A stretch of 64,000 bases of DNA from Alphaproteobacteria bacterium (GCA_965214705.1 OZ243972.1:3264001-3328000); one strand, 5' to 3'. Positions 1-64,000 are shown, counted from the stretch's first letter. The notes: generated from the letters alone by a model not told the origin. Numbers and translations are program-made.

Positions 1-182
1 CAGGCTCGCGCCATGAGGTGTGAAGGTGGACGGAATACGGCGGGCAGGAGGAACGGGCGCTCCGCAATCGAGAGGCTGCCCCTCGCAGTCTGCAACGCGA
101 TCGTCGTCCCAGCGGAATCCCGCCGATCCCGCTTAATCCCGGCGTGGCCCACAACAAAATTAAGGTTGTTTGTCCCACGTGA
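1..182 (+). repeat. Diverged copy C of a dispersed ~300-bp element, truncated by the window edge and inverted relative to copies A and B
   Basis: The reverse complement of 113-180 (gtgggacaaacaaccttaattttgttgtgggccacgccgggattaagcgggatcggcgggat) matches 42698-42760 (gtgggacaaaaccaactttaattttgcgggacgcaccgggattaggcgggataggtgggag). Start context caggctcgcgccATG (1-15) matches caggatcgcgagATG (copy A) and gaggattgcgccATG (copy B) read on the minus strand. Confidence 0.7.
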
Positions 183-196
183 GACGCGGGAGGGGT

Positions 197-226
197 GGTT
201 GCGCCCTGCCCGCGCAACCCTATAGT
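197..226 (+). promoter_or_regulatory. Putative sigma70 promoter of mnmA (TTGCGC-N16-TATAGT) overlapped by an 8-bp inverted repeat
   Basis: TTGCGC at 199-204 and TATAGT at 221-226; GGTTGCGC-N7-GCGCAACC at 197-219; ATG lies 7 nt after the -10 box. Confidence 0.5.
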
Positions 227-233
227 GCGCGCC

Positions 234-1415
234 ATGCTCACAAAGACCCTCGATCTCGGCCTCGCCAAGCCGCGCCGCGAGACGCGCGTGGTCGTCGCCA
301 TGTCCGGCGGCGTCGATTCGTCCGTCACCGCAGCCCTGCTGGCGGAGGCGGGCTACGAGGTGGTCGGCATCACGCTCCAGCTCTATGCGGCGGGCGGTCC
401 GCGGGCGCGCCCTGGCGCCTGTTGCGCCGGGGAGGACATCTACGACGCCCGCCGCGTCGCGGACCGGCTCGGAATCCGCCATTACGTGCTCGACTACGAG
501 GCGCGCTTCAAGGAGGCGGTGATCGACGATTTCGCTGACTCCTACCTGCGCGGCGAGACGCCGATCCCCTGCGTGCGCTGCAACGAGCGGGTGAAGTTTC
601 GCGATCTGCTGGCGCTCGCCCGCGACCTCGGCGCGGACGCGCTCGCCACCGGCCACTATGTGCGGCGCGTGGCGGGGCCGAAGGGACCCGAGCTGCACCG
701 GGCGGTCGATGGCGCCAGGGACCAGAGCTACTTTCTCTTCGCCACCACGCGGGAGCAGCTTGAGTTCCTGCGCTTCCCCTTGGGCGACATGCCGAAGGAG
801 CAGGTGCGGGCGCAAGCCCAGCTGCTCGGCCTCGCCGTCGCGGACAAGCCGGACAGTCAGGATATCTGCTTCGTGCCCTCCGGCCGCTATGCCGGCGTGA
901 TCGAGCGGCTGCGCCCCGGCGCTGCCGAGCCGGGCACTATCGTGGACGAGGCGGGCCGGGTGCTCGGCCGCCACGAGGGCATCATCCACTACACCGTGGG
1001 CCAGCGCCGCGGCCTCGGCATCGCGGCGCCCGAGCCGCTCTACGTGCTCGCGGTCGATGCCGAACGCCGCGCGGTCGTGGTGGGCCCGCAGAGGGCGCTG
1101 CTGCGCGACCGCGTGTTCACCGGCCCGCTCGCCTGGATCGGCGGCGACGCGCCCGTGCCCGGCGAGGCGCGGGCGGTGGTGGCGCGGCTCCGCTCCAGCC
1201 ATCCCGGCGCGCCGGCGTGGCTGGTGCGCGGCGCCGACGGCACCGCCGAGGTTAGGCTGGAGAAGCCGGAGCCCGCGACCGCGCCGGGGCAGGCGTGCGT
1301 CCTCTATGACGGCGACCGCGTGCTCGGCGGCGGCTGGATCACCGGCACCGGGCGGAGCGCGGCGCTTGCCGAACGCGGCGGGCACACCGAGCCAGCCGCG
1401 TTGGCCGCCGCCTGA
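234..1415 (+). CDS. mnmA: tRNA-specific 2-thiouridylase MnmA
   Basis: [49 protein letters not shown] and PGQACVLY motifs. Confidence 0.97.
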
Positions 1416-1487
1416 CGCCGCGCTCGTGAATCCCAACCGATTGGCTTTCGTCCTGCGCGATCCTGCTTCGGAAAGCGGCGAGGGGCC

Positions 1488-2708
1488 GTGACCGAGCCCC
1501 GGCTGATTACCGAGAGCGCTCCGCTGGTCGAGCTCTGCGCGGCGTGGCGGGAGGCCGATTTCGTCACGGTCGATACCGAGTTCATGCGCGAGAGCACCTA
1601 TCGCGCCAAGTTGTGCCTGCTGCAGATCGGCCCGGCCGAGGGGGAGCCGGTCGCCGTCGATCCGCTCGCGGAGGGAATCGACCTCGCGCCGCTCTACGAT
1701 CTCTTGGTGCGCGCGCCGGTGCTCAAGGTCTTCCACGCCGCGCGGCAGGATGTCGAGGTGCTGCTGCCGCTCGCCGGCGGGGTGCCGCACCCGCTCTTCG
1801 ACACCCAGATCGCCGCCATGGTGTGCGGCTTCGGCGATTCGGTCGGCTACGAGACGCTGGTCGCCAAGCTCACGCGCGGGCGCATCGACAAGACCCAGCG
1901 CTTTACCGACTGGGCGCGGCGGCCGCTGACGGAGCGGCAGTTGCGCTACGCGCTCTCCGACGTAAGTCACCTGCGCGTGGTCTACCAGAAGCTCGCGGCG
2001 AAGCTGGAGCGTACCGGCCGGCGCTCGTGGCTCGACGAGGAGCTGGCGACGCTCACGGACCCCGCCACCTACGAGTCGCCGCCCGAGGAGGCGTGGCGGC
2101 GGATCAAGGTGCGCGGCGGCAACCGGCGCTTCTTCGCGATCCTGCGCGAGGTCGCGGCCTGGCGCGAGGCCGAGGCCGCCCGGCGCGACAAGCCCCGCCC
2201 GTGGGTGATGCGCGATACCGCGCTGAGCGAGATCGCGGCGCAGCGCCCGCGCACGGCGAAGGAGCTCGCCAAGCTGCGCTCGGTGAGCCAGCGCACCGCC
2301 GAGAGCGCCACGGGCGCGGCGCTGCTGGCGGCGGTGGAGCGCGGCCTTGCGCTCCCCGACGAGGACTGTCCCACGCTGCCGGCCCGGCCCGAAAAGTCTG
2401 CGGCGCCGGCGGCCTTGACCGACCTCCTCAAGGTGCTGCTCACCTTCAAGAGCGAGGAGTCCGGCGTCGCCCGAAAGCTGATCGCCAGCGCCGCCGATCT
2501 GGAGCGGATCGCCCAGGGGCAGACGAATGGCGTGCCGGCGCTGCAGGGCTGGCGGCGGGAGCTCTTCGGCGACGCCGCCCTCGATCTGGTGAACGGCCGG
2601 CTTGCGCTCACCGTGGAGCACGGCGTGCTTCGCCTGCTCGCCTGCGAGGATGCCGGTGATCGCGCGCCGGCGTCGGTTCAGCCGCTGGCAGCGGCGGAGC
2701 GGCGGTGA
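1488..2708 (+). CDS. rnd: Ribonuclease D
   Basis: DTEFMRE, KVFHAARQD, FDTQIAA and DWARRPL..Q..YA..DV DEDD exonuclease motifs, HRDC domain, C-terminal GWR.ELFG. Confidence 0.95.
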   Translation: MTEPRLITESAPLVELCAAWREADFVTVDTEFMRESTYRAKLCLLQIGPAEGEPVAVDPLAEGIDLAPLYDLLVRAPVLKVFHAARQDVEVLLPLAGGVPHPLFDTQIAAMVCGFGDSVGYETLVAKLTRGRIDKTQRFTDWARRPLTERQLRYALSDVSHLRVVYQKLAAKLERTGRRSWLDEELATLTDPATYESPPEEAWRRIKVRGGNRRFFAILREVAAWREAEAARRDKPRPWVMRDTALSEIAAQRPRTAKELAKLRSVSQRTAESATGAALLAAVERGLALPDEDCPTLPARPEKSAAPAALTDLLKVLLTFKSEESGVARKLIASAADLERIAQGQTNGVPALQGWRRELFGDAALDLVNGRLALTVEHGVLRLLACEDAGDRAPASVQPLAAAERR

Positions 2709-3529
2709 ACGCGCGAGCCGCCTGGTTCGATCCGTCGCGGCTCAGCGCCGACGACCCGCGGCCCTACTCCCGCATCGGGCCGGTCAGTGTTCATCCGCAC
2801 TTCGTCCTGGTCTGCGACCACGCCAGCAACGCGGTCCCGGCCCACATGGAGCGCCTGGGCCTCGACCAGGCGGAGCTCGACCGCCACATCGGCTGGGACA
2901 TCGGTGCGGCGATGGTCACCAGATCGCTCAGCGCCTGGCTCGACGCGCCGGCGTACTTCTCCGGCTATTCGCGCCTGGTGATCGATTGCAACCGCCCGGT
3001 GGGGAGCCCCACGGCGATGCCGGCGGTGAGCGACGGCACGGTCGTGCCGGCCAATCAGTCGATCTCGCCGGAGGAGGCCGCAGCGCGGACCGACGCGTTC
3101 TTCCGCCCCTATCACGACGCCATTGCCGCATGCCTCGACCGAGCGATCGGCTTTGACGCGGTGCCGATCCTGGTGGCGGTCCACAGTTTCACGCCGGTCT
3201 TTGACGGCTTCGCCCGGCCCTGGGAGGTGGGGCTGCTCTACGAGCACGACGACCGGCTGGTGCAGCCGCTGAAGGAGGCGCTCGCCGCGCTCCGCCCGGG
3301 GCTCACCATCGGCGATAACGAGCCCTACGCCATCGTCGGCCCGTCCGACTACTCGATTCCGGTGCACGGACAGGGGCGCGGCCTGCCCCATATCGAGATC
3401 GAGCTGCGTCAGGACCTGATCGGCACGCCGGAGGGCGCCCAGTCCTGGGCCGAGACCCTTGCTGTCGCGTTCAAGCAGGTGCGAACAGCGTTGACGCCAC
3501 TCGCGATCGAGAACCGGGTGCCGCCGTAA
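2705..3529 (+). CDS. N-formylglutamate amidohydrolase family protein
   Basis: CDHASN, HIGWDIGA, SRLVIDCNR, HSFTP, GDNEPY and IEIELRQDLI motifs; 4-bp overlap with rnd. Confidence 0.9.
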   Translation: MNARAAWFDPSRLSADDPRPYSRIGPVSVHPHFVLVCDHASNAVPAHMERLGLDQAELDRHIGWDIGAAMVTRSLSAWLDAPAYFSGYSRLVIDCNRPVGSPTAMPAVSDGTVVPANQSISPEEAAARTDAFFRPYHDAIAACLDRAIGFDAVPILVAVHSFTPVFDGFARPWEVGLLYEHDDRLVQPLKEALAALRPGLTIGDNEPYAIVGPSDYSIPVHGQGRGLPHIEIELRQDLIGTPEGAQSWAETLAVAFKQVRTALTPLAIENRVPP

Positions 3530-3534
3530 GTATC

Positions 3535-3639
3535 CCCCTCCTCACCCCGGCCTCTCCTCCCCGGCGGGGAGGAGAGGGAGAACGGGCGGTGCAGCCACGT
3601 CCCCCCTCCGCCTTTGGGGGAGGACAGGGGGAGGTGGGT
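3535..3639. repeat. REP-like palindrome doublet (cctcaccc/ctctcc...ggagaggg type) between convergent genes
   Basis: Two hairpins, ctctcctccccggcggggaggagag and gtcccccctccgcctttggggggaggac, with ctcacc...ggtg flanks. Confidence 0.65.
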
Positions 3640-3698
3640 GATGTCCGAGCTGCGGTGATCCCGTCCGGTCGGAACGTGCTCTGGTGAGCCGTGCAGCC

Positions 3699-4358
3699 CT
3701 ACTCGGGCTGCGGCACGATCCTGAGATAGGGTTTCAGGGCCTTCCAGCCGTCGGGGTAGGCCTTCCTGGCCTCCTCGTCGGAGACCGCCGGCACGATGAT
3801 CACGTCCTCGCCCTGCTTCCAGTTCACCGGCGTCGCCACCTTGTGCTTCGCCGTGAGCTGGCAGGAATCGAGCACCCGCAGCACCTCGTCGAAGTTGCGG
3901 CCGGTGCTCATGGGGTAGGTGAGGGAGAGCTTGATCTTCTTGTCAGGCCCGACGAGGAAGACGGTGCGGACGGTGAGGTTGTCGACCGCCGTGCGCCCCT
4001 CCGAGGTCGTGCCGGCGCCCGCCGGAAGCATCTCGTAGAGGGTCGCGATCTTGAGCTCCGGGTCCCCGATCAGCGGGTAGTTGACCGCGTGGCCCTGCGT
4101 CTCCTCGATGTCCTTCGACCAGGCGTGGTGATCGCTCACGCCGTCCACGCTGAGCCCGAGGACCTTGCAGTTGCGCTGCTCGAACTCCGACTTGAGGCCG
4201 GCCATGTAGCCGAGCTCGGTGGTGCAGACCGGCGTGAAGTCCTTGGGGTGGGAGAAAAGAATCGCCCAGCCGTCGCCGATCCAGTCGTGAAAGTCGATCG
4301 AACCTTCGGTGGTGTCTGCCGTGAAGTTGGGTGCTTCGTCGCCGATCCGCAGTGCCAT
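3699..4358 (-). CDS. 1-Cys peroxiredoxin (Prx6 family)
   Basis: FSHPKDFTPVCTTELG, YPMSTGRNFDEVLR and ATPVNW motifs. Confidence 0.95.
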   Translation of the reverse strand: MALRIGDEAPNFTADTTEGSIDFHDWIGDGWAILFSHPKDFTPVCTTELGYMAGLKSEFEQRNCKVLGLSVDGVSDHHAWSKDIEETQGHAVNYPLIGDPELKIATLYEMLPAGAGTTSEGRTAVDNLTVRTVFLVGPDKKIKLSLTYPMSTGRNFDEVLRVLDSCQLTAKHKVATPVNWKQGEDVIIVPAVSDEEARKAYPDGWKALKPYLRIVPQPE

Positions 4359-4535
4359 TGCCTGGTGTCTCCTCTTGAGCGACCGCGGGCCGGCGGTTGC
4401 GCAGGCCGCAGTCTTGTCAAACTGGGGTCGAGCGGCCCCTCGCGTGCCGTGGCGGCCGCCGATAGACGACAATGTGGTGAGCGCAGCCCGCCGCGCAAGC
4501 GCCTTTTGCAGGCGCCTGCGCGGGAGCAGATCGAA

Positions 4536-5021
4536 TTAGAGCTGCGTGAGCATGTGCTCCGCGCTGCTCACGTCCATCTCCGCCGGGTTCTCCTCCACGT
4601 TGAGGGCCGTGATCGTGCCGTCGTCGACGATCATGGAGAACCGGGTCGTCCGCTCGCCGAGCCCGAAGCCGGTGCCGTCGAGGGTCAACCCCGTCGCGCG
4701 TGCGAACTCGCCGTTGCCGTCCGCCAGCATGTCGATGGCCTCGCCGGAGCCCGTGTCCTCGCCCCAGGCCTTCATCACGAACGCGTCGTTGACCGACACG
4801 CAGGCGATCTGGTCCACGCCCTTGGCCTTGAGCGCATCGGCCTGCGCCAGGAAGCTCGGCACGTGCTTGGCCGAGCAGGTCGGCGTGAATGCGCCGGGGA
4901 CGGCGAAGAGCGCCGTCTTCTTGCCACCGAAATAGTCGTCGCTCGCTATGTCGCTGAGCCCGTCCGCCGTCAGCATCTTGAAGTTGACCGACGGCACCTT
5001 GTCGCCCGCGCTAACTGCCAT
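4536..5021 (-). CDS. Peroxiredoxin (Prx5/redoxin family)
   Basis: PGAFTPTCSAKHVP, CVSVNDAFVM and LADGNGEF motifs; GGAGAGG SD upstream. Confidence 0.95.
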   Translation of the reverse strand: MAVSAGDKVPSVNFKMLTADGLSDIASDDYFGGKKTALFAVPGAFTPTCSAKHVPSFLAQADALKAKGVDQIACVSVNDAFVMKAWGEDTGSGEAIDMLADGNGEFARATGLTLDGTGFGLGERTTRFSMIVDDGTITALNVEENPAEMDVSSAEHMLTQL

Positions 5022-5242
5022 TGTCTCCCTCTCCTCTGGCACGTTGGATTGCCGGGTCCACCCCGGTTGGCGCGCACTATGCGAAGAGCGCCGCGGGAAT
5101 GCAAACCCCGCCGGTGCTGAAAGCGGCTACCGTATCGGCGTGTTCCGCCCGCTCCGTTTTCCGCCATGCGCGGCCGTGCTAGGGAATGCGACGGCGGCGC
5201 GTGGTAGTGCGACAGGGAGGGCCCGGCGCGGGCGAGGGTGCA

Positions 5243-7690
5243 ATGACCGAGGCGTTACCGACTCAGGCCCAGGTAGTGATCGTCGGCGGCGGCATCATCG
5301 GCTGCAGCATGGCCTACCACCTGACCAAGCTCGGTCTGCGCGACGTGGTCCTCCTGGAGCGGGGCCATCTCACCGGCGGCACCTCGTGGCACGCCGCGGG
5401 CCTGGTCAACCAGCTGCGCGCGACCTCGACCCTGACCGAGCTCGCGCGCTACGCAGTCGGCCTCTACGAGACGTTGGAGGCCGAGACCGGCCAGGCGACC
5501 GGCTTCCGCCGCAAGGGCAGCCTGCCCATCGCGCGCACTGAAGAACGGCTCACCGAGATCAGGCGCACGGCCGCGCTCGGCGACTGCTTCGGCGTCGAGG
5601 CCTACGAGGTCGGGCTGAACGAGGTGGCGGCGCTCTATCCGTTGATGGACGTCTCGCGGATCAAGGGCGCGATCTACATTCCCGGCGACGGCCAGACCAA
5701 TCCCGTCGATACCGCGATGGCGCTCGCCAAGGGCGCCCGATCTCGGGGGGCGCGCATCTTCGAGGAGACGGCCGTCACCGGCTTCGAGCGCAGGAACGGC
5801 GCGGTCTCCGCCGTCTGCACCGCGCAAGGCACCATCGCCTGCGAGACCGCCGTTAACTGCGGCGGTGTCTGGGCACGCGAGATCGGGCTGATGGCGGGCG
5901 TGAACGTGCCGCTCTACGCCGCCGAGCACATGTACGTGGTGACCGAGCCGATCGAGGGGCTTTCTCCCGATGCGCCGATCGTCCGCGACACCGACGGCTA
6001 CATCTACGTGAAGGAGGACGCGGGCCGCCTGCTCGTCGGCTCCTTCGAGCCGGTGGCCAAGCCACTGCCGCTGGACAAGCTGCCCGCCGGGGCCGAGTTC
6101 GTCGAGCTACCCGAGGACTGGGACCACTTCGAGCTGCCGATGACCAATGCCATCGAGCTCCTGCCAGTGCTGGAGCGGGCGCCGATCCGCCGCTTCATGA
6201 ACGGGCCAGAGAGCTTCACGCCGGACAACAAGTTCGTGCTCGGCGAGGCGCCGGAGCTTGCGCGCTTCTTCGTCGCCGCCGGCTTCAACTCGCAAGGCAT
6301 CCTTACCGCCGCCGGTGCCGGCAAGGTGATGTCGGAGTGGATCGTGGAGGGGGCGCCCACGGTGGACCTGGCGGAGCTCGACATCTCCCGCTTCGCCCGC
6401 TTCCAGAACAACCGCCGCTATCTGGTTGACCGCACGAAGGAGAGCCTGGGCCTGCTGTTCCAGATGCACTGGCCGCATCGCCAGGTGGAGACCGCGCGGC
6501 CCGTGCGGCTTAGCCCGCTGCACGCGCGCCTCGCCGCCCATAACGCCTGCTTCGGCGAGGCGGCAGGCTGGGAGCGCGCCAACTGGTTCGCGCCGGATGG
6601 CGTGGAACCAACCTACGACTACGCCTATGGCAAGCAGAACTGGTTCGATCACGTGCGGGAGGAGCACCGAGCTGTGCGCGCGGCGGTCGGCATCCTCGAC
6701 ATGAGCTCGTTCGCGAAATACCTGGTGCAGGGGCCGGATGCGGAGCGTGAGCTTCAGCGCCTCTGTGCCAACAATGTCGCGGTGCCGGCGGGCAAGATCA
6801 TCTACACGCAACTTCTCAACAGGCGGGGTGGGATCGAGGCGGACCTCACCGTGACCCGGCTCGACGACGACCGCTATCTGGTGGTGACCTCGGCGGCCTC
6901 CCAGACCCGCGACCTCACCTGGATCGAGCGGAACCTGAGTGACGGTGCGCGGGTCTACGTGACCGATGTGACCTCCGGCTCAGGCGTGCTCGCCGTGATG
7001 GGGCCCAACGCGAGGACGCTGCTCGGGCGGGTCAGCGACGCCGACCTCTCCAACGAGGCCTTCCCCTTCGGCACCTGCCGCGAGATCGATATCGGTTACG
7101 CGCATGCGCGGGCGATGCGGGTTTCCTACGTGGGCGAGCTCGGCTGGGAGCTGCATATTGCGACCGAATACATGGTGCCGATCTTTGACCGGCTGCTCGA
7201 AGCGGGCGCCGACCTCGGCGTCGGGCTGTGCGGCATCCACGCGATGGATTCGCTCAGGAGCGAGAAGGGCTACCGCCACTGGGGCCACGACATCACCCAG
7301 GCCGAGACGCCGCTGGAGGCCGGCCTGGGCTTTGCCGTCTCGTTCAAGAAGGATGCCGACTTCATCGGCCGCGCGGCGCTGGAGCGCCAGCGAGAAGAGG
7401 GGCTCACCGCACGCCTCGCGCACGTGATGCTGGAGAAGCCCGAGCCCTTCATGTTCCACGACGAGACCATCTACCTGGATGACAGGGTCGCCGGCCGTAT
7501 CACGTCTGCGGCCTACGGCTACGGCTTCGACCGGCCGGTCGGCATGGGCTATCTGCTTAGCGACGAGCCGCGCCGGTGGCAAGCGCTCGACGAGGGCGCT
7601 TACGAGGTCGATATCGCCGGCGAGCGCGTGCCGGCGACGATGTCGCTCACGCCTTTCTACGATCCGGCCGGCGAGCGGTTGCGGAGCTGA
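5243..7690 (+). CDS. FAD-dependent oxidoreductase/GcvT-family fusion (dimethylglycine/sarcosine dehydrogenase-like)
   Basis: GGGIIGCS, GTSWHAAG, NGPESFTPD, GWERANWF, SYVGELGWELH, SLRSEKGYRHWG and FYDPAGER motifs. Confidence 0.9.
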   Translation: MTEALPTQAQVVIVGGGIIGCSMAYHLTKLGLRDVVLLERGHLTGGTSWHAAGLVNQLRATSTLTELARYAVGLYETLEAETGQATGFRRKGSLPIARTEERLTEIRRTAALGDCFGVEAYEVGLNEVAALYPLMDVSRIKGAIYIPGDGQTNPVDTAMALAKGARSRGARIFEETAVTGFERRNGAVSAVCTAQGTIACETAVNCGGVWAREIGLMAGVNVPLYAAEHMYVVTEPIEGLSPDAPIVRDTDGYIYVKEDAGRLLVGSFEPVAKPLPLDKLPAGAEFVELPEDWDHFELPMTNAIELLPVLERAPIRRFMNGPESFTPDNKFVLGEAPELARFFVAAGFNSQGILTAAGAGKVMSEWIVEGAPTVDLAELDISRFARFQNNRRYLVDRTKESLGLLFQMHWPHRQVETARPVRLSPLHARLAAHNACFGEAAGWERANWFAPDGVEPTYDYAYGKQNWFDHVREEHRAVRAAVGILDMSSFAKYLVQGPDAERELQRLCANNVAVPAGKIIYTQLLNRRGGIEADLTVTRLDDDRYLVVTSAASQTRDLTWIERNLSDGARVYVTDVTSGSGVLAVMGPNARTLLGRVSDADLSNEAFPFGTCREIDIGYAHARAMRVSYVGELGWELHIATEYMVPIFDRLLEAGADLGVGLCGIHAMDSLRSEKGYRHWGHDITQAETPLEAGLGFAVSFKKDADFIGRAALERQREEGLTARLAHVMLEKPEPFMFHDETIYLDDRVAGRITSAAYGYGFDRPVGMGYLLSDEPRRWQALDEGAYEVDIAGERVPATMSLTPFYDPAGERLRS

Positions 7691-7707
7691 GGGCGGCAGG
7701 GCGCGGC

Positions 7708-9360
7708 ATGGGCGACTGGTACCCGAAGGAGCGACTGGGCGACCTGCCGGCGGAGGCGGCCCGGCGCTGGGGCGCGCGCGAGGCGCTGGTCTGCGACGGC
7801 AAATGCTGGACCTATCGTGACTACGACCGGGAGGTGGATCGTGTCGCCAAGGGGCTGATGGCGCTCGGCGTGGAGACGGGTGAGCACGTCGCGCTCTGGA
7901 TGAACAACCGGCCGGAATGGCTCTTCCTCACCTTCGCGATCGCCAAGATCGGCGCCGTGCTGGTGCCGCTCAACACCCGTTACCGCACCGACGACGTGGC
8001 CTACACGGTGCGGCAATCCGATAGCGGCACCTGGATCAGCGTCGACCGCTCCGGCCCGGTCGACTATGCGGCCATGCTGGCGGAGGTGTTGCCGGGGCTC
8101 GCGGAGCAGGACCCGCGCGCGGCCGCCATCGAGGGCTTTCCCCGGCTCCGCCGCCTTGTCGTCGTGGGCGAGAGCGACGTGCCCGGCACGGTGGGCTGGG
8201 AAGCGATGCTTGCCGATGGCGACGAGGTAAGCGATGCCGCGCTTGCGGCCCGTGCGGCGGCGGTCGATCCCGACGAGCCGGTGATGATCGGCTACACCTC
8301 CGGCACCACCGGGCACCCCAAGGGCGTGCTCCACACCCACCTGATGATCCGCAACATGCGCGAGCGGGCCAACCGCATCGGCCTCACCTTCGAGGACGCG
8401 ATCATCAACCCGCTGCCGCTCTTCCACATGTACGGCTTCAGCGAGGCCGGCTTGATCGCCGTGATCGCGGGCTGCAAGCACGTGCTGCTGGACCGCTTCG
8501 ACGCCGATGAGTGCATGAGGCTGGTCGAAGCCGAGGGCGGCACGATCACCCACGGCTTCGATACCCACTACAAGGAGTATCTCGATTCCCTGGAGCGGAC
8601 GCCGCGGGACATCACCAGCCTGCGCTTCGGCACCTTCCCCTCCGGCATGACCAGCTCGGCCCGTATCGCCCGGCGGGTGCAGACCGAGATGGTGCCCACT
8701 TTCACCGGCTGGGGCATGACCGAGACCTTCACCTTCGCCACCATGTCGTTCGGCAACTCGACGCCGGAGCAACGCTCGGATGCCTCGGGCTTCCCCGCAC
8801 CGGGCTTCGAGATCAAGGTCGTGGACCCGGAGACCGGTCAAGAGATCGCGGTGGGCGAGGAAGGCGAGCTGCTGATTCGCGGCTACATGATCACCCAAGG
8901 CTACTACAAGAAGCCCGAGGAGACTGCCGAGGCCATCGACGGCGACGGCTGGCTGCACACCGGCGACACGGTGGTGCTTCGCGCCGATGGGCACATTCGC
9001 TTCGTCGGCCGCTTCAAGGACCAACTCAGGGTCGGCGGAGAGAACGTGTCGCCGGCGGAGGTCGAGGCGTTCCTCATGGCGCACGAGGCCATCGACCAGG
9101 TGGCGGTGGTGGGCTATCCCGACCCCCGGCTCAACGAGGTCGCCGTGGCCTTCGTCGTCACCGCGCCGGGCGAGACCGTCACCAACGAGGAAATCGCCGC
9201 CTATTGCAAGGGCCGGATCGCGAGCTTCAAGAGCCCGCGCCACGTGCTCTCGGTCGAGGCGTTCCCCATGACCGCGAGCGGCAAGGTGCAGAAGCACAAG
9301 CTCCGCAAGCTCGCGCTCGAAAGGCTGGGCGACCCGACGGCCGATCAGGCAGCCGAATAG
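7708..9360 (+). CDS. AMP-dependent acyl-CoA synthetase
   Basis: YTSGTTGHPKG, GMTET, GWLHTGD, GGENVSPAEVE and TASGKVQK motifs. Confidence 0.92.
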   Translation: MGDWYPKERLGDLPAEAARRWGAREALVCDGKCWTYRDYDREVDRVAKGLMALGVETGEHVALWMNNRPEWLFLTFAIAKIGAVLVPLNTRYRTDDVAYTVRQSDSGTWISVDRSGPVDYAAMLAEVLPGLAEQDPRAAAIEGFPRLRRLVVVGESDVPGTVGWEAMLADGDEVSDAALAARAAAVDPDEPVMIGYTSGTTGHPKGVLHTHLMIRNMRERANRIGLTFEDAIINPLPLFHMYGFSEAGLIAVIAGCKHVLLDRFDADECMRLVEAEGGTITHGFDTHYKEYLDSLERTPRDITSLRFGTFPSGMTSSARIARRVQTEMVPTFTGWGMTETFTFATMSFGNSTPEQRSDASGFPAPGFEIKVVDPETGQEIAVGEEGELLIRGYMITQGYYKKPEETAEAIDGDGWLHTGDTVVLRADGHIRFVGRFKDQLRVGGENVSPAEVEAFLMAHEAIDQVAVVGYPDPRLNEVAVAFVVTAPGETVTNEEIAAYCKGRIASFKSPRHVLSVEAFPMTASGKVQKHKLRKLALERLGDPTADQAAE

Positions 9361-9378
9361 ACGCCGGCAACCGGGCGC

Positions 9379-12075
<2,697 letters not shown>

Positions 12076-12265
12076 CGGGTTGCTCCTTCTTCCGGCACGA
12101 CACGCAGGGCGGCTTCTTGCCGCGTGCGCGCGCCGCCGATAGGCTGGCATCCCCCAACTTCTAGGCTCGACCGGAGAGGGGTGCAAGATTCCCGGCCCGG
12201 CTAGCCCGCATACCTCACCAGAGTCACGCACTGCGCCGCGCGCCGCCTGTTTCGAGGCGCACGAC

Positions 12266-12913
12266 GTGGTTTGCATCCGCGGCGAGCGCCCGGTCTTCTC
12301 CGGAGTCTCGTTTCGCCTCACCCGTGGCGGGGCGCTGACGCTCGTCGGACCCAACGGCGCCGGCAAGTCGAGCCTGCTCCGTATCCTTGCCGGCCTGCTG
12401 AAGCCGGCCGACGGTACGCTCACATGGGAGGGCACGCCGCTCGACGAGGACTGGTCCGCTCATCGCCAGCGGCTCCACTACGTGGGTCACCTCGATGCGG
12501 TGAAACCCACGCTCACGGCGGCGGAGAACTTGCGCGACTGGGCACGGCTCAGGGGCACGGCGCGGGCTGCGCCCGGTGCCCTCGAAGCGCTCGGAATCGA
12601 GGATCTTGCCGACGTGCCGGGGCGCTTCCTATCGGCGGGGCAGCGACGGCGACTCGCGCTTGCACGTCTGGTGGCGTCGCCTGCGCCGCTCTGGCTCCTT
12701 GACGAGCCGACGGTGACGCTCGACGCCGACGCATCGTCCCGCGTCGAGACCATGATCGCCGCGCACCGGGCGGATGGAGGCATGGCAATGGTGGCGACAC
12801 ACGGTGAGATCGCCCTCGACGGTGCCGACCGCCTCGATCTCGGAGATCATGCGGTCCCCGCCGACATGTTGATGGCCGCAGACGACGGGGAGTCGGAGGA
12901 GGAGAAGTGGTAG
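12266..12913 (+). CDS. ccmA: Heme export ABC ATPase CcmA (true start probably upstream)
   Basis: [22 protein letters not shown] and WLLDEP motifs; lies upstream of ccmB and ccmC. Confidence 0.92.
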
Positions 12914-13575
12914 GCGTCTTCCTCCGCCTCATCGGTCGCGAGCTCACCCTCGCGGTGCGAGGCGGCATCGGCACGTTGATGGCGGTGGTCTTCTTCGTCA
13001 TCGCCGTCACGCTGTTTCCGCTCGGGGTCGGGCCGGAGCTCGGCCTGCTCAGCCGCATCGCGGCCGGCGCCGTCTGGGTCGCGGCGCTGCTCGCGGCTCT
13101 CCTGTCCCTGGATCGCCTCTTCGTCGCCGACCATGAGGACGGCAGCCTCGAGCAGCTGATGCTCGGCGTGCTGCCGCTTGAGTTCGTCGTGCTGGCCAAG
13201 GCCGTGGCGCACTGGCTCACCACCGGACTCCCGCTGGCCGCCGCCGCACCCGTGCTCGCACTCCTCCTGAACATGAGCGTGGACGGGTTGGTCATCCTGA
13301 TCGTCTCGCTTCTGCTGGGCACGCCGATCCTCAGCCTGATCGGCGCCGTGGGGGCGGCGCTCACCGTGGGCCTGCGCCGCGGCGGCGCGCTCATCGCGCT
13401 TCTGGTCTTGCCGCTCTATGTTCCCGTTCTCATATTCGGCGTGGGCGCGGTGGAAGGCGCCGTGCTCGACGTCGGCGTGCATGCGAACCTGTCGATTCTG
13501 GCGGGCGGGCTCGTGGGAACGCTGGTGCTGGGACCGCCGGCGGCGGCGGCGGCGCTGCGCATGACGGTGGAATAG
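12907..13575 (+). CDS. ccmB: Heme exporter permease CcmB
   Basis: LFPLGVGPE, DHEDGSLEQL, AKAVAHW and LVLPLYVPVLIFG motifs. Confidence 0.95.
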   Translation: MVGVFLRLIGRELTLAVRGGIGTLMAVVFFVIAVTLFPLGVGPELGLLSRIAAGAVWVAALLAALLSLDRLFVADHEDGSLEQLMLGVLPLEFVVLAKAVAHWLTTGLPLAAAAPVLALLLNMSVDGLVILIVSLLLGTPILSLIGAVGAALTVGLRRGGALIALLVLPLYVPVLIFGVGAVEGAVLDVGVHANLSILAGGLVGTLVLGPPAAAAALRMTVE

Positions 13576-13598
13576 GTCTGGGTAGGTCGAGGCCAGGC

Positions 13599-14372
13599 AT
13601 GGCGACACGGACAACGGGCGCGACGAGGCGAGGGAGGGTCGGATGGACCAACATCCACTTCTTCGCCAACCCGGCCCGCTTTCTCCGCGTGGCACGCGCG
13701 GTCTATCCCTGGGCGGCGGGTGCGACTGCCGCACTGATCGTGGCCGGCCTGGTGCTCGGCCTCTACGTGGCGCCGCCTGACTACCAACAGGGCGACGCCT
13801 ACCGCATCATCTTCGTCCACGTGCCGGCGGCGTGGATGTCGCTCTTCGTCTATGTCGTGATCGCGCTCTGCAGCGTGGCCAGCCTCGTCTGGCGCCATCC
13901 GCTTGCTGACCTGGTAGCAAAGTCGAGCGCACCGGTGGGTGCTGCCTTCACCTTCATCACGCTCTTGAGCGGGTCCCTCTGGGGGCAGCCGATGTGGGGC
14001 ACCTGGTGGGTGTGGGACGCGCGCCTCACCTCGATGCTGATCCTGTTCTTCCTCTATCTCGGCTACATCGCGCTCCATGCCGCCTTCGACGATCCGGCCA
14101 AGGGCGCCCGCGTCGCCGCGATCCTGGCGCTGGTCGGCGTCGTCAACGTGCCCATCGTCAAGTTCTCGGTCGACTGGTGGAACACGCTGCACCAGCCCGC
14201 GACGATCTCGAAGATCGATGCGCCGTCGATCGACGGCTCCATGATCGCGCCGCTGCTGCTCATGGCGGCGGGCTTCATGGCCTACTACGTGACGGTGCTG
14301 ATTCCGCGCGTACGCGCCGAGATTGCGAGCAGGCGTATCCGAAATTTGCGAATGGCCCAGGTCTCTCGATAG
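13599..14372 (+). CDS. ccmC: Heme exporter CcmC
   Basis: PPDYQQG, HVPAAW, GSLWGQPMWGTWWVWDARLTS (WWD motif) and SVDWWNTLHQ. Confidence 0.96.
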   Translation: MATRTTGATRRGRVGWTNIHFFANPARFLRVARAVYPWAAGATAALIVAGLVLGLYVAPPDYQQGDAYRIIFVHVPAAWMSLFVYVVIALCSVASLVWRHPLADLVAKSSAPVGAAFTFITLLSGSLWGQPMWGTWWVWDARLTSMLILFFLYLGYIALHAAFDDPAKGARVAAILALVGVVNVPIVKFSVDWWNTLHQPATISKIDAPSIDGSMIAPLLLMAAGFMAYYVTVLIPRVRAEIASRRIRNLRMAQVSR

Positions 14373-14405
14373 GGCCGCGCGGGTACAGGTGAGGCGGGTG
14401 TCGCG

Positions 14406-15362
14406 CTAGCTTTCGGTGACGGCGCCCAGCTCAAGGTACTTCTCCCGCCGCTGGCTGCGCAGGGCCGCGCCGTCGAGGCCGCGCAGGTCGGCGAACGCTT
14501 CCTCCAGCGCCGAACCGGCCCGATCGATCATGCTTGCTGCATCCCGGTGGGCGCCGCCCACGGGCTCCGGCACGATGCCGTCGATCACGCCGAGCGCGTG
14601 CAAGTCTTCCGCCGTTAACCGCAGCGCCTCCGCCGCCGTCTCCGCAAGGGCCGCGTCGCGCCACAGGATCGAGGCACAGCCCTCGGGCGAGATCACCGAA
14701 TAAATCGCGTGCTCCATCATCAGCACGCGGTTGGCGACGCCGAGCGCAATCGCTCCGCCGGAGCCGCCCTCGCCGATGATGAGCGCAACCACGGGGACCC
14801 TGACATCGAGACAGGCTTCGATGCAGCGGGCGATGGCCTCGGCTTGCCCGCGCTCCTCAGCGCCGATGCCGGGATAGGCGCCCGGCGTGTCGATCAGCGT
14901 CAGCACAGGCACCTGAAAGCGCTCCGCCAGCCGCAGCAGGCGCGACGCCTTACGGTAACCTTCGGGGTTGGCCATGCCGAAATTGTGGGCGACCCGGCCC
15001 TCGGTATCGGACCCCTTCTCCTGGCCGATGACCATGGTGGTGTGGCCCTGGAAGCGCCCCAGCCCTCCGATCACCGCCCGGTCCTCGCCGAAGGCACGGT
15101 CACCGGCAAGCGGCAGGAAGTCCGTGATGAGGCGCGAAATGTAGTCGGAGCAGTGGGGCCTGAGCTGATGGCGGGCGACCAGCGTCTTCTGCCAAGGAGT
15201 GAGGCGGCTGTAGGTCTGCTTGAGCAGGCGGTCGACCTTGCCCTCGAGGCGGGAGACCTCGTCGAGCATGTTGACGCCGCTGTCGTCGCTGAGGTGGCGA
15301 AGCTCCTGGAGCTTGCCTTCGATCTCCGCGATCGGCTTCTCGAAGTCGAGATAACTGTTCAT
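14406..15362 (-). CDS. accA: Acetyl-CoA carboxylase carboxyltransferase alpha subunit
   Basis: [31 protein letters not shown] and [14 protein letters not shown] motifs. Confidence 0.97.
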
Positions 15363-15555
15363 CGACTCGCCCACTAACCCGCTTCATGTATAGCACGAGG
15401 CAACGATTCGACAATCGGAACCTCGGATTATCGGCGCCCGTCTCTCGTCGCGACGGTCGCTCCTGGCAACCGGCCCCCGCTGCTGGCGCCATATGGGGTG
15501 CGCACTGGCGACGTGCAACCCGGCCCTTGCAGCGCGTGCGAGCGGGGCCGTTGCC

Positions 15556-16842
15556 TCAGGCGTCGTGGCCTCTGGCGGCTCGGGAGCGCGGGATTACCCG
15601 GAGCTGGGTGATCTGATTTCGCCTGCGGGCGCGGACCTCGAATGTGAAGCCGTAGAGCGAGAATGACTCGCCGATCTCGGGAATCTCCTGCGCCTCGTTC
15701 AGCACGAGACCCGCGATGGTGGCCGCCTCCTCGTCGGGAAGATCCCAGTCGTAACGCCGATTGAGGTCGCGAATCGCGACGGTTCCCGGGATCAGGAACG
15801 AGCCGTCGTCGCTCTCCACCACCTCGCTGAGCGCAACATCGTGCTCGTCGACGATCTCGCCCACGATCTCCTCGATGATGTCCTCCAGGGTCACGAGACC
15901 CATCAGCGAGCCGTATTCGTCGACGATCAGCGCGAAGTGGGCCCGACGCTCGCGGAACGAGTGGAGCTGCTCGTCGAGCGGCGTGGTCTCGGGCACGAAC
16001 CAGGGTTCGGTCACGATCGACATGACGTCGAGTCGGTCGAGGTCGGCGAGGTTCGCATGCATCGCCCGTAGCAGGTCCTTGGCATGCAGAACGCCCACGA
16101 TGTTGTCCGGCTCGCCCTTCCAGACCGGCAGGCGCGTGTGGGGGCTGCGGACGACCTGGTCGAGGACGTCGGCGGGCGCCGCGTCGGCGTCGATCATCTC
16201 CATGGTCTTGCGGTGGGTCATGACCGCGCCGACTTCGATCTCCTCCAGGTCGAGGATGCTGCGGAGCATGTCGCGCTCATGCTTGACCATGGCGCCTTCC
16301 TGCGCCTGCAGGGCGATGGTACCGCGAAGCTCCTCCTCGGCGGCGCTCGCCGTCCTCGGTCCCTGCGAGGCCCCGGCCGCACTAAGCGTGGCCGAGACGA
16401 CCAGCCTTACGGCGCCGACGATGGGGGAGAGCAGCCACACGATGGGGCGCAGCACCGGCGCCACCCTGAGCGCGACCCGGTCGGCATCGCGGATCGCGTA
16501 GGTCTTTGGCAGCACCTCGGCGAAGACCAGAATGACCAGAGTCATGCCGATCGTCGCATAGGCCACGCCGGCGTCCCCGACCACCGAAATCAGAACGCTG
16601 GTGGCCAGTGCGGAGGCGAGGATGTTGACGGCGTTGTTGCCGAGCAGAATCGCGCCGATCAGTCGCTCCCGATCGTCGGTGAGCCGCTCGACCGCACGCG
16701 CGCGCCTGTCGCCGGCGCCTGCCAGATGGTGCATGCGCGGGCGGGAGGCTGCGGTCAGGGCCGTCTCAGAGCCTGAGAAGAAGCCCGATAACGCGATCAG
16801 CAAGCCGATCGCGCCGATGGTGATGGCAGTCTCGGTCGTCAT
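15556..16842 (-). CDS. HlyC/CorC (CNNM) family transporter: DUF21, two CBS domains, CorC
   Basis: FFSGSETAL, ILLGNN, FAEVLPKT and VDEYG...GLVTLEDIIEEIVGEI motifs. Confidence 0.93.
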   Translation of the reverse strand: MTTETAITIGAIGLLIALSGFFSGSETALTAASRPRMHHLAGAGDRRARAVERLTDDRERLIGAILLGNNAVNILASALATSVLISVVGDAGVAYATIGMTLVILVFAEVLPKTYAIRDADRVALRVAPVLRPIVWLLSPIVGAVRLVVSATLSAAGASQGPRTASAAEEELRGTIALQAQEGAMVKHERDMLRSILDLEEIEVGAVMTHRKTMEMIDADAAPADVLDQVVRSPHTRLPVWKGEPDNIVGVLHAKDLLRAMHANLADLDRLDVMSIVTEPWFVPETTPLDEQLHSFRERRAHFALIVDEYGSLMGLVTLEDIIEEIVGEIVDEHDVALSEVVESDDGSFLIPGTVAIRDLNRRYDWDLPDEEAATIAGLVLNEAQEIPEIGESFSLYGFTFEVRARRRNQITQLRVIPRSRAARGHDA

Positions 16843-16894
16843 GGGTGCGTCGTTGAGGATTGTGGAGGGATGTAATTCGGAGGCGCCGTGAACC

Positions 16895-18040
16895 TCATTC
16901 GCCGAAAGCTTGGTCGAGCAGGGCGCCGAGCGCCTCCGGCGGTACGTCCCGGCTGAGGAAGGCGTGCCCGATGCCGCGTGTCAGGACGAACGTCATCCGT
17001 CCGCCCTGAACCTTCTTGTCATGTTTCATTCGCTCGATCAGTGCGGCTGAGTTCCACCCGATCGCGGGAAGGGCATCTGCCTCGCTGGGCAGCCCGACCG
17101 CGCGGAAATGGGCCGCGACCCGCGCGGCGTCATCCTTGCTGCACAGGCCGAGGGCTGCGGAGAGTCGGTGCGCCAGCACCATGCCATAGGCCACCGCCTC
17201 GCCGTGCAGGAGCGATCCGTCGTAGCCGGCCTCCGCCTCCAGGGCATGGGCGAAGGTGTGTCCCAGATTGAGCAAGGCCCGGCTGCCGCTCTCGCGCTCG
17301 TCGGCGGCAACGATGCGCGCCTTGGCACGGCACGAATGGGCCACGGCGGTCCGCAGCACGTCCGGATCGCCATCAAGGAGTGCCGGGCCGTTGGTTTCAA
17401 GCCAGGCGAAGAACGCCGGGTCGTCGATGAGGCCGTATTTCACGACCTCGGCGTAGCCTGCCCTGCGCTCGCGCAGCGGCAGCGTGGCGAGCGTCGCCAC
17501 GTCGGCGAGCACCAGGCGCGGCTGATAAAACGTCCCGATCAGGTTCTTGCCGTGGGTGCTGTTCACGCCGGTCTTGCCGCCGACACCGCTGTCCACCTGG
17601 GCAAGAAGCGTTGTCGGTATCTGAACGAAGGGAACACCGCGCAGCAGGATGCTCGCGGCGAAGCCGGTGAGGTCGCCGACGACCCCGCCGCCCAGTGCCA
17701 CCAGCGCGGTCGACCGCTCGATCCCGCGGTCCAGGATGTCGTCCAGCACGCCACCCAGCGTCGCCAGGTCCTTGCTGCGCTCCCCCGACTCGACGATCAG
17801 GTGGGAGGGCGCGAAGCCGGCCGTCCGCAGGGCGTCGAGTGTCGCGTCGAGATAGAGCCCAGCCACGACGCGGTCGGTGACCACAACCGCAGAGCGGCCT
17901 GCCAGGAGCGGCGCCATGAGCCGTCCCGCCTCGCTGACGAGGCCGGCACCCACCACGACGTCGTAGCTGCGCGGTCCGAGTTCGACACGCACCGTCTCCC
18001 GGTCATGGTCGGTTCGTGGGTCGGGGTCCGCCGTACTCAC
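16895..18040 (-). CDS. aroB: 3-dehydroquinate synthase
   Basis: GGGVVGDLTGF, PTTLLAQVDSGVGGKTG, LNLGHTFAHALE, LHGEAV and DKK motifs. Confidence 0.97.
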   Translation of the reverse strand: MSTADPDPRTDHDRETVRVELGPRSYDVVVGAGLVSEAGRLMAPLLAGRSAVVVTDRVVAGLYLDATLDALRTAGFAPSHLIVESGERSKDLATLGGVLDDILDRGIERSTALVALGGGVVGDLTGFAASILLRGVPFVQIPTTLLAQVDSGVGGKTGVNSTHGKNLIGTFYQPRLVLADVATLATLPLRERRAGYAEVVKYGLIDDPAFFAWLETNGPALLDGDPDVLRTAVAHSCRAKARIVAADERESGSRALLNLGHTFAHALEAEAGYDGSLLHGEAVAYGMVLAHRLSAALGLCSKDDAARVAAHFRAVGLPSEADALPAIGWNSAALIERMKHDKKVQGGRMTFVLTRGIGHAFLSRDVPPEALGALLDQAFGE

Positions 18041-18044
18041 CGGG

Positions 18045-18638
18045 TCAGGCCTCGACGCTCGCCGATGACGGATCAGGACCCGGCTCTCGCCGCTGCGCCT
18101 CGACATGCGCGCCGAGCGCGCCAAGCACCGCCTCCACCGTTTGTTCGTGCGGTCCGTCCCCGCTTTCCACGACAACGTCGGCCTCGGCGTAGATCGGGTG
18201 ACGCTCATTCATCAGCCGCTGCAGGATTTCGCGCGGATCGCCGCCGGCCAGCAGCGGACGGTTGTTGCGCCGCGAGACGCGGGAGACCAGCAAGTCTAGG
18301 TCGGCGCGCAGCCACACCGATATGCCGCACGCCCGGATCGCCGCGCGCGTTTCGGGGTCCATGAACGCCCCTCCGCCCGTAGCCAGAACGTGCGGCGGGC
18401 GGGTCAGCAGCCGGGCGATGACCCGCCGCTCGCCGTCGCGGAATGCCGCTTCGCCGTGTATTTCAAATATGTCAGAGATCGAGCATCCTGCGGCGCGCTC
18501 GATCTCTTCGTCCGCATCGACGAACGGAATGCCGAGTCGACTGGCGAGCCGACGGCCGATCGCGCTCTTGCCCGCACCCATCAGACCCACGAGGACGACC
18601 GAGCAGTCTATCCGTGGGCACCCCAATTCTGCCGTCAT
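18045..18638 (-). CDS. aroK: Shikimate kinase
   Basis: [28 protein letters not shown] and RPLL motifs. Confidence 0.96.
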
Positions 18639-18805
18639 CGGCTCAGCGGCACACTCCGCCCCGCCCGGCCGCGGGTCGTTGAAGCGCCGCGCCCGCGCCG
18701 ATAGACTGCCACACCATCGCCATAATCCGATTCTAACACACAAGCGTCGAATGCCTCGCGGCTGATTCAGCGTCGACGCGTGTTCAGGAGTGAAGGCACG
18801 TCCCG

Positions 18806-18934
18806 TTGAAAGTCCTCGTCATCATCCTCTTGCTCATCATCGGCGGCGGAATCGGATTTCTTTTGACCTGGGACATCCCCCCGCCGCCCGGTCCGGTCGA
18901 AAAGGTGCTGTCCAATGATCGCTTCGAGAAGTGA
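18806..18934 (+). CDS. Small single-pass membrane protein (42 aa), absent from the ORF track
   Basis: Hand translation: [45 protein letters not shown] start; the stop overlaps the GTG start of the next gene (GTGA). Confidence 0.75.
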
Positions 18935-20832
18935 GAGCACCCCCGGGTAGTCGGATGTTCCGACTGCCTCTTTGCCGCTCGCGAGTTGGCCGAAAGCCAT
19001 GGTCCGCGCTTGTCGGCGCATTCCTTCCGGCTGTTCTGCTGCTGATCGCGTCCGTAGGCGAAAGCATCGCTCAGGATTCCGATGAGCCGTTGCGGCTGAT
19101 CCCGCAGCAGCAGAGCGAGGACGTCGACGAGAGCGGCGCGGAGCTTGGCGAGGGCGAAGACGCGTCCCCGAACATCGATTCGGTCGTAGGCGCAGAGGGC
19201 GACGACGCGACCGCTTCGGCCGCTCCCGCATCGGCCGAAGGCGGCATCCGTGTGGGCGCGCTCGAGGCCATCGATCCTGATGCGGCTGGCATTCCGGTCG
19301 AGGGACTTGAGCCGTTTCCTGGCGATCTCTGGTCGGGCTCGCGTCGCTCAAGGATCGAAGCCTTGCTGCCGCGCCTGCCCGTCGCGGCGCCTTCTTTCGT
19401 CATGCGGCGGCTCGCGTTGGGGTTGCTCACCTCGCCGTCGCAACCGCCTGCTGGTGAGGGCGAGGCCGGTGCGCTCGCCCTCGCGCGGGCCGAGCGCCTG
19501 GTGGCCATGGGTGCGCGCGACGCTGCTCTCGCGCTGCTGGAGAGTGCCGGTCCGGCCGGGGGTCAAAACCTCACCGCCCGGATCGAGAACGACCGCCTTC
19601 TCGCTGCGTTCGACCTCGACGCCGCTTGCGCGCAAATCCTTGGCAAGGCAGGGCGGGCCGGCGATGGTTATTGGCGCCGCGTGCGCATCCTGTGTCAGGC
19701 GCACGCCGGCATGATTGAGGCCGCGACGCTCGGCCTGGAGCTGCTGCTGGAAACCGATACCGCGTCCGACCAGGTGTTCGACGACACCATCTATGCCATG
19801 GCGGGGTTGGCCGAGCCGGTCGTGGATTCGATGGCCGATCCGACTCCCCTGCGCGTCGCCGCCTGGCGGCTTGCGCAGCTCCCGATCCCGGTGGAAGCGG
19901 TGGCGAGAGCAGCGCCCGATGTGCTGCCGGCGATTGTCGTCGCGCCGGAATCCCTGCCGGGGGCACGGCTGCTGGCGGCGGAGCGCGCGGCGGCGACCGG
20001 CACGCTCCCCATTGAAGCCCTTCGCGATCTCTATCGAACCATGTCGTTCTCGTCGGAGGAGCGCGCCGATGCCCTGGCGCAGGTCGAATCGCTGGAACCG
20101 CCGCTCGGCCGCGCCTTGATGCTCCAGGCGATCGAGACAGAGACGGCGCCTGCGCTCAGGGCGGAGCTGCTGGCGGAGGCCCTTTTTCTTGCCGAGGCTC
20201 AAGGGGCTCACGGGACTGCGGCGCGCGCGTTCGCGCATCTGGTGGGCACGGTGCCGCCAGCGCCCGCGCACGTCTGGTTCGGCGCGGCGGCCGGGCGAGC
20301 TCTCATTGCGGCCGGCGAGCTCGATGCGGCTGCACGCTGGTACGCACTGGCCACGGACCATGGCTCGCGCAACCCCGAAGCGTTACGCGCCTCGTTGCGG
20401 CTCTGGCCGTTGATGCTTCTGAGCGGCGATGACGACCATCTGACGAAGGCCAAGTTCGACGCGTGGCTTTCTCTGCGGGCCGACGAAGGCGGGCGCACCG
20501 TGGCGGTCGCGCGAGCGAACTGGCTGGCGATTCTGGTCGATGCGCTCGGGGGCCGCGTAGACCCGGAGGTCTGGGATCGCCTGTTGCTCGACGAGCCACC
20601 TGTGGCAGCGCGAGGGCCGGCGCTGGCGCCGGCGAACGCATTGCTGAAGGCGGCCGAGGGCGGGCAGCTCGGCGAAACCGTCCTGTTGGCGCTGCTCCTG
20701 CTCGGCGACGCCGGCCCTGCCGCTGCAGGCATCGCGACCGTCGGGCCCGTGGTCTCCAGCCTCGTTTCTGCCGACCTGCAGGAGGAGGCGCGGGCGATCG
20801 CCCTGGAAGCGGCGCTCGCGGCGGGGCTTTGA
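18931..20832 (+). CDS. Hypothetical exported Ala-rich protein upstream of xerD
   Basis: 633-aa ORF with a signal/TM segment, an acidic linker, LWSGS..IE.LL and a C-terminal EEARAIALEA; coupled to both neighbours. Start uncertain. Confidence 0.75.
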   Translation: MRAPPGSRMFRLPLCRSRVGRKPWSALVGAFLPAVLLLIASVGESIAQDSDEPLRLIPQQQSEDVDESGAELGEGEDASPNIDSVVGAEGDDATASAAPASAEGGIRVGALEAIDPDAAGIPVEGLEPFPGDLWSGSRRSRIEALLPRLPVAAPSFVMRRLALGLLTSPSQPPAGEGEAGALALARAERLVAMGARDAALALLESAGPAGGQNLTARIENDRLLAAFDLDAACAQILGKAGRAGDGYWRRVRILCQAHAGMIEAATLGLELLLETDTASDQVFDDTIYAMAGLAEPVVDSMADPTPLRVAAWRLAQLPIPVEAVARAAPDVLPAIVVAPESLPGARLLAAERAAATGTLPIEALRDLYRTMSFSSEERADALAQVESLEPPLGRALMLQAIETETAPALRAELLAEALFLAEAQGAHGTAARAFAHLVGTVPPAPAHVWFGAAAGRALIAAGELDAAARWYALATDHGSRNPEALRASLRLWPLMLLSGDDDHLTKAKFDAWLSLRADEGGRTVAVARANWLAILVDALGGRVDPEVWDRLLLDEPPVAARGPALAPANALLKAAEGGQLGETVLLALLLLGDAGPAAAGIATVGPVVSSLVSADLQEEARAIALEAALAAGL

Positions 20833-21827
20833 CGCGTCGAGGGCGGCCAGGGACGGTCGAAGCCGCGCTCCGCGAGAGCGACGCGGCCGCCATCGAGGCG
20901 TTTCTCGAAATGGCTGCGGCAGAGCGCGGGCTCGCCCGCAATTCGATCGACGCCTACCGGCGCGATCTCGCCTGCTTCGCCGCCTATCTCGCGCCCTCGG
21001 GTGTGGCGCTGGTTGAGGCCGACTCTGCGTCGATCCGGGGGTTCGTGGCGGAACAACGCCGCTCCGGCGTTGCGGCGCGCACCGCGGCGCGTCGGCTCTC
21101 CTGCCTGCGCCAGTTCTATCGGTTCCTGCTGACCGACGGCCGGCGTGACGACGATCCGACCGCGACGGTGGATTCGCCGACACTCCCTCGCACGCTCCCC
21201 GGCGTGCTGAGCGAGGAGGAGGTCGAGAGGCTGCTGGCGGCAGCGTGGCCTGAGGACGATGGAGCGGAGGTGTCGCCCAAGCGCGAGGCCGACGGGCTTC
21301 GCCTGCGGGCCATGATCGAGCTGCTGTACGGCAGCGGTCTCCGCGTCTCGGAGCTGGTGTCGCTGCCGCTCCACGCGGTCTCGGCCGAGACGCAGAGCCT
21401 GCTGGTGCGGGGCAAAGGCGACAAGGAACGCCTGGTTCCGCTCGGGGCGCCCGCCCGCCGGGCGCTGGACGCCTATCTCGCGGTGCGCGATCGCCACCTG
21501 GCGGACGGAGCGCCGTCCCGCTGGCTGTTCCCCTCGCGCGGCGCGAGCGGTCACCTGACGCGGCATCGCCTTGCGCAGATGCTCAAGGCGTTGGCGCAGG
21601 CAGCGGGGATCGAGCCGAGCCGGGTCTCGCCCCATGCGCTGCGCCATGCCTTCGCCAGTCACCTGCTCGCCCACGGGGCGGACCTGAGGGCGGTGCAAAA
21701 GATGCTCGGCCACGCCGACATCGCGACGACGGAAATCTACACCCATGTTCTCGACGAGCGGCTCAAGCGGCTGGTCGAGGCCGGGCATCCCCTTGCCGCC
21801 GCGGGCCGCGCGCGCTCGGGCGGCTAA
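20829..21827 (+). CDS. xerD: Site-specific tyrosine recombinase XerD
   Basis: ERGLARNSIDAYRRDL, ELLYGSGLRVSELV, GKGDKERLVP, SPHALRHAFASHLL and LGHADIATTEIYTHV motifs. Confidence 0.93.
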   Translation: MTRRGRPGTVEAALRESDAAAIEAFLEMAAAERGLARNSIDAYRRDLACFAAYLAPSGVALVEADSASIRGFVAEQRRSGVAARTAARRLSCLRQFYRFLLTDGRRDDDPTATVDSPTLPRTLPGVLSEEEVERLLAAAWPEDDGAEVSPKREADGLRLRAMIELLYGSGLRVSELVSLPLHAVSAETQSLLVRGKGDKERLVPLGAPARRALDAYLAVRDRHLADGAPSRWLFPSRGASGHLTRHRLAQMLKALAQAAGIEPSRVSPHALRHAFASHLLAHGADLRAVQKMLGHADIATTEIYTHVLDERLKRLVEAGHPLAAAGRARSGG

Positions 21828-22012
21828 AGACATGCTCGAGCGGGCATATTTCAGGTCTGTACCCAGGCCGCCGGTTGTCGGCCTGCGGCGCGCTGTACTA
21901 ATGTGCCCGACTGCCGCGGGCCATGTAGCCGTCGCAGGGGAAGAGCCGTCTGGATGGGCCTGCGAGCGATCATGGAGCACAGACTCGGCGTTCCGGGGAT
22001 GACGGACAGGCG

Positions 22013-23170
22013 ATGAGCGGGCAGCGGCCATTCCTGATTCGCATGAGCCTCTTCCTGGCCCTCGTGGTCGGGGTGGTGGTCGTGCTGAGCGACACCCTGG
22101 GCGATGCGTTCTTCGCCAATTCGATTCTGAACGGCGTCATCCTTGGCGCGCTGGTCATCGGCATCGTCTACAATTTCCGCCAGGTCCTGCTGTTGAAGCC
22201 GGATACCGCCTGGCTCGCGGCGGTGAAGAGCGACGACGTGCCGGGCGCCGCGCCGCCGTCGTCGGCACGCAAGCCGCGCCTTCTGGCGCCGCTCGCGACG
22301 ATGCTGGCTGACCGGCGCGGCCGCATGACGCTCTCCGCCGTTTCGCTCCGCAGCCTGCTCGACGGCATCGGCTCGCGACTCGACGAATCGCGCGATCTGT
22401 CGCGCTACATGATCGGCCTGTTGATCTTCCTGGGCCTGCTGGGTACGTTCTGGGGCCTGCTCCAGACCGTGACCTCGGTGGGCGACGTGATCGGCGACCT
22501 CTCGGTGGCCAATCAGGACATGCTCGGCGTCTTCGACGACCTCAAGGGCGGCCTCGAAGCCCCGCTCGAAGGGATGGGCACGGCCTTCAGCTCCTCGCTC
22601 TTCGGACTCGCGGGCTCGCTTATCCTGGGCTTTCTCGACCTCCAGGCGAACCAGGCGCGGAACCGCTTCTACAACGAGCTGGAGGACTGGCTCTCCTCCT
22701 ATACCCGGCTCACCGGCGGCACGCTCGGCGTGGAGGGCGACCAGTCGGTTCCGGCCTACGTCAGCGCCCTCCTGGAGAAGACCGCCGACAGCCTGGAGGA
22801 GCTGCAACGAACGCTCGCGCGCGGCGAAGAGCAGCGCGCAACCTCTTCGGCCAACCTCCTCTCGCTGACCGAGCGCTTGGCCACGCTCACCGACCACATG
22901 CGCTCCGAGCAGGACCTCATGGTCAAGCTGGTGGAGAATCAGCTGGAGATGCGGCCGGTGCTTGAGCGCCTCGCGGCGGGCGCCACCCGACAGGGCGGTC
23001 TCGACGAGCCCAGCCGCGCGCATCTGCGCAACCTGGACGTCTATCTCCAGCGGCTCCTGGAAGAGATGGTCTCCGGCCGCGAGCAGTCGGTCGCCGAGCT
23101 TCGCAGCGAGATCAAGCTCCTCGCACGGACCATAGCGGCGGTCGCCGAGAACGAGCGGCGCCAAAGCTGA
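22013..23170 (+). CDS. MotA/TolQ/ExbB-like membrane protein
   Basis: LGLLGTFWGLL and GMGTAFSSSLFGLAGSL transmembrane motifs; paired with the downstream OmpA/MotB-like gene. Confidence 0.85.
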   Translation: MSGQRPFLIRMSLFLALVVGVVVVLSDTLGDAFFANSILNGVILGALVIGIVYNFRQVLLLKPDTAWLAAVKSDDVPGAAPPSSARKPRLLAPLATMLADRRGRMTLSAVSLRSLLDGIGSRLDESRDLSRYMIGLLIFLGLLGTFWGLLQTVTSVGDVIGDLSVANQDMLGVFDDLKGGLEAPLEGMGTAFSSSLFGLAGSLILGFLDLQANQARNRFYNELEDWLSSYTRLTGGTLGVEGDQSVPAYVSALLEKTADSLEELQRTLARGEEQRATSSANLLSLTERLATLTDHMRSEQDLMVKLVENQLEMRPVLERLAAGATRQGGLDEPSRAHLRNLDVYLQRLLEEMVSGREQSVAELRSEIKLLARTIAAVAENERRQS

Positions 23171-23188
23171 GCGCGGGAGGCTCGCCCG

Positions 23189-24619
23189 GTGTTTGCCGCA
23201 TCGCGCCTGAAACGAAGGGGCTCTAGCGCCGACTACTGGCCGGGCTTCGTCGACCTGATGTCGACGCTGCTCCTGGTGATGATCTTCCTGCTCGTCGTCT
23301 ACATGCTGGCGCAGTACTTCCTGCAGCGGACCCTGTCCGAGGAGACCGAGGCGAAGGACGACCTCAACGCCCAGCTCAACAGTCTCGACGAAACGCTCGC
23401 CCTTGAGCAGCAGGCCAACGCGGATCTCAGGATCAATATCGCCCAGCTCGCGGATCAGCTTCAGAGCTCGCTTTCGGTTCGGGACCAGCTCATCGCCGAG
23501 CTTTCGATGATCACCGGCGAGCGCGACACGCTCCAGCTGCGTCTCAGGGAGATGACGGGGGAGGGGCAGTCCGCGCTCGCCGAAGCAGCCCAGGCCTCCA
23601 TCAGGGCGGATGCCGGCGAGGAGAAGGTCAAGGTCCTGCTTTCCGACGTCGAGCGCCTGCGCCGCGACATCGATGCGCTGAACGCGGTGCGCCGGGATCT
23701 CGAGTCCAAGGTCGGGATAATGGCGGCAGCGCTGATCGAGAGCCGAGGCGAGCTCGGCCAGAGCGAGGAGGAGACGGCAGCCGTGCGGGCCGATCTCTCG
23801 GCGCTGCGCGACACCACGGCTGAGCTCGAAGCACGCCTCTCCGACGAGCAGGAGCGCACGGTGCTCGCCCAGCGCACGCTGGAGGAGCGGGAAATCCGCC
23901 TCGCCGAGGTGCAGGCCCTTCACCTCGCGGCCCAGTCCTCGTACGACAGCACCCAGGCGGCACTGGACGAGAACCGCCAGCTCAGCGCGCGCCAGCGCGA
24001 CCAGATCGCCGTGCTCAACCAGCAGATCGACGCGCTGAGGGCGCAGCTCGGGCGCGTCGAGCAAGCCCTGCAGATCTCGGAGCGCAAGACCCAGGAACAG
24101 GACGTGACGATCGCCAACCTGGGCCAGCGCCTCAATATGGCGCTTGCCGCCAAGGTGGAAGAGCTCGCCGCCTATCGCTCCGAGTTCTTCGGCCGGCTCC
24201 GGGAGGTGCTCAGCGACCGCCGCGACTTCACCATCATCGGCGACCGCTTCGTCTTCCAGTCCGAGGTCCTGTTCGCCCCCGCCTCCGACGAGCTGGGCCC
24301 GGAAGGTCACGACAAGTTGGCGAAGTTTGCGCAGGTCCTCAGGGACGTGATGGTTCAGATTCCGTCTGATCTGCCCTGGATCCTGCAGGTCGACGGCCAC
24401 ACCGACAGCCGGCCGATACAGACGGCCCGCTTCCCCTCCAACTGGGAGCTCTCGGCGGCGCGCGCGATCTCGGTGGTGAACTTCCTCATCGCCCTCGGCA
24501 TCCCGCCCGCGCACCTGAGCGCCGCCGGCTACGGCGAGTTCCAGCCCCTCGACGCACGCGAGGACGAGATCGCCTATCGCCGCAACCGCCGCATCGAGCT
24601 CAAGCTGACTCAGCGTTAG
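23189..24619 (+). CDS. Peptidoglycan-binding OmpA/MotB-like coiled-coil protein
   Basis: WPGFVD TM motif, long coiled coil, YRSEFFG, DGHTD, NWELSAARA and NRRIE. Confidence 0.9.
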   Translation: MFAASRLKRRGSSADYWPGFVDLMSTLLLVMIFLLVVYMLAQYFLQRTLSEETEAKDDLNAQLNSLDETLALEQQANADLRINIAQLADQLQSSLSVRDQLIAELSMITGERDTLQLRLREMTGEGQSALAEAAQASIRADAGEEKVKVLLSDVERLRRDIDALNAVRRDLESKVGIMAAALIESRGELGQSEEETAAVRADLSALRDTTAELEARLSDEQERTVLAQRTLEEREIRLAEVQALHLAAQSSYDSTQAALDENRQLSARQRDQIAVLNQQIDALRAQLGRVEQALQISERKTQEQDVTIANLGQRLNMALAAKVEELAAYRSEFFGRLREVLSDRRDFTIIGDRFVFQSEVLFAPASDELGPEGHDKLAKFAQVLRDVMVQIPSDLPWILQVDGHTDSRPIQTARFPSNWELSAARAISVVNFLIALGIPPAHLSAAGYGEFQPLDAREDEIAYRRNRRIELKLTQR

Positions 24620-24730
24620 AGCGAGTCCGTCTTTGACGGACTCGCGACAGGCCGCGACCGCGGCCCGCCGCTCCTGCGGCGCCCTCGCGGAGGCGCCGGC
24701 CGTAGGCCGGCTGCCGTGAGCGACAAATGC
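24617..24730 (+). mobile_element. MITE-like palindromic element, TAGAGC-ended family (partial copy)
   Basis: tagagcgagtccgtctttgacggactcgcgacaggccgcg...gccggctgccgtgagcga is nearly identical to 49690-49866; it begins in the TAG stop of the upstream gene. Confidence 0.85.
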
Positions 24731-24739
24731 TTCAAGGGA

Positions 24740-26614
24740 TCACCCGGCCGCGCTGCGGGGCGCGGCGGCGAGAGCGTCGCGCGCCGAATCCTCTTCGCGC
24801 CCGTCGTCGAACTGGAGCGCCGCGAGCCTCGCGTAGAGCCCGCCGCGCGCCATCAGCGCCCGGTGCGTGCCCTCGGCGACCACGCGGCCTTCGTCCATCA
24901 CCACGATACGGTCCGCCTTCTGCACGGTGGCGAGGCGATGCGCGATGACGATGGTGGTCCGCCCTGCCATCAGCCGCTCCAGCGCCGCCTGCACTGCGCG
25001 CTCGCTCTCGGCATCCAGCGCGCTGGTGGCCTCGTCGAGCAGCAGCACCGCCGGGTTGCGCAGCACGGCGCGGGCGATCGCAAGCCGTTGCTTCTGCCCG
25101 CCCGAGAGCCTGGTTCCCTTCTCGCCGAGGAAGGTATCAAAACCCTCCGGCAGGCTGTCGAGGAAGGCCGCCGCCCCCGCCGCCTCTGCTGCGGCGCGGA
25201 CCTCGTCGTCGCTCGCTTCGGGCCGACCGAAGCGGATGTTTTCCCGCGCGCTCGTCGCAAACATCACCGCATCCTGCGGCACCAGCGCGAAGGAGCGCCG
25301 CACCGCCTCCAGCGAAGCCTCCCGCAGGTCCACCCCGTCGAGCACGACGCGCCCGTCCTCGGGGTCGTAGAAGCGGAGCAGCAGATTGAACACGGTCGAC
25401 TTGCCCGCACCCGAGGGGCCCACCAGGGCCACCGTCTCGCCCGGCGCGACGGCGAGCGAGAACCCCTCCAGCGCCGGCGCGTCCGGCCGCGCGGGGTAGT
25501 GGAAGGTGGCGCGGTCCAGCTCGACGGCGCCCTGTTGCGGCTCCGGCAACGGCTTCGCCATCGCAGGCGAGGGCGCAAGCGCGGGCTCCTCGTTGAGCAG
25601 CTCCGCCAGCCGCTCGGCCGCGCCCGCCGCATGCTGCAGGTCGCCGTAGACCTCGCTGAGCGAGCCCACCGAGCCCGCGACCACCACGGCGTAGAACATG
25701 AAGGCGGTCATCTCGCCGCCGGTCATCTCGCCCTGCAGCACGGTGGTGCCGGCGATCCAGAGCACGAGGCCCACGCCGCAGAAGACCAGCAGGATGACGA
25801 TCGCGGTCAACATCGCCCGCGCCTGCACGCGCCGCAGCGCCGCGCGGAACGCCGCCTCCACGTGGTCGCCGAAGCGCTCGCCGCTCCGCTCCTCCTGGCC
25901 GAAGGCCTGCACGGTGCGGATGCCGCCGAGTGCCTCTTCGAGGTGGCCGCCGACATCGCCCACGCGGTCCTGGGCCACGCGGGAGAAGCGCCGCACGCGC
26001 CGGCCGAGCACGACGATGGGGATCACCACCACGGGCACCATCAGCACCACGAAGCCGGTGAGCGTCGGGCTGGTCACCACCAGCATCGCGCTCGCGCCGA
26101 GGAAGAGCAGCAGGTTGCGCAGCGCCGAGGACGCCTGCTGGCCGATCACGGTCTGCAGCAGGGTGGTGTCGGTGGTGATGCGCGAGAGCAGCTCCCCCAC
26201 CTTGTTGATCTCGAAGAAGGCCGGGCTCAGCCCCACCAGGCGGCGGAAGATCGCGCGCCTGATGTCGGCCACCACCCGCTCGCCGAGCCAGGAGACGAGG
26301 TAGAAGCGCGCAAACGAACCGCCCGCCAGCAGCGCCACCATGCCCGCCATGTAGATCAGCGCATGGTGGAGCCGCGAGATCTCCTCCGCGCTGAGGCCGT
26401 CGTCGATCAGGACCCGGAGCCCCTGGCCCATCGCGAGCACCGCCGCGGCGCTGACGCAGAGCGCGAAGACCGCCGCCACGATCACTCCGCGGTAGGGCCG
26501 GAGGAAGCGGAACAGGTAGCGGATGCGGCGGATCTCGCCACGGGGCGGCAGGGCTGACGCCGCCGGCGAATCGCCGGAGCGCCGCCGCCTCGCTTCCGAT
26601 CCGAAGATGCTCAC
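24740..26614 (-). CDS. ABC transporter, fused permease/ATPase (MsbA-like exporter)
   Basis: [50 protein letters not shown] and IAHRL motifs. Confidence 0.93.
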
Positions 26615-26730
26615 CGCTGCCGCCCCCCGTTCTGGTGGCGGCACGATATCCGAGTCGCGGCGGAGCCAATAGCCGCTTGCGCCGGGCGCGCCGCGTCTAT
26701 ATGAAAGCCGCGCGACAAGCGGGGCCCGCC

Positions 26731-26955
26731 ATGAAGAAAGACATTCATCCCGATTACCACGAGATCACCGTCGTCCGGACCGACGGCAGCACCTTTACCA
26801 CGCGGTCCACGTGGGGCAAGGCGGGCGACACGCTCACCCTCGATATCGATCCCCTGTCGCACCCGGTGTGGACCGGCGGGGCCCAGCGCATCGTCGACCG
26901 CGGCGGCCAGGTCTCGCGCTTCAACAAGCGCTTCGGCGACTTCGGCCTGAACTAA
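26731..26955 (+). CDS. rpmE: 50S ribosomal protein L31
   Basis: [23 protein letters not shown] and [10 protein letters not shown] motifs. Confidence 0.97.
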
Positions 26956-27019
26956 GTCTCGCACGCGCGAAGCGTCGTGCGAGCGAAACCAAGAGTCCCG
27001 AACGCCTGACTTCCCCCAC

Positions 27020-27049
27020 CGTCATGGCCAGACTCGTTCCGGCCATCCA
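27020..27049 (+). repeat. Alphaproteobacterial REP arm (cgtcatggcc...ggccatcca)
   Basis: Same family as 45802-45895 and 49539-49642. Confidence 0.7.
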
Positions 27050-27114
27050 TGTCCCGCGCGTCTGAGGCTCGTGTGCCGAAGGGTCATGTGCCCAAGAGCG
27101 GCCTTGTGTCTCGT

Positions 27115-27408
27115 CGGCCCGGTGGGATTATCCCAAAAGTTAATTTTAGGCGGCCTATTCCGGCCCACTCCGGCCCAAAGTGGCCCAAGGTGGTCCGAGG
27201 CGGGCGGCCCAAGGTGGCCCAAGGTCGCCCACGCGACAAAATAATCGCAACCACGGAAGCAGAGGCCCGCCTGCCCATCGATCTTGCTTGCCGTGACCCG
27301 CTCGCTTTCGCACTGCGTCGCGCGGATACACGCGCGGGAAAATAATCGAACCATCTCGCGATCCTGACGCAGTCACCCCGCCCTGTGCACCGCACCATAG
27401 TCCGGGGA
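27115..27408 (-). repeat. Copy A of the dispersed ~300-bp structured element
   Basis: 27261-27407 aligns without gaps to 42838-42984 (25 mismatches in 147 nt by hand count); cggtggga...ttaatttt end motif; 10-bp ggcccaaggt-type repeats at 27162-27231. Confidence 0.85.
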
Positions 27409-27435
27409 GTCGGGAGGGGAGGAGTCCCACCATGT

Positions 27436-27463
27436 CTTGCCCCGACCAGGTCCGGCACGACGG
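27436..27463 (-). repeat. Degenerate inverted REP arm
   Basis: Reverse complement ccgtcgtgccggacctggtcggggca resembles ccgtcatgcccggacttgatccgggca at 45801. Confidence 0.5.
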
Positions 27464-27483
27464 CATGTGACAGCGATTGGAAT

Positions 27484-27506
27484 GGAAAGAGCGCCCCGGC
27501 TCTTCC
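27484..27506 (-). terminator. Hairpin immediately after the stop of the small lipoprotein gene
   Basis: GGAAAGAGC-gccccg-GCTCTTCC; the U-tract is weak. Confidence 0.4.
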
Positions 27507-27755
27507 CTAAATGCAGTCGAAGTGGAAATGTTTGATGGTGCAGGCCTCGTCCTTGCATTGAACCCTGGTGGGCTGCGCGACCTTGCCGTGAACTGCGCAT
27601 CCCCTCTCGGCTGCGCTCCACACCCTTTGTTCTTGGGTTAAGTGACCCGCCTTTATGACGATGTTGCCGCTGTCGAGGTGTTCGACGACCGACGCGGACT
27701 GAGCGCAACCGGCAACGGCCAAGGCGACGATCCCGACAACCAGCAGGCGTCTCAT
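27507..27755 (-). CDS. Small Cys-rich lipoprotein (82 aa)
   Basis: MRRLLVVGIVALAVAG-C lipobox; GGAGGA SD 5 nt upstream; four more Cys, ending FDCI. Confidence 0.8.
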   Translation of the reverse strand: MRRLLVVGIVALAVAGCAQSASVVEHLDSGNIVIKAGHLTQEQRVWSAAERGCAVHGKVAQPTRVQCKDEACTIKHFHFDCI

Positions 27756-28133
27756 CGTTCCCTCCCTGCGTTGATCGCGCGCGCCTCGGACTTGCCGCCA
27801 AGGGTCGCAGGCGATGCGCGGCGCGTCAGGCTGGCCTCATGCTGCACCGCTCGCGCCGCTTACCACCATTATAGGGCTGTCCCTGGCCCCTCGTGTCTCG
27901 TTTTGAAGGTTTGCCGGAAGCTGGGTCTGCGCGCGCCCGCTCCACCAGTTATTCCTCACATCGTTATGGCCGTGTGTGGACGCCTCGTGTGTGGAGTCGT
28001 TCCGGGCAGCTCTTTCGATCAGTCCGACCGCGCGTGGGTGGGCACGGGGGTTGCGCGCAGGTCGGCGCGATAACCTATTGAAATGGGGTGATACGACGAG
28101 GTCGAATTCGCACGCCAAACAACAATCGGGGAC

Positions 28134-29387
28134 TTACACGGCGGCCCAGTGGGAGCCTTCGATCCCGCCCACCCGCCGGCCGGCCTTGATGTGAATACGA
28201 CGGCCGGGGAGGCGCCGCAGGACATCGACCAGGTTGGTGGCCTCAAACACCACCAGGTCGGCGGGGGAGCCTGCGGCAACCTCGGGCACGGGCGCGCCGA
28301 TGATCTTCGCCGCGCGCGTGGTCACCATCTCGAAGCCCTCGCGGACCTCCTCGTCGAGCCTCATGCCGGCGCTGTGCACGGTCATGTAGGCGAGCTCCAC
28401 CGGGTCCATCCGGTTGAAGCGGTACCAGATGTCGTACATGTTGTCGGCGCCGGCGGCGACGTTGATGCCGGCGTCGAGCATCTCCTTCACCCGCGACGAG
28501 CCCCGGTTCTGGGGCGTCCGGCCCTCACCGCCCAGCATCTGGAGGTTGGCGATCGGCAGCACGGTCACCGCCATGTCGGCGTCCAGCACCTTGTCGATCA
28601 CCCGCGTCGCCTCCTCGTCGGGGTAGACCGCGAGCGCGTTGCAGTGGCTGGCGACGACCCGGCCCTGCATGCCGTGGGCGACGGTGGCCTCGGCCAGCAT
28701 CTCCAGCGTCTTGAGCTCGGCCCGATCCATGTAGTCGGCATGCATTTCCACGCCCACGTCGAACTCGGCGGCGAGATCGAGCACCGTCTCGACGTGCGTG
28801 CGCTGGTCTTCCACCGAGGCCTCGACCTCCGGCAGGCCGCCGACCGCCGCAGCGCCCGTGCCGAGCGCCTCGCGCAGCAGCGCCGGCGCCTCCGGGTCCG
28901 CGACGATCCCTTCCTGTGGGAAGGCGACGAGGGTGACGTCAACGACGCCGGCGAAGCGATCGCGCGCGCGCATCACGCCTTCGAAGGAGACCAGCTTGGT
29001 CGCGAAGTCCACGTCGATCTGGGCGTGCAGGCGGCCGATGCCGTGGGCTGCGGCGAGCCTGAGGGCGGTGCTGGCGCGCTCCTCCACGTCGGCGACGGTG
29101 AAATGGATCTTGGCCTCGCGGGCGCGGTCCAAGGCTTCCTGCGGCCCGCGCGCTCCCAGCAGGTCGCGGCTCAGAACCTTGTCGATATGAAAATGGGGAT
29201 CGACGAAGGAGGGCGTGACCAGCCCGCCGCGCGCATCGATGCGCGCCGCCGCGTGGCCGTCGAGGGTAGGCGCGACCGCCTCGATACGGCCGTCGCGGAT
29301 GCCGATGGAGACCGGCGCCGCATCGTCGAGACGCACCGCGTCGTGAATAAGAAGGTCCCACTCGGGGCCCGGAGCCGCGTCCGTCAT
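28134..29387 (-). CDS. Metal-dependent amidohydrolase, cytosine/creatinine deaminase (CodA/AtzC) family
   Basis: DPHFHIDK, AFPQEG, MHAD, ASHC and GADN motifs. Confidence 0.9.
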   Translation of the reverse strand: MTDAAPGPEWDLLIHDAVRLDDAAPVSIGIRDGRIEAVAPTLDGHAAARIDARGGLVTPSFVDPHFHIDKVLSRDLLGARGPQEALDRAREAKIHFTVADVEERASTALRLAAAHGIGRLHAQIDVDFATKLVSFEGVMRARDRFAGVVDVTLVAFPQEGIVADPEAPALLREALGTGAAAVGGLPEVEASVEDQRTHVETVLDLAAEFDVGVEMHADYMDRAELKTLEMLAEATVAHGMQGRVVASHCNALAVYPDEEATRVIDKVLDADMAVTVLPIANLQMLGGEGRTPQNRGSSRVKEMLDAGINVAAGADNMYDIWYRFNRMDPVELAYMTVHSAGMRLDEEVREGFEMVTTRAAKIIGAPVPEVAAGSPADLVVFEATNLVDVLRRLPGRRIHIKAGRRVGGIEGSHWAAV

Positions 29388-29426
29388 GTCTCCTCCGCCG
29401 TCATTGATTTCGTCGAGGCCGCGTTG

Positions 29427-30632
29427 TCACTCCCAGTAGATCGGCGAGGTGGTGATGACCTCGACGCTGTCCTTGTGGACGATCAGGTTCTGCTCGAAGC
29501 CCACCGCGCCGACCCCCTCCCAGGCGAGGAAGGCCTCGGAGCTGCAGACCATGTTCTCCTGGATGAGCTGGTCCTCGTCGCAGGTCGAAAGGCCGTACAT
29601 CGGGTTCTCGAACATCATGTCGCAGAGGTGGCCGTAGAGCGGCCATTGCAGGCCGGCCTGATCGACCGTGTCGCCGCCGCCCGCTTCCCTGGTCAGCCGG
29701 TCGCCCTCGCGCGCGAGCTCGTGGGGTGAGACGCCGGGGCGGATCTTCGCCATCACGCCGTCGACGATGCTCATGCAGGCTTCCATCAGCTCGCGTTGCG
29801 TGTTGCTCGGCCGGCGCCCGCACACCGCCGTCCGCCCCGGATCCAGGAAATAGCCGTGGCGCATCGGCCCCATGATCCAGGCGCGCACGAAATCGCCGTC
29901 TGCGGGCGCGGAATCTGGATCGGCGCCGCTCAGCGGATAGCGGCTGAAATTGTTCATCTCGTCGCCGGTGCCGTGGGAGAGGCGGATGATCGCGGGAATG
30001 CCGCCTCGGCGCACCACTTCGGCAGCGCCGGCGGCGGCGGCCTCGGCCTCGGTCTGGCCCGAGACGAGGCCCTCCATGATGAGCGTCAGCGCGCGGCTCG
30101 CGATGTCGCCGGCCTCGCGAAAGACATCGAGTTCGCGCGGACTCTTGACGTGCTGCACCGACTTGACGAGGTCGTCTTCGGGGCACCAGTCGATGCGCGG
30201 GCACCATTCGCGCAGCCAGTCCATGTACTTGCAGGGCAGAAAGTCCGTGCCGACGATGGCGACCGGCCCGGTGATCCCCTGCTCGTTGAGCGCGTCGGCG
30301 GTGCCCTTGATCGGGTTCTGGTGCCAGTGCCAGTTGTCCGTCGCGAGCCAGTCCGCCGGCTCCAGGAGCTCGTCGTTGTGCAGCTCGGGCTCCCGGCCCG
30401 CGCGCATGATCACGGCGTTGTGGCCGCGCCCCTGCCAGAGGTTGTTGTCCGGCGTCTGGCCTGGGTGCCCCGAATAGTGGTTCACCAGCCAAAGAAGGTT
30501 GGCGCGGCGGTCGTATGAGCTCGCGCCGCGCGACCAGATGACGGCGGTCTCGTAGCCGCGCCGCGCCATCTCGCCGTGGACCTTGGCCCAGCGCGCCTCG
30601 TATTCCTCCCTGGGAAAGACCTGGCTCGTCAT
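29427..30632 (-). CDS. M24 (pita-bread fold) family hydrolase
   Basis: FPREEYEARW creatinase-type N-domain, VKSPREL, GYFLDPGRT, YGH and FEQNL. Confidence 0.85.
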   Translation of the reverse strand: MTSQVFPREEYEARWAKVHGEMARRGYETAVIWSRGASSYDRRANLLWLVNHYSGHPGQTPDNNLWQGRGHNAVIMRAGREPELHNDELLEPADWLATDNWHWHQNPIKGTADALNEQGITGPVAIVGTDFLPCKYMDWLREWCPRIDWCPEDDLVKSVQHVKSPRELDVFREAGDIASRALTLIMEGLVSGQTEAEAAAAGAAEVVRRGGIPAIIRLSHGTGDEMNNFSRYPLSGADPDSAPADGDFVRAWIMGPMRHGYFLDPGRTAVCGRRPSNTQRELMEACMSIVDGVMAKIRPGVSPHELAREGDRLTREAGGGDTVDQAGLQWPLYGHLCDMMFENPMYGLSTCDEDQLIQENMVCSSEAFLAWEGVGAVGFEQNLIVHKDSVEVITTSPIYWE

Positions 30633-30701
30633 GGCCGCCCCCTTCGACCTGCCGCCACGGAAGGTTACTTCCATCGGCGGCTTTCCACCAATGGGCGGGA
30701 G

Positions 30702-31067
30702 CTAGCGCTGCCTCCTCGACCACGGCGGGGCACCTGAGCCATGTTCTTGGGTGACGCTGAGTCGCCCAGCCGCAATCAGGGCGTCCAGCGCCTCCCGGAG
30801 CGAGCGGCCGGACACCAGGTATTTGCTGATCTTGCCGGGCGGGAGCGTCAGATCGCGCTGCTTGAGTGCGCCCGAGACATACGCACGTATCTCCGCGAAG
30901 GAGCGGAGCTCGGCGAGGATCGGTGCGAGCAGCCCGTCGAGCTCGTCGAGCGCAAGCGATGTCTCCCATTCGACCGTGATTTTCTGCTCGAAGCTGTAGC
31001 TGCCTTCGAGCAGGATCGCATCGGGGCGCGGCCGGTCGGGCCGCCTAGCGCGCCGCGCCTGCGCCAT
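30702..31067 (-). CDS. Hypothetical protein (121 aa)
   Basis: Fills the gap between the LysR and M24 genes on the same strand; ATG overlaps the LysR 3' end; protein-like amphipathic composition. Confidence 0.6.
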   Translation of the reverse strand: MAQARRARRPDRPRPDAILLEGSYSFEQKITVEWETSLALDELDGLLAPILAELRSFAEIRAYVSGALKQRDLTLPPGKISKYLVSGRSLREALDALIAAGRLSVTQEHGSGAPPWSRRQR

Positions 31068-31965
31068 GGGCCACCGCCTCGGGTCCCAGCACCTTCGTCC
31101 TGGTGAGCCTGCGGTCGAGCACCTCGACAATGGCGGCCGTCAGCGCGCGAATGGCGCCGGTCGCCCCGGCAGGATTCCAGAAGAGGCCGATATCGAAGTC
31201 GTCGAGAGCGGGCAGCTCCGGACACGGCGGCAATGGGCGGAGCGTGGGCGGTACGGTGCTCTGCGAGATCGCGGTGAGCCCGAGCCCGCTTTCGATCGCC
31301 GCCTGATTGCCGGCGAGATTCGAGCTGGAATAGACGATCCGGTAAGGGATGTCGCGGCGCCGCAGCGCGCTGAGCACGCGCAGTCGGTACTGGCAGCCAT
31401 CCGGGAACAGGACCAGCGGAAGCGGGCGCCGCACGCGCAGATCGTGGGCCTGGCTGCCGACCCAGGCCATCGGCTCGCGCCATTGATCCGTCAGATGTGC
31501 GGTCGATCTGTCGTCGTGCACGGCCAGCACAACGTCGAACGCGTTCCGGGCGAGGCCGCCGACCAGGTCGCGGCTCAGCTCGCAGGTCACGTCGAGCGCG
31601 ACATCCGGGTGGGTCTCGGAGAACCGGCCGAGCAGTTGGGGCAGGAACGAGAGCGCGAAGTCGCTGGGAATGCCGACGCGGATCGTCCCGGTCAGGATGC
31701 CGCCGTCCAGGCGACCCACGCATTCGTCGTTCAAGGCGACGATCTGCTTGGCATACTCAAGGACGATCTCGCCCTGCGGCGTGAGACCGAAGGACTTGCC
31801 TGAATTGGTGAGGATCGGCGAGCCGACGATCTGCTGCAGCCGCCGCATCTGCAGGCTTACCGCCGACTGCGAGCGGCCGATCTCTTCGCCAGTGCGCGAG
31901 AAGCTCTGCGTCCGGTCCAGAACGAGCAGCGTTCTCAACAGGTCGATCGGGAGGATGCGTTCCAT
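31045..31965 (-). CDS. LysR-family transcriptional regulator
   Basis: DLLRTL...SFSRTGEEIGRSQSAVSLQMRRL HTH, LTPQGE and a LysR substrate domain; divergent from the catabolic operon. Confidence 0.95.
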   Translation of the reverse strand: MERILPIDLLRTLLVLDRTQSFSRTGEEIGRSQSAVSLQMRRLQQIVGSPILTNSGKSFGLTPQGEIVLEYAKQIVALNDECVGRLDGGILTGTIRVGIPSDFALSFLPQLLGRFSETHPDVALDVTCELSRDLVGGLARNAFDVVLAVHDDRSTAHLTDQWREPMAWVGSQAHDLRVRRPLPLVLFPDGCQYRLRVLSALRRRDIPYRIVYSSSNLAGNQAAIESGLGLTAISQSTVPPTLRPLPPCPELPALDDFDIGLFWNPAGATGAIRALTAAIVEVLDRRLTRTKVLGPEAVAHGAGAAR

Positions 31966-31973
31966 TCGTGCAT

Positions 31974-31990
31974 CATGAGAGACACTCATG
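31974..31990. promoter_or_regulatory. Putative LysR recognition site (T-N11-A dyad)
   Basis: CATGAG-agaca-CTCATG perfect dyad, followed by an AT-rich tract, between the divergent genes. Confidence 0.6.
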
Positions 31991-32108
31991 GAACTATATT
32001 GACTATTAATGCAGATAATCAATCGCTCGGTGCTATTGGTGGTCGCTGCCGCCTCGTAAACTGACGGGATTCGCTGCCGAGAACGACAACAGTGTGGAGG
32101 GGGGCGCC

Positions 32109-33347
32109 GTGACCGACACGGAGAGGATCACCACGCAGAAGGTTTGGAGCGTCGGCGAAATGCAGCGTCGCCTGCGCAACCTGCACGCGCTGATGGACGA
32201 GCGGTCGCTCGATGCCGTGATCCTGACCAGCCTTCACAACGTCCTCTACTACACCGGGTTCTTCTGCCCGCCCTTCGGCCGGCTGCACTCTGCGGTGATT
32301 CCGAGGAACGGCGAGCCCGCTCTCATCGTCTCCCTGATCGAGGACGTACGGCCCGAGCACTGCTGCTACTACGACGACATCCGCCTCTTCCATGACTGGG
32401 AGATGAGCCCGCTCGAAAACAACGTGCGGCTCTTCGACGAAGTGCTGCGCGACAACGGGATCGCGAGCGGCCGCCTGGGCTACGAGGAAGATTCCGTGTC
32501 GGTCGCCTTCAAGGCGATGATCGACAATGCGCTCGGCGGCTTCGAGTTCGCCGACGTGGCCTACGACACCATGCGCCAGCGTCTGGTCAAGTCGGAGGAG
32601 GAGATCGCCCTCATCCGGCAGGGCGTCAAGGTCTGCGAGGTCGGCGGCTACGCCGCGCTGGAGGCGTTGAAGCCGGGCGTGACCGAGGTCGAAATGGCGC
32701 GCGCCGCCAATTCCGCGATCGAGGATGAGCTCCGCCGGCGCTTCCCCGACATCGAGGTCGACAACGTCAACATGTGCTGGGTCCAGACCGGCCCCTATCG
32801 CAGCCGCGTCGGCCACATCATGAACGCGCACCGTGTGGTGCAGAAAGGCGAGATGATCAGCGTGAATCCCTACGCGATCATCGGCGGCTACTACCATGTC
32901 CTCGAACGCAGCCTCTATTGGGGGCACATCCCCGACGACGCGCTTGCGGTCTTCAAGACCAACGTCGAGGCGCATTATGCGGGGCTGCGCACGCTCCGCG
33001 CCGGCATCAAGTGCTCCGACGTCGACAAGGTGATCAACCCGATCTACCGCGAAGCGGGCCTGCTGGAGGGGCGCTCCTTCGGCACCGGCCACTCGGTCGG
33101 CATCATGTGCATCTGGTACGGGCGCGAGGAAGGGGGCGAGCTGCGCCAGTACAACGACACGGTGCTCGAAGAAAACATGGTCGTGACCATGGAGCCGATG
33201 GTTAACGTCGACGGTCTCGGCGGCTTCCGCCATCACGACATTTGCCGCATCACCGCCGACGGCATCGAGAACCTCAACACCTTCCCGCGCGGCGTCCTGT
33301 TGGCGCAGGACGACGGAAGCCTGGAGGAGCTTTGGCTGCCTTCCTAG
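32109..33347 (+). CDS. Creatinase-like amidinohydrolase (M24 fold)
   Basis: TSLHNVLYY...FGR, GYY..LER, RSFGTGHS.G....YGRE.G.ELR...DTVLE..MVVTMEPM and RHHD resemble creatine amidinohydrolase signatures. Confidence 0.8.
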   Translation: MTDTERITTQKVWSVGEMQRRLRNLHALMDERSLDAVILTSLHNVLYYTGFFCPPFGRLHSAVIPRNGEPALIVSLIEDVRPEHCCYYDDIRLFHDWEMSPLENNVRLFDEVLRDNGIASGRLGYEEDSVSVAFKAMIDNALGGFEFADVAYDTMRQRLVKSEEEIALIRQGVKVCEVGGYAALEALKPGVTEVEMARAANSAIEDELRRRFPDIEVDNVNMCWVQTGPYRSRVGHIMNAHRVVQKGEMISVNPYAIIGGYYHVLERSLYWGHIPDDALAVFKTNVEAHYAGLRTLRAGIKCSDVDKVINPIYREAGLLEGRSFGTGHSVGIMCIWYGREEGGELRQYNDTVLEENMVVTMEPMVNVDGLGGFRHHDICRITADGIENLNTFPRGVLLAQDDGSLEELWLPS

Positions 33348-33381
33348 ATTTGGCCGTAGGCCCGACGCAGCGAGCGGTGCG

Positions 33382-35442
33382 ATGACTGCCCGGCTTGCCG
33401 CGGACATCGGCGGTACCTTCACTGACCTGGTGCTGCTGGATCCCGGCGGTGGCGTGCATGTCGCAAAGACCCTGTCGACGCCGGGCGACTTCAAGGAAGG
33501 CGTGCTGAGCGGCGTCGAGAGAATCCTGTCGGATGCCGGAGAGGCAAGGGGCCAAGAAATTGCGCTCGCCGATGTCGACTACTTCGTGCATGGCGCGACC
33601 GTCGTGCTCAACGCACTGCTGGAGCGAAAGCTGCCGCAGGCTGCTCTGGTGACCACGGCGGGGTTTCGGGACGTGCTGGAGATCATGCGCACCAACAACC
33701 CGCGCATGTACGACCTCAAGTGGATCAAGCCGAAGCCCATCATCCCGCGCCATCTGCGCTTCGAGGTCGCCGAGCGCGTCCGTCACACCGGCGAGGCGCT
33801 GTGTGCGCTGGACGAGGCCGGCACCCGCGAGGTGGCCCGCCGGATCAAGGCGCTCGGCATCCACTCCGTCGCGCTCTGCTTCCTCCATGCCTATGCCAAC
33901 CCGGACCATGAGCGCCGCGCCCGAGAGATCATTCTGGAGGAGCACCCGGAGGCGCACGTCACCATCTCCTCCGATGTCGCGAGCGAGCTCAGGGAATTCG
34001 AGCGCACCTCGACGGTCGCGATCAACGCCAGCACGATCCCGATCATCTCGGCCTATCTGGACGGACTGTCGCAAGCGCTCATCGACCGGGGCCTGGAGCG
34101 GGAGCTCTTCGTGATGCAGTCGAACGGCGGCGTCATCACGAGCCGGACCGCCCGGTCGCTGCCGGTCCGCACCGTGATGTCGGGTCCGGCCGGAGGCGTC
34201 GTCGGCGCGCAGTTCATCGCGAACCGCATGGGCTTGCGCGACGTGGCGACCATCGACATCGGCGGCACCAGCAGCGACATGGGCGTCATATCCGACGGCC
34301 TGGCTCGGACCGTGGATCAGAGCGCGGTCGAGGGCTGGCCGATCATGGCGCCCACCATCGAGATCCTGGCGATCGGGGCCGGCGGCGGCAGCATCGCCTG
34401 GGTCGATTCAGGCGGCGCGCTGCGCGTGGGGCCGCAGAGCGCGGGCGCCCGGCCCGGCCCCGCCTGCTACGGCCTCGGCGGGAAAGAGCCCACCGTCTCC
34501 GATGCCTGCGTCACCCTCAACCGGCTGAACCCGGATTACTTCCTCGCAGGCGAGATGGTGCTCGACCGCGCGGCTGCCGAGCGCGCCATCCGCGAGCGGA
34601 TCGCCGAGCCCCTCGGAATGGAGATCGCCGAAGCCGCCGAAGGCATTCTCCGGGTCGTCACCGCCAACATGAACAAGGCAATCCGCTCGATCCTCATCGC
34701 GCGAGGCTTCGATATCCGCCAGTTCACGCTCATGGCGTTCGGCGGCGCGGGCGGCATGGTGGCAGGCGAGCTGCTGCGCATCGGCGACGTGCAGCGGCTG
34801 GTCGTGCCGAGCAATCCCGGCGCCGTCTCGGCCATCGGGATGCTGGCCACCGACCTCCGGCACGACTTCGCACAGTCTTCGGTGCAGTCGTTCGGCGAAG
34901 TCGAGTGGGGTGAAGTCCGGCATGCCCTGCGTCATCTTCGAACGCTCGGCGCGGAACGGCTCCAAGCCGACGGCGTGGATGAAGCGGCGATGCACTTCGG
35001 CGACGCGCTCGACCTGCGCTACGTCGGACAGGACTACTACCTCCGCGTCTACGTCGATATCGACGACCTCGACGGCGAGCGCATCCGGTCCGACTTCGAT
35101 CGGCTGCACGAGCACACCTACGGCTTCGCCAATCCGGAGTTCGAGGTCGAGATGGTCAACGCGCGGGTCTTCGCGATCGGCGCGTTCGAGCGGCCGCAGC
35201 TACCGGAGATCGATACCCGTCAAGCTCCTCACGGCCCGCTCACGCCGAAGGCGCGTCGTCCGGTGTTCTTCGACGGTGCGTTCGTGGAGACGGACATCTA
35301 CGATGTAACGGCGCTCTGCGCCGACGATGCCACCGCCGGTCCTTGCGTCATCGAGGACCCGCGCTCGACAATTGTCGTCATGCCGGGCCAGAGCGCCGCG
35401 GTCGATCGGTTTCGCAATCTATCGATCGAGGTCGCGGCTTAG
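33382..35442 (+). CDS. Hydantoinase/oxoprolinase subunit A (N-methylhydantoinase A-like)
   Basis: DIGGTFTD, EFERTST, MQSNGG, SGPAGG, DIGGTSSD, GAGGGS and GPQSAGARPGPACY motifs. Confidence 0.93.
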   Translation: MTARLAADIGGTFTDLVLLDPGGGVHVAKTLSTPGDFKEGVLSGVERILSDAGEARGQEIALADVDYFVHGATVVLNALLERKLPQAALVTTAGFRDVLEIMRTNNPRMYDLKWIKPKPIIPRHLRFEVAERVRHTGEALCALDEAGTREVARRIKALGIHSVALCFLHAYANPDHERRAREIILEEHPEAHVTISSDVASELREFERTSTVAINASTIPIISAYLDGLSQALIDRGLERELFVMQSNGGVITSRTARSLPVRTVMSGPAGGVVGAQFIANRMGLRDVATIDIGGTSSDMGVISDGLARTVDQSAVEGWPIMAPTIEILAIGAGGGSIAWVDSGGALRVGPQSAGARPGPACYGLGGKEPTVSDACVTLNRLNPDYFLAGEMVLDRAAAERAIRERIAEPLGMEIAEAAEGILRVVTANMNKAIRSILIARGFDIRQFTLMAFGGAGGMVAGELLRIGDVQRLVVPSNPGAVSAIGMLATDLRHDFAQSSVQSFGEVEWGEVRHALRHLRTLGAERLQADGVDEAAMHFGDALDLRYVGQDYYLRVYVDIDDLDGERIRSDFDRLHEHTYGFANPEFEVEMVNARVFAIGAFERPQLPEIDTRQAPHGPLTPKARRPVFFDGAFVETDIYDVTALCADDATAGPCVIEDPRSTIVVMPGQSAAVDRFRNLSIEVAA

Positions 35443-35472
35443 GCCGCGCGGCGTGCCGGATCAGGGGGCACC

Positions 35473-37296
35473 ATGGCCAAGGCAGTGCATCTCGTTGACG
35501 TGGCGCAGGTGGAAACGGTCGATCCGGTCACGCTCGAGGTCGTTCGCGCCGGGCTGCATTCGATCATCAGCGAGATGTCGATCACGCTGAACCGGACCTC
35601 CTATTCGACGATCCTCCGTGAGATCAACGACTACAGCTGCGTCCTGTTCGACAGCCGGGGCCGGCTCCTGGCCCAGGCCGAGGGCATCCCGATCTTCAAC
35701 GGCAGCATGAACTTCGTGGTCGATGCGGTGATCGAGAAGTTCCCGCTCACCGAGATGGAGGAGGGAGACATCTTCCTCTCCAACGATCCCTACACCGCCG
35801 GCGGTACGCACAAGAACGACATCAACGTCGTCATGCCGATCTTTTGGCAGGGCGCGCTGGTGATGCTGGCGGCCAACAAGGCGCATCACCTGGACATCGG
35901 CGGCAAGGACCCGGGCAGCTGGTCGGCGGATGCCCGCAACACCTATCAGGAGGGCCTCTGCCTTCCCGCTCTGAGGCTCGCGCGGCGCGGCGTGATGAAT
36001 GAGGAGCTGGTCGAGGTCCTGATGGCCAACCTGCGCACACCGACGCTCTCCCGTGGCGACTTCTCGGCTCAGATCGCGGCGCTGAAGACGGCGGAGCTCC
36101 GCACCCACGAGTGGCTGGAGAAGAATGGGGCCGATGCCCTGACCCGGACGGCGGACGCGCTGCTGGACCACGGCGAACGTGTCGTCCGTGCGGCGATCGA
36201 GCGGATTCCCGACGGCGTCTACAAGGCATCCGGCTTCGCAGATGGGGACGGCGTCTCCGACGAGCCCATCCCCATCGCGGTCACCGTCACGGTCGACGGC
36301 AGCGACATCCACATCGACTACGCTGGCAGCGGCGCCCAGCGAGAGGGCTCGGCGGGGAACGCCCATTGGGTCGTGACGGTGTCCATGACACGCCAGGCGA
36401 TGATGTTCTTCACCGACACCGCGCTCGGCGGCAACGAGGGCTCGTACCGGCCAATCCACATCTCCGCGCCGGCAGGTTGCGTCTTCAACCCCGAGTACCC
36501 CGCACCGGTGACGACCGGCATGGGCAACATGGGCACGCGGCTGATCGAGCTGATCTTTCAGGCGCTGGCCGACGTCATTCCCGAAGAGGTTATCGGCGGC
36601 ACTTTCGGCTGTTTCAGTTGCATGACCCTCGGCGGCAAGGACCCTGAAACAGACGGCGAGTTCGTGCACTTCGAGTGCTATTCCGGCGGCTGGGGCGGGC
36701 GCCATCATGCGGACGGAAACAGCGCGACCGTCTCGCTCGGCAGCGGCGATGCCTACAACATTCCGGTCGAGGTGATGGAGACCACCACGCCGATCCTGCT
36801 CTGCGAGAAGTTCGCCCTGCAGGAGGGCTCCGCCGGCGCCGGCAGGCATCGCGGCGGCTTCGGCACCGAGATCGACTACCGGATGATGGGCGAGGCCGAA
36901 CTCGCCATCGCCCTGGATCGCGAGACCTTCAAACCCTACGGTCTGTTCGGCGGGCTGGAAGGGCAAGGCAGCGAGCTCCTGGTCGAGCCCGGCACGCCGT
37001 CGGAAGAGTTCTACGTCCGCGCGAGCGGCGTGAAGGTGGCCGAGGGCGCGCTCGTCCGCCACCGGACGGCCGGAGGGGGCGGCTACGGCCCACCGGCCGA
37101 GCGCGACCCGGCCCTGGTTGCGGACGATTGCCTGAACGGACTGATCACCATTGAGGATGCGCGCGACCTTTATGGCGTGGCGATCGATCCCGGCACCTTC
37201 GCGCCGGACCTCGACGCCACGGCCGCTCTGCGACAGGCCCAGCGAGGACAGAGTGGGTGCTCGCCTCCGATTTCCGAGGGTGAGCGGACGCAGTGA
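35473..37296 (+). CDS. Hydantoinase B/oxoprolinase subunit B
   Basis: DPVTLEVV, RTSYS..LRE..DYSC, NDPY.AGGTH.ND, HHLDIGG, QEGL, GAGRHRGG and GGGGYGPP.ER motifs. Confidence 0.93.
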   Translation: MAKAVHLVDVAQVETVDPVTLEVVRAGLHSIISEMSITLNRTSYSTILREINDYSCVLFDSRGRLLAQAEGIPIFNGSMNFVVDAVIEKFPLTEMEEGDIFLSNDPYTAGGTHKNDINVVMPIFWQGALVMLAANKAHHLDIGGKDPGSWSADARNTYQEGLCLPALRLARRGVMNEELVEVLMANLRTPTLSRGDFSAQIAALKTAELRTHEWLEKNGADALTRTADALLDHGERVVRAAIERIPDGVYKASGFADGDGVSDEPIPIAVTVTVDGSDIHIDYAGSGAQREGSAGNAHWVVTVSMTRQAMMFFTDTALGGNEGSYRPIHISAPAGCVFNPEYPAPVTTGMGNMGTRLIELIFQALADVIPEEVIGGTFGCFSCMTLGGKDPETDGEFVHFECYSGGWGGRHHADGNSATVSLGSGDAYNIPVEVMETTTPILLCEKFALQEGSAGAGRHRGGFGTEIDYRMMGEAELAIALDRETFKPYGLFGGLEGQGSELLVEPGTPSEEFYVRASGVKVAEGALVRHRTAGGGGYGPPAERDPALVADDCLNGLITIEDARDLYGVAIDPGTFAPDLDATAALRQAQRGQSGCSPPISEGERTQ

Positions 37297-37329
37297 GTTG
37301 GCAACGCGAAGAAAGCTGAAAGGGAGGGC

Positions 37330-38433
37330 TTGATCATGTGGAAGTGGATTACAGGCGCTGTCGCGGCAGTCGCGATAAGCGCATTCGCCGTCTCGGCCTC
37401 GGAGGCGGCGTTCAAGCTGGAGGGCGAGCCCAAGGTCGCGATGCTCCAGCTTGCCACCGTCAACGACGGCGGCTGGTCGGAGGCGCTCGAGTACGCGCGG
37501 GTCAAGACCGAAGAGGCGCTGGGTATCGAGATCGCCTACACCGAGAACGTGCCCGAGGATAACTCGGAGATTCTCAGGACCATCGATCTCTACGTGAACC
37601 GGGGCCACAACGTCATCATCGGCACATCGTGGGGTTATGGCGACGCCTTCCTCGAAGCCGCCACCAAGTACCCCAACGTGGCCTTCGTGAACTGTGCCGG
37701 CGAGACCAACAATTCGGTGAACCTGGAGAGCTTCTACGCCCGCAGCTATCAGGGCTGGTATCTCGCCGGGATCGTCGCCGGCCATCTGACGCAGTCCAAG
37801 AAGGTCGGCACCATCGGCGGTTATCCGCTGGGCGTGGTGAACTGGGACCTCAACGCCTTCCTGCGCGGCGCGCAGTCGGTGGATCCCGCGATCGAGATGG
37901 TCGGCGTCTTCGTCAACACCTGGTACGACCCGGTGAAGGAGACGCAGGCGGCAGAGGCCCTGCTGGAGCAGGGCGTCGACGTGCTGGGTTCCAACATGAG
38001 CACGCCGGGGCCGCATCTCGCCTTCCAGGAGCAAGGCAAGTGGTCCGTCGGCTTCCAGATCGACGTGTCGGACCAGGCGCCGGATGCGGTGGCGACCTCG
38101 ATGATCTACAAGTGGGAGGCCTATTTCATCCCGACGATCTCTGCGATCATCGACGGCACCTGGGAGCCTGGTGAGTGGGGCTGGTGGGAAGGAATCGATA
38201 CCGGTCTCCTCGACGTCGATCCCATCGCGGACTGGGTGCCCGCGGCGGCGGTGGCGGACGTCGATGCGGCGCGCGCGGCGATGGTCGCGGGCACGCTCGA
38301 TCCGTTCCAGGGGCCACTCCATCGCCAGGACGGCTCGCTGGCGGTGCCCGAGGGCGAGGTCCTCTCCGACGACAACCTGTGGGGGATGAACTACTTCATC
38401 CAGGGCGCCATCGGCACCATGCCCGCGGAGTAA
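37330..38433 (+). CDS. BMP-family (nucleoside/purine-type) ABC substrate-binding protein
   Basis: Signal peptide, NDGGWS, ENVPE, IIGTSWGY, NAFLRGA and TWYDP motifs. Confidence 0.9.
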   Translation: MIMWKWITGAVAAVAISAFAVSASEAAFKLEGEPKVAMLQLATVNDGGWSEALEYARVKTEEALGIEIAYTENVPEDNSEILRTIDLYVNRGHNVIIGTSWGYGDAFLEAATKYPNVAFVNCAGETNNSVNLESFYARSYQGWYLAGIVAGHLTQSKKVGTIGGYPLGVVNWDLNAFLRGAQSVDPAIEMVGVFVNTWYDPVKETQAAEALLEQGVDVLGSNMSTPGPHLAFQEQGKWSVGFQIDVSDQAPDAVATSMIYKWEAYFIPTISAIIDGTWEPGEWGWWEGIDTGLLDVDPIADWVPAAAVADVDAARAAMVAGTLDPFQGPLHRQDGSLAVPEGEVLSDDNLWGMNYFIQGAIGTMPAE

Positions 38434-38479
38434 ACCCACCGGGCCGGTTACGGCCCGCACACAGTGCCGGCGTGACAGG

Positions 38480-39979
38480 GTGAGTCACGCCCTGGAAATC
38501 GCCGGCGCAAGCAAGGCGTTCGACGGCCGCCCGGCGCTCAGGCGGGCGTCGTTCGCCTGCGACTGGGGCGAGGTCCACGCCCTGCTTGGCGAGAACGGGG
38601 CCGGCAAGTCGACGCTGATGAACGTCGCTTGCGGGCTCTATGCCCCGGACGAGGGGTCGATCGCGGTCGACGGCCAGCCGGCCGCGATCACCGCGCCGGC
38701 CGACGCCGCCAGGCTCGGCATCGGCATGGTTCACCAGCACTACAAGCTGGTGAAGCGCTTCACCATTGCCGAGAACATCGTGCTCGCCTGCCGCAGCGCG
38801 CTCGGCGTGCGCCGCCCGCGGGACGCGGCCGAGGCGGTCGCGGCCAAGGCGGCGGAGGTCGGCTTCGATATCGACCCCAATGCTGTCGTCGGCGACCTTT
38901 CCATCGCCGAGCAGCAGCGAGTCGAAATCCTCAAGGTGCTGCTCCTCGGTGCCCGGATCCTCATCCTCGACGAGCCCACGTCGGTGCTAACCGATCAGGA
39001 GTCGGTCGCGGCCCTCACCTTCATGCGCCGCCTCGCCGAGGACGGCCACGCGGTCGTCCTTATCACCCACAAGCTGCGCGAGGTGATCGGCTATTCGTCG
39101 CGGGTGACGGTGATGCGCGGCGGCGAAACCGTGCTCGCCGGCGCCGAGACGGCGGGCCTGGACGCCGAGACGCTCGCCCGGACCATGGTGGGCGAGGAGG
39201 GCGAGGCGACCGAGCGCCACGCCCGGCAGCTCGGCGAGGTCCGGCTCCGGGTCGAGGAGCTTAGCGTGCGCGGCGCCGGCGGCATCGGTGTAGACGGTGT
39301 CGGCTTCGCCGTGCGCGGCGGGGAGATCTACGGGATCGCCGGCGTCGGCGGCAACGGGCAGCAGGAGCTCGCCGACGCGCTGACCGGGCTGCGCCCGCCC
39401 AGCCGTGGCCGCATCGCGATCGATGACGACGAAATCGCGGGCAGGGATGTCCCCGCCTTCCGCCGTCGCGGGATGCGCGCCGTGCCCGCCGACCGTTTCC
39501 GCACCGGCCTCCTGGCGGAGCTCGCGGTCTACGAGAACCACGGCGTGACGGGCGTGCCGGCCGGCGAGTACGGCAACCCGGCACTGGTTCGTCGCGGCGC
39601 CATGAAGGCGGCGGCAGCGGGCGCCATCGAGGCCTACAACATCCAGGGTGCGGCGCCCGCCACGCTCTCCAGGCTGCTTTCCGGCGGCAACGCCCAAAAG
39701 CTCCTGCTCGCACGCGAGCTCCGGGGCGAGGCCAGCGTGTTGGTCGCCCACTCACCCACCCGCGGCCTCGACGTGAGCGCCTGCCGCACCGTTCACGACC
39801 TGCTGCAGGGCGCGGCGGACGCGGGCACCGCCTGCGTCCTGATCAGCGAGGACCTGGAGGAGGTGCTCGCGCTGTCGACCACCATCGCCGTGATCAGCCG
39901 GGGCAGGCTGGTCGGCGAGTTCGCCGCAGGCGAGGTGAGCCGCGCCGAAATCGGCCGCCTGATGCTGGGTCACGCATGA
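38480..39979 (+). CDS. ABC transporter ATPase (two-domain, CUT2/nucleoside type)
   Basis: GENGAGKST, GMVHQH, LILDEPT, LSGGNAQK and PTRGLDV motifs. Confidence 0.93.
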   Translation: MSHALEIAGASKAFDGRPALRRASFACDWGEVHALLGENGAGKSTLMNVACGLYAPDEGSIAVDGQPAAITAPADAARLGIGMVHQHYKLVKRFTIAENIVLACRSALGVRRPRDAAEAVAAKAAEVGFDIDPNAVVGDLSIAEQQRVEILKVLLLGARILILDEPTSVLTDQESVAALTFMRRLAEDGHAVVLITHKLREVIGYSSRVTVMRGGETVLAGAETAGLDAETLARTMVGEEGEATERHARQLGEVRLRVEELSVRGAGGIGVDGVGFAVRGGEIYGIAGVGGNGQQELADALTGLRPPSRGRIAIDDDEIAGRDVPAFRRRGMRAVPADRFRTGLLAELAVYENHGVTGVPAGEYGNPALVRRGAMKAAAAGAIEAYNIQGAAPATLSRLLSGGNAQKLLLARELRGEASVLVAHSPTRGLDVSACRTVHDLLQGAADAGTACVLISEDLEEVLALSTTIAVISRGRLVGEFAAGEVSRAEIGRLMLGHA

Positions 39980-41061
39980 TGCTCAGCCTCAGCCCGATCT
40001 ACCTCGTGCCGCGTCAGCAGGCGCCGCTCTGGATGCGGGCGGCGACGTTCGTCGGCGGCATCGCGCTCGGCCTGCTCATCGCCTTCGGCATCCTCATCGC
40101 CTACGGCGTCTCCGCCGGGCAGATCATCAACGAGTTCATCGTCTACGTGTTCCTCGACCTGAACGGCCTCGCCCAGGTCGTGACCGCGTCGACGCCATTG
40201 GTGCTCGTCGGCCTCGCGGCGGCGGCGGCGCTCAAGCTCAGGTTCTGGAACATCGGCGTCGAGGGCCAGATGTGGCTGGGCTGCATCGCCGCGACCGGCG
40301 TCGCCCTCTTCGACATCGGCCCCGATTTCTTCCGCCTGCCGCTCATGTTCATCGCTGCCGCCGTCGCCGGCGCCTGCTGGATCGGCATCCCCGCCTTCCT
40401 CAAGCTCCGCTTTCGGGTCAACGAGATCATCACCTCGCTGCTGCTCACCTATGTCGCCTATCAGCTTGTCCAGCATCTGCTCTTCGGCCCGTGGCACGAC
40501 CCCGGCAGCGCCTTTCCCAACTCCCGGCACTATGACGAGGGGATCGAGCGCCTGGCACGGCTCGGCTGGGGCTCCTCCCACACCGGCATCTGGATCGCGT
40601 TGGGTTGCGGTGCCCTGCTCTGGTTCACCATGGCCCGCTCCAGGCTCGGCTTCTACATGGACGCGATCGGCGCCAATGTGGAGGCGGCGCGGGCGGCGGG
40701 CATCCCGGTCGTGCTCACCACCGCATTCGCCGCCGCCATGTCGGGCGGGCTCGCGGGCGTCGCCGGCGCGGGGCTCGCCGCCGGGCAGGAATACCGCATG
40801 ACCCTCTTCATCGCCGGCGGCTACACCTTCAGCGGCATCGTCATCGCCTTCATCGGGCGCTTCCGGCCGGTCCCCGTCATCGTCACGGCGTTCGTGGTGG
40901 GCGGTGTTTACACGGCCGGCGACACCCTCAAGGTGTTCTATCAACTGCCTGCGGCAATCACGACGCTGATCGAGGCGGTGATCCTCTTCACCTTCGTCGT
41001 CGTCGAGTTCTTCAGCCGCTACCGCCTCAGCTGGGGCGTGCGGGAGCGGGAGCACGCCTGA
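39976..41061 (+). CDS. ABC transporter permease
   Basis: WNIGVEGQ and NEIITSLLL motifs; multiple TM segments. Confidence 0.92.
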   Translation: MMLSLSPIYLVPRQQAPLWMRAATFVGGIALGLLIAFGILIAYGVSAGQIINEFIVYVFLDLNGLAQVVTASTPLVLVGLAAAAALKLRFWNIGVEGQMWLGCIAATGVALFDIGPDFFRLPLMFIAAAVAGACWIGIPAFLKLRFRVNEIITSLLLTYVAYQLVQHLLFGPWHDPGSAFPNSRHYDEGIERLARLGWGSSHTGIWIALGCGALLWFTMARSRLGFYMDAIGANVEAARAAGIPVVLTTAFAAAMSGGLAGVAGAGLAAGQEYRMTLFIAGGYTFSGIVIAFIGRFRPVPVIVTAFVVGGVYTAGDTLKVFYQLPAAITTLIEAVILFTFVVVEFFSRYRLSWGVREREHA

Positions 41062-41990
41062 TGGCGGCCGATTTCGTGCAGAACTGGCTCGCCACCACGC
41101 CGGGCTTCGCCACGCCCTACCTGCTCGCCGCACTCGGCCTGATCATCAACGAGCGGGCCGGCGTCCTCAATCTCGGTTGCGAGGGCATGATGCTGGTGGG
41201 CGCGATGGTGGGCGCGGTCGTGAGCTTCAACACCGGGCTCGCCGGCGCCGGCGTGCCCGTCGCCATGCTGGCGGGCGCCCTGGTGGGTCTCGTCTTCGGC
41301 ATCGCCGTCGTCGTCTTCCGCACCGATCAGGTGCTGACCGGGCTCATCATCGTGGCCCTTGGCGACGGGCTGACCGGGGTCGTCGGCCGGCCCTACATGT
41401 TCGAGAAGGTGGCGGGCTTCCGCGATCTCGATCTCGGCGTGCTCAGCGACATCCCGTGGCTCGGCCCGATCGTCTTCCAGCAGGACATCCTGGTCTACGC
41501 CGCTGCGGCGCTTGCCATCGCGGTGTGGTGGGGCCTCGACCGCTCGGACGCGGGGCTCAGGCTCCGCGCCGTCGGCGAGGACCCCGCGACGGCCGATGTC
41601 GCCGGCGTCAACGTCCAGCTCTTCCGTATTGCCGCCGTCATGCTGGGGGGCGCGCTCTGCGGAATCGCCGGGGCCTACCTGTCGCTCGCCTCCAGCTTCG
41701 TCTGGACCGAGCACATGGTCGCCGGACGCGGCTGGATCGTCATCGCACTCGTCATCTTTTCCGGCTGGCGACCGGGGCGCGCGGTGATCGGCGCGCTGAT
41801 CTTCGGCGGCGCGGAGGCACTGATCCCGCGCGTCCAGGCGATCGGCCTGGACGTGCCCATCTATATCGTCGGCATGCTGCCCTACGTGCTGACGCTCGCG
41901 GTGCTGATCGTGCCCACGATCCTGCGCGGCGAGCGTTCGCCCGCGCCGAGCGGGCTTCTGCTCAACTACCTGCGCCAGGACAGGCGCTAG
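41061..41990 (+). CDS. ABC transporter permease
   Basis: ERAGVLNLGCEGMML, LRAVGEDP, AGRGWI.IALVIF and LPYVLTL motifs. Confidence 0.92.
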   Translation: MAADFVQNWLATTPGFATPYLLAALGLIINERAGVLNLGCEGMMLVGAMVGAVVSFNTGLAGAGVPVAMLAGALVGLVFGIAVVVFRTDQVLTGLIIVALGDGLTGVVGRPYMFEKVAGFRDLDLGVLSDIPWLGPIVFQQDILVYAAAALAIAVWWGLDRSDAGLRLRAVGEDPATADVAGVNVQLFRIAAVMLGGALCGIAGAYLSLASSFVWTEHMVAGRGWIVIALVIFSGWRPGRAVIGALIFGGAEALIPRVQAIGLDVPIYIVGMLPYVLTLAVLIVPTILRGERSPAPSGLLLNYLRQDRR

Positions 41991-42047
41991 ACTGTCGCCA
42001 AGAAGAAACGGCGATCATCGACATCGACATCGAATGGGAGGCTAGAC

Positions 42048-42659
42048 ATGTCCGGCTTGACGACGGTGCGCGAGACCCACGAGGTGGCGGCGCGCACGGG
42101 CAAATCGTTCGAGGTGGCAACCGGAGACCTCATCCGGATCACGGATCTGGAAGGCTCGCAGCCGGTGGATTTCTGGGCCTTCAGCAAGGAGGACCATCTG
42201 GAGTTTCTCTCCTGCGAGCACACCAAGCCCTCGATCGAGAAGCTGTTCCCCCACGTCGGGGACTCGGCCTACACCAATCATCGGCGAAGGATCGTTACCG
42301 TGGTGGGCGACACCTCGCCCGGCCAGCACGACATGCAGTACGCCGCGTGCGATCCCACGCGTTACGCGGAGCTCGGCGTCGAGGGTTATCACGAGAGCTG
42401 CCAGGAGAACCTTCACCTGGCGCTCGACGGCTACGGCATCGTGCTCGACTTCACGCCGCAGCCCTGGAACCTGTTCACCAACTTCTTCATCAACCCGGAC
42501 GGCACCTTCACCATCAAGGCGCCGGAGTCGAAGCCGGGGGATCACATCGTGTTGCGGGCCGAGATGGACGCCACCATCGTCGTCTCGGCCTGCCCCCAGG
42601 ATCAGAACCCGACCTGCGGCGGTCTGCCCACCGACATCCGCGTCGAGGTCGGCCGCTGA
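42048..42659 (+). CDS. DUF1989 / urea carboxylase-associated family protein
   Basis: DLEGSQPVDFWAF, HDM...ACD, HESCQENL, NLFTN and SACPQD motifs. Confidence 0.9.
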   Translation: MSGLTTVRETHEVAARTGKSFEVATGDLIRITDLEGSQPVDFWAFSKEDHLEFLSCEHTKPSIEKLFPHVGDSAYTNHRRRIVTVVGDTSPGQHDMQYAACDPTRYAELGVEGYHESCQENLHLALDGYGIVLDFTPQPWNLFTNFFINPDGTFTIKAPESKPGDHIVLRAEMDATIVVSACPQDQNPTCGGLPTDIRVEVGR

Positions 42660-42690
42660 GCCGGCGCCCGAGTCGCCCGCACCTTTTCCC

Positions 42691-42985
42691 CGGCGCGGTG
42701 GGACAAAACCAACTTTAATTTTGCGGGACGCACCGGGATTAGGCGGGATAGGTGGGAGATGTCGCGTACGTCCGGAGGGACGTGCGCGCGGTAGATAGAG
42801 TCGCGGGCGTGGTAACAACGTCCCGCACGCGAAACCAAGAGGCGCGCACACCCATCCGTTTTGCTCGCCGAGACCCGTTCGCTCTCGCACTGCGTCGCGC
42901 GGATACGCGCGCGGGAATGTGATTGACGCATGGCGCAATCCTCACGCAGTCACCGCGCCCTGTGCACCGCACTATAGTCTGGGGT
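42691..42985 (-). repeat. Copy B of the dispersed ~300-bp structured element
   Basis: Core matches copy A as described above; gggat-N5-gggat-N4-gggag repeats at 42735-42758 are shared with copy C. Confidence 0.85.
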
Positions 42986-43132
42986 GTCGCCCGCGCCTGA
43001 AGGGTCGCAGGCGCGTCAGACAGGATCGTGCGCGCGGCATATTGGGGCACGCGCGGGGCGGGGCTACGGCCGACAAGCCCCCTGACGTAGACAAGGAACG
43101 GCGGAACCCGGTCGAGGGGCAAGGAGGGCACG

Positions 43133-43561
43133 ATGCCGAGCGCAAACCGAGCGTCCGACGGATCGAGGGTCGTCCGCACCATGACCCGCGACGACCTGGA
43201 CTCCGCCTGCCGCATCCTGGTGGACCAAGGGCTCTGCGCCGCCGAAGGGCTGCCGCGGCGGCTCGCGGCGACGGTGGAGACGGCCAATGCCGATTACCTC
43301 GTCGCCGAGGAGGACGGCGCCATCGTCGGCGTCACGCTCTCGGTCTTCGACGGGTTCACCAGCTTCGTCGGCTACATGGCCGTCGCACCCGGCGCCGAGC
43401 GGCGGCACATCGGGCGCCGGATGATCGACGAGCTGGTGCGGCGCACGCGGGCACGCGGCGGCCAGAACATCGTCGTGGCAACCTGGCTCAGCGCCGCCGG
43501 ATTCTACGAGCGCATGGAGTTCCGCACGCCCGGCGCCGTCTTCCTGGTCCGGGATGTGTAG
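43133..43561 (+). CDS. GNAT-family N-acetyltransferase
   Basis: AAGGAGG SD; MAVAPGAERRHIGRRMI acetyl-CoA motif A; AGFYERMEF. Confidence 0.88.
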   Translation: MPSANRASDGSRVVRTMTRDDLDSACRILVDQGLCAAEGLPRRLAATVETANADYLVAEEDGAIVGVTLSVFDGFTSFVGYMAVAPGAERRHIGRRMIDELVRRTRARGGQNIVVATWLSAAGFYERMEFRTPGAVFLVRDV

Positions 43562-43584
43562 TGAACCGTATCCGAAGGTCGTAA

Positions 43585-45744
43585 CCCAAGTTGGCACTTT
43601 TCCGCTGCCTGTGTTCCCTATTGGTTTGATTCAACGCGATATTTTTCTCGGTCGATTCCAACATGGCCCCACATTTTGTGAGATTCTGTCAGCTCATCAG
43701 ACGGGTCCTCGTGCGGTGGATGGCGGGGTCCACGCCCGCCGCCGAGGAGATTGCGGCAACCTCGGCGGCCGGGCGCGTGTCCTGGCGGTTGACGATCAAG
43801 GTGCCGTCGGTCTGGCGCAGGCGCGTGGTGATCCGCACCCAGGTCCGCATGCTCTCGCGGATCGACGCCCAGCACTTGTGGATGCCGCGCGCGGCCAGCC
43901 GGGTACGGATCAGATGCACGGCGTGGTAGGCCAGCACGGCGATCAGCAGGTGGGCCGCGATGCGCCGGTCGAGCTGGTGCCAGATCGGGCGAAGGCCGAG
44001 CTCGGATTTCAGGCTCCGGAATGTCGCCTCGATATCCGTGATCCGCCAGTACGTCCGCAGGACCGTCTCGATGTCCCAGTCGACGTGGCTGGTGCGCAGC
44101 ACATAGGCACCGGCGCCCTCATCGGCCTCGTCGTATCGCGGCCTGCGCTTGAAGCGCACGGCGGTGGCATTGGGGCCGGTTTTCGCCCTCTCGACCGTGA
44201 TCTCGTAGTGCCTGGCGACGGCGGAGAAGCGCTGCTTGAGGCGGCCTATGCTCTCCAGCACCTTGTCGTAGCGCTTGAGGCGGCCCTTGACCGCAAGGCC
44301 GCCGTGGAGCCTTTCCAGCGCCGCCTCGAAGCGGTTCCGCCTCAGGCCGATGATCGCGTTCTCGGCCTTCTTCTTGCCCTCGCTGACGACGTAGAGCCGC
44401 GCCTCGCCGTCCTCGCTGGCAAGCCGCCAGGCCCGCACCTCGTGGCGCGCGCTGGTGATCAGCAGGGCCTCGGGTCCGCCCTCGGGCGGCGCAGGCCTGG
44501 CACCGCGGCTGACCGCGATCCAGTCGTAGCCCTGCTCGCCCAGCCACGCGATGTTTTTCTCGGTGGCGATGCCCGCGTCCATGACCACCGTGGGCTTCGG
44601 CGCCGTGCCGCCGCACACCGCCTCGAGCCGCGCCAGCGCCTCGTGCAGCGTGCCCGGCTCGCTCACGTTGCCCGGCAGGATCTCGCAACTGCGCGGGAAG
44701 CCCGCGCCGTCGAGCGCCAGCGCCAGCGTGATGAGGGGACAGTCGTCGCGCTTCTGCTTGGAGCGCCCGAACCTGGGAAGCTCGCCGCCCGTGTGGCCGT
44801 GGTAGTGGACGTTGGTGAGATCGTAGAAGGCGATCGTCTCGGGCAGGTCGAGCAGTGCGCGCTCACGGTTGAACAGCTCCCGCTGGATGGCGGCGCGGTG
44901 GCGCCAGAGCAGGTCGCCGATGCGGTAGAGCGTCTTGCGCCGCAGCGCCTTGCGGTCGCCCTCCAGGCCCAGGAGCTCGGCGGCCGCGCTGTCGTGGCGG
45001 AGCCAGCGGCTGGTATCACGCTCGCTGGCGGGATGGACCATCCTGGCGACGATCAGCGCGCTGGCGATGCGCCCGTCGCGGCCCTTGATGTCGAGGCCGT
45101 GGAGGATTTCGGCGAAGCCGAGGGCGTCGAGGGCCTTGAGGCACAGGCGCTCGCAGCCGACCGTGCGCGGGTTCTCGTGCTCCAGGGTATCGAGGTCGAC
45201 GGTGGCGATGTCGGGCTTGCGCGCCTCTTCCTGCATCGCCTCGACGCGGAACCCCCTGGCCCTGAGCTTGGCGACGATGTCCTCGGCTGCGGCCCGCACA
45301 TCCGCCTCGCCCTCGAACAGCGGCGGCTTGCCGTGAAGCAGCGCCTCGGCGAGTTCGGTGACGGCCTTCCACTTCTCGCGCGGCACCGGATAGTCGGTGC
45401 CGAGATTGAGCAGCGTCCTGTGGCGCACCTTGTCGCCGACGCGCTGGGCGAGCACGAGGCGATGGCTTCGGACCGGCTGGCCGGCCTTGTCGGTGTGTGT
45501 CCTGGTTGCCTTGATGTACATGGCGGCGCCGTTTCTGCGATGCCTGTTTCGCATACACGGCGTTCGCGGCATCTGGCAAGAGGGATATCGACTCAACTCC
45601 AAAGTCCTGGCCCCACAATTGGCTTCCAGGACCACGAATGGCAAATGTGGGTCTCAGGTGTCCTCCAACCCCAACATCTAGTGGTTCAGCGCCGCAAAAC
45701 TGGCTCGAACAGGCTCGGCTGGTCGGAAAAAGTGCCAACTTGGG
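43585..45744 (-). mobile_element. IS1634-family insertion sequence (copy 1)
   Basis: Terminal IRs CCCAAGTTGGCACTTTT (43585-43601) and AAAAGTGCCAACTTGGG (45728-45744); GTAA duplicated at 43581-43584 and 45745-45748. Confidence 0.9.
43689..45521 (-). CDS. IS1634-family DDE transposase
   Basis: FYDLTN, FGRSKQKRDD, VVMDAGI and IEATFRSLKSELGLRPIWH...I.AHLLIAVLAY motifs. Confidence 0.92.
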   Translation of the reverse strand: MYIKATRTHTDKAGQPVRSHRLVLAQRVGDKVRHRTLLNLGTDYPVPREKWKAVTELAEALLHGKPPLFEGEADVRAAAEDIVAKLRARGFRVEAMQEEARKPDIATVDLDTLEHENPRTVGCERLCLKALDALGFAEILHGLDIKGRDGRIASALIVARMVHPASERDTSRWLRHDSAAAELLGLEGDRKALRRKTLYRIGDLLWRHRAAIQRELFNRERALLDLPETIAFYDLTNVHYHGHTGGELPRFGRSKQKRDDCPLITLALALDGAGFPRSCEILPGNVSEPGTLHEALARLEAVCGGTAPKPTVVMDAGIATEKNIAWLGEQGYDWIAVSRGARPAPPEGGPEALLITSARHEVRAWRLASEDGEARLYVVSEGKKKAENAIIGLRRNRFEAALERLHGGLAVKGRLKRYDKVLESIGRLKQRFSAVARHYEITVERAKTGPNATAVRFKRRPRYDEADEGAGAYVLRTSHVDWDIETVLRTYWRITDIEATFRSLKSELGLRPIWHQLDRRIAAHLLIAVLAYHAVHLIRTRLAARGIHKCWASIRESMRTWVRITTRLRQTDGTLIVNRQDTRPAAEVAAISSAAGVDPAIHRTRTRLMS

Positions 45745-45801
45745 GTAAGGCGTTGATTCCCTGCGCGTATTGGTCAACCCCACACCCTCACGCCCCCACA
45801 C

Positions 45802-45895
45802 CGTCATGCCCGGACTTGATCCGGGCATCTCTCTCGCGCAACGCACTGTAAGGAAAAGAAAAACGTGGATGGCCGGGTCAAGCCCGGCCATGACG
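45802..45895. repeat. REP doublet (REPIN-like)
   Basis: Inverted arms cgtcatgcccggacttgatccgggcatc and gatggccgggtcaagcccggccatgacg. Confidence 0.85.
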
Positions 45896-45929
45896 AGGTG
45901 GGTGGGTTCGCGCCCTTCTCCCGCTTAAA

Positions 45930-48021
45930 CCGAACTTCCGTTAGCATCTGATTGCCGATCTGGCCGGATTTTGCCTGTTTCCGCCCTTTCTGCGCAGTTT
46001 AGCGCCCGGTTTGGCGCGAAATTCCCGAAATGATCGCCGAAACCGCCGCGATTCGGCGCTCCAGCGCTGGATCACGCCGTCCCGGCGCATCCACCAAAAC
46101 CTGAATACTAGTCAGTAGATAGTTTTCTCGTTACGATAATTGCTCCGCATTCCCAAGCCTTTCCGATATGATTGCCGCGATTCGCTAGGCAGATCGATAT
46201 GCACATCGAAACCACCCGGTCCGGAAACTCCCGCTGCCACCTCCTCAGACAGTCCTACTGGCAGGACGGAAAACCCAAGAAGCGCACCCTGTGCAACCTC
46301 TCCGCCCTCCCGGAACACGCCATCGAAGCCCTCAAACGCGCCCTCAAGCGCGGACCCGCCCTCAATCCCGACAGCGCCGACGTCGAACTGCGCGCCAGCC
46401 GGGCGCACGGCGCCGTCAGCGCCGTTCTCGGCACCCTTCGCGACATCGGCCTCGACCGCGTCATCTTCCACCGGCCCGATCGCCGCAGGGCCCTCGTCAT
46501 CGCCATGATCGTCGCCCGCCTGATCCGGCCCGGCGCCAAGCTGCGCGTCGAGCGCGAACTGGGAGCGGCCGGCACAACCACCCTCGCCGCCCTGCTCGGC
46601 GTCGAAGGCGTCAGCGTCGACGAACTCTACGCCGCCATGGACTGGCTGGGCGCGCGACAGGGCGCGATCGAGCGCAAGCTCGCCCGGCGCCATCTCGGAG
46701 AGGACGATCTCGTCCTCTACGACGTGTCCTCGAGCTACATGGAGGGCAACGCCTGCCCCATGGCGAAGCGCGGCTATTCGAGGGATCGCCGGGGCGACCG
46801 CCCGCAGATCGTCTACGGCCTCCTCTGCACCCGCGATGGCTGTCCGGTCTCGATCGAGGCCTTCGCCGGCAACACCGGCGACCCGATGACTCTGGCCAGC
46901 CAGGTGCGCAAGGTCCGCGACAGCTTCGGCATCCGGCGGGTGGTGTTGGTGGGGGACCGCGGCATGATCGCGCAGACCCGCATCGACCGCGACCTCGCGC
47001 CCAACGGCATCGACTGGATCACGGCGCTGCGCGCATCCTCGATCCGCAAGCTCGTCGACCGGGGGCATGTCACGCCCGGCCTGTTCGACACCTGGGGCCT
47101 CGCGCGGGTGACCACGCCGGACTATCCCGGCGAGAGGCTGATCGTCTGCTACAACCCGGTTCTGGCGGCCGAGCGCAAGCGCAACCGCGACGGGCTGCTC
47201 AATGCGACCGAGACGGACGCGCGCGATTTCGCCGCGCGCCACGCCGCCGGCGACATCGACCGCGACGAGTTGAACCGTCGGCTGGGAACCTTGCGCCGCC
47301 GCAAGATGGCCAAGCACTTCCGCTTCGAATTCGACGAGGGCAGCGGCACCTTCAGTTGCGAACGCGACCGGGCGTCGATCGACGCCGAGGCCGCCCTCGA
47401 CGGTCTCTACGTCATACGCACCAACGTGGACGAGGACGAGATCGAGGACGTCGAGGCGGTCCGCGTCTACAAGAGCCTGTCACGCGTCGAGCGCGCCTTC
47501 CGCTCGCTCAAGACGGTGTCGTTGCGGATCCGCCCGATCTTCCACTGGCGCGACGACCGAGTACGGGCGCATCTTCTGATCTGCATGCTGGCTTGGTATG
47601 TCGAGTGGCACATGCGCCGCAGGCTGGCGCCGCTGCTGTTCGCCGAGGAGGACGGAGCGCCGCTGTCCGCGAACCCGGTGGCGCCGCCGGAACGCTCGGA
47701 AAAGGCCCGGCGCAAGGACAAGCGCCGAAAGACGGATGATGGACTTGCGGTGTGCGACTTCCGCGATCTCCTCGGCCATCTCGGCACGCTTGCTGCCACT
47801 GAGATCGCCACCGGAACCGACTTCGCCGTGCCCGCCCTGACCAAGCCGACCGAACTGCAGGAAAGGGCGTTCGCATTGCTCGGGCTGCGGCCCCATCCTG
47901 CGCCCGCGCTCACCGAAAAGGGGATGACCACCGCCAAACCTGTCCAGTAATCGTCGCTTCGAAACTCGCCGAAACCCCTGCCGCACAACGGTTCTTTGAC
48001 TATCCCACACTGGAAGTTCGG
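45930..48021 (+). mobile_element. IS1634-family insertion sequence (copy 2, different subgroup)
   Basis: IRs CCGAACTTCC (45930-45939) and GGAAGTTCGG (48012-48021); 6-bp duplication CTTAAA at 45924-45929 and 48022-48027. Confidence 0.92.
46199..47950 (+). CDS. IS1634-family DDE transposase
   Basis: LYDVSSSYMEG, GYSRD, VLVGDRGM, LDGLYVIRT and YKSLSRVERAFRSLKT..LRIRPIFHW..RVRAH motifs. Confidence 0.93.
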   Translation: MHIETTRSGNSRCHLLRQSYWQDGKPKKRTLCNLSALPEHAIEALKRALKRGPALNPDSADVELRASRAHGAVSAVLGTLRDIGLDRVIFHRPDRRRALVIAMIVARLIRPGAKLRVERELGAAGTTTLAALLGVEGVSVDELYAAMDWLGARQGAIERKLARRHLGEDDLVLYDVSSSYMEGNACPMAKRGYSRDRRGDRPQIVYGLLCTRDGCPVSIEAFAGNTGDPMTLASQVRKVRDSFGIRRVVLVGDRGMIAQTRIDRDLAPNGIDWITALRASSIRKLVDRGHVTPGLFDTWGLARVTTPDYPGERLIVCYNPVLAAERKRNRDGLLNATETDARDFAARHAAGDIDRDELNRRLGTLRRRKMAKHFRFEFDEGSGTFSCERDRASIDAEAALDGLYVIRTNVDEDEIEDVEAVRVYKSLSRVERAFRSLKTVSLRIRPIFHWRDDRVRAHLLICMLAWYVEWHMRRRLAPLLFAEEDGAPLSANPVAPPERSEKARRKDKRRKTDDGLAVCDFRDLLGHLGTLAATEIATGTDFAVPALTKPTELQERAFALLGLRPHPAPALTEKGMTTAKPVQ

Positions 48022-48022
48022 C

Positions 48023-48340
48023 TTAAAAGTCGGGATCGATGCTATACTTGATGGATAGCGACTGGGGCGTGTCTATATCGGTGGCCAACGCTGTCAGCGC
48101 GTGACCCTGGATAAAGCCCTGCGCGACGCCCAGGAATCGTGGTTCGGCACCACTATCCTCGTATAAGCGGATGTGAGCCATGCCCGAATCGCAAGTTGTG
48201 CTGGCTTCGATGGATAGCATTCCCATCGCGTTCTGCCACCGCCAGTCCTCGATCTCGCAGGTCCCGACGTGATCGTCGCAGGCAAGAGCCGAGCCCATGC
48301 ACAGCGGGATGACAGCAAGCGACGACAGAGCGAACCGCAT
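48023..48340 (-). CDS. Small secreted hypothetical protein (105 aa)
   Basis: GGAGAGAGG SD; signal peptide ending ALA; beta-rich mature part with three Cys; visibly lower GC. Confidence 0.75.
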   Translation of the reverse strand: MRFALSSLAVIPLCMGSALACDDHVGTCEIEDWRWQNAMGMLSIEASTTCDSGMAHIRLYEDSGAEPRFLGVAQGFIQGHALTALATDIDTPQSLSIKYSIDPDF

Positions 48341-48355
48341 TCCTCTCTCCTCCAA

Positions 48356-49516
48356 TCAGTTGTCATCGGACCCAGCGCCGAACTCCCCCCGTATTGCCTC
48401 GCTCTGCTCACCGAGCGCGGGGACGGGGCGGAAGGGGCGGTCGGCGTCTGCGCCGTCGACGTGGCGGGCGGGGGGTGCGACGATCTCGACCGTGCCGGCG
48501 GCGGTCTCCACCGGCGCGCGGCGGAGCTGCGGGTGCGCGGACAAGCCCGCGACGTCGTTGAGCCGGCCAAAGGCGATTCCGGCCTCGCGCAGCGCGTCCG
48601 CCAGCGACTCCATGTCGTGGCGGCTGAAGACTTTGACGATCAGCGCGTCCATCTCGGCCCGGTTCGCGAGCCGGGCCGGGTGGCCGGCGAAGCGCGCATC
48701 GGTCGCGAGAGCCGCATCGCCCAGGATGCCCTCGCAGAAGCGTGCCCACTCGCGCTCGTTCTGGATCGCGATCACCATCTGCCCGCCGCAGCCCACCGGG
48801 TAGGCGCCGTAGGGCGCGATCATGGCGTGGCTGAGGCCCGTGCGCGCCGGCGCCTTGCCGCCGTGCTCCAGGTGCAGGAGCGGCACGGTCATCCAGTCCG
48901 CCATGCCGTCGAAGAGCGAGACCCTGATGCCGGTGCCCCGGCCGGTGCGCGCGCGCCCGATCACCGCCTCCAGGATCGCGCCGTAGGCGTTGAGCCCCGC
49001 CCCGATATCGCAGACCGAGACCCCGACCCGGCTCGCGGACTCAGGCGTGCCGGTGACAGAGGCGATCCCCGATTCGCACTGGATCAGGAAGTCGTAGGCC
49101 TTCATCGCGGCGTAGGGGCCACTCTCGCCATAGCCGCTGATGTCGCAGGTGATGAGGCGGGGATGCCGGCGCCTGAGCTCGTCGGAGTCGAAGCCCGCCC
49201 GCGCCGCCGCGCCCGGCGCGAGGTTCTGCACGAACACGTCGGCGCGGGCGACGATGCGGTGCAGCAGGGCGTTGTCGCCCGCATCCTTGATGTCGAGGAC
49301 GACGGATTCCTTGCCCCGGTTGAGCCAGACGAACCAGGCGCACTCGCCGCCCACGTGGCGGTCGTAGAAGCGGGCGAAGTCGCCCTCCGCCCGCTCCACC
49401 TTGATGACGCGCGCGCCCGCGTCCGCCAGCCGGCTGGTGGCGAAGGGGGCGGCGACGGCCTGCTCGACCGAGACCACCAGGAGGCCGGCGAGCGGGCCGG
49501 TGCCTGCTTCGCTCAC
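48356..49516 (-). CDS. CaiB/BaiF family III CoA-transferase
   Basis: EQAVAAPFA, LADAGARVIKVE, LNRGKES, NLAPGA, ISGYG and AYD motifs. Confidence 0.93.
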   Translation of the reverse strand: MSEAGTGPLAGLLVVSVEQAVAAPFATSRLADAGARVIKVERAEGDFARFYDRHVGGECAWFVWLNRGKESVVLDIKDAGDNALLHRIVARADVFVQNLAPGAAARAGFDSDELRRRHPRLITCDISGYGESGPYAAMKAYDFLIQCESGIASVTGTPESASRVGVSVCDIGAGLNAYGAILEAVIGRARTGRGTGIRVSLFDGMADWMTVPLLHLEHGGKAPARTGLSHAMIAPYGAYPVGCGGQMVIAIQNEREWARFCEGILGDAALATDARFAGHPARLANRAEMDALIVKVFSRHDMESLADALREAGIAFGRLNDVAGLSAHPQLRRAPVETAAGTVEIVAPPARHVDGADADRPFRPVPALGEQSEAIRGEFGAGSDDN

Positions 49517-49538
49517 GACCCGCTCTTTATCCCTACTC

Positions 49539-49642
49539 CGTCATGCCAGGCCCCCGGATCAAGTCCGGGGGTGTTCCGCGCATCCATATCGACCCGGTGC
49601 GGCGGCACGACGTGGATGGCCGCATCAAGTGCGGCCATGACG
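49539..49642. repeat. REP doublet with a nested REP hairpin
   Basis: cgtcatgcc[aggc-ccccggatcaagtccggggg-tgtt]ccgcgcatcca ... tggatggccgcatcaagtgcggccatgacg. Confidence 0.75.
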
Positions 49643-49689
49643 AGGTGGGGTTAACGCGTGAGGGCATGCGAACGGCTGTCGGGGGGCGG

Positions 49690-49866
49690 TAGAGCGTGTC
49701 CGTCTTTGACGGACACGCGACAGGCCGCGACTGCGGCCCGCCGCTTATGCGGCGCCATCGCGCGCCCGCGCGCGTGGACGCGCGACGCGGAGGCGCCGGC
49801 CGTAAGGCCGGCTGCCGTGAGCGATAAAGAAGCCGGAGCGTTTCCGTGCAAAACGGAAACGCTCTA
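49690..49866 (+). mobile_element. MITE-like palindromic element, TAGAGC family (complete copy, about 177 bp)
   Basis: Terminal IR tagagcgtgtccgt / acggaaacgctcta (13 of 14 match); the right end supplies the TAG stop of the acyl-CoA dehydrogenase gene. Confidence 0.88.
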
Positions 49867-51041
49867 ATAAGAGCGCGGCATGCCGAGCACATGCTGGCCG
49901 AGGTAGGCGAGGACGAGGTTGGTCGAGATCGGCGCCACGCGGTAGAGCCGGGCCTCGCGGAACTTGCGCTCCACGTCGTACTCCTCGGCGAAGCCGAAGC
50001 CGCCGTGGGTCTGGAGGCAGGTGTCGGCGGCCTTCCAGGAGGCTTCCGCCGCGAGCAGCTTCGCCATGTTGGCCTCGGGCCCGCACGGGCGGCCCGCGTC
50101 GAAGAGCGCGGCGGCCTTCTGCACCATCAGCCGCGCGGCCTCCATCTGCGCGTAGGCCTCGGCGATGGGGAACTGCACGCCCTGGTTGGCGCCGATGGGG
50201 CGGCCGAACACCTGGCGCTCGGTGGCATAGGCGCTGGCCTTCTCGATGAACCAGCGGCAATCGCCGATGCACTCGGCGGCGATCAGGATGCGCTCGGCGT
50301 TCATGCCGTCCAGGATGTAGCGAAAGCCCCGGCCCTCCTCGCCGATCAGGCTGGAGCCAGGGATCACCAGGTCGTCGAAGAAGAGCTCGGTGGTGGCGTG
50401 GTTGATCATGGTGCGGATCGGCCGGATTTCGAGGCCCTGGCCCACCGCGTGCTCCAGCTCCACCAGGAAGACCGACAGGCCCTCGGTGCGCTTCTTGGTC
50501 TGCGCCGCCGGCGTGGTGCGGGCGAGCAGGAGCAGCAGGTCCGAGTGCTCGGCCCGCGAGATCCAGACCTTCTGGCCGTTCACGGTGTAATCGCCGTCCG
50601 CGCGCCGCTCGGCGGTGGTGCGAAGCTGGGTCGTGTCCGAGCCGGTGGTGGGCTCGGTGACGCCGAAGGCCTGCAACCGGCGCGCGCCGCTCGCGATCTG
50701 TGGCAGGTAGGTCTCCTTCTGCGCATCCGAGCCGTGCCGCAGCACCGTGCCCATGGTGTACATCTGGGCGTGGCAGGCGCCGCCGTTGCAGCCGGACGCG
50801 TGGATTTCCTCCAGGATCGCAGCGCCGGCGCCGATGCCGAGCCCGCTGCCGCCGTAGCGCTCGGGGATCAGCGCGGCGAGGAAGCCCCCATCCGTCAGCG
50901 CCTGCACGAACTCCTCCGGGTAGGCCCGTTCGCGGTCCTTCTCCCGCCAGTACTCGCCGGGGTAGCGCGCGCAGAGCGCGCTGACCGGCTCGCGCAGCTC
51001 ACGGTGGTCGTCGTCGAGGTCGATGAAGGCGCGCTGCTCGC

Positions 51042-51045
<4 letters not shown>
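49864..51045 (-). CDS. Acyl-CoA dehydrogenase
   Basis: LIPERYGGSG, VTEPTTGSD, VNGQKVWIS, RQVFGRPIG.NQ and QTHGGFGF..EY.VER motifs. Confidence 0.94.
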
Positions 51046-52865
<1,820 letters not shown>

Positions 52866-52881
52866 GGTGCCGGCGCTCCCT

Positions 52882-54237
52882 TCAGTCCCCGGCCGGGCCG
52901 GACTTGCGCCGCTCGCGCCGCCGCGCTGCCGCGCCCTCGCGCTGGCGCTGCTCGCCCCTGGCGACGGCGATCGCGTCCGCCTCCACGTCCTCGGTGATCA
53001 CGCTGCCCGCGCCGACCACCGCGCCGGGGCCGACGGTCACCGGCGCCACCAGCGCGGTGTTGGAGCCGATGAACGCGCCCTCGCCGATCTCCGTCCGCGA
53101 TTTTTGGTAGCCGTCGTAGTTGCAGGTGATGGTGCCGGCGCCGATGTTGGCGCCCGCGCCGACGCCCGCGTCGCCGACGTAGCTCAGGTGGTTGATCTTG
53201 GCGCCTTCCGCGACCGTGCTGCTCTTCACCTCGACGAAGTTGCCGACGCGCGCGCCCTCGCCGATGTCGCTGCCGGGCCGCAGCCGCGCGAACGGGCCGA
53301 TCGTGGCACCCTTCCGCACGCGAACGCCTTCCAGGTGGCTGAAGGGCCTGATTTCGACCCCGTCCTCGATCGTCACGCCGGGTCCGATGGCGACGTTCGG
53401 CCCAATGGTGACATCGGTGCCCAGGCGCGTGTCGCAGCAGAGCCAGACCGTGGCCGGCTCGGTAAGCGTGGCACCTCCCTCCATGGCGGCCCGGCGCAGC
53501 CGGTCCTGAACCACGCGTTCGGCGTCGGCCAGCTGTACGCGGTCGTTGATGCCCATGACCTCTTCGGTCGGCGCCTCGGCGACCGCGCACCGGCCGCCCT
53601 CCGCCGAGACGATGGCGGGGAGGTCGGTCAGGTAGTACTCGCCCTTGGCGTTGTCGTTGCCGATGGCGTCGAGCAGGGGGAAGAGCCGGCGCCCGTCCAC
53701 CGCCATCATGCCGGCATTGCAGAGCGTGACCGCGCGCTCGTCCCCGCTGGCCTCGGCATATTCCACGATGCGGGCGAGCGAGCCGTCGGGCGCCAGAATC
53801 AGCCGGCCGTACTCGGCCGGGTTCTCCGGGCGAAAGCCCAGCACCGCGGCGGCCACGCCATCGCCCGCCCGCCGCGCCTCGACGAGCCGGGCCAGGGTCC
53901 CGCTGCGCACCAGCGGCGTGTCCGCATAGAGCACCAGCACGTTGCCCTCGAAATCCTGCAACAACGGGCGGGTCTGGGCCACCGCATGCGCCGTGCCGAG
54001 CGGCTCGTCCTGCACCACGCAGGAAACCGCGCCGCCAACGCCCTCCAGGCCGGAAGCCGCAGCCTCGAGCTCCGGCCCGATCACCAGCACCGTGCGTTCC
54101 GGTGCAAGCGAACCGGCGATGGCCAGCGCGTGCTCTACCATCGGCCGCCCGGCCAAGGGATGCAGGACCTTGGGCAGGGCCGAGCGCATGCGCGTGCCCT
54201 TGCCCGCCGCGAGCAGCACACAGGCAAGCCCGCTCAC
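52882..54237 (-). CDS. glmU: Bifunctional UDP-GlcNAc pyrophosphorylase/acetyltransferase
   Basis: LAAGKGTRMRS..PKVLH, GTAHAV, EYYLTD, GNFVEVK, HLSYVGDA and CNYDG motifs. Confidence 0.98.
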   Translation of the reverse strand: MSGLACVLLAAGKGTRMRSALPKVLHPLAGRPMVEHALAIAGSLAPERTVLVIGPELEAAASGLEGVGGAVSCVVQDEPLGTAHAVAQTRPLLQDFEGNVLVLYADTPLVRSGTLARLVEARRAGDGVAAAVLGFRPENPAEYGRLILAPDGSLARIVEYAEASGDERAVTLCNAGMMAVDGRRLFPLLDAIGNDNAKGEYYLTDLPAIVSAEGGRCAVAEAPTEEVMGINDRVQLADAERVVQDRLRRAAMEGGATLTEPATVWLCCDTRLGTDVTIGPNVAIGPGVTIEDGVEIRPFSHLEGVRVRKGATIGPFARLRPGSDIGEGARVGNFVEVKSSTVAEGAKINHLSYVGDAGVGAGANIGAGTITCNYDGYQKSRTEIGEGAFIGSNTALVAPVTVGPGAVVGAGSVITEDVEADAIAVARGEQRQREGAAARRRERRKSGPAGD

Positions 54238-54441
54238 CCACGCCTCCGCTGTGGGGTGCGCGCCCGCTGGCGACGTGTGCGATGGGAGACCGCTTGGCTC
54301 ACGCCCGATGTCTCATTGGTTCAGGGATATCCAGCGCCGGATCGGTGGGGCCGTGCGACTCCGACCATCATACCATGCCCGCCCGCGCCGCGGCCTCGCG
54401 CCGCCTTGTCAACATGGGCGGGTTCCCGCACCATCCGCGCG

Positions 54442-55122
54442 ATGCGTGAGCATGTGGACGCGGTTCTCGTCGACTTCGACGGGACGCTTGTCGATTCCGC
54501 GCCCGATCTCATCGCGGCGCTCAACCGGCTGTTGACGGAACTGGGCCACGCGCCGGTCGTGTTCGAGCGCTTCCGCCAGCGCGCGGGCCAGGGCGCCAAG
54601 CGCCTCCTCCTCGCGGCGTTCGACTCCCAGGGCGCGACGCGGCCCGACGATGCCACGCTCCGGACCCTGATCGAGCGGCTCATCGCCTACTACTTCGAGA
54701 TCGAGACCGAGCGGGCGCAGCTCTTCCCCTCCGTGGCGGCCACCATCGAGCGGCTCCACGACGCCGACATCGCGCTCGCCGTCTGCACCAACAGGGGTGA
54801 GCGCTCGACGCGGCGCCTGCTCGCCCACTTCGAGATCGACCGCCATATCGAGGCGGTGCTCGCCGGCGACATGGTCGCCAGGATCAAGCCCGATCCCGGC
54901 CACGTTCAGGAGGCGCTGACGGCCCTCGGCACCCGGCCGGAGCGCGCGGTCATGGTGGGCGACAGCGCCGCCGACGTGGATTCTGCGCAAGGCGCGGGCG
55001 TCGCGGCGATCGTCACGGCCTACGGATACAGCCCGATCCCGCCGCATGACCTGGGGGCCGATGCCGTGATCGACGACTTCGCCGAGCTGCCGGCCGCGAT
55101 CGAGCGTCTCTTCCGAGGGTAG
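54442..55122 (+). CDS. gph: HAD-superfamily phosphatase (phosphoglycolate phosphatase-like)
   Basis: DFDGTLVDSAPD, VCTN, KPDP and MVGDS..D motifs; divergent from glmU. Confidence 0.82.
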   Translation: MREHVDAVLVDFDGTLVDSAPDLIAALNRLLTELGHAPVVFERFRQRAGQGAKRLLLAAFDSQGATRPDDATLRTLIERLIAYYFEIETERAQLFPSVAATIERLHDADIALAVCTNRGERSTRRLLAHFEIDRHIEAVLAGDMVARIKPDPGHVQEALTALGTRPERAVMVGDSAADVDSAQGAGVAAIVTAYGYSPIPPHDLGADAVIDDFAELPAAIERLFRG

Positions 55123-55130
55123 CCCGCCCG

Positions 55131-56111
55131 ATGACGATCCTCGTGACCGGGGCCGCCGGCTTCATCGGCTTCCACGTCTGCAAAGCGCTGCTCGCGCGCG
55201 GCGAGCGCGTCCTCGGCGTGGACAATCTGAACGCCTACTACGACGTGCGCCTCAAGCAGGCCCGGCTCGCCCTGCTGCAAGCACACGCGGGCTTCGCCTT
55301 CGCCCGCGCCGACATCGCCGACCGCGAGGCGATGGCCGCGGCGGTCGCGCAGGAGCGCGGCGCGATCACCGGGGTGGTCCACCTGGCGGCCCAGGCCGGG
55401 GTGCGCCATTCCCTGGTCGACCCTTACGCCTACGTGCAGGCCAACGTGATGGGCCAGGTGGTGCTGCTGGAGCTCTGCCGCGAACTGCCCGCGCTGGAGC
55501 ACATCGTCTACGCCAGCTCCAGCTCGGTCTACGGCGGCGTTGCCGAGGCGCCGTTCTCGACCGAGGCCCGCGTCGATTCCCCGGTCTCCCTCTATGCGGC
55601 GACCAAGACGGCCGGCGAGCTGATCGGCCACGTCTACGGGCATCTCCATGCCGTGCCCGCCACCGGGCTCCGCTTCTTCACGGTCTACGGCCCCTGGGGG
55701 CGGCCCGACATGGCCTATTTCCTGTTCACCCGGTCGATCCTGGAGAGCCGGCCGATCACACTCTTCAACCACGGCCGCATGAAGCGCGACTTCACCTATA
55801 TCGACGACGTGGTGCCGGCGGTCTTGCGCGTTCTCGACGCACCGCCGTCAGGCGACGGCGCCGCGCCCCACCGCCTCTACAACGTCGGCAACAACCGGTC
55901 CGAGGCCCTGACCGACTTCGTCGCCGAGCTTGAGCGGGCGCTCGGTCGCAAGGCGGTGGTCGAGCACGCGCCGATGCAGCCCGGCGACGTGGAGGAGACC
56001 TGGGCGGATATCGCGGCGCTGCAGCGCGACCACGGCTACGCGCCGAAGACCACCATCGCCGAGGGCATCCCCCGCTTCGTCGCCTGGTACCGCGAGCACT
56101 ACGGCGTCTAA
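55131..56111 (+). CDS. NAD-dependent epimerase (UDP-glucuronate 4-epimerase-like)
   Basis: TGAAGFIG, HLAAQAGVR, YASSSSVYG, YAATK, LRFFTVYGPWGRPDMA and RDFTYIDD motifs. Confidence 0.93.
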   Translation: MTILVTGAAGFIGFHVCKALLARGERVLGVDNLNAYYDVRLKQARLALLQAHAGFAFARADIADREAMAAAVAQERGAITGVVHLAAQAGVRHSLVDPYAYVQANVMGQVVLLELCRELPALEHIVYASSSSVYGGVAEAPFSTEARVDSPVSLYAATKTAGELIGHVYGHLHAVPATGLRFFTVYGPWGRPDMAYFLFTRSILESRPITLFNHGRMKRDFTYIDDVVPAVLRVLDAPPSGDGAAPHRLYNVGNNRSEALTDFVAELERALGRKAVVEHAPMQPGDVEETWADIAALQRDHGYAPKTTIAEGIPRFVAWYREHYGV

Positions 56112-56126
56112 GCGGGCTCGCCCCGC

Positions 56127-57194
56127 TCAACCTTTGCCAGACGCTTTTCCCCAGCCCAGCTCGGCAAGTGCGCGGGCGCGGTCGCCGTATTCGTGCGCGT
56201 TGGGCGCGCTCGCGTTGCCCTTGAGGCCGCGCGCGTAGACTCCCTGGCAGATCGCCGCCATGCGGAAGAAGGCGAAGGCCATGTAGAAGCGCCACTCGGC
56301 GATCGGACCGCGCCCCGCGCGCTCGCAATAGGCGTCCCGGTAGGCCTCTTCCGCCGGCAGCCCCAGCGCCTCGAAGTCGGCGCCGCCGAGCCCCGGCAGC
56401 GCGGACGCGCCCCGGGGGATCGAAAAGGCCAGGCAGTTGTGGGCGAGGTCGCTCAGCGGGTGGCCCAGGGTGCTCAGCTCCCAGTCCAGCACCGCGGCGA
56501 CGCGGGGCTCGTCCGGGTGCACGATCAGATTGCCGGGCCGGTAATCGCCGTGGACGATGGTGGTCTCGTCGTCGTCGGGGATGTGGTCGGGGAGCCAGGC
56601 CAGCAGGCGGTCCATTTCCGGGATCTCGTCGGTGCGCGAAGCCTCGTACTGCCCGGACCAGCGCCGGATCTGGCGGGCGATGTAGTTGCCCTCCTTGCCG
56701 AAGTCGGCGAGGCCCAGCCCCCGCCAATCCGCGCCATGCAGCCGTGCCAGAACGTCGGCCATTGAGTCGTAGGCCGCCCCGCGCTGGTCGGTGCTAAGCG
56801 CAGGCCAGGCCGGGTCCTGGTCCACCGAGCCCTCCACATGGTCCATCACGTAGAAGGCCGTGCCAATGATCTCGGGATCCTCGCAGAGGTGGTGGACCTT
56901 CGGCACGGGCACGTCGGTCTCGGCCAGCGCCGCGAGGATGCGGTACTCGCGCTCCACCAGATGGGCCGAGGGCAGCAGCGTGCCGGGCGGCTTCTTGCGC
57001 AGCACGAAGCGCCGCTCCGGCCCTTCGATCAGATAGGTGGGGTTCGACTGCCCCGCCGCGAACTGGCTGATGGCCCGGATCGGCACGGCCTCCGGCACGT
57101 GCCCGCCCAGATGGCGCTCGAGCGCCGCCTGGTCGATGCGGTGCGCCGCGCGCACAGGCGTGGTCGCCGTCCCTGAAGCCGCTACCTGGGCCAT
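56127..57194 (-). CDS. Phosphotransferase family protein (APH / ACAD10-11 N-terminal type)
   Basis: GQSNPTY, LRKKPPG.LLPSAH.VERE, HGDYRPGN and LDWELSTLGHP motifs. Confidence 0.92.
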   Translation of the reverse strand: MAQVAASGTATTPVRAAHRIDQAALERHLGGHVPEAVPIRAISQFAAGQSNPTYLIEGPERRFVLRKKPPGTLLPSAHLVEREYRILAALAETDVPVPKVHHLCEDPEIIGTAFYVMDHVEGSVDQDPAWPALSTDQRGAAYDSMADVLARLHGADWRGLGLADFGKEGNYIARQIRRWSGQYEASRTDEIPEMDRLLAWLPDHIPDDDETTIVHGDYRPGNLIVHPDEPRVAAVLDWELSTLGHPLSDLAHNCLAFSIPRGASALPGLGGADFEALGLPAEEAYRDAYCERAGRGPIAEWRFYMAFAFFRMAAICQGVYARGLKGNASAPNAHEYGDRARALAELGWGKASGKG

Positions 57195-57320
57195 AAGTCA
57201 GCCTGACCGTTCCCAAACCCTCTTTCCTGCCCACCATTCTAGGGAGCGGCCCTCGAAGCGGCCAGAGTCGACTCCCTCATCCGGCCCCCGCTATCATCGC
57301 CGCCAAGCGGGGAGGGGCGT

Positions 57321-59192
57321 ATGGAGGCAGTGGTCGAGCGCGGCGGGGCGGAAGGCGCAGCCAGCACAGCCGCCGGGGCCAACGACGCGGGCGGGGGCGA
57401 TCCCTTCGGCTTCGAGCTCTTCCGCAACGCCATCTTCGCCATCGCGGACGAGATGGCGCTCACCGTCTGCCGCACCACCTATTCCGGCGTGCTGCGCGAC
57501 AACATGGATTTCTCCACCGCGCTTACCGACGGCGACGGCCGCCTGATCGCGCAGGGGCTCACCCTGCCGGGCCATCTCGGCTCGGTGCCCACCGCCATCC
57601 AATCGGTGCTGCGCCACTACGGCGACGACATGCACCCCGGCGACATCTTCGTGATGAACGACCCGTTCGACGGCGGCATGCACCTGCCCGACATCTTCAT
57701 CTTCAAGCCGATCTTCGACGGGGACGAGCGCCTCGCCTTCGCCGCCACGGTCTGCCACCACGCCGATGTCGGCGGCCGGGTCGCGGGCTCCAATGCCTCG
57801 GATTCCACCGAGATCTACGCGGAAGGCGTGCGCATCCCGCCGCTCCGCCTCTACGACGCCGGCAAGCGCAACGAGACCCTCTTCGCGATCCTCGAGAAGA
57901 ACGTGCGCCTGCCGGTCAAGCTCTTCGGCGACCTGCGTGCCCAGCTTGCCGCCTGCCACATCGCCGAGCGCCAGTTCCTCGACCTGGTGCGCCAGCACGG
58001 CGCCGAGGCCACGCGCTTCTACCTGCGCGAGATCATCGACTATGCCGAGCGGCTGACGCGCGCGGCGCTCCGCGAGCTGCCCGACGGCGAGGCGAGCTTC
58101 GAGGACTGGATCGACGACGACGGCATCGACCGCGGCAAGCCGATCAGGCTGTTCGTGACCTTCCGCAAGGAGGGCGACAGCCTCCACGCCGACTGGGCGG
58201 GGTCCTCGCCGCAGGTCAAGGGCGCGATCAACGGCACGCTGTCGTGGACCAAGGCTGCGACCTACACGGCGGTGCGCTCGGTCCTGCCGCCGGGCATCCC
58301 GGACAACGAGGGCGTCTTCCGCGCCATCACCGTCACCGCGCCGCCCGGCACCATCACCAACGCGGTGCTGCCGGCGGCGTGCGCGGCGCGCGGGCTCACC
58401 GGCTTCCGCATGGTGGACTGCGCCTTCGGCGCGCTCGCCATGCTGCTGCCGGACAAGGTTTTCGCGGCCTCCGACGGCGGCAACACGGGCATCACCATCG
58501 GCGGCTACGACGCCGAGCGTAAGCCCTTCATCTACGTCGATTTCACCTGCGGCACCTGGGGCGCCAGGCCCTGGGCCGACGGCCTCGAAGGCAACTCCAA
58601 CATCCTCGCCAACATGGCGTCGCAGTCGGTGGAGGTGATCGAGACCGAACAGCCGCTGCAGATCCTCTCCTACGAGTTCGTGCCCGACCGCGCCGGCGCC
58701 GGCCGCTACCGGGGCGGCACGCCCTACCGCCGCGACTATCGCTTCCTGGAGGCAGAAGGCCTGCTCCAGGTGCGGGCCGACCGGCACACCTTCAGGCCCT
58801 ACGGGCTCTATGGCGGGAGCCCCGGCCAGCCCTCGCGCAACGTGCTGAACCCGGGGCCGGACGAGCAGCCGCTGCCGAGCAAGCTCACCGAGACCATCCT
58901 GCGCGGCGACGTCTTCCGCCACGAACTCGCGGGCGCGGGCGGCTGGGGCGACCCGCTGGAGCGCGCCCCGCACGCCGTGCTGCGCGACCTCCGCAACGAG
59001 CTGATCGGCGATGCCACCGCGCGCAACGACTATGGCGTGATTGTCGACCGGGGCGCGTGGCAGGTCGATCACGCCGCGACCGACGCGCGCCGGGCGGCGC
59101 TGCGGGCCGCGCGGGGGTGGACTGCGCTACCCGCCGTCTCGCGCGGCGAGATGCCCGAGACGGGGAGCGGCGCGCCCGAGAGCGGGGCGTGA
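57321..59192 (+). CDS. Hydantoinase B/oxoprolinase subunit B
   Basis: DPFGFELFRN, DFSTA, NDPFDGGMHLPD, HHADVGG, GAGRYRGG and GAGGWGDPLER motifs. Confidence 0.93.
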   Translation: MEAVVERGGAEGAASTAAGANDAGGGDPFGFELFRNAIFAIADEMALTVCRTTYSGVLRDNMDFSTALTDGDGRLIAQGLTLPGHLGSVPTAIQSVLRHYGDDMHPGDIFVMNDPFDGGMHLPDIFIFKPIFDGDERLAFAATVCHHADVGGRVAGSNASDSTEIYAEGVRIPPLRLYDAGKRNETLFAILEKNVRLPVKLFGDLRAQLAACHIAERQFLDLVRQHGAEATRFYLREIIDYAERLTRAALRELPDGEASFEDWIDDDGIDRGKPIRLFVTFRKEGDSLHADWAGSSPQVKGAINGTLSWTKAATYTAVRSVLPPGIPDNEGVFRAITVTAPPGTITNAVLPAACAARGLTGFRMVDCAFGALAMLLPDKVFAASDGGNTGITIGGYDAERKPFIYVDFTCGTWGARPWADGLEGNSNILANMASQSVEVIETEQPLQILSYEFVPDRAGAGRYRGGTPYRRDYRFLEAEGLLQVRADRHTFRPYGLYGGSPGQPSRNVLNPGPDEQPLPSKLTETILRGDVFRHELAGAGGWGDPLERAPHAVLRDLRNELIGDATARNDYGVIVDRGAWQVDHAATDARRAALRAARGWTALPAVSRGEMPETGSGAPESGA

Positions 59193-61273
59193 GCGGCTGG
59201 CGCATCGGAGTCGATATCGGCGGCACCTTCACCGATATCGTTCTCCTCGGCGCGGACGGCACCGTCGCCACCCGCAAGATCTCCTCCAGCGTCGACGACT
59301 ATGCCCGCGCCATCATGGAGGGGATCGCTTCCCTCGTCGCCGAGCACGCCATCGACGGCGCCGAGATCGCCGAGATCACGCACGGCACCACCGTCGCCAG
59401 CAACGCGCTGCTGGAGCGCAAGGGCGCGCGTACCGGCCTGATCGGCACGAAGGGTTTTCGGGACATCCTGGAGATCCGCAATCTCAGGATGCCCCGGCTC
59501 TACGACCTCGCGTGGGAGAAGCCGCCGCCCCTGGTCGAGCGCTACCTGCGCGCCGTGGTGGACGAGCGCATCGACGCCCGCGGCAACGTGCAGACGGCCC
59601 TCGATGCCGACGAGGCGCGCGCCGTGGTCGACCGGCTGCTTGCAGAGGGGGTGGAGGCGATCGCCGTCTGCCTCATCAACGCCTTCAACAATCCGGTGCA
59701 CGAGCGGGCGCTGGAGGCCATCGTGCGCGAAAAGGCGCCGGGCTGCACCGTCTGCATCAGCTACGACGTCCTGCCCGAGATCAAGGAGTACGAACGCACC
59801 TCCACCACGGTGATCAACACCTACATCAGCCCGATCGTGCGCACCTATCTGGAGCGGCTGCGCCAGGCGATCCTGGAGCGCTGCCCCAAGGCCCACCTGC
59901 TCATCATGCAGTCCAACGGCGGGTTGACCTCGGCGGACGAGGCGGCGCGGCGCCCGGTCAACATCGTGGAATCCGGGCCGGCCGGCGGGGTGGTGGGCGC
60001 GCTCGCCATGGCCGGCGACATCGGCCAGGACGATCTCGTCACCTTCGATATGGGCGGCACCACGGCCAAGGCGGCGCTGATCGAGGGCGGCGTCATCAGC
60101 CGCTCCGCCGAGTTCCAGGTGGGGGGTGGCATCCTCACCGGCTCCCGGCTCTTGACCGGCGCCGGCTACCTGGTGCGGATGCCCGCCATTGACCTCGCCG
60201 AGGTGGGCGCGGGCGGCGGCTCGCTCATCGCCATCGACGCCGGCGGTTCCATGCAGGTGGGGCCCGAGAGCGCGGGCGCCGAGCCCGGCCCCGTGTGCTA
60301 CGACCAGGGCGGAACCGCGCCCACCATCACCGACGCCAACGTCGCGCTCGGCTACCTCAATCCGGACTACCTCGTGGGCGGGGCGCTCCCCATCGACGCT
60401 GCCAAGGCGATCGCTGCCCTGCGCACGCAGATCGCCGAGCCGCTCGGCGTCTCGGTGGAGGAGGCGGCCTACGGCGCGCACCGGATCGTGGCCTCCAACA
60501 TGATCCGCGCCATCCGCGCGGTCTCGACCGAGCGCGGGCGCGACCCACGCGGCTACACGCTGGTCGCTTTCGGCGGCAACGGGCCGGTGTTCGGCGCCGC
60601 GATGGCGCAGGCCCTCGATATCCGGCGGGTGGTCGTGCCGCAGGCACCGGGTCTCTTCTCCTCGTTCGGGTTGCTCACGGCGGATGTGGAGCACCACCTC
60701 TCGCGCACCTTCCGGGAGCTTCTGCGGGGCATCGACAAGGCGGCGCTCAACGAGCGCTGGGACGCGCTCGCGGAAGACGCGCGGCAGAGGCTCGCCGCCG
60801 ACGGCTACGGCGGGGAGGCCGGCCAGATCGAGCGTCACGCGAGCCTGCACTACCAGGGGCAGACCTACGAGCTCACCGTGCCGGTGCCCGACGGCCCGCT
60901 CGACGATGCCGCGCTGGCTGCGCTGGAAGAGGCCTTCCACGCGGAGCACGAGCTCACCTACGGCCACCGCGCGGGGTCGGAGGAGCCGGTGGAGCTGGTG
61001 ACGCTACGCGTGCTGGGCCGGGGCCGCAGGCCCACGGCGCCGCCGCCCCGCATCGAGCATGGGGCAGGGGCGGCGCAGGAAACCGCCGCGCGGCGCGCCT
61101 ATTTCGGCCCGGAGCACGGCTGGCGCGAGGCCGCCGTGATCGGCCGTGCCGACCTTGCGGAGCGCCGCGAGGGGCCGCTGATCGTCGAGGAGTACGACGC
61201 CACCTGCGTCGTGCCGCCCGGCGTCTCCGCCGCGCTCAACGACGCCGGCTGTATCGTCCTCGAGGTGGGCTAG
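59189..61273 (+). CDS. Hydantoinase/oxoprolinase subunit A
   Basis: GVDIGGTFTD, HGTTVASNA, EYERTSTT, ESGPAGG, DMGGTT and GAGGGS motifs; GTGA overlap with subunit B. Confidence 0.93.
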   Translation: MSGWRIGVDIGGTFTDIVLLGADGTVATRKISSSVDDYARAIMEGIASLVAEHAIDGAEIAEITHGTTVASNALLERKGARTGLIGTKGFRDILEIRNLRMPRLYDLAWEKPPPLVERYLRAVVDERIDARGNVQTALDADEARAVVDRLLAEGVEAIAVCLINAFNNPVHERALEAIVREKAPGCTVCISYDVLPEIKEYERTSTTVINTYISPIVRTYLERLRQAILERCPKAHLLIMQSNGGLTSADEAARRPVNIVESGPAGGVVGALAMAGDIGQDDLVTFDMGGTTAKAALIEGGVISRSAEFQVGGGILTGSRLLTGAGYLVRMPAIDLAEVGAGGGSLIAIDAGGSMQVGPESAGAEPGPVCYDQGGTAPTITDANVALGYLNPDYLVGGALPIDAAKAIAALRTQIAEPLGVSVEEAAYGAHRIVASNMIRAIRAVSTERGRDPRGYTLVAFGGNGPVFGAAMAQALDIRRVVVPQAPGLFSSFGLLTADVEHHLSRTFRELLRGIDKAALNERWDALAEDARQRLAADGYGGEAGQIERHASLHYQGQTYELTVPVPDGPLDDAALAALEEAFHAEHELTYGHRAGSEEPVELVTLRVLGRGRRPTAPPPRIEHGAGAAQETAARRAYFGPEHGWREAAVIGRADLAERREGPLIVEEYDATCVVPPGVSAALNDAGCIVLEVG

Positions 61274-61284
61274 AGCGCGTCCGC

Positions 61285-63320
<2,036 letters not shown>

Positions 63321-63408
63321 CCGGGCGGGCGTCAGCCTGCGCCCCACCGATTTAGGCCAGCACTGCTGTCTTGACAGGCGTGGGCGGCGGGGTTGATGTC
63401 GTGGCGCC

Positions 63409-63744
63409 ATGGCCGAGCGATTCGCCCGCGTTCGCTACCGGACCATCATCGTGCTGCTCACCTGCGCGCTGGGCCTGCTCTATGTCGGCTACCAGAGCGT
63501 GCAGGGCGAGCGCGGGCTGCTCCGGTGGGTCGAGCGCTCCGCCGAGGTGGAGCGGACCCGCGCCGAGGTGGGCGCGCTTGCCGAGGAGCGGCGCAAGCTG
63601 GAGCACCGTGTCTCCCATCTTCGGAGCGACAACCTGGACCTCGATCTGCTGGATCAGGAGGCCCGCCGGATGCTCAACCTCGGCCACCCGGACGAGGAGA
63701 TCATCTTCCACGACCGCCCGTCGGGCTCCGGCACGAACGAGTAA
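63409..63744 (+). CDS. ftsB: Septum formation initiator FtsB/DivIC
   Basis: One TM helix, G.RGL, coiled coil and LDLDLLDQEARRML; conserved position after eno. Confidence 0.88.
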   Translation: MAERFARVRYRTIIVLLTCALGLLYVGYQSVQGERGLLRWVERSAEVERTRAEVGALAEERRKLEHRVSHLRSDNLDLDLLDQEARRMLNLGHPDEEIIFHDRPSGSGTNE

Positions 63745-63746
63745 GC

Positions 63747-63888
63747 GCATTTTCTCGCTCACGGCAGCCGGCCTGCGGCCGGCGCCTCCGCGTCGCGCGT
63801 CCACGCGCGCAGGCGCGCGATGGCGCCGCATAAGCGGCGGGCCGCGGTCGCGGCCTGTCGCGCGTCCGTCAAAGCCGGACACGCTCTA
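63747..63888 (-). mobile_element. MITE-like palindromic element, TAGAGC family (inverted, lacking the right end)
   Basis: Its reverse complement matches 49690-49830 almost base for base. Confidence 0.88.
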
Positions 63889-64000
63889 GCGTCGAGCGGC
63901 CAAATCCCTTGTCATGGCAAGTAACTGTTGCCTTCCCCTTGTCAGCCGACCCCGATTGACCTAGCGTGCCTTGACGTTCCGCGCCAGCCGATTACGTGAT

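Follow-up and report, generated by a model that had tools for sequence, protein, structure and literature searches.

In phage Mu, the target of the C protein is an imperfect dyad of 16 bp whose centre lies at -43.5 and which overlaps the -35 region of the four late promoters; these promoters have recognisable -10 and poor -35 hexamers (PMC2582627). Leaderless mRNAs are widespread in bacteria (PMC8459731). As for packaging, the SPP1 pac is described in PMC4737164 as containing direct repeats, promoters and the beginning of terS, with neighbouring HTH motifs of the terminase about one DNA turn apart and wrapping bendable DNA. In the same text, AT runs alternating with GC favour wrapping in SPP1/SF6-type systems, and its authors propose a link between transcription and the initiation of packaging. 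The pac of P22 lies inside terS, and pac-like sites of the host (purF, minE) drive packaging of neighbouring host DNA (PMC11260489). According to a review (PMC11841831), known GTAs appear to need no packaging initiation site, known alphaproteobacterial GTAs are not Mu-like and have small terminases without a DNA-binding domain, and the head and packaging genes of RcGTA-type agents are distributed over several loci, hundreds of kb from one another and under common control, some of these loci holding only one or two genes. How GTAs and domesticated heads choose the DNA that they package is an open question. A literature search, with subscription journals outside its coverage, found no description of elements such as those reported here or of a Mu-like or pac-using GTA.

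The 64-kb stretch of DNA analysed here as a whole (the window) carries ordinary chromosomal genes, namely mnmA, rnd, acnA, ccmABC, accA, aroB, rpmE, glmS, glmU, eno, transporters and two IS1634 transposases, and no terminase, portal, capsid or Mor/C-family activator gene was found in the 64 kb. The family under study has three copies, A and B on the minus strand and C on the plus strand. A and B have in common an ungapped stretch of 152 nt with 83% identity (27261-27412 against 42838-42989; repeat family D1). A 20-mer taken from the start of this stretch, ATGGTGCGGTGCACAGGGCG, has two sites in the 64 kb when up to three mismatches are allowed, in A and B only, where 0.03 matches are expected by chance and none of 100 shuffles reached two. 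A motif scan for an AT box followed by TCCCAC found A and B only (0.17 expected), and C has an AT box and TCCCAC at 156-178. At the end of each of the three copies stand phased 10-nt repeats, then an AT box and TCCCAC. From window position 1 onward C reads CAGGCT-CGCGCC-ATG, which corresponds to the -10, the discriminator and the start codon of the family promoter; since it opens at position 1 with the -10 region, its upstream part lies outside the window, which makes C a third complete copy truncated by the window edge. Further copies of the promoter or array module were absent from the 64-kb window in the nhmmer promoter profile search and the motif scans. The features are as follows.

27120-27405, minus strand: element A, whole (promoter, leader, variable body, 10-nt array, AT box, terminal unit)
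27390-27405, minus strand: 16-bp near-palindrome of A, CCGGACTATGGTGCGG, the proposed activator site; self-hits of the profile on the reverse strand show the dyad
27384-27389, minus strand: -35-like TGCACA of A, with 4/6 bases matching the TTGACA consensus
27361-27366, minus strand: -10-like CAGGAT of A, previously read as an SD
27352-27354, minus strand: conserved ATG of A, the proposed leaderless start (+1)
27151-27231, minus strand: array of 10-nt direct repeats of A, unit CC[A/G]C[C/T]TTGGG, ending GGCCGGAATAGGCCGC
27140-27147, minus strand: AT box of A, AAAATTAA
27122-27128, minus strand: terminal unit of A, ATCCCAC, within a small palindrome, TGGGATAATCCCA
42698-42982, minus strand: element B, whole; homology with its orthologue L048 runs from about 42984, at most 2 nt off the 5' edge of the palindrome
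42967-42982, minus strand: palindrome of B, CCAGACTATAGTGCGG
42938-42943, minus strand: -10-like GAGGAT of B, with the ATG at 42929-42931
42724-42757, minus strand: array of B, four ATCCC[G/A]-type units at 10-nt spacing
42715-42722 and 42698-42704, minus strand: AT box and terminal GTCCCAC of B
1-178, plus strand: element C, cut by the window start, with the -10 CAGGCT at 1-6 and the ATG at 13-15
107-141, 156-163 and 172-178, plus strand: array, AT box and GTCCCAC of the 3' part of C
54-106, plus strand: remnant of the terS 5' coding end in C, about 18 codons

The initial annotation had described an unannotated multi-part family of three copies with phased repeats, distinct from REP, MITE and IS classes, and this description holds: the 152-nt stretch and the third copy make the family real, period-10 arrays lie at 27151-27231 (A) and 42734-42757 (B), terminal inverted repeats common to A and B and a transposase of the elements' own were both absent, and no Rfam family matched at the gathering or at permissive thresholds. 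Other repeats were seen in the window. A REP-like family of about 80-116 nt has direct and inverted copies that are 89-96% alike (24609-24727, 49686-49802 and 63751-63896; D4, I1-I3). A 40-nt hairpin repeat occurs three times (45863-45902, 49610-49649 and, inverted, 27013-27052; D17, I11), the last just downstream of A, and in relatives the bodies and flanks of elements are full of similar hairpins. Two paralogous pairs of caprolactamase/hydantoinase-like subunit genes (33382-37296 and 57321-61273) include one 140-nt stretch that is 73% alike (D2).

Relatives were retrieved by scanning genome contigs for the exact 17-mer GTGCGGTGCACAGGGCG, which has at least 115 loci. Among the matches listed, 19 of the at least 115 loci carry the extended motif, as established by blastn and reading of the flanks; the other 96 listed are bare 17-mer matches from unrelated phyla and served as controls. 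The 19 family loci, again among the matches listed, come from 12 assemblies, all of them Alphaproteobacteria or Rhodospirillales MAGs. The nhmmer promoter profile detected nothing beyond the copies already known, either in the window or among the 19 related loci. The plasmid collection had no blastn match to A, and the phage collection gave only chance-level matches (E >=2) to the promoter. Sorted by what follows the promoter, the family loci among the matches listed are these.

Element-like (9): L025, L028, L030, L038, L048, L071, L094, L109 and L114 (truncated)
Promoter before a small-terminase gene (3): L043, L062 and L058
Promoter before a portal gene (3): L008, by Pfam, and L100 and L115, from the resemblance of their ORF starts
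Promoter before a protease-capsid operon (2): L066 and L103
Promoter before ORFs that could be given no name (2): L083 and L113

The promoter was aligned in 18 non-redundant copies anchored on the start codon, leaving out L062, L103 and L114 as near-duplicates of L043, L066 and L028, respectively. In 18/18 copies the order is palindrome, TGCACA, 17 nt, xAxxxT, 6 nt (7 nt where the spacing is 25) and start codon. The 16-bp palindrome, CCG[G/C]ACCATGGTGCGG, is perfect in L008, L083 and L115 and has one to three asymmetric positions in the other copies, and TGCACA adjoins it directly. The dyad symmetry is also apparent from the promoter profile, which matches itself on the opposite strand (nhmmer). 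The -10 hexamer has A at -11 in 17 copies and T at -7 in 17, the exception being off by one base. The start codon is ATG in 17 of the aligned copies and GTG in L030, and it lies 24-25 nt past the 17-mer at all 20 sites reached by the sequence (ATG 19, GTG 1). Retrieval required an intact 17-mer, and the conservation of the promoter is therefore in part a product of it; the left half of the palindrome, however, is conserved although it is outside the search word, and its conservation is thus independent evidence.

Counting the A of the ATG as +1 puts the centre of the palindrome at -43.5, and the 5' module is better read as a promoter made of a palindrome and a weak -35 than as a "-10 box plus GCGGTGCACAGGGC". 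The TATAGT/TATGGT that had been taken for the -10 box is the centre of the 16-bp palindrome, and the supposed SD before the ATG is more likely the -10 hexamer, an SD-like word being present in only 7/18 promoter copies. The transcript is probably leaderless and would start at the A of the ATG; a start about 7 nt after TATAGT/TATGGT, near 27388 or 42965, as first suggested, is possible. A, B and C are very probably transcription units, since they have their promoter in common with phage head genes of relatives. A simple sigma-70 consensus scan found no promoter at A or B, as would be expected of an activator-dependent promoter, though this is not positive evidence for one, and a terminator scan found none at A and one weak terminator-like site inside B. 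A candidate hairpin pairing CAUGGUGCG with the start-codon region was rejected, as its 3' arm varies without compensation. The mnmA gene directly downstream of C, with TATAGT, 7 nt and ATG (window 219-236), looks leaderless too.

The genes behind the promoter in relatives encode head and packaging proteins. L043, L062 and L058 encode a Mu gp27-family protein (PF11985, 2e-25; phrog_426 'terminase small subunit', 1.4e-28), and this terS stands alone amid housekeeping genes. At L008 a large-terminase gene is followed by the promoter and then by Portal_Mu (1.6e-88), and at L066 the promoter precedes genes for a head maturation protease, a scaffold or decoration protein and the major head protein. 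The terS, portal and protease-capsid loci of the relatives are each flanked by housekeeping genes, and in the complete chromosome OY763937 the terS locus L058, at 2.77 Mb, and the portal locus L100, at 1.93 Mb, are separated by about 0.84 Mb. Neither tail nor lysis genes turned up in the exact-17-mer loci that were retrieved. These scattered one- to three-gene Mu-like head and packaging loci with a common promoter look like an undescribed Mu-type GTA-like regulon; by analogy, the pattern is that of a domesticated set of head and packaging genes spread over several loci, as in the GTAs covered by PMC11841831. One of the 12 assemblies has an element and head genes together (JAPPNV01, L109 with L043/L062) among the exact-17-mer matches listed, and the presence of head genes in the source genome of the window is inferred from the relatives. 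The locus L113 (OY763937, 2.68 Mb) has the promoter ahead of some 200 nt plus an AT-rich stretch; neither a 10-nt array nor a recognisable gene is present in its 617 nt, and it is possibly a third kind of module.

In 5/7 gene-linked copies (L008, L100, L066, L103 and L058) the conserved ATG opens a leader ORF of 12-20 aa whose stop overlaps the start of the gene (TGATG, GTGA, ATGA). This arrangement suggests leaderless initiation followed by translational coupling in the gene-linked copies. Searching phages by tblastn with the terS-like protein gave two DUF3486 matches of 34-37% identity; in the phage of the better match terS adjoins the large terminase gene with no array between them, so the array is not an ancestral feature of Mu-like terS. 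The terS-like protein had no matches among PDB sequences. The AlphaFold model of L058 TerS has a mean pLDDT of 64.9 and is confident only for residues 10-60, and a fold search with it gave no significant match (best E 0.9); with a model of such low confidence and no fold match, an HTH DNA-binding domain is not demonstrated.

The repeat arrays have 3-8 units at 9-11-nt spacing and come in two flavours, an ATCCC[G/A]-type in B, C, L048, L038, L025, L028 and L030 and a [G/T/A]GCC[A/G]-type in A, L109, L071 and L094, with a CCAC[T/C]T core common to some units of both. Three GGCCR words at 10-nt spacing occur six times in the window against 0.86 expected, four of the six in A. The array scan was positive in 9/11 elements of the window and the matches listed, L028 and L030 having only two clean units, and in 3/3 terS loci among the matches listed, at or just past the terS 3' end (L043 740-774, followed by GTCCCAC; L062; L058, degenerate). 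The same scan found none at L008 (portal) or L066 (capsid), against a background of 16 arrays in 807 kb from the 96 control loci. Resemblances of the units to replication-initiator boxes, cell-cycle regulator sites, IHF sites and transposon ends were considered, and none fits both repeat flavours.

Two further lines of evidence tie the elements to terS. Positions 54-106 of C align with the beginning of terS in both L058 and L043, with 73% identity over 108 nt to L058 (blastn, E 2.5e-8), and in A, B, L028 and L094 the leader aligns with that of the terS type and not with that of the portal or protease type. Given the terS remnant in C, the terS-type leaders and the arrays at terS, the elements amount to a terS locus minus its gene: A, B and C are, in all likelihood, non-coding, gene-less paralogues of a small-terminase (terS, Mu gp27-like) locus. 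An origin as the decayed remnant of a known gene, which the initial annotation had named as its own possible undoing, is borne out as far as the derivation from the terS locus goes; both non-coding ends of that locus are retained, which argues against plain decay.

We propose that the elements are gene-less paralogues of the terS locus with a late promoter co-regulated with head genes and with pac-like arrays, and put the probability of this whole account at about 0.35. A putative Mor/C-like activator would turn on the head genes, and the same late promoter would fire at each element, probably from the A of the ATG, with transcription entering the array. The array would be a pac-like landing site wrapped by a gp27-like small terminase, and packaging of chromosomal DNA into phage-derived heads would begin at the dispersed elements. 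That the arrays are pac-like terminase-binding sites is itself tentative, with precedent in described pac sites. Several points speak against this role: one genome has both flavours (A against B and C), so a single terminase would need to accept both; L028 and L030 have two clean units each; the true Mu-like phage has no array after terS; known GTAs appear to do without an initiation site; the window has no head genes; only one of the 12 assemblies has an element together with head genes among the matches listed; and a pac role alone gives no account of why the promoter is kept. A wider and more doubtful proposal is that of an undescribed GTA-like system of scattered Mu-like head genes that uses dedicated packaging-initiation modules at conserved intergenic sites, host DNA being packaged from defined, co-regulated starts.

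Comparison with orthologous loci bears on the age of the elements. A and L038 both have an ABC exporter on one side and an amidohydrolase on the other, with flanks of 89.5% and 92.8% identity; window positions 26959-27356, the body of A plus a spacer, are unalignable between them, and L038 has the other repeat flavour. The flanks of L025 and L028 are 89.5% and 84.9% identical, and their bodies are unalignable. B and L048 are 94.2% identical over 2131 nt, beginning at most 2 nt from the 5' edge of the palindrome; upstream of the start of this alignment, IS insertions are found in the window. In each of the three syntenic comparisons the site is filled in both genomes. These comparisons indicate that the sites are old and that the promoter is retained and an array remains present, the body between them turning over fast. 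A 24-nt tandem duplication was seen in the leader of relatives of both subfamilies (L048 3015-3040; L109 about 328-352), and A and B of the window are without it.

The most serious rival, which we nevertheless regard as unlikely, is that the elements are functionless, decaying duplicates of the terS locus, the gene having been lost by internal deletions and the ends looking conserved through gene conversion and search bias. Such decay would leave a terS fragment like that in C, bodies that are unalignable between close relatives with flanks about 90% identical, and units that vary in number and flavour; it is also in keeping with a search that favoured copies with an intact 17-mer and with the rarity of translated copies, two matches in 5.8 billion proteins. 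It sits poorly with the three loci in 64 kb and eight in relatives that keep both ends, promoter and array, and with the A/L038 pair, where the body has been swapped for another array-bearing body and not lost. The palindrome half that was not selected for, the A at -11 and the T at -7 are, moreover, kept equally in element and gene-linked copies. If inert, the elements would be an ordinary lineage-specific family of pseudogene remnants.

A late-expressed non-coding RNA, acting as a regulator or sponge that binds a protein or mRNAs through its repeated C-rich or G-rich motifs during particle production, would explain a dedicated promoter with no gene behind it, and repeated short motifs are reminiscent of protein-titrating RNAs. 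The fold of B is weakly more stable than shuffles (z -1.93), that of A is not distinctive (z -0.83), and in a consensus fold of the core of A, B, L048 and L109 none of 45 predicted pairs has a compensatory change, the covariation term being unfavourable (+1.75) for these four sequences. Rfam had no matches in the whole window at the gathering threshold and only two chance-level matches around A with E up to 10, both outside the element, and a tRNA/tmRNA scan found none. The body differs between orthologous loci, the two flavours are alike in neither composition nor strand bias, no terminator was found apart from the single weak terminator-like site in B, and the exact spacing of one DNA turn points to duplex DNA over RNA. 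We thus consider a functional RNA improbable, and the structured RNA that had first been suggested loses its footing with the missing covariation and the unalignable bodies. The idea of an expressed unit is supported by the promoter, which is that of the head genes in relatives; the structured RNA and leader peptide attached to it are not supported.

Binding of the array by a protein other than a terminase has a similarly low probability. The site could be an operator or roadblock of late transcription, a transcription-activated origin of the iteron type, or recombinase arm-type sites, and direct repeats phased at one turn beside an AT-rich box suit all three types. A promoter directed into the site would be in keeping with an origin activated by transcription, but no replication initiator or recombinase gene was found beside any of the 11 elements. 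Among genes, furthermore, the array is carried by terS only (3/3 loci), whereas the portal and capsid promoters are without it, a distribution more in line with the proposed terminase site.

A non-autonomous, MITE-like element moved in trans is very improbable. The dispersed family with its conserved multi-part build would suit such an element, as would the break in synteny with L048 at the 5' edge of B; the break, however, coincides with two IS1634 insertions. The corresponding transposase genes stand side by side, at 43689-45644 (minus strand) and 46172-47950 (plus strand), beyond the B/L048 synteny break; they are separate insertions, and no transposase belonging to the elements was found. 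No target duplication was seen flanking A and B, their common terminal inverted repeats are likewise lacking, and the copies are only 83% alike. Positions are conserved among species-level relatives, with no empty site in the three syntenic comparisons, and the mobilisation in trans that had been offered as one explanation is not supported, given this synteny and the want of ends or duplications. The elements resemble MITEs and REPs in being short, intergenic, dispersed and gene-less, and some element bodies contain REP-like hairpins. They differ from both in having no terminal inverted repeats or target duplications, in their low copy number and syntenic positions, and in carrying what looks like a working promoter together with an array of direct repeats.

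A small protein or leader peptide as the functional product, also raised in the initial annotation, is hardly plausible: every copy has its ATG at a set distance from the promoter, A and B each contain an open frame of 109-110 aa, and gene-linked promoters use coupled leader ORFs of 12-20 aa, but the ORF behind the ATG ranges from 21 to 149 aa and runs into the antisense of neighbouring genes, substitutions are evenly spread over codon positions (5/9/7 for B against L048; 12/16/14 for A against L109), Pfam and PHROG searches of the elements gave no match, likeness to the terS leader ORF is confined to the first few codons, and the two matches to the ORF of A among 5.8 billion proteins are both translated element copies. 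By these measures the elements are non-coding.

If the proposed packaging role is right, a host plants packaging starts in its own chromosome under the switch of the head genes, which would be a new design. Even without a pac function, the promoter with its 16-bp palindrome is a handle for finding scattered parts of Mu-like regulons in uncultured Alphaproteobacteria, and it offers a natural example of Mu-type late control joined to leaderless, translationally coupled expression.

Compared with the Mu late promoters, the promoters here likewise have a 16-bp dyad at -43.5 (if the A of the ATG is +1) over a poor -35, with a recognisable -10, and occur in several copies, each heading a block of late (head) genes. 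Unlike those of Mu, they have a dyad of unrelated sequence, are spread around a bacterial chromosome and in some cases head no gene; their transcripts are apparently leaderless with short coupled leader ORFs, and no activator gene was seen. The arrays are like the SPP1/SF6 pac in having repeats about one DNA turn apart, as candidate sites by sequence only. The SPP1/SF6 sites are present in single copy in a phage genome, whereas here there are several in a host chromosome with the coding part of terS deleted; the repeats here are 3' of the gene and not around its start, and there is no sequence similarity. The native site of P22 is in terS, and the arrays of the relatives are likewise at terS, at its 3' end. 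The pseudo-pac sites of hosts are chance look-alikes in host genes, by contrast with the dedicated intergenic modules described here, which have their own promoter, derive from terS and are conserved between species. As with RcGTA (PMC11841831; also PMC5026251), head and packaging loci lie far apart under a common promoter (here in the genes of the relatives alone); unlike in RcGTA, the gene set is Mu-like and candidate initiation sites are present.
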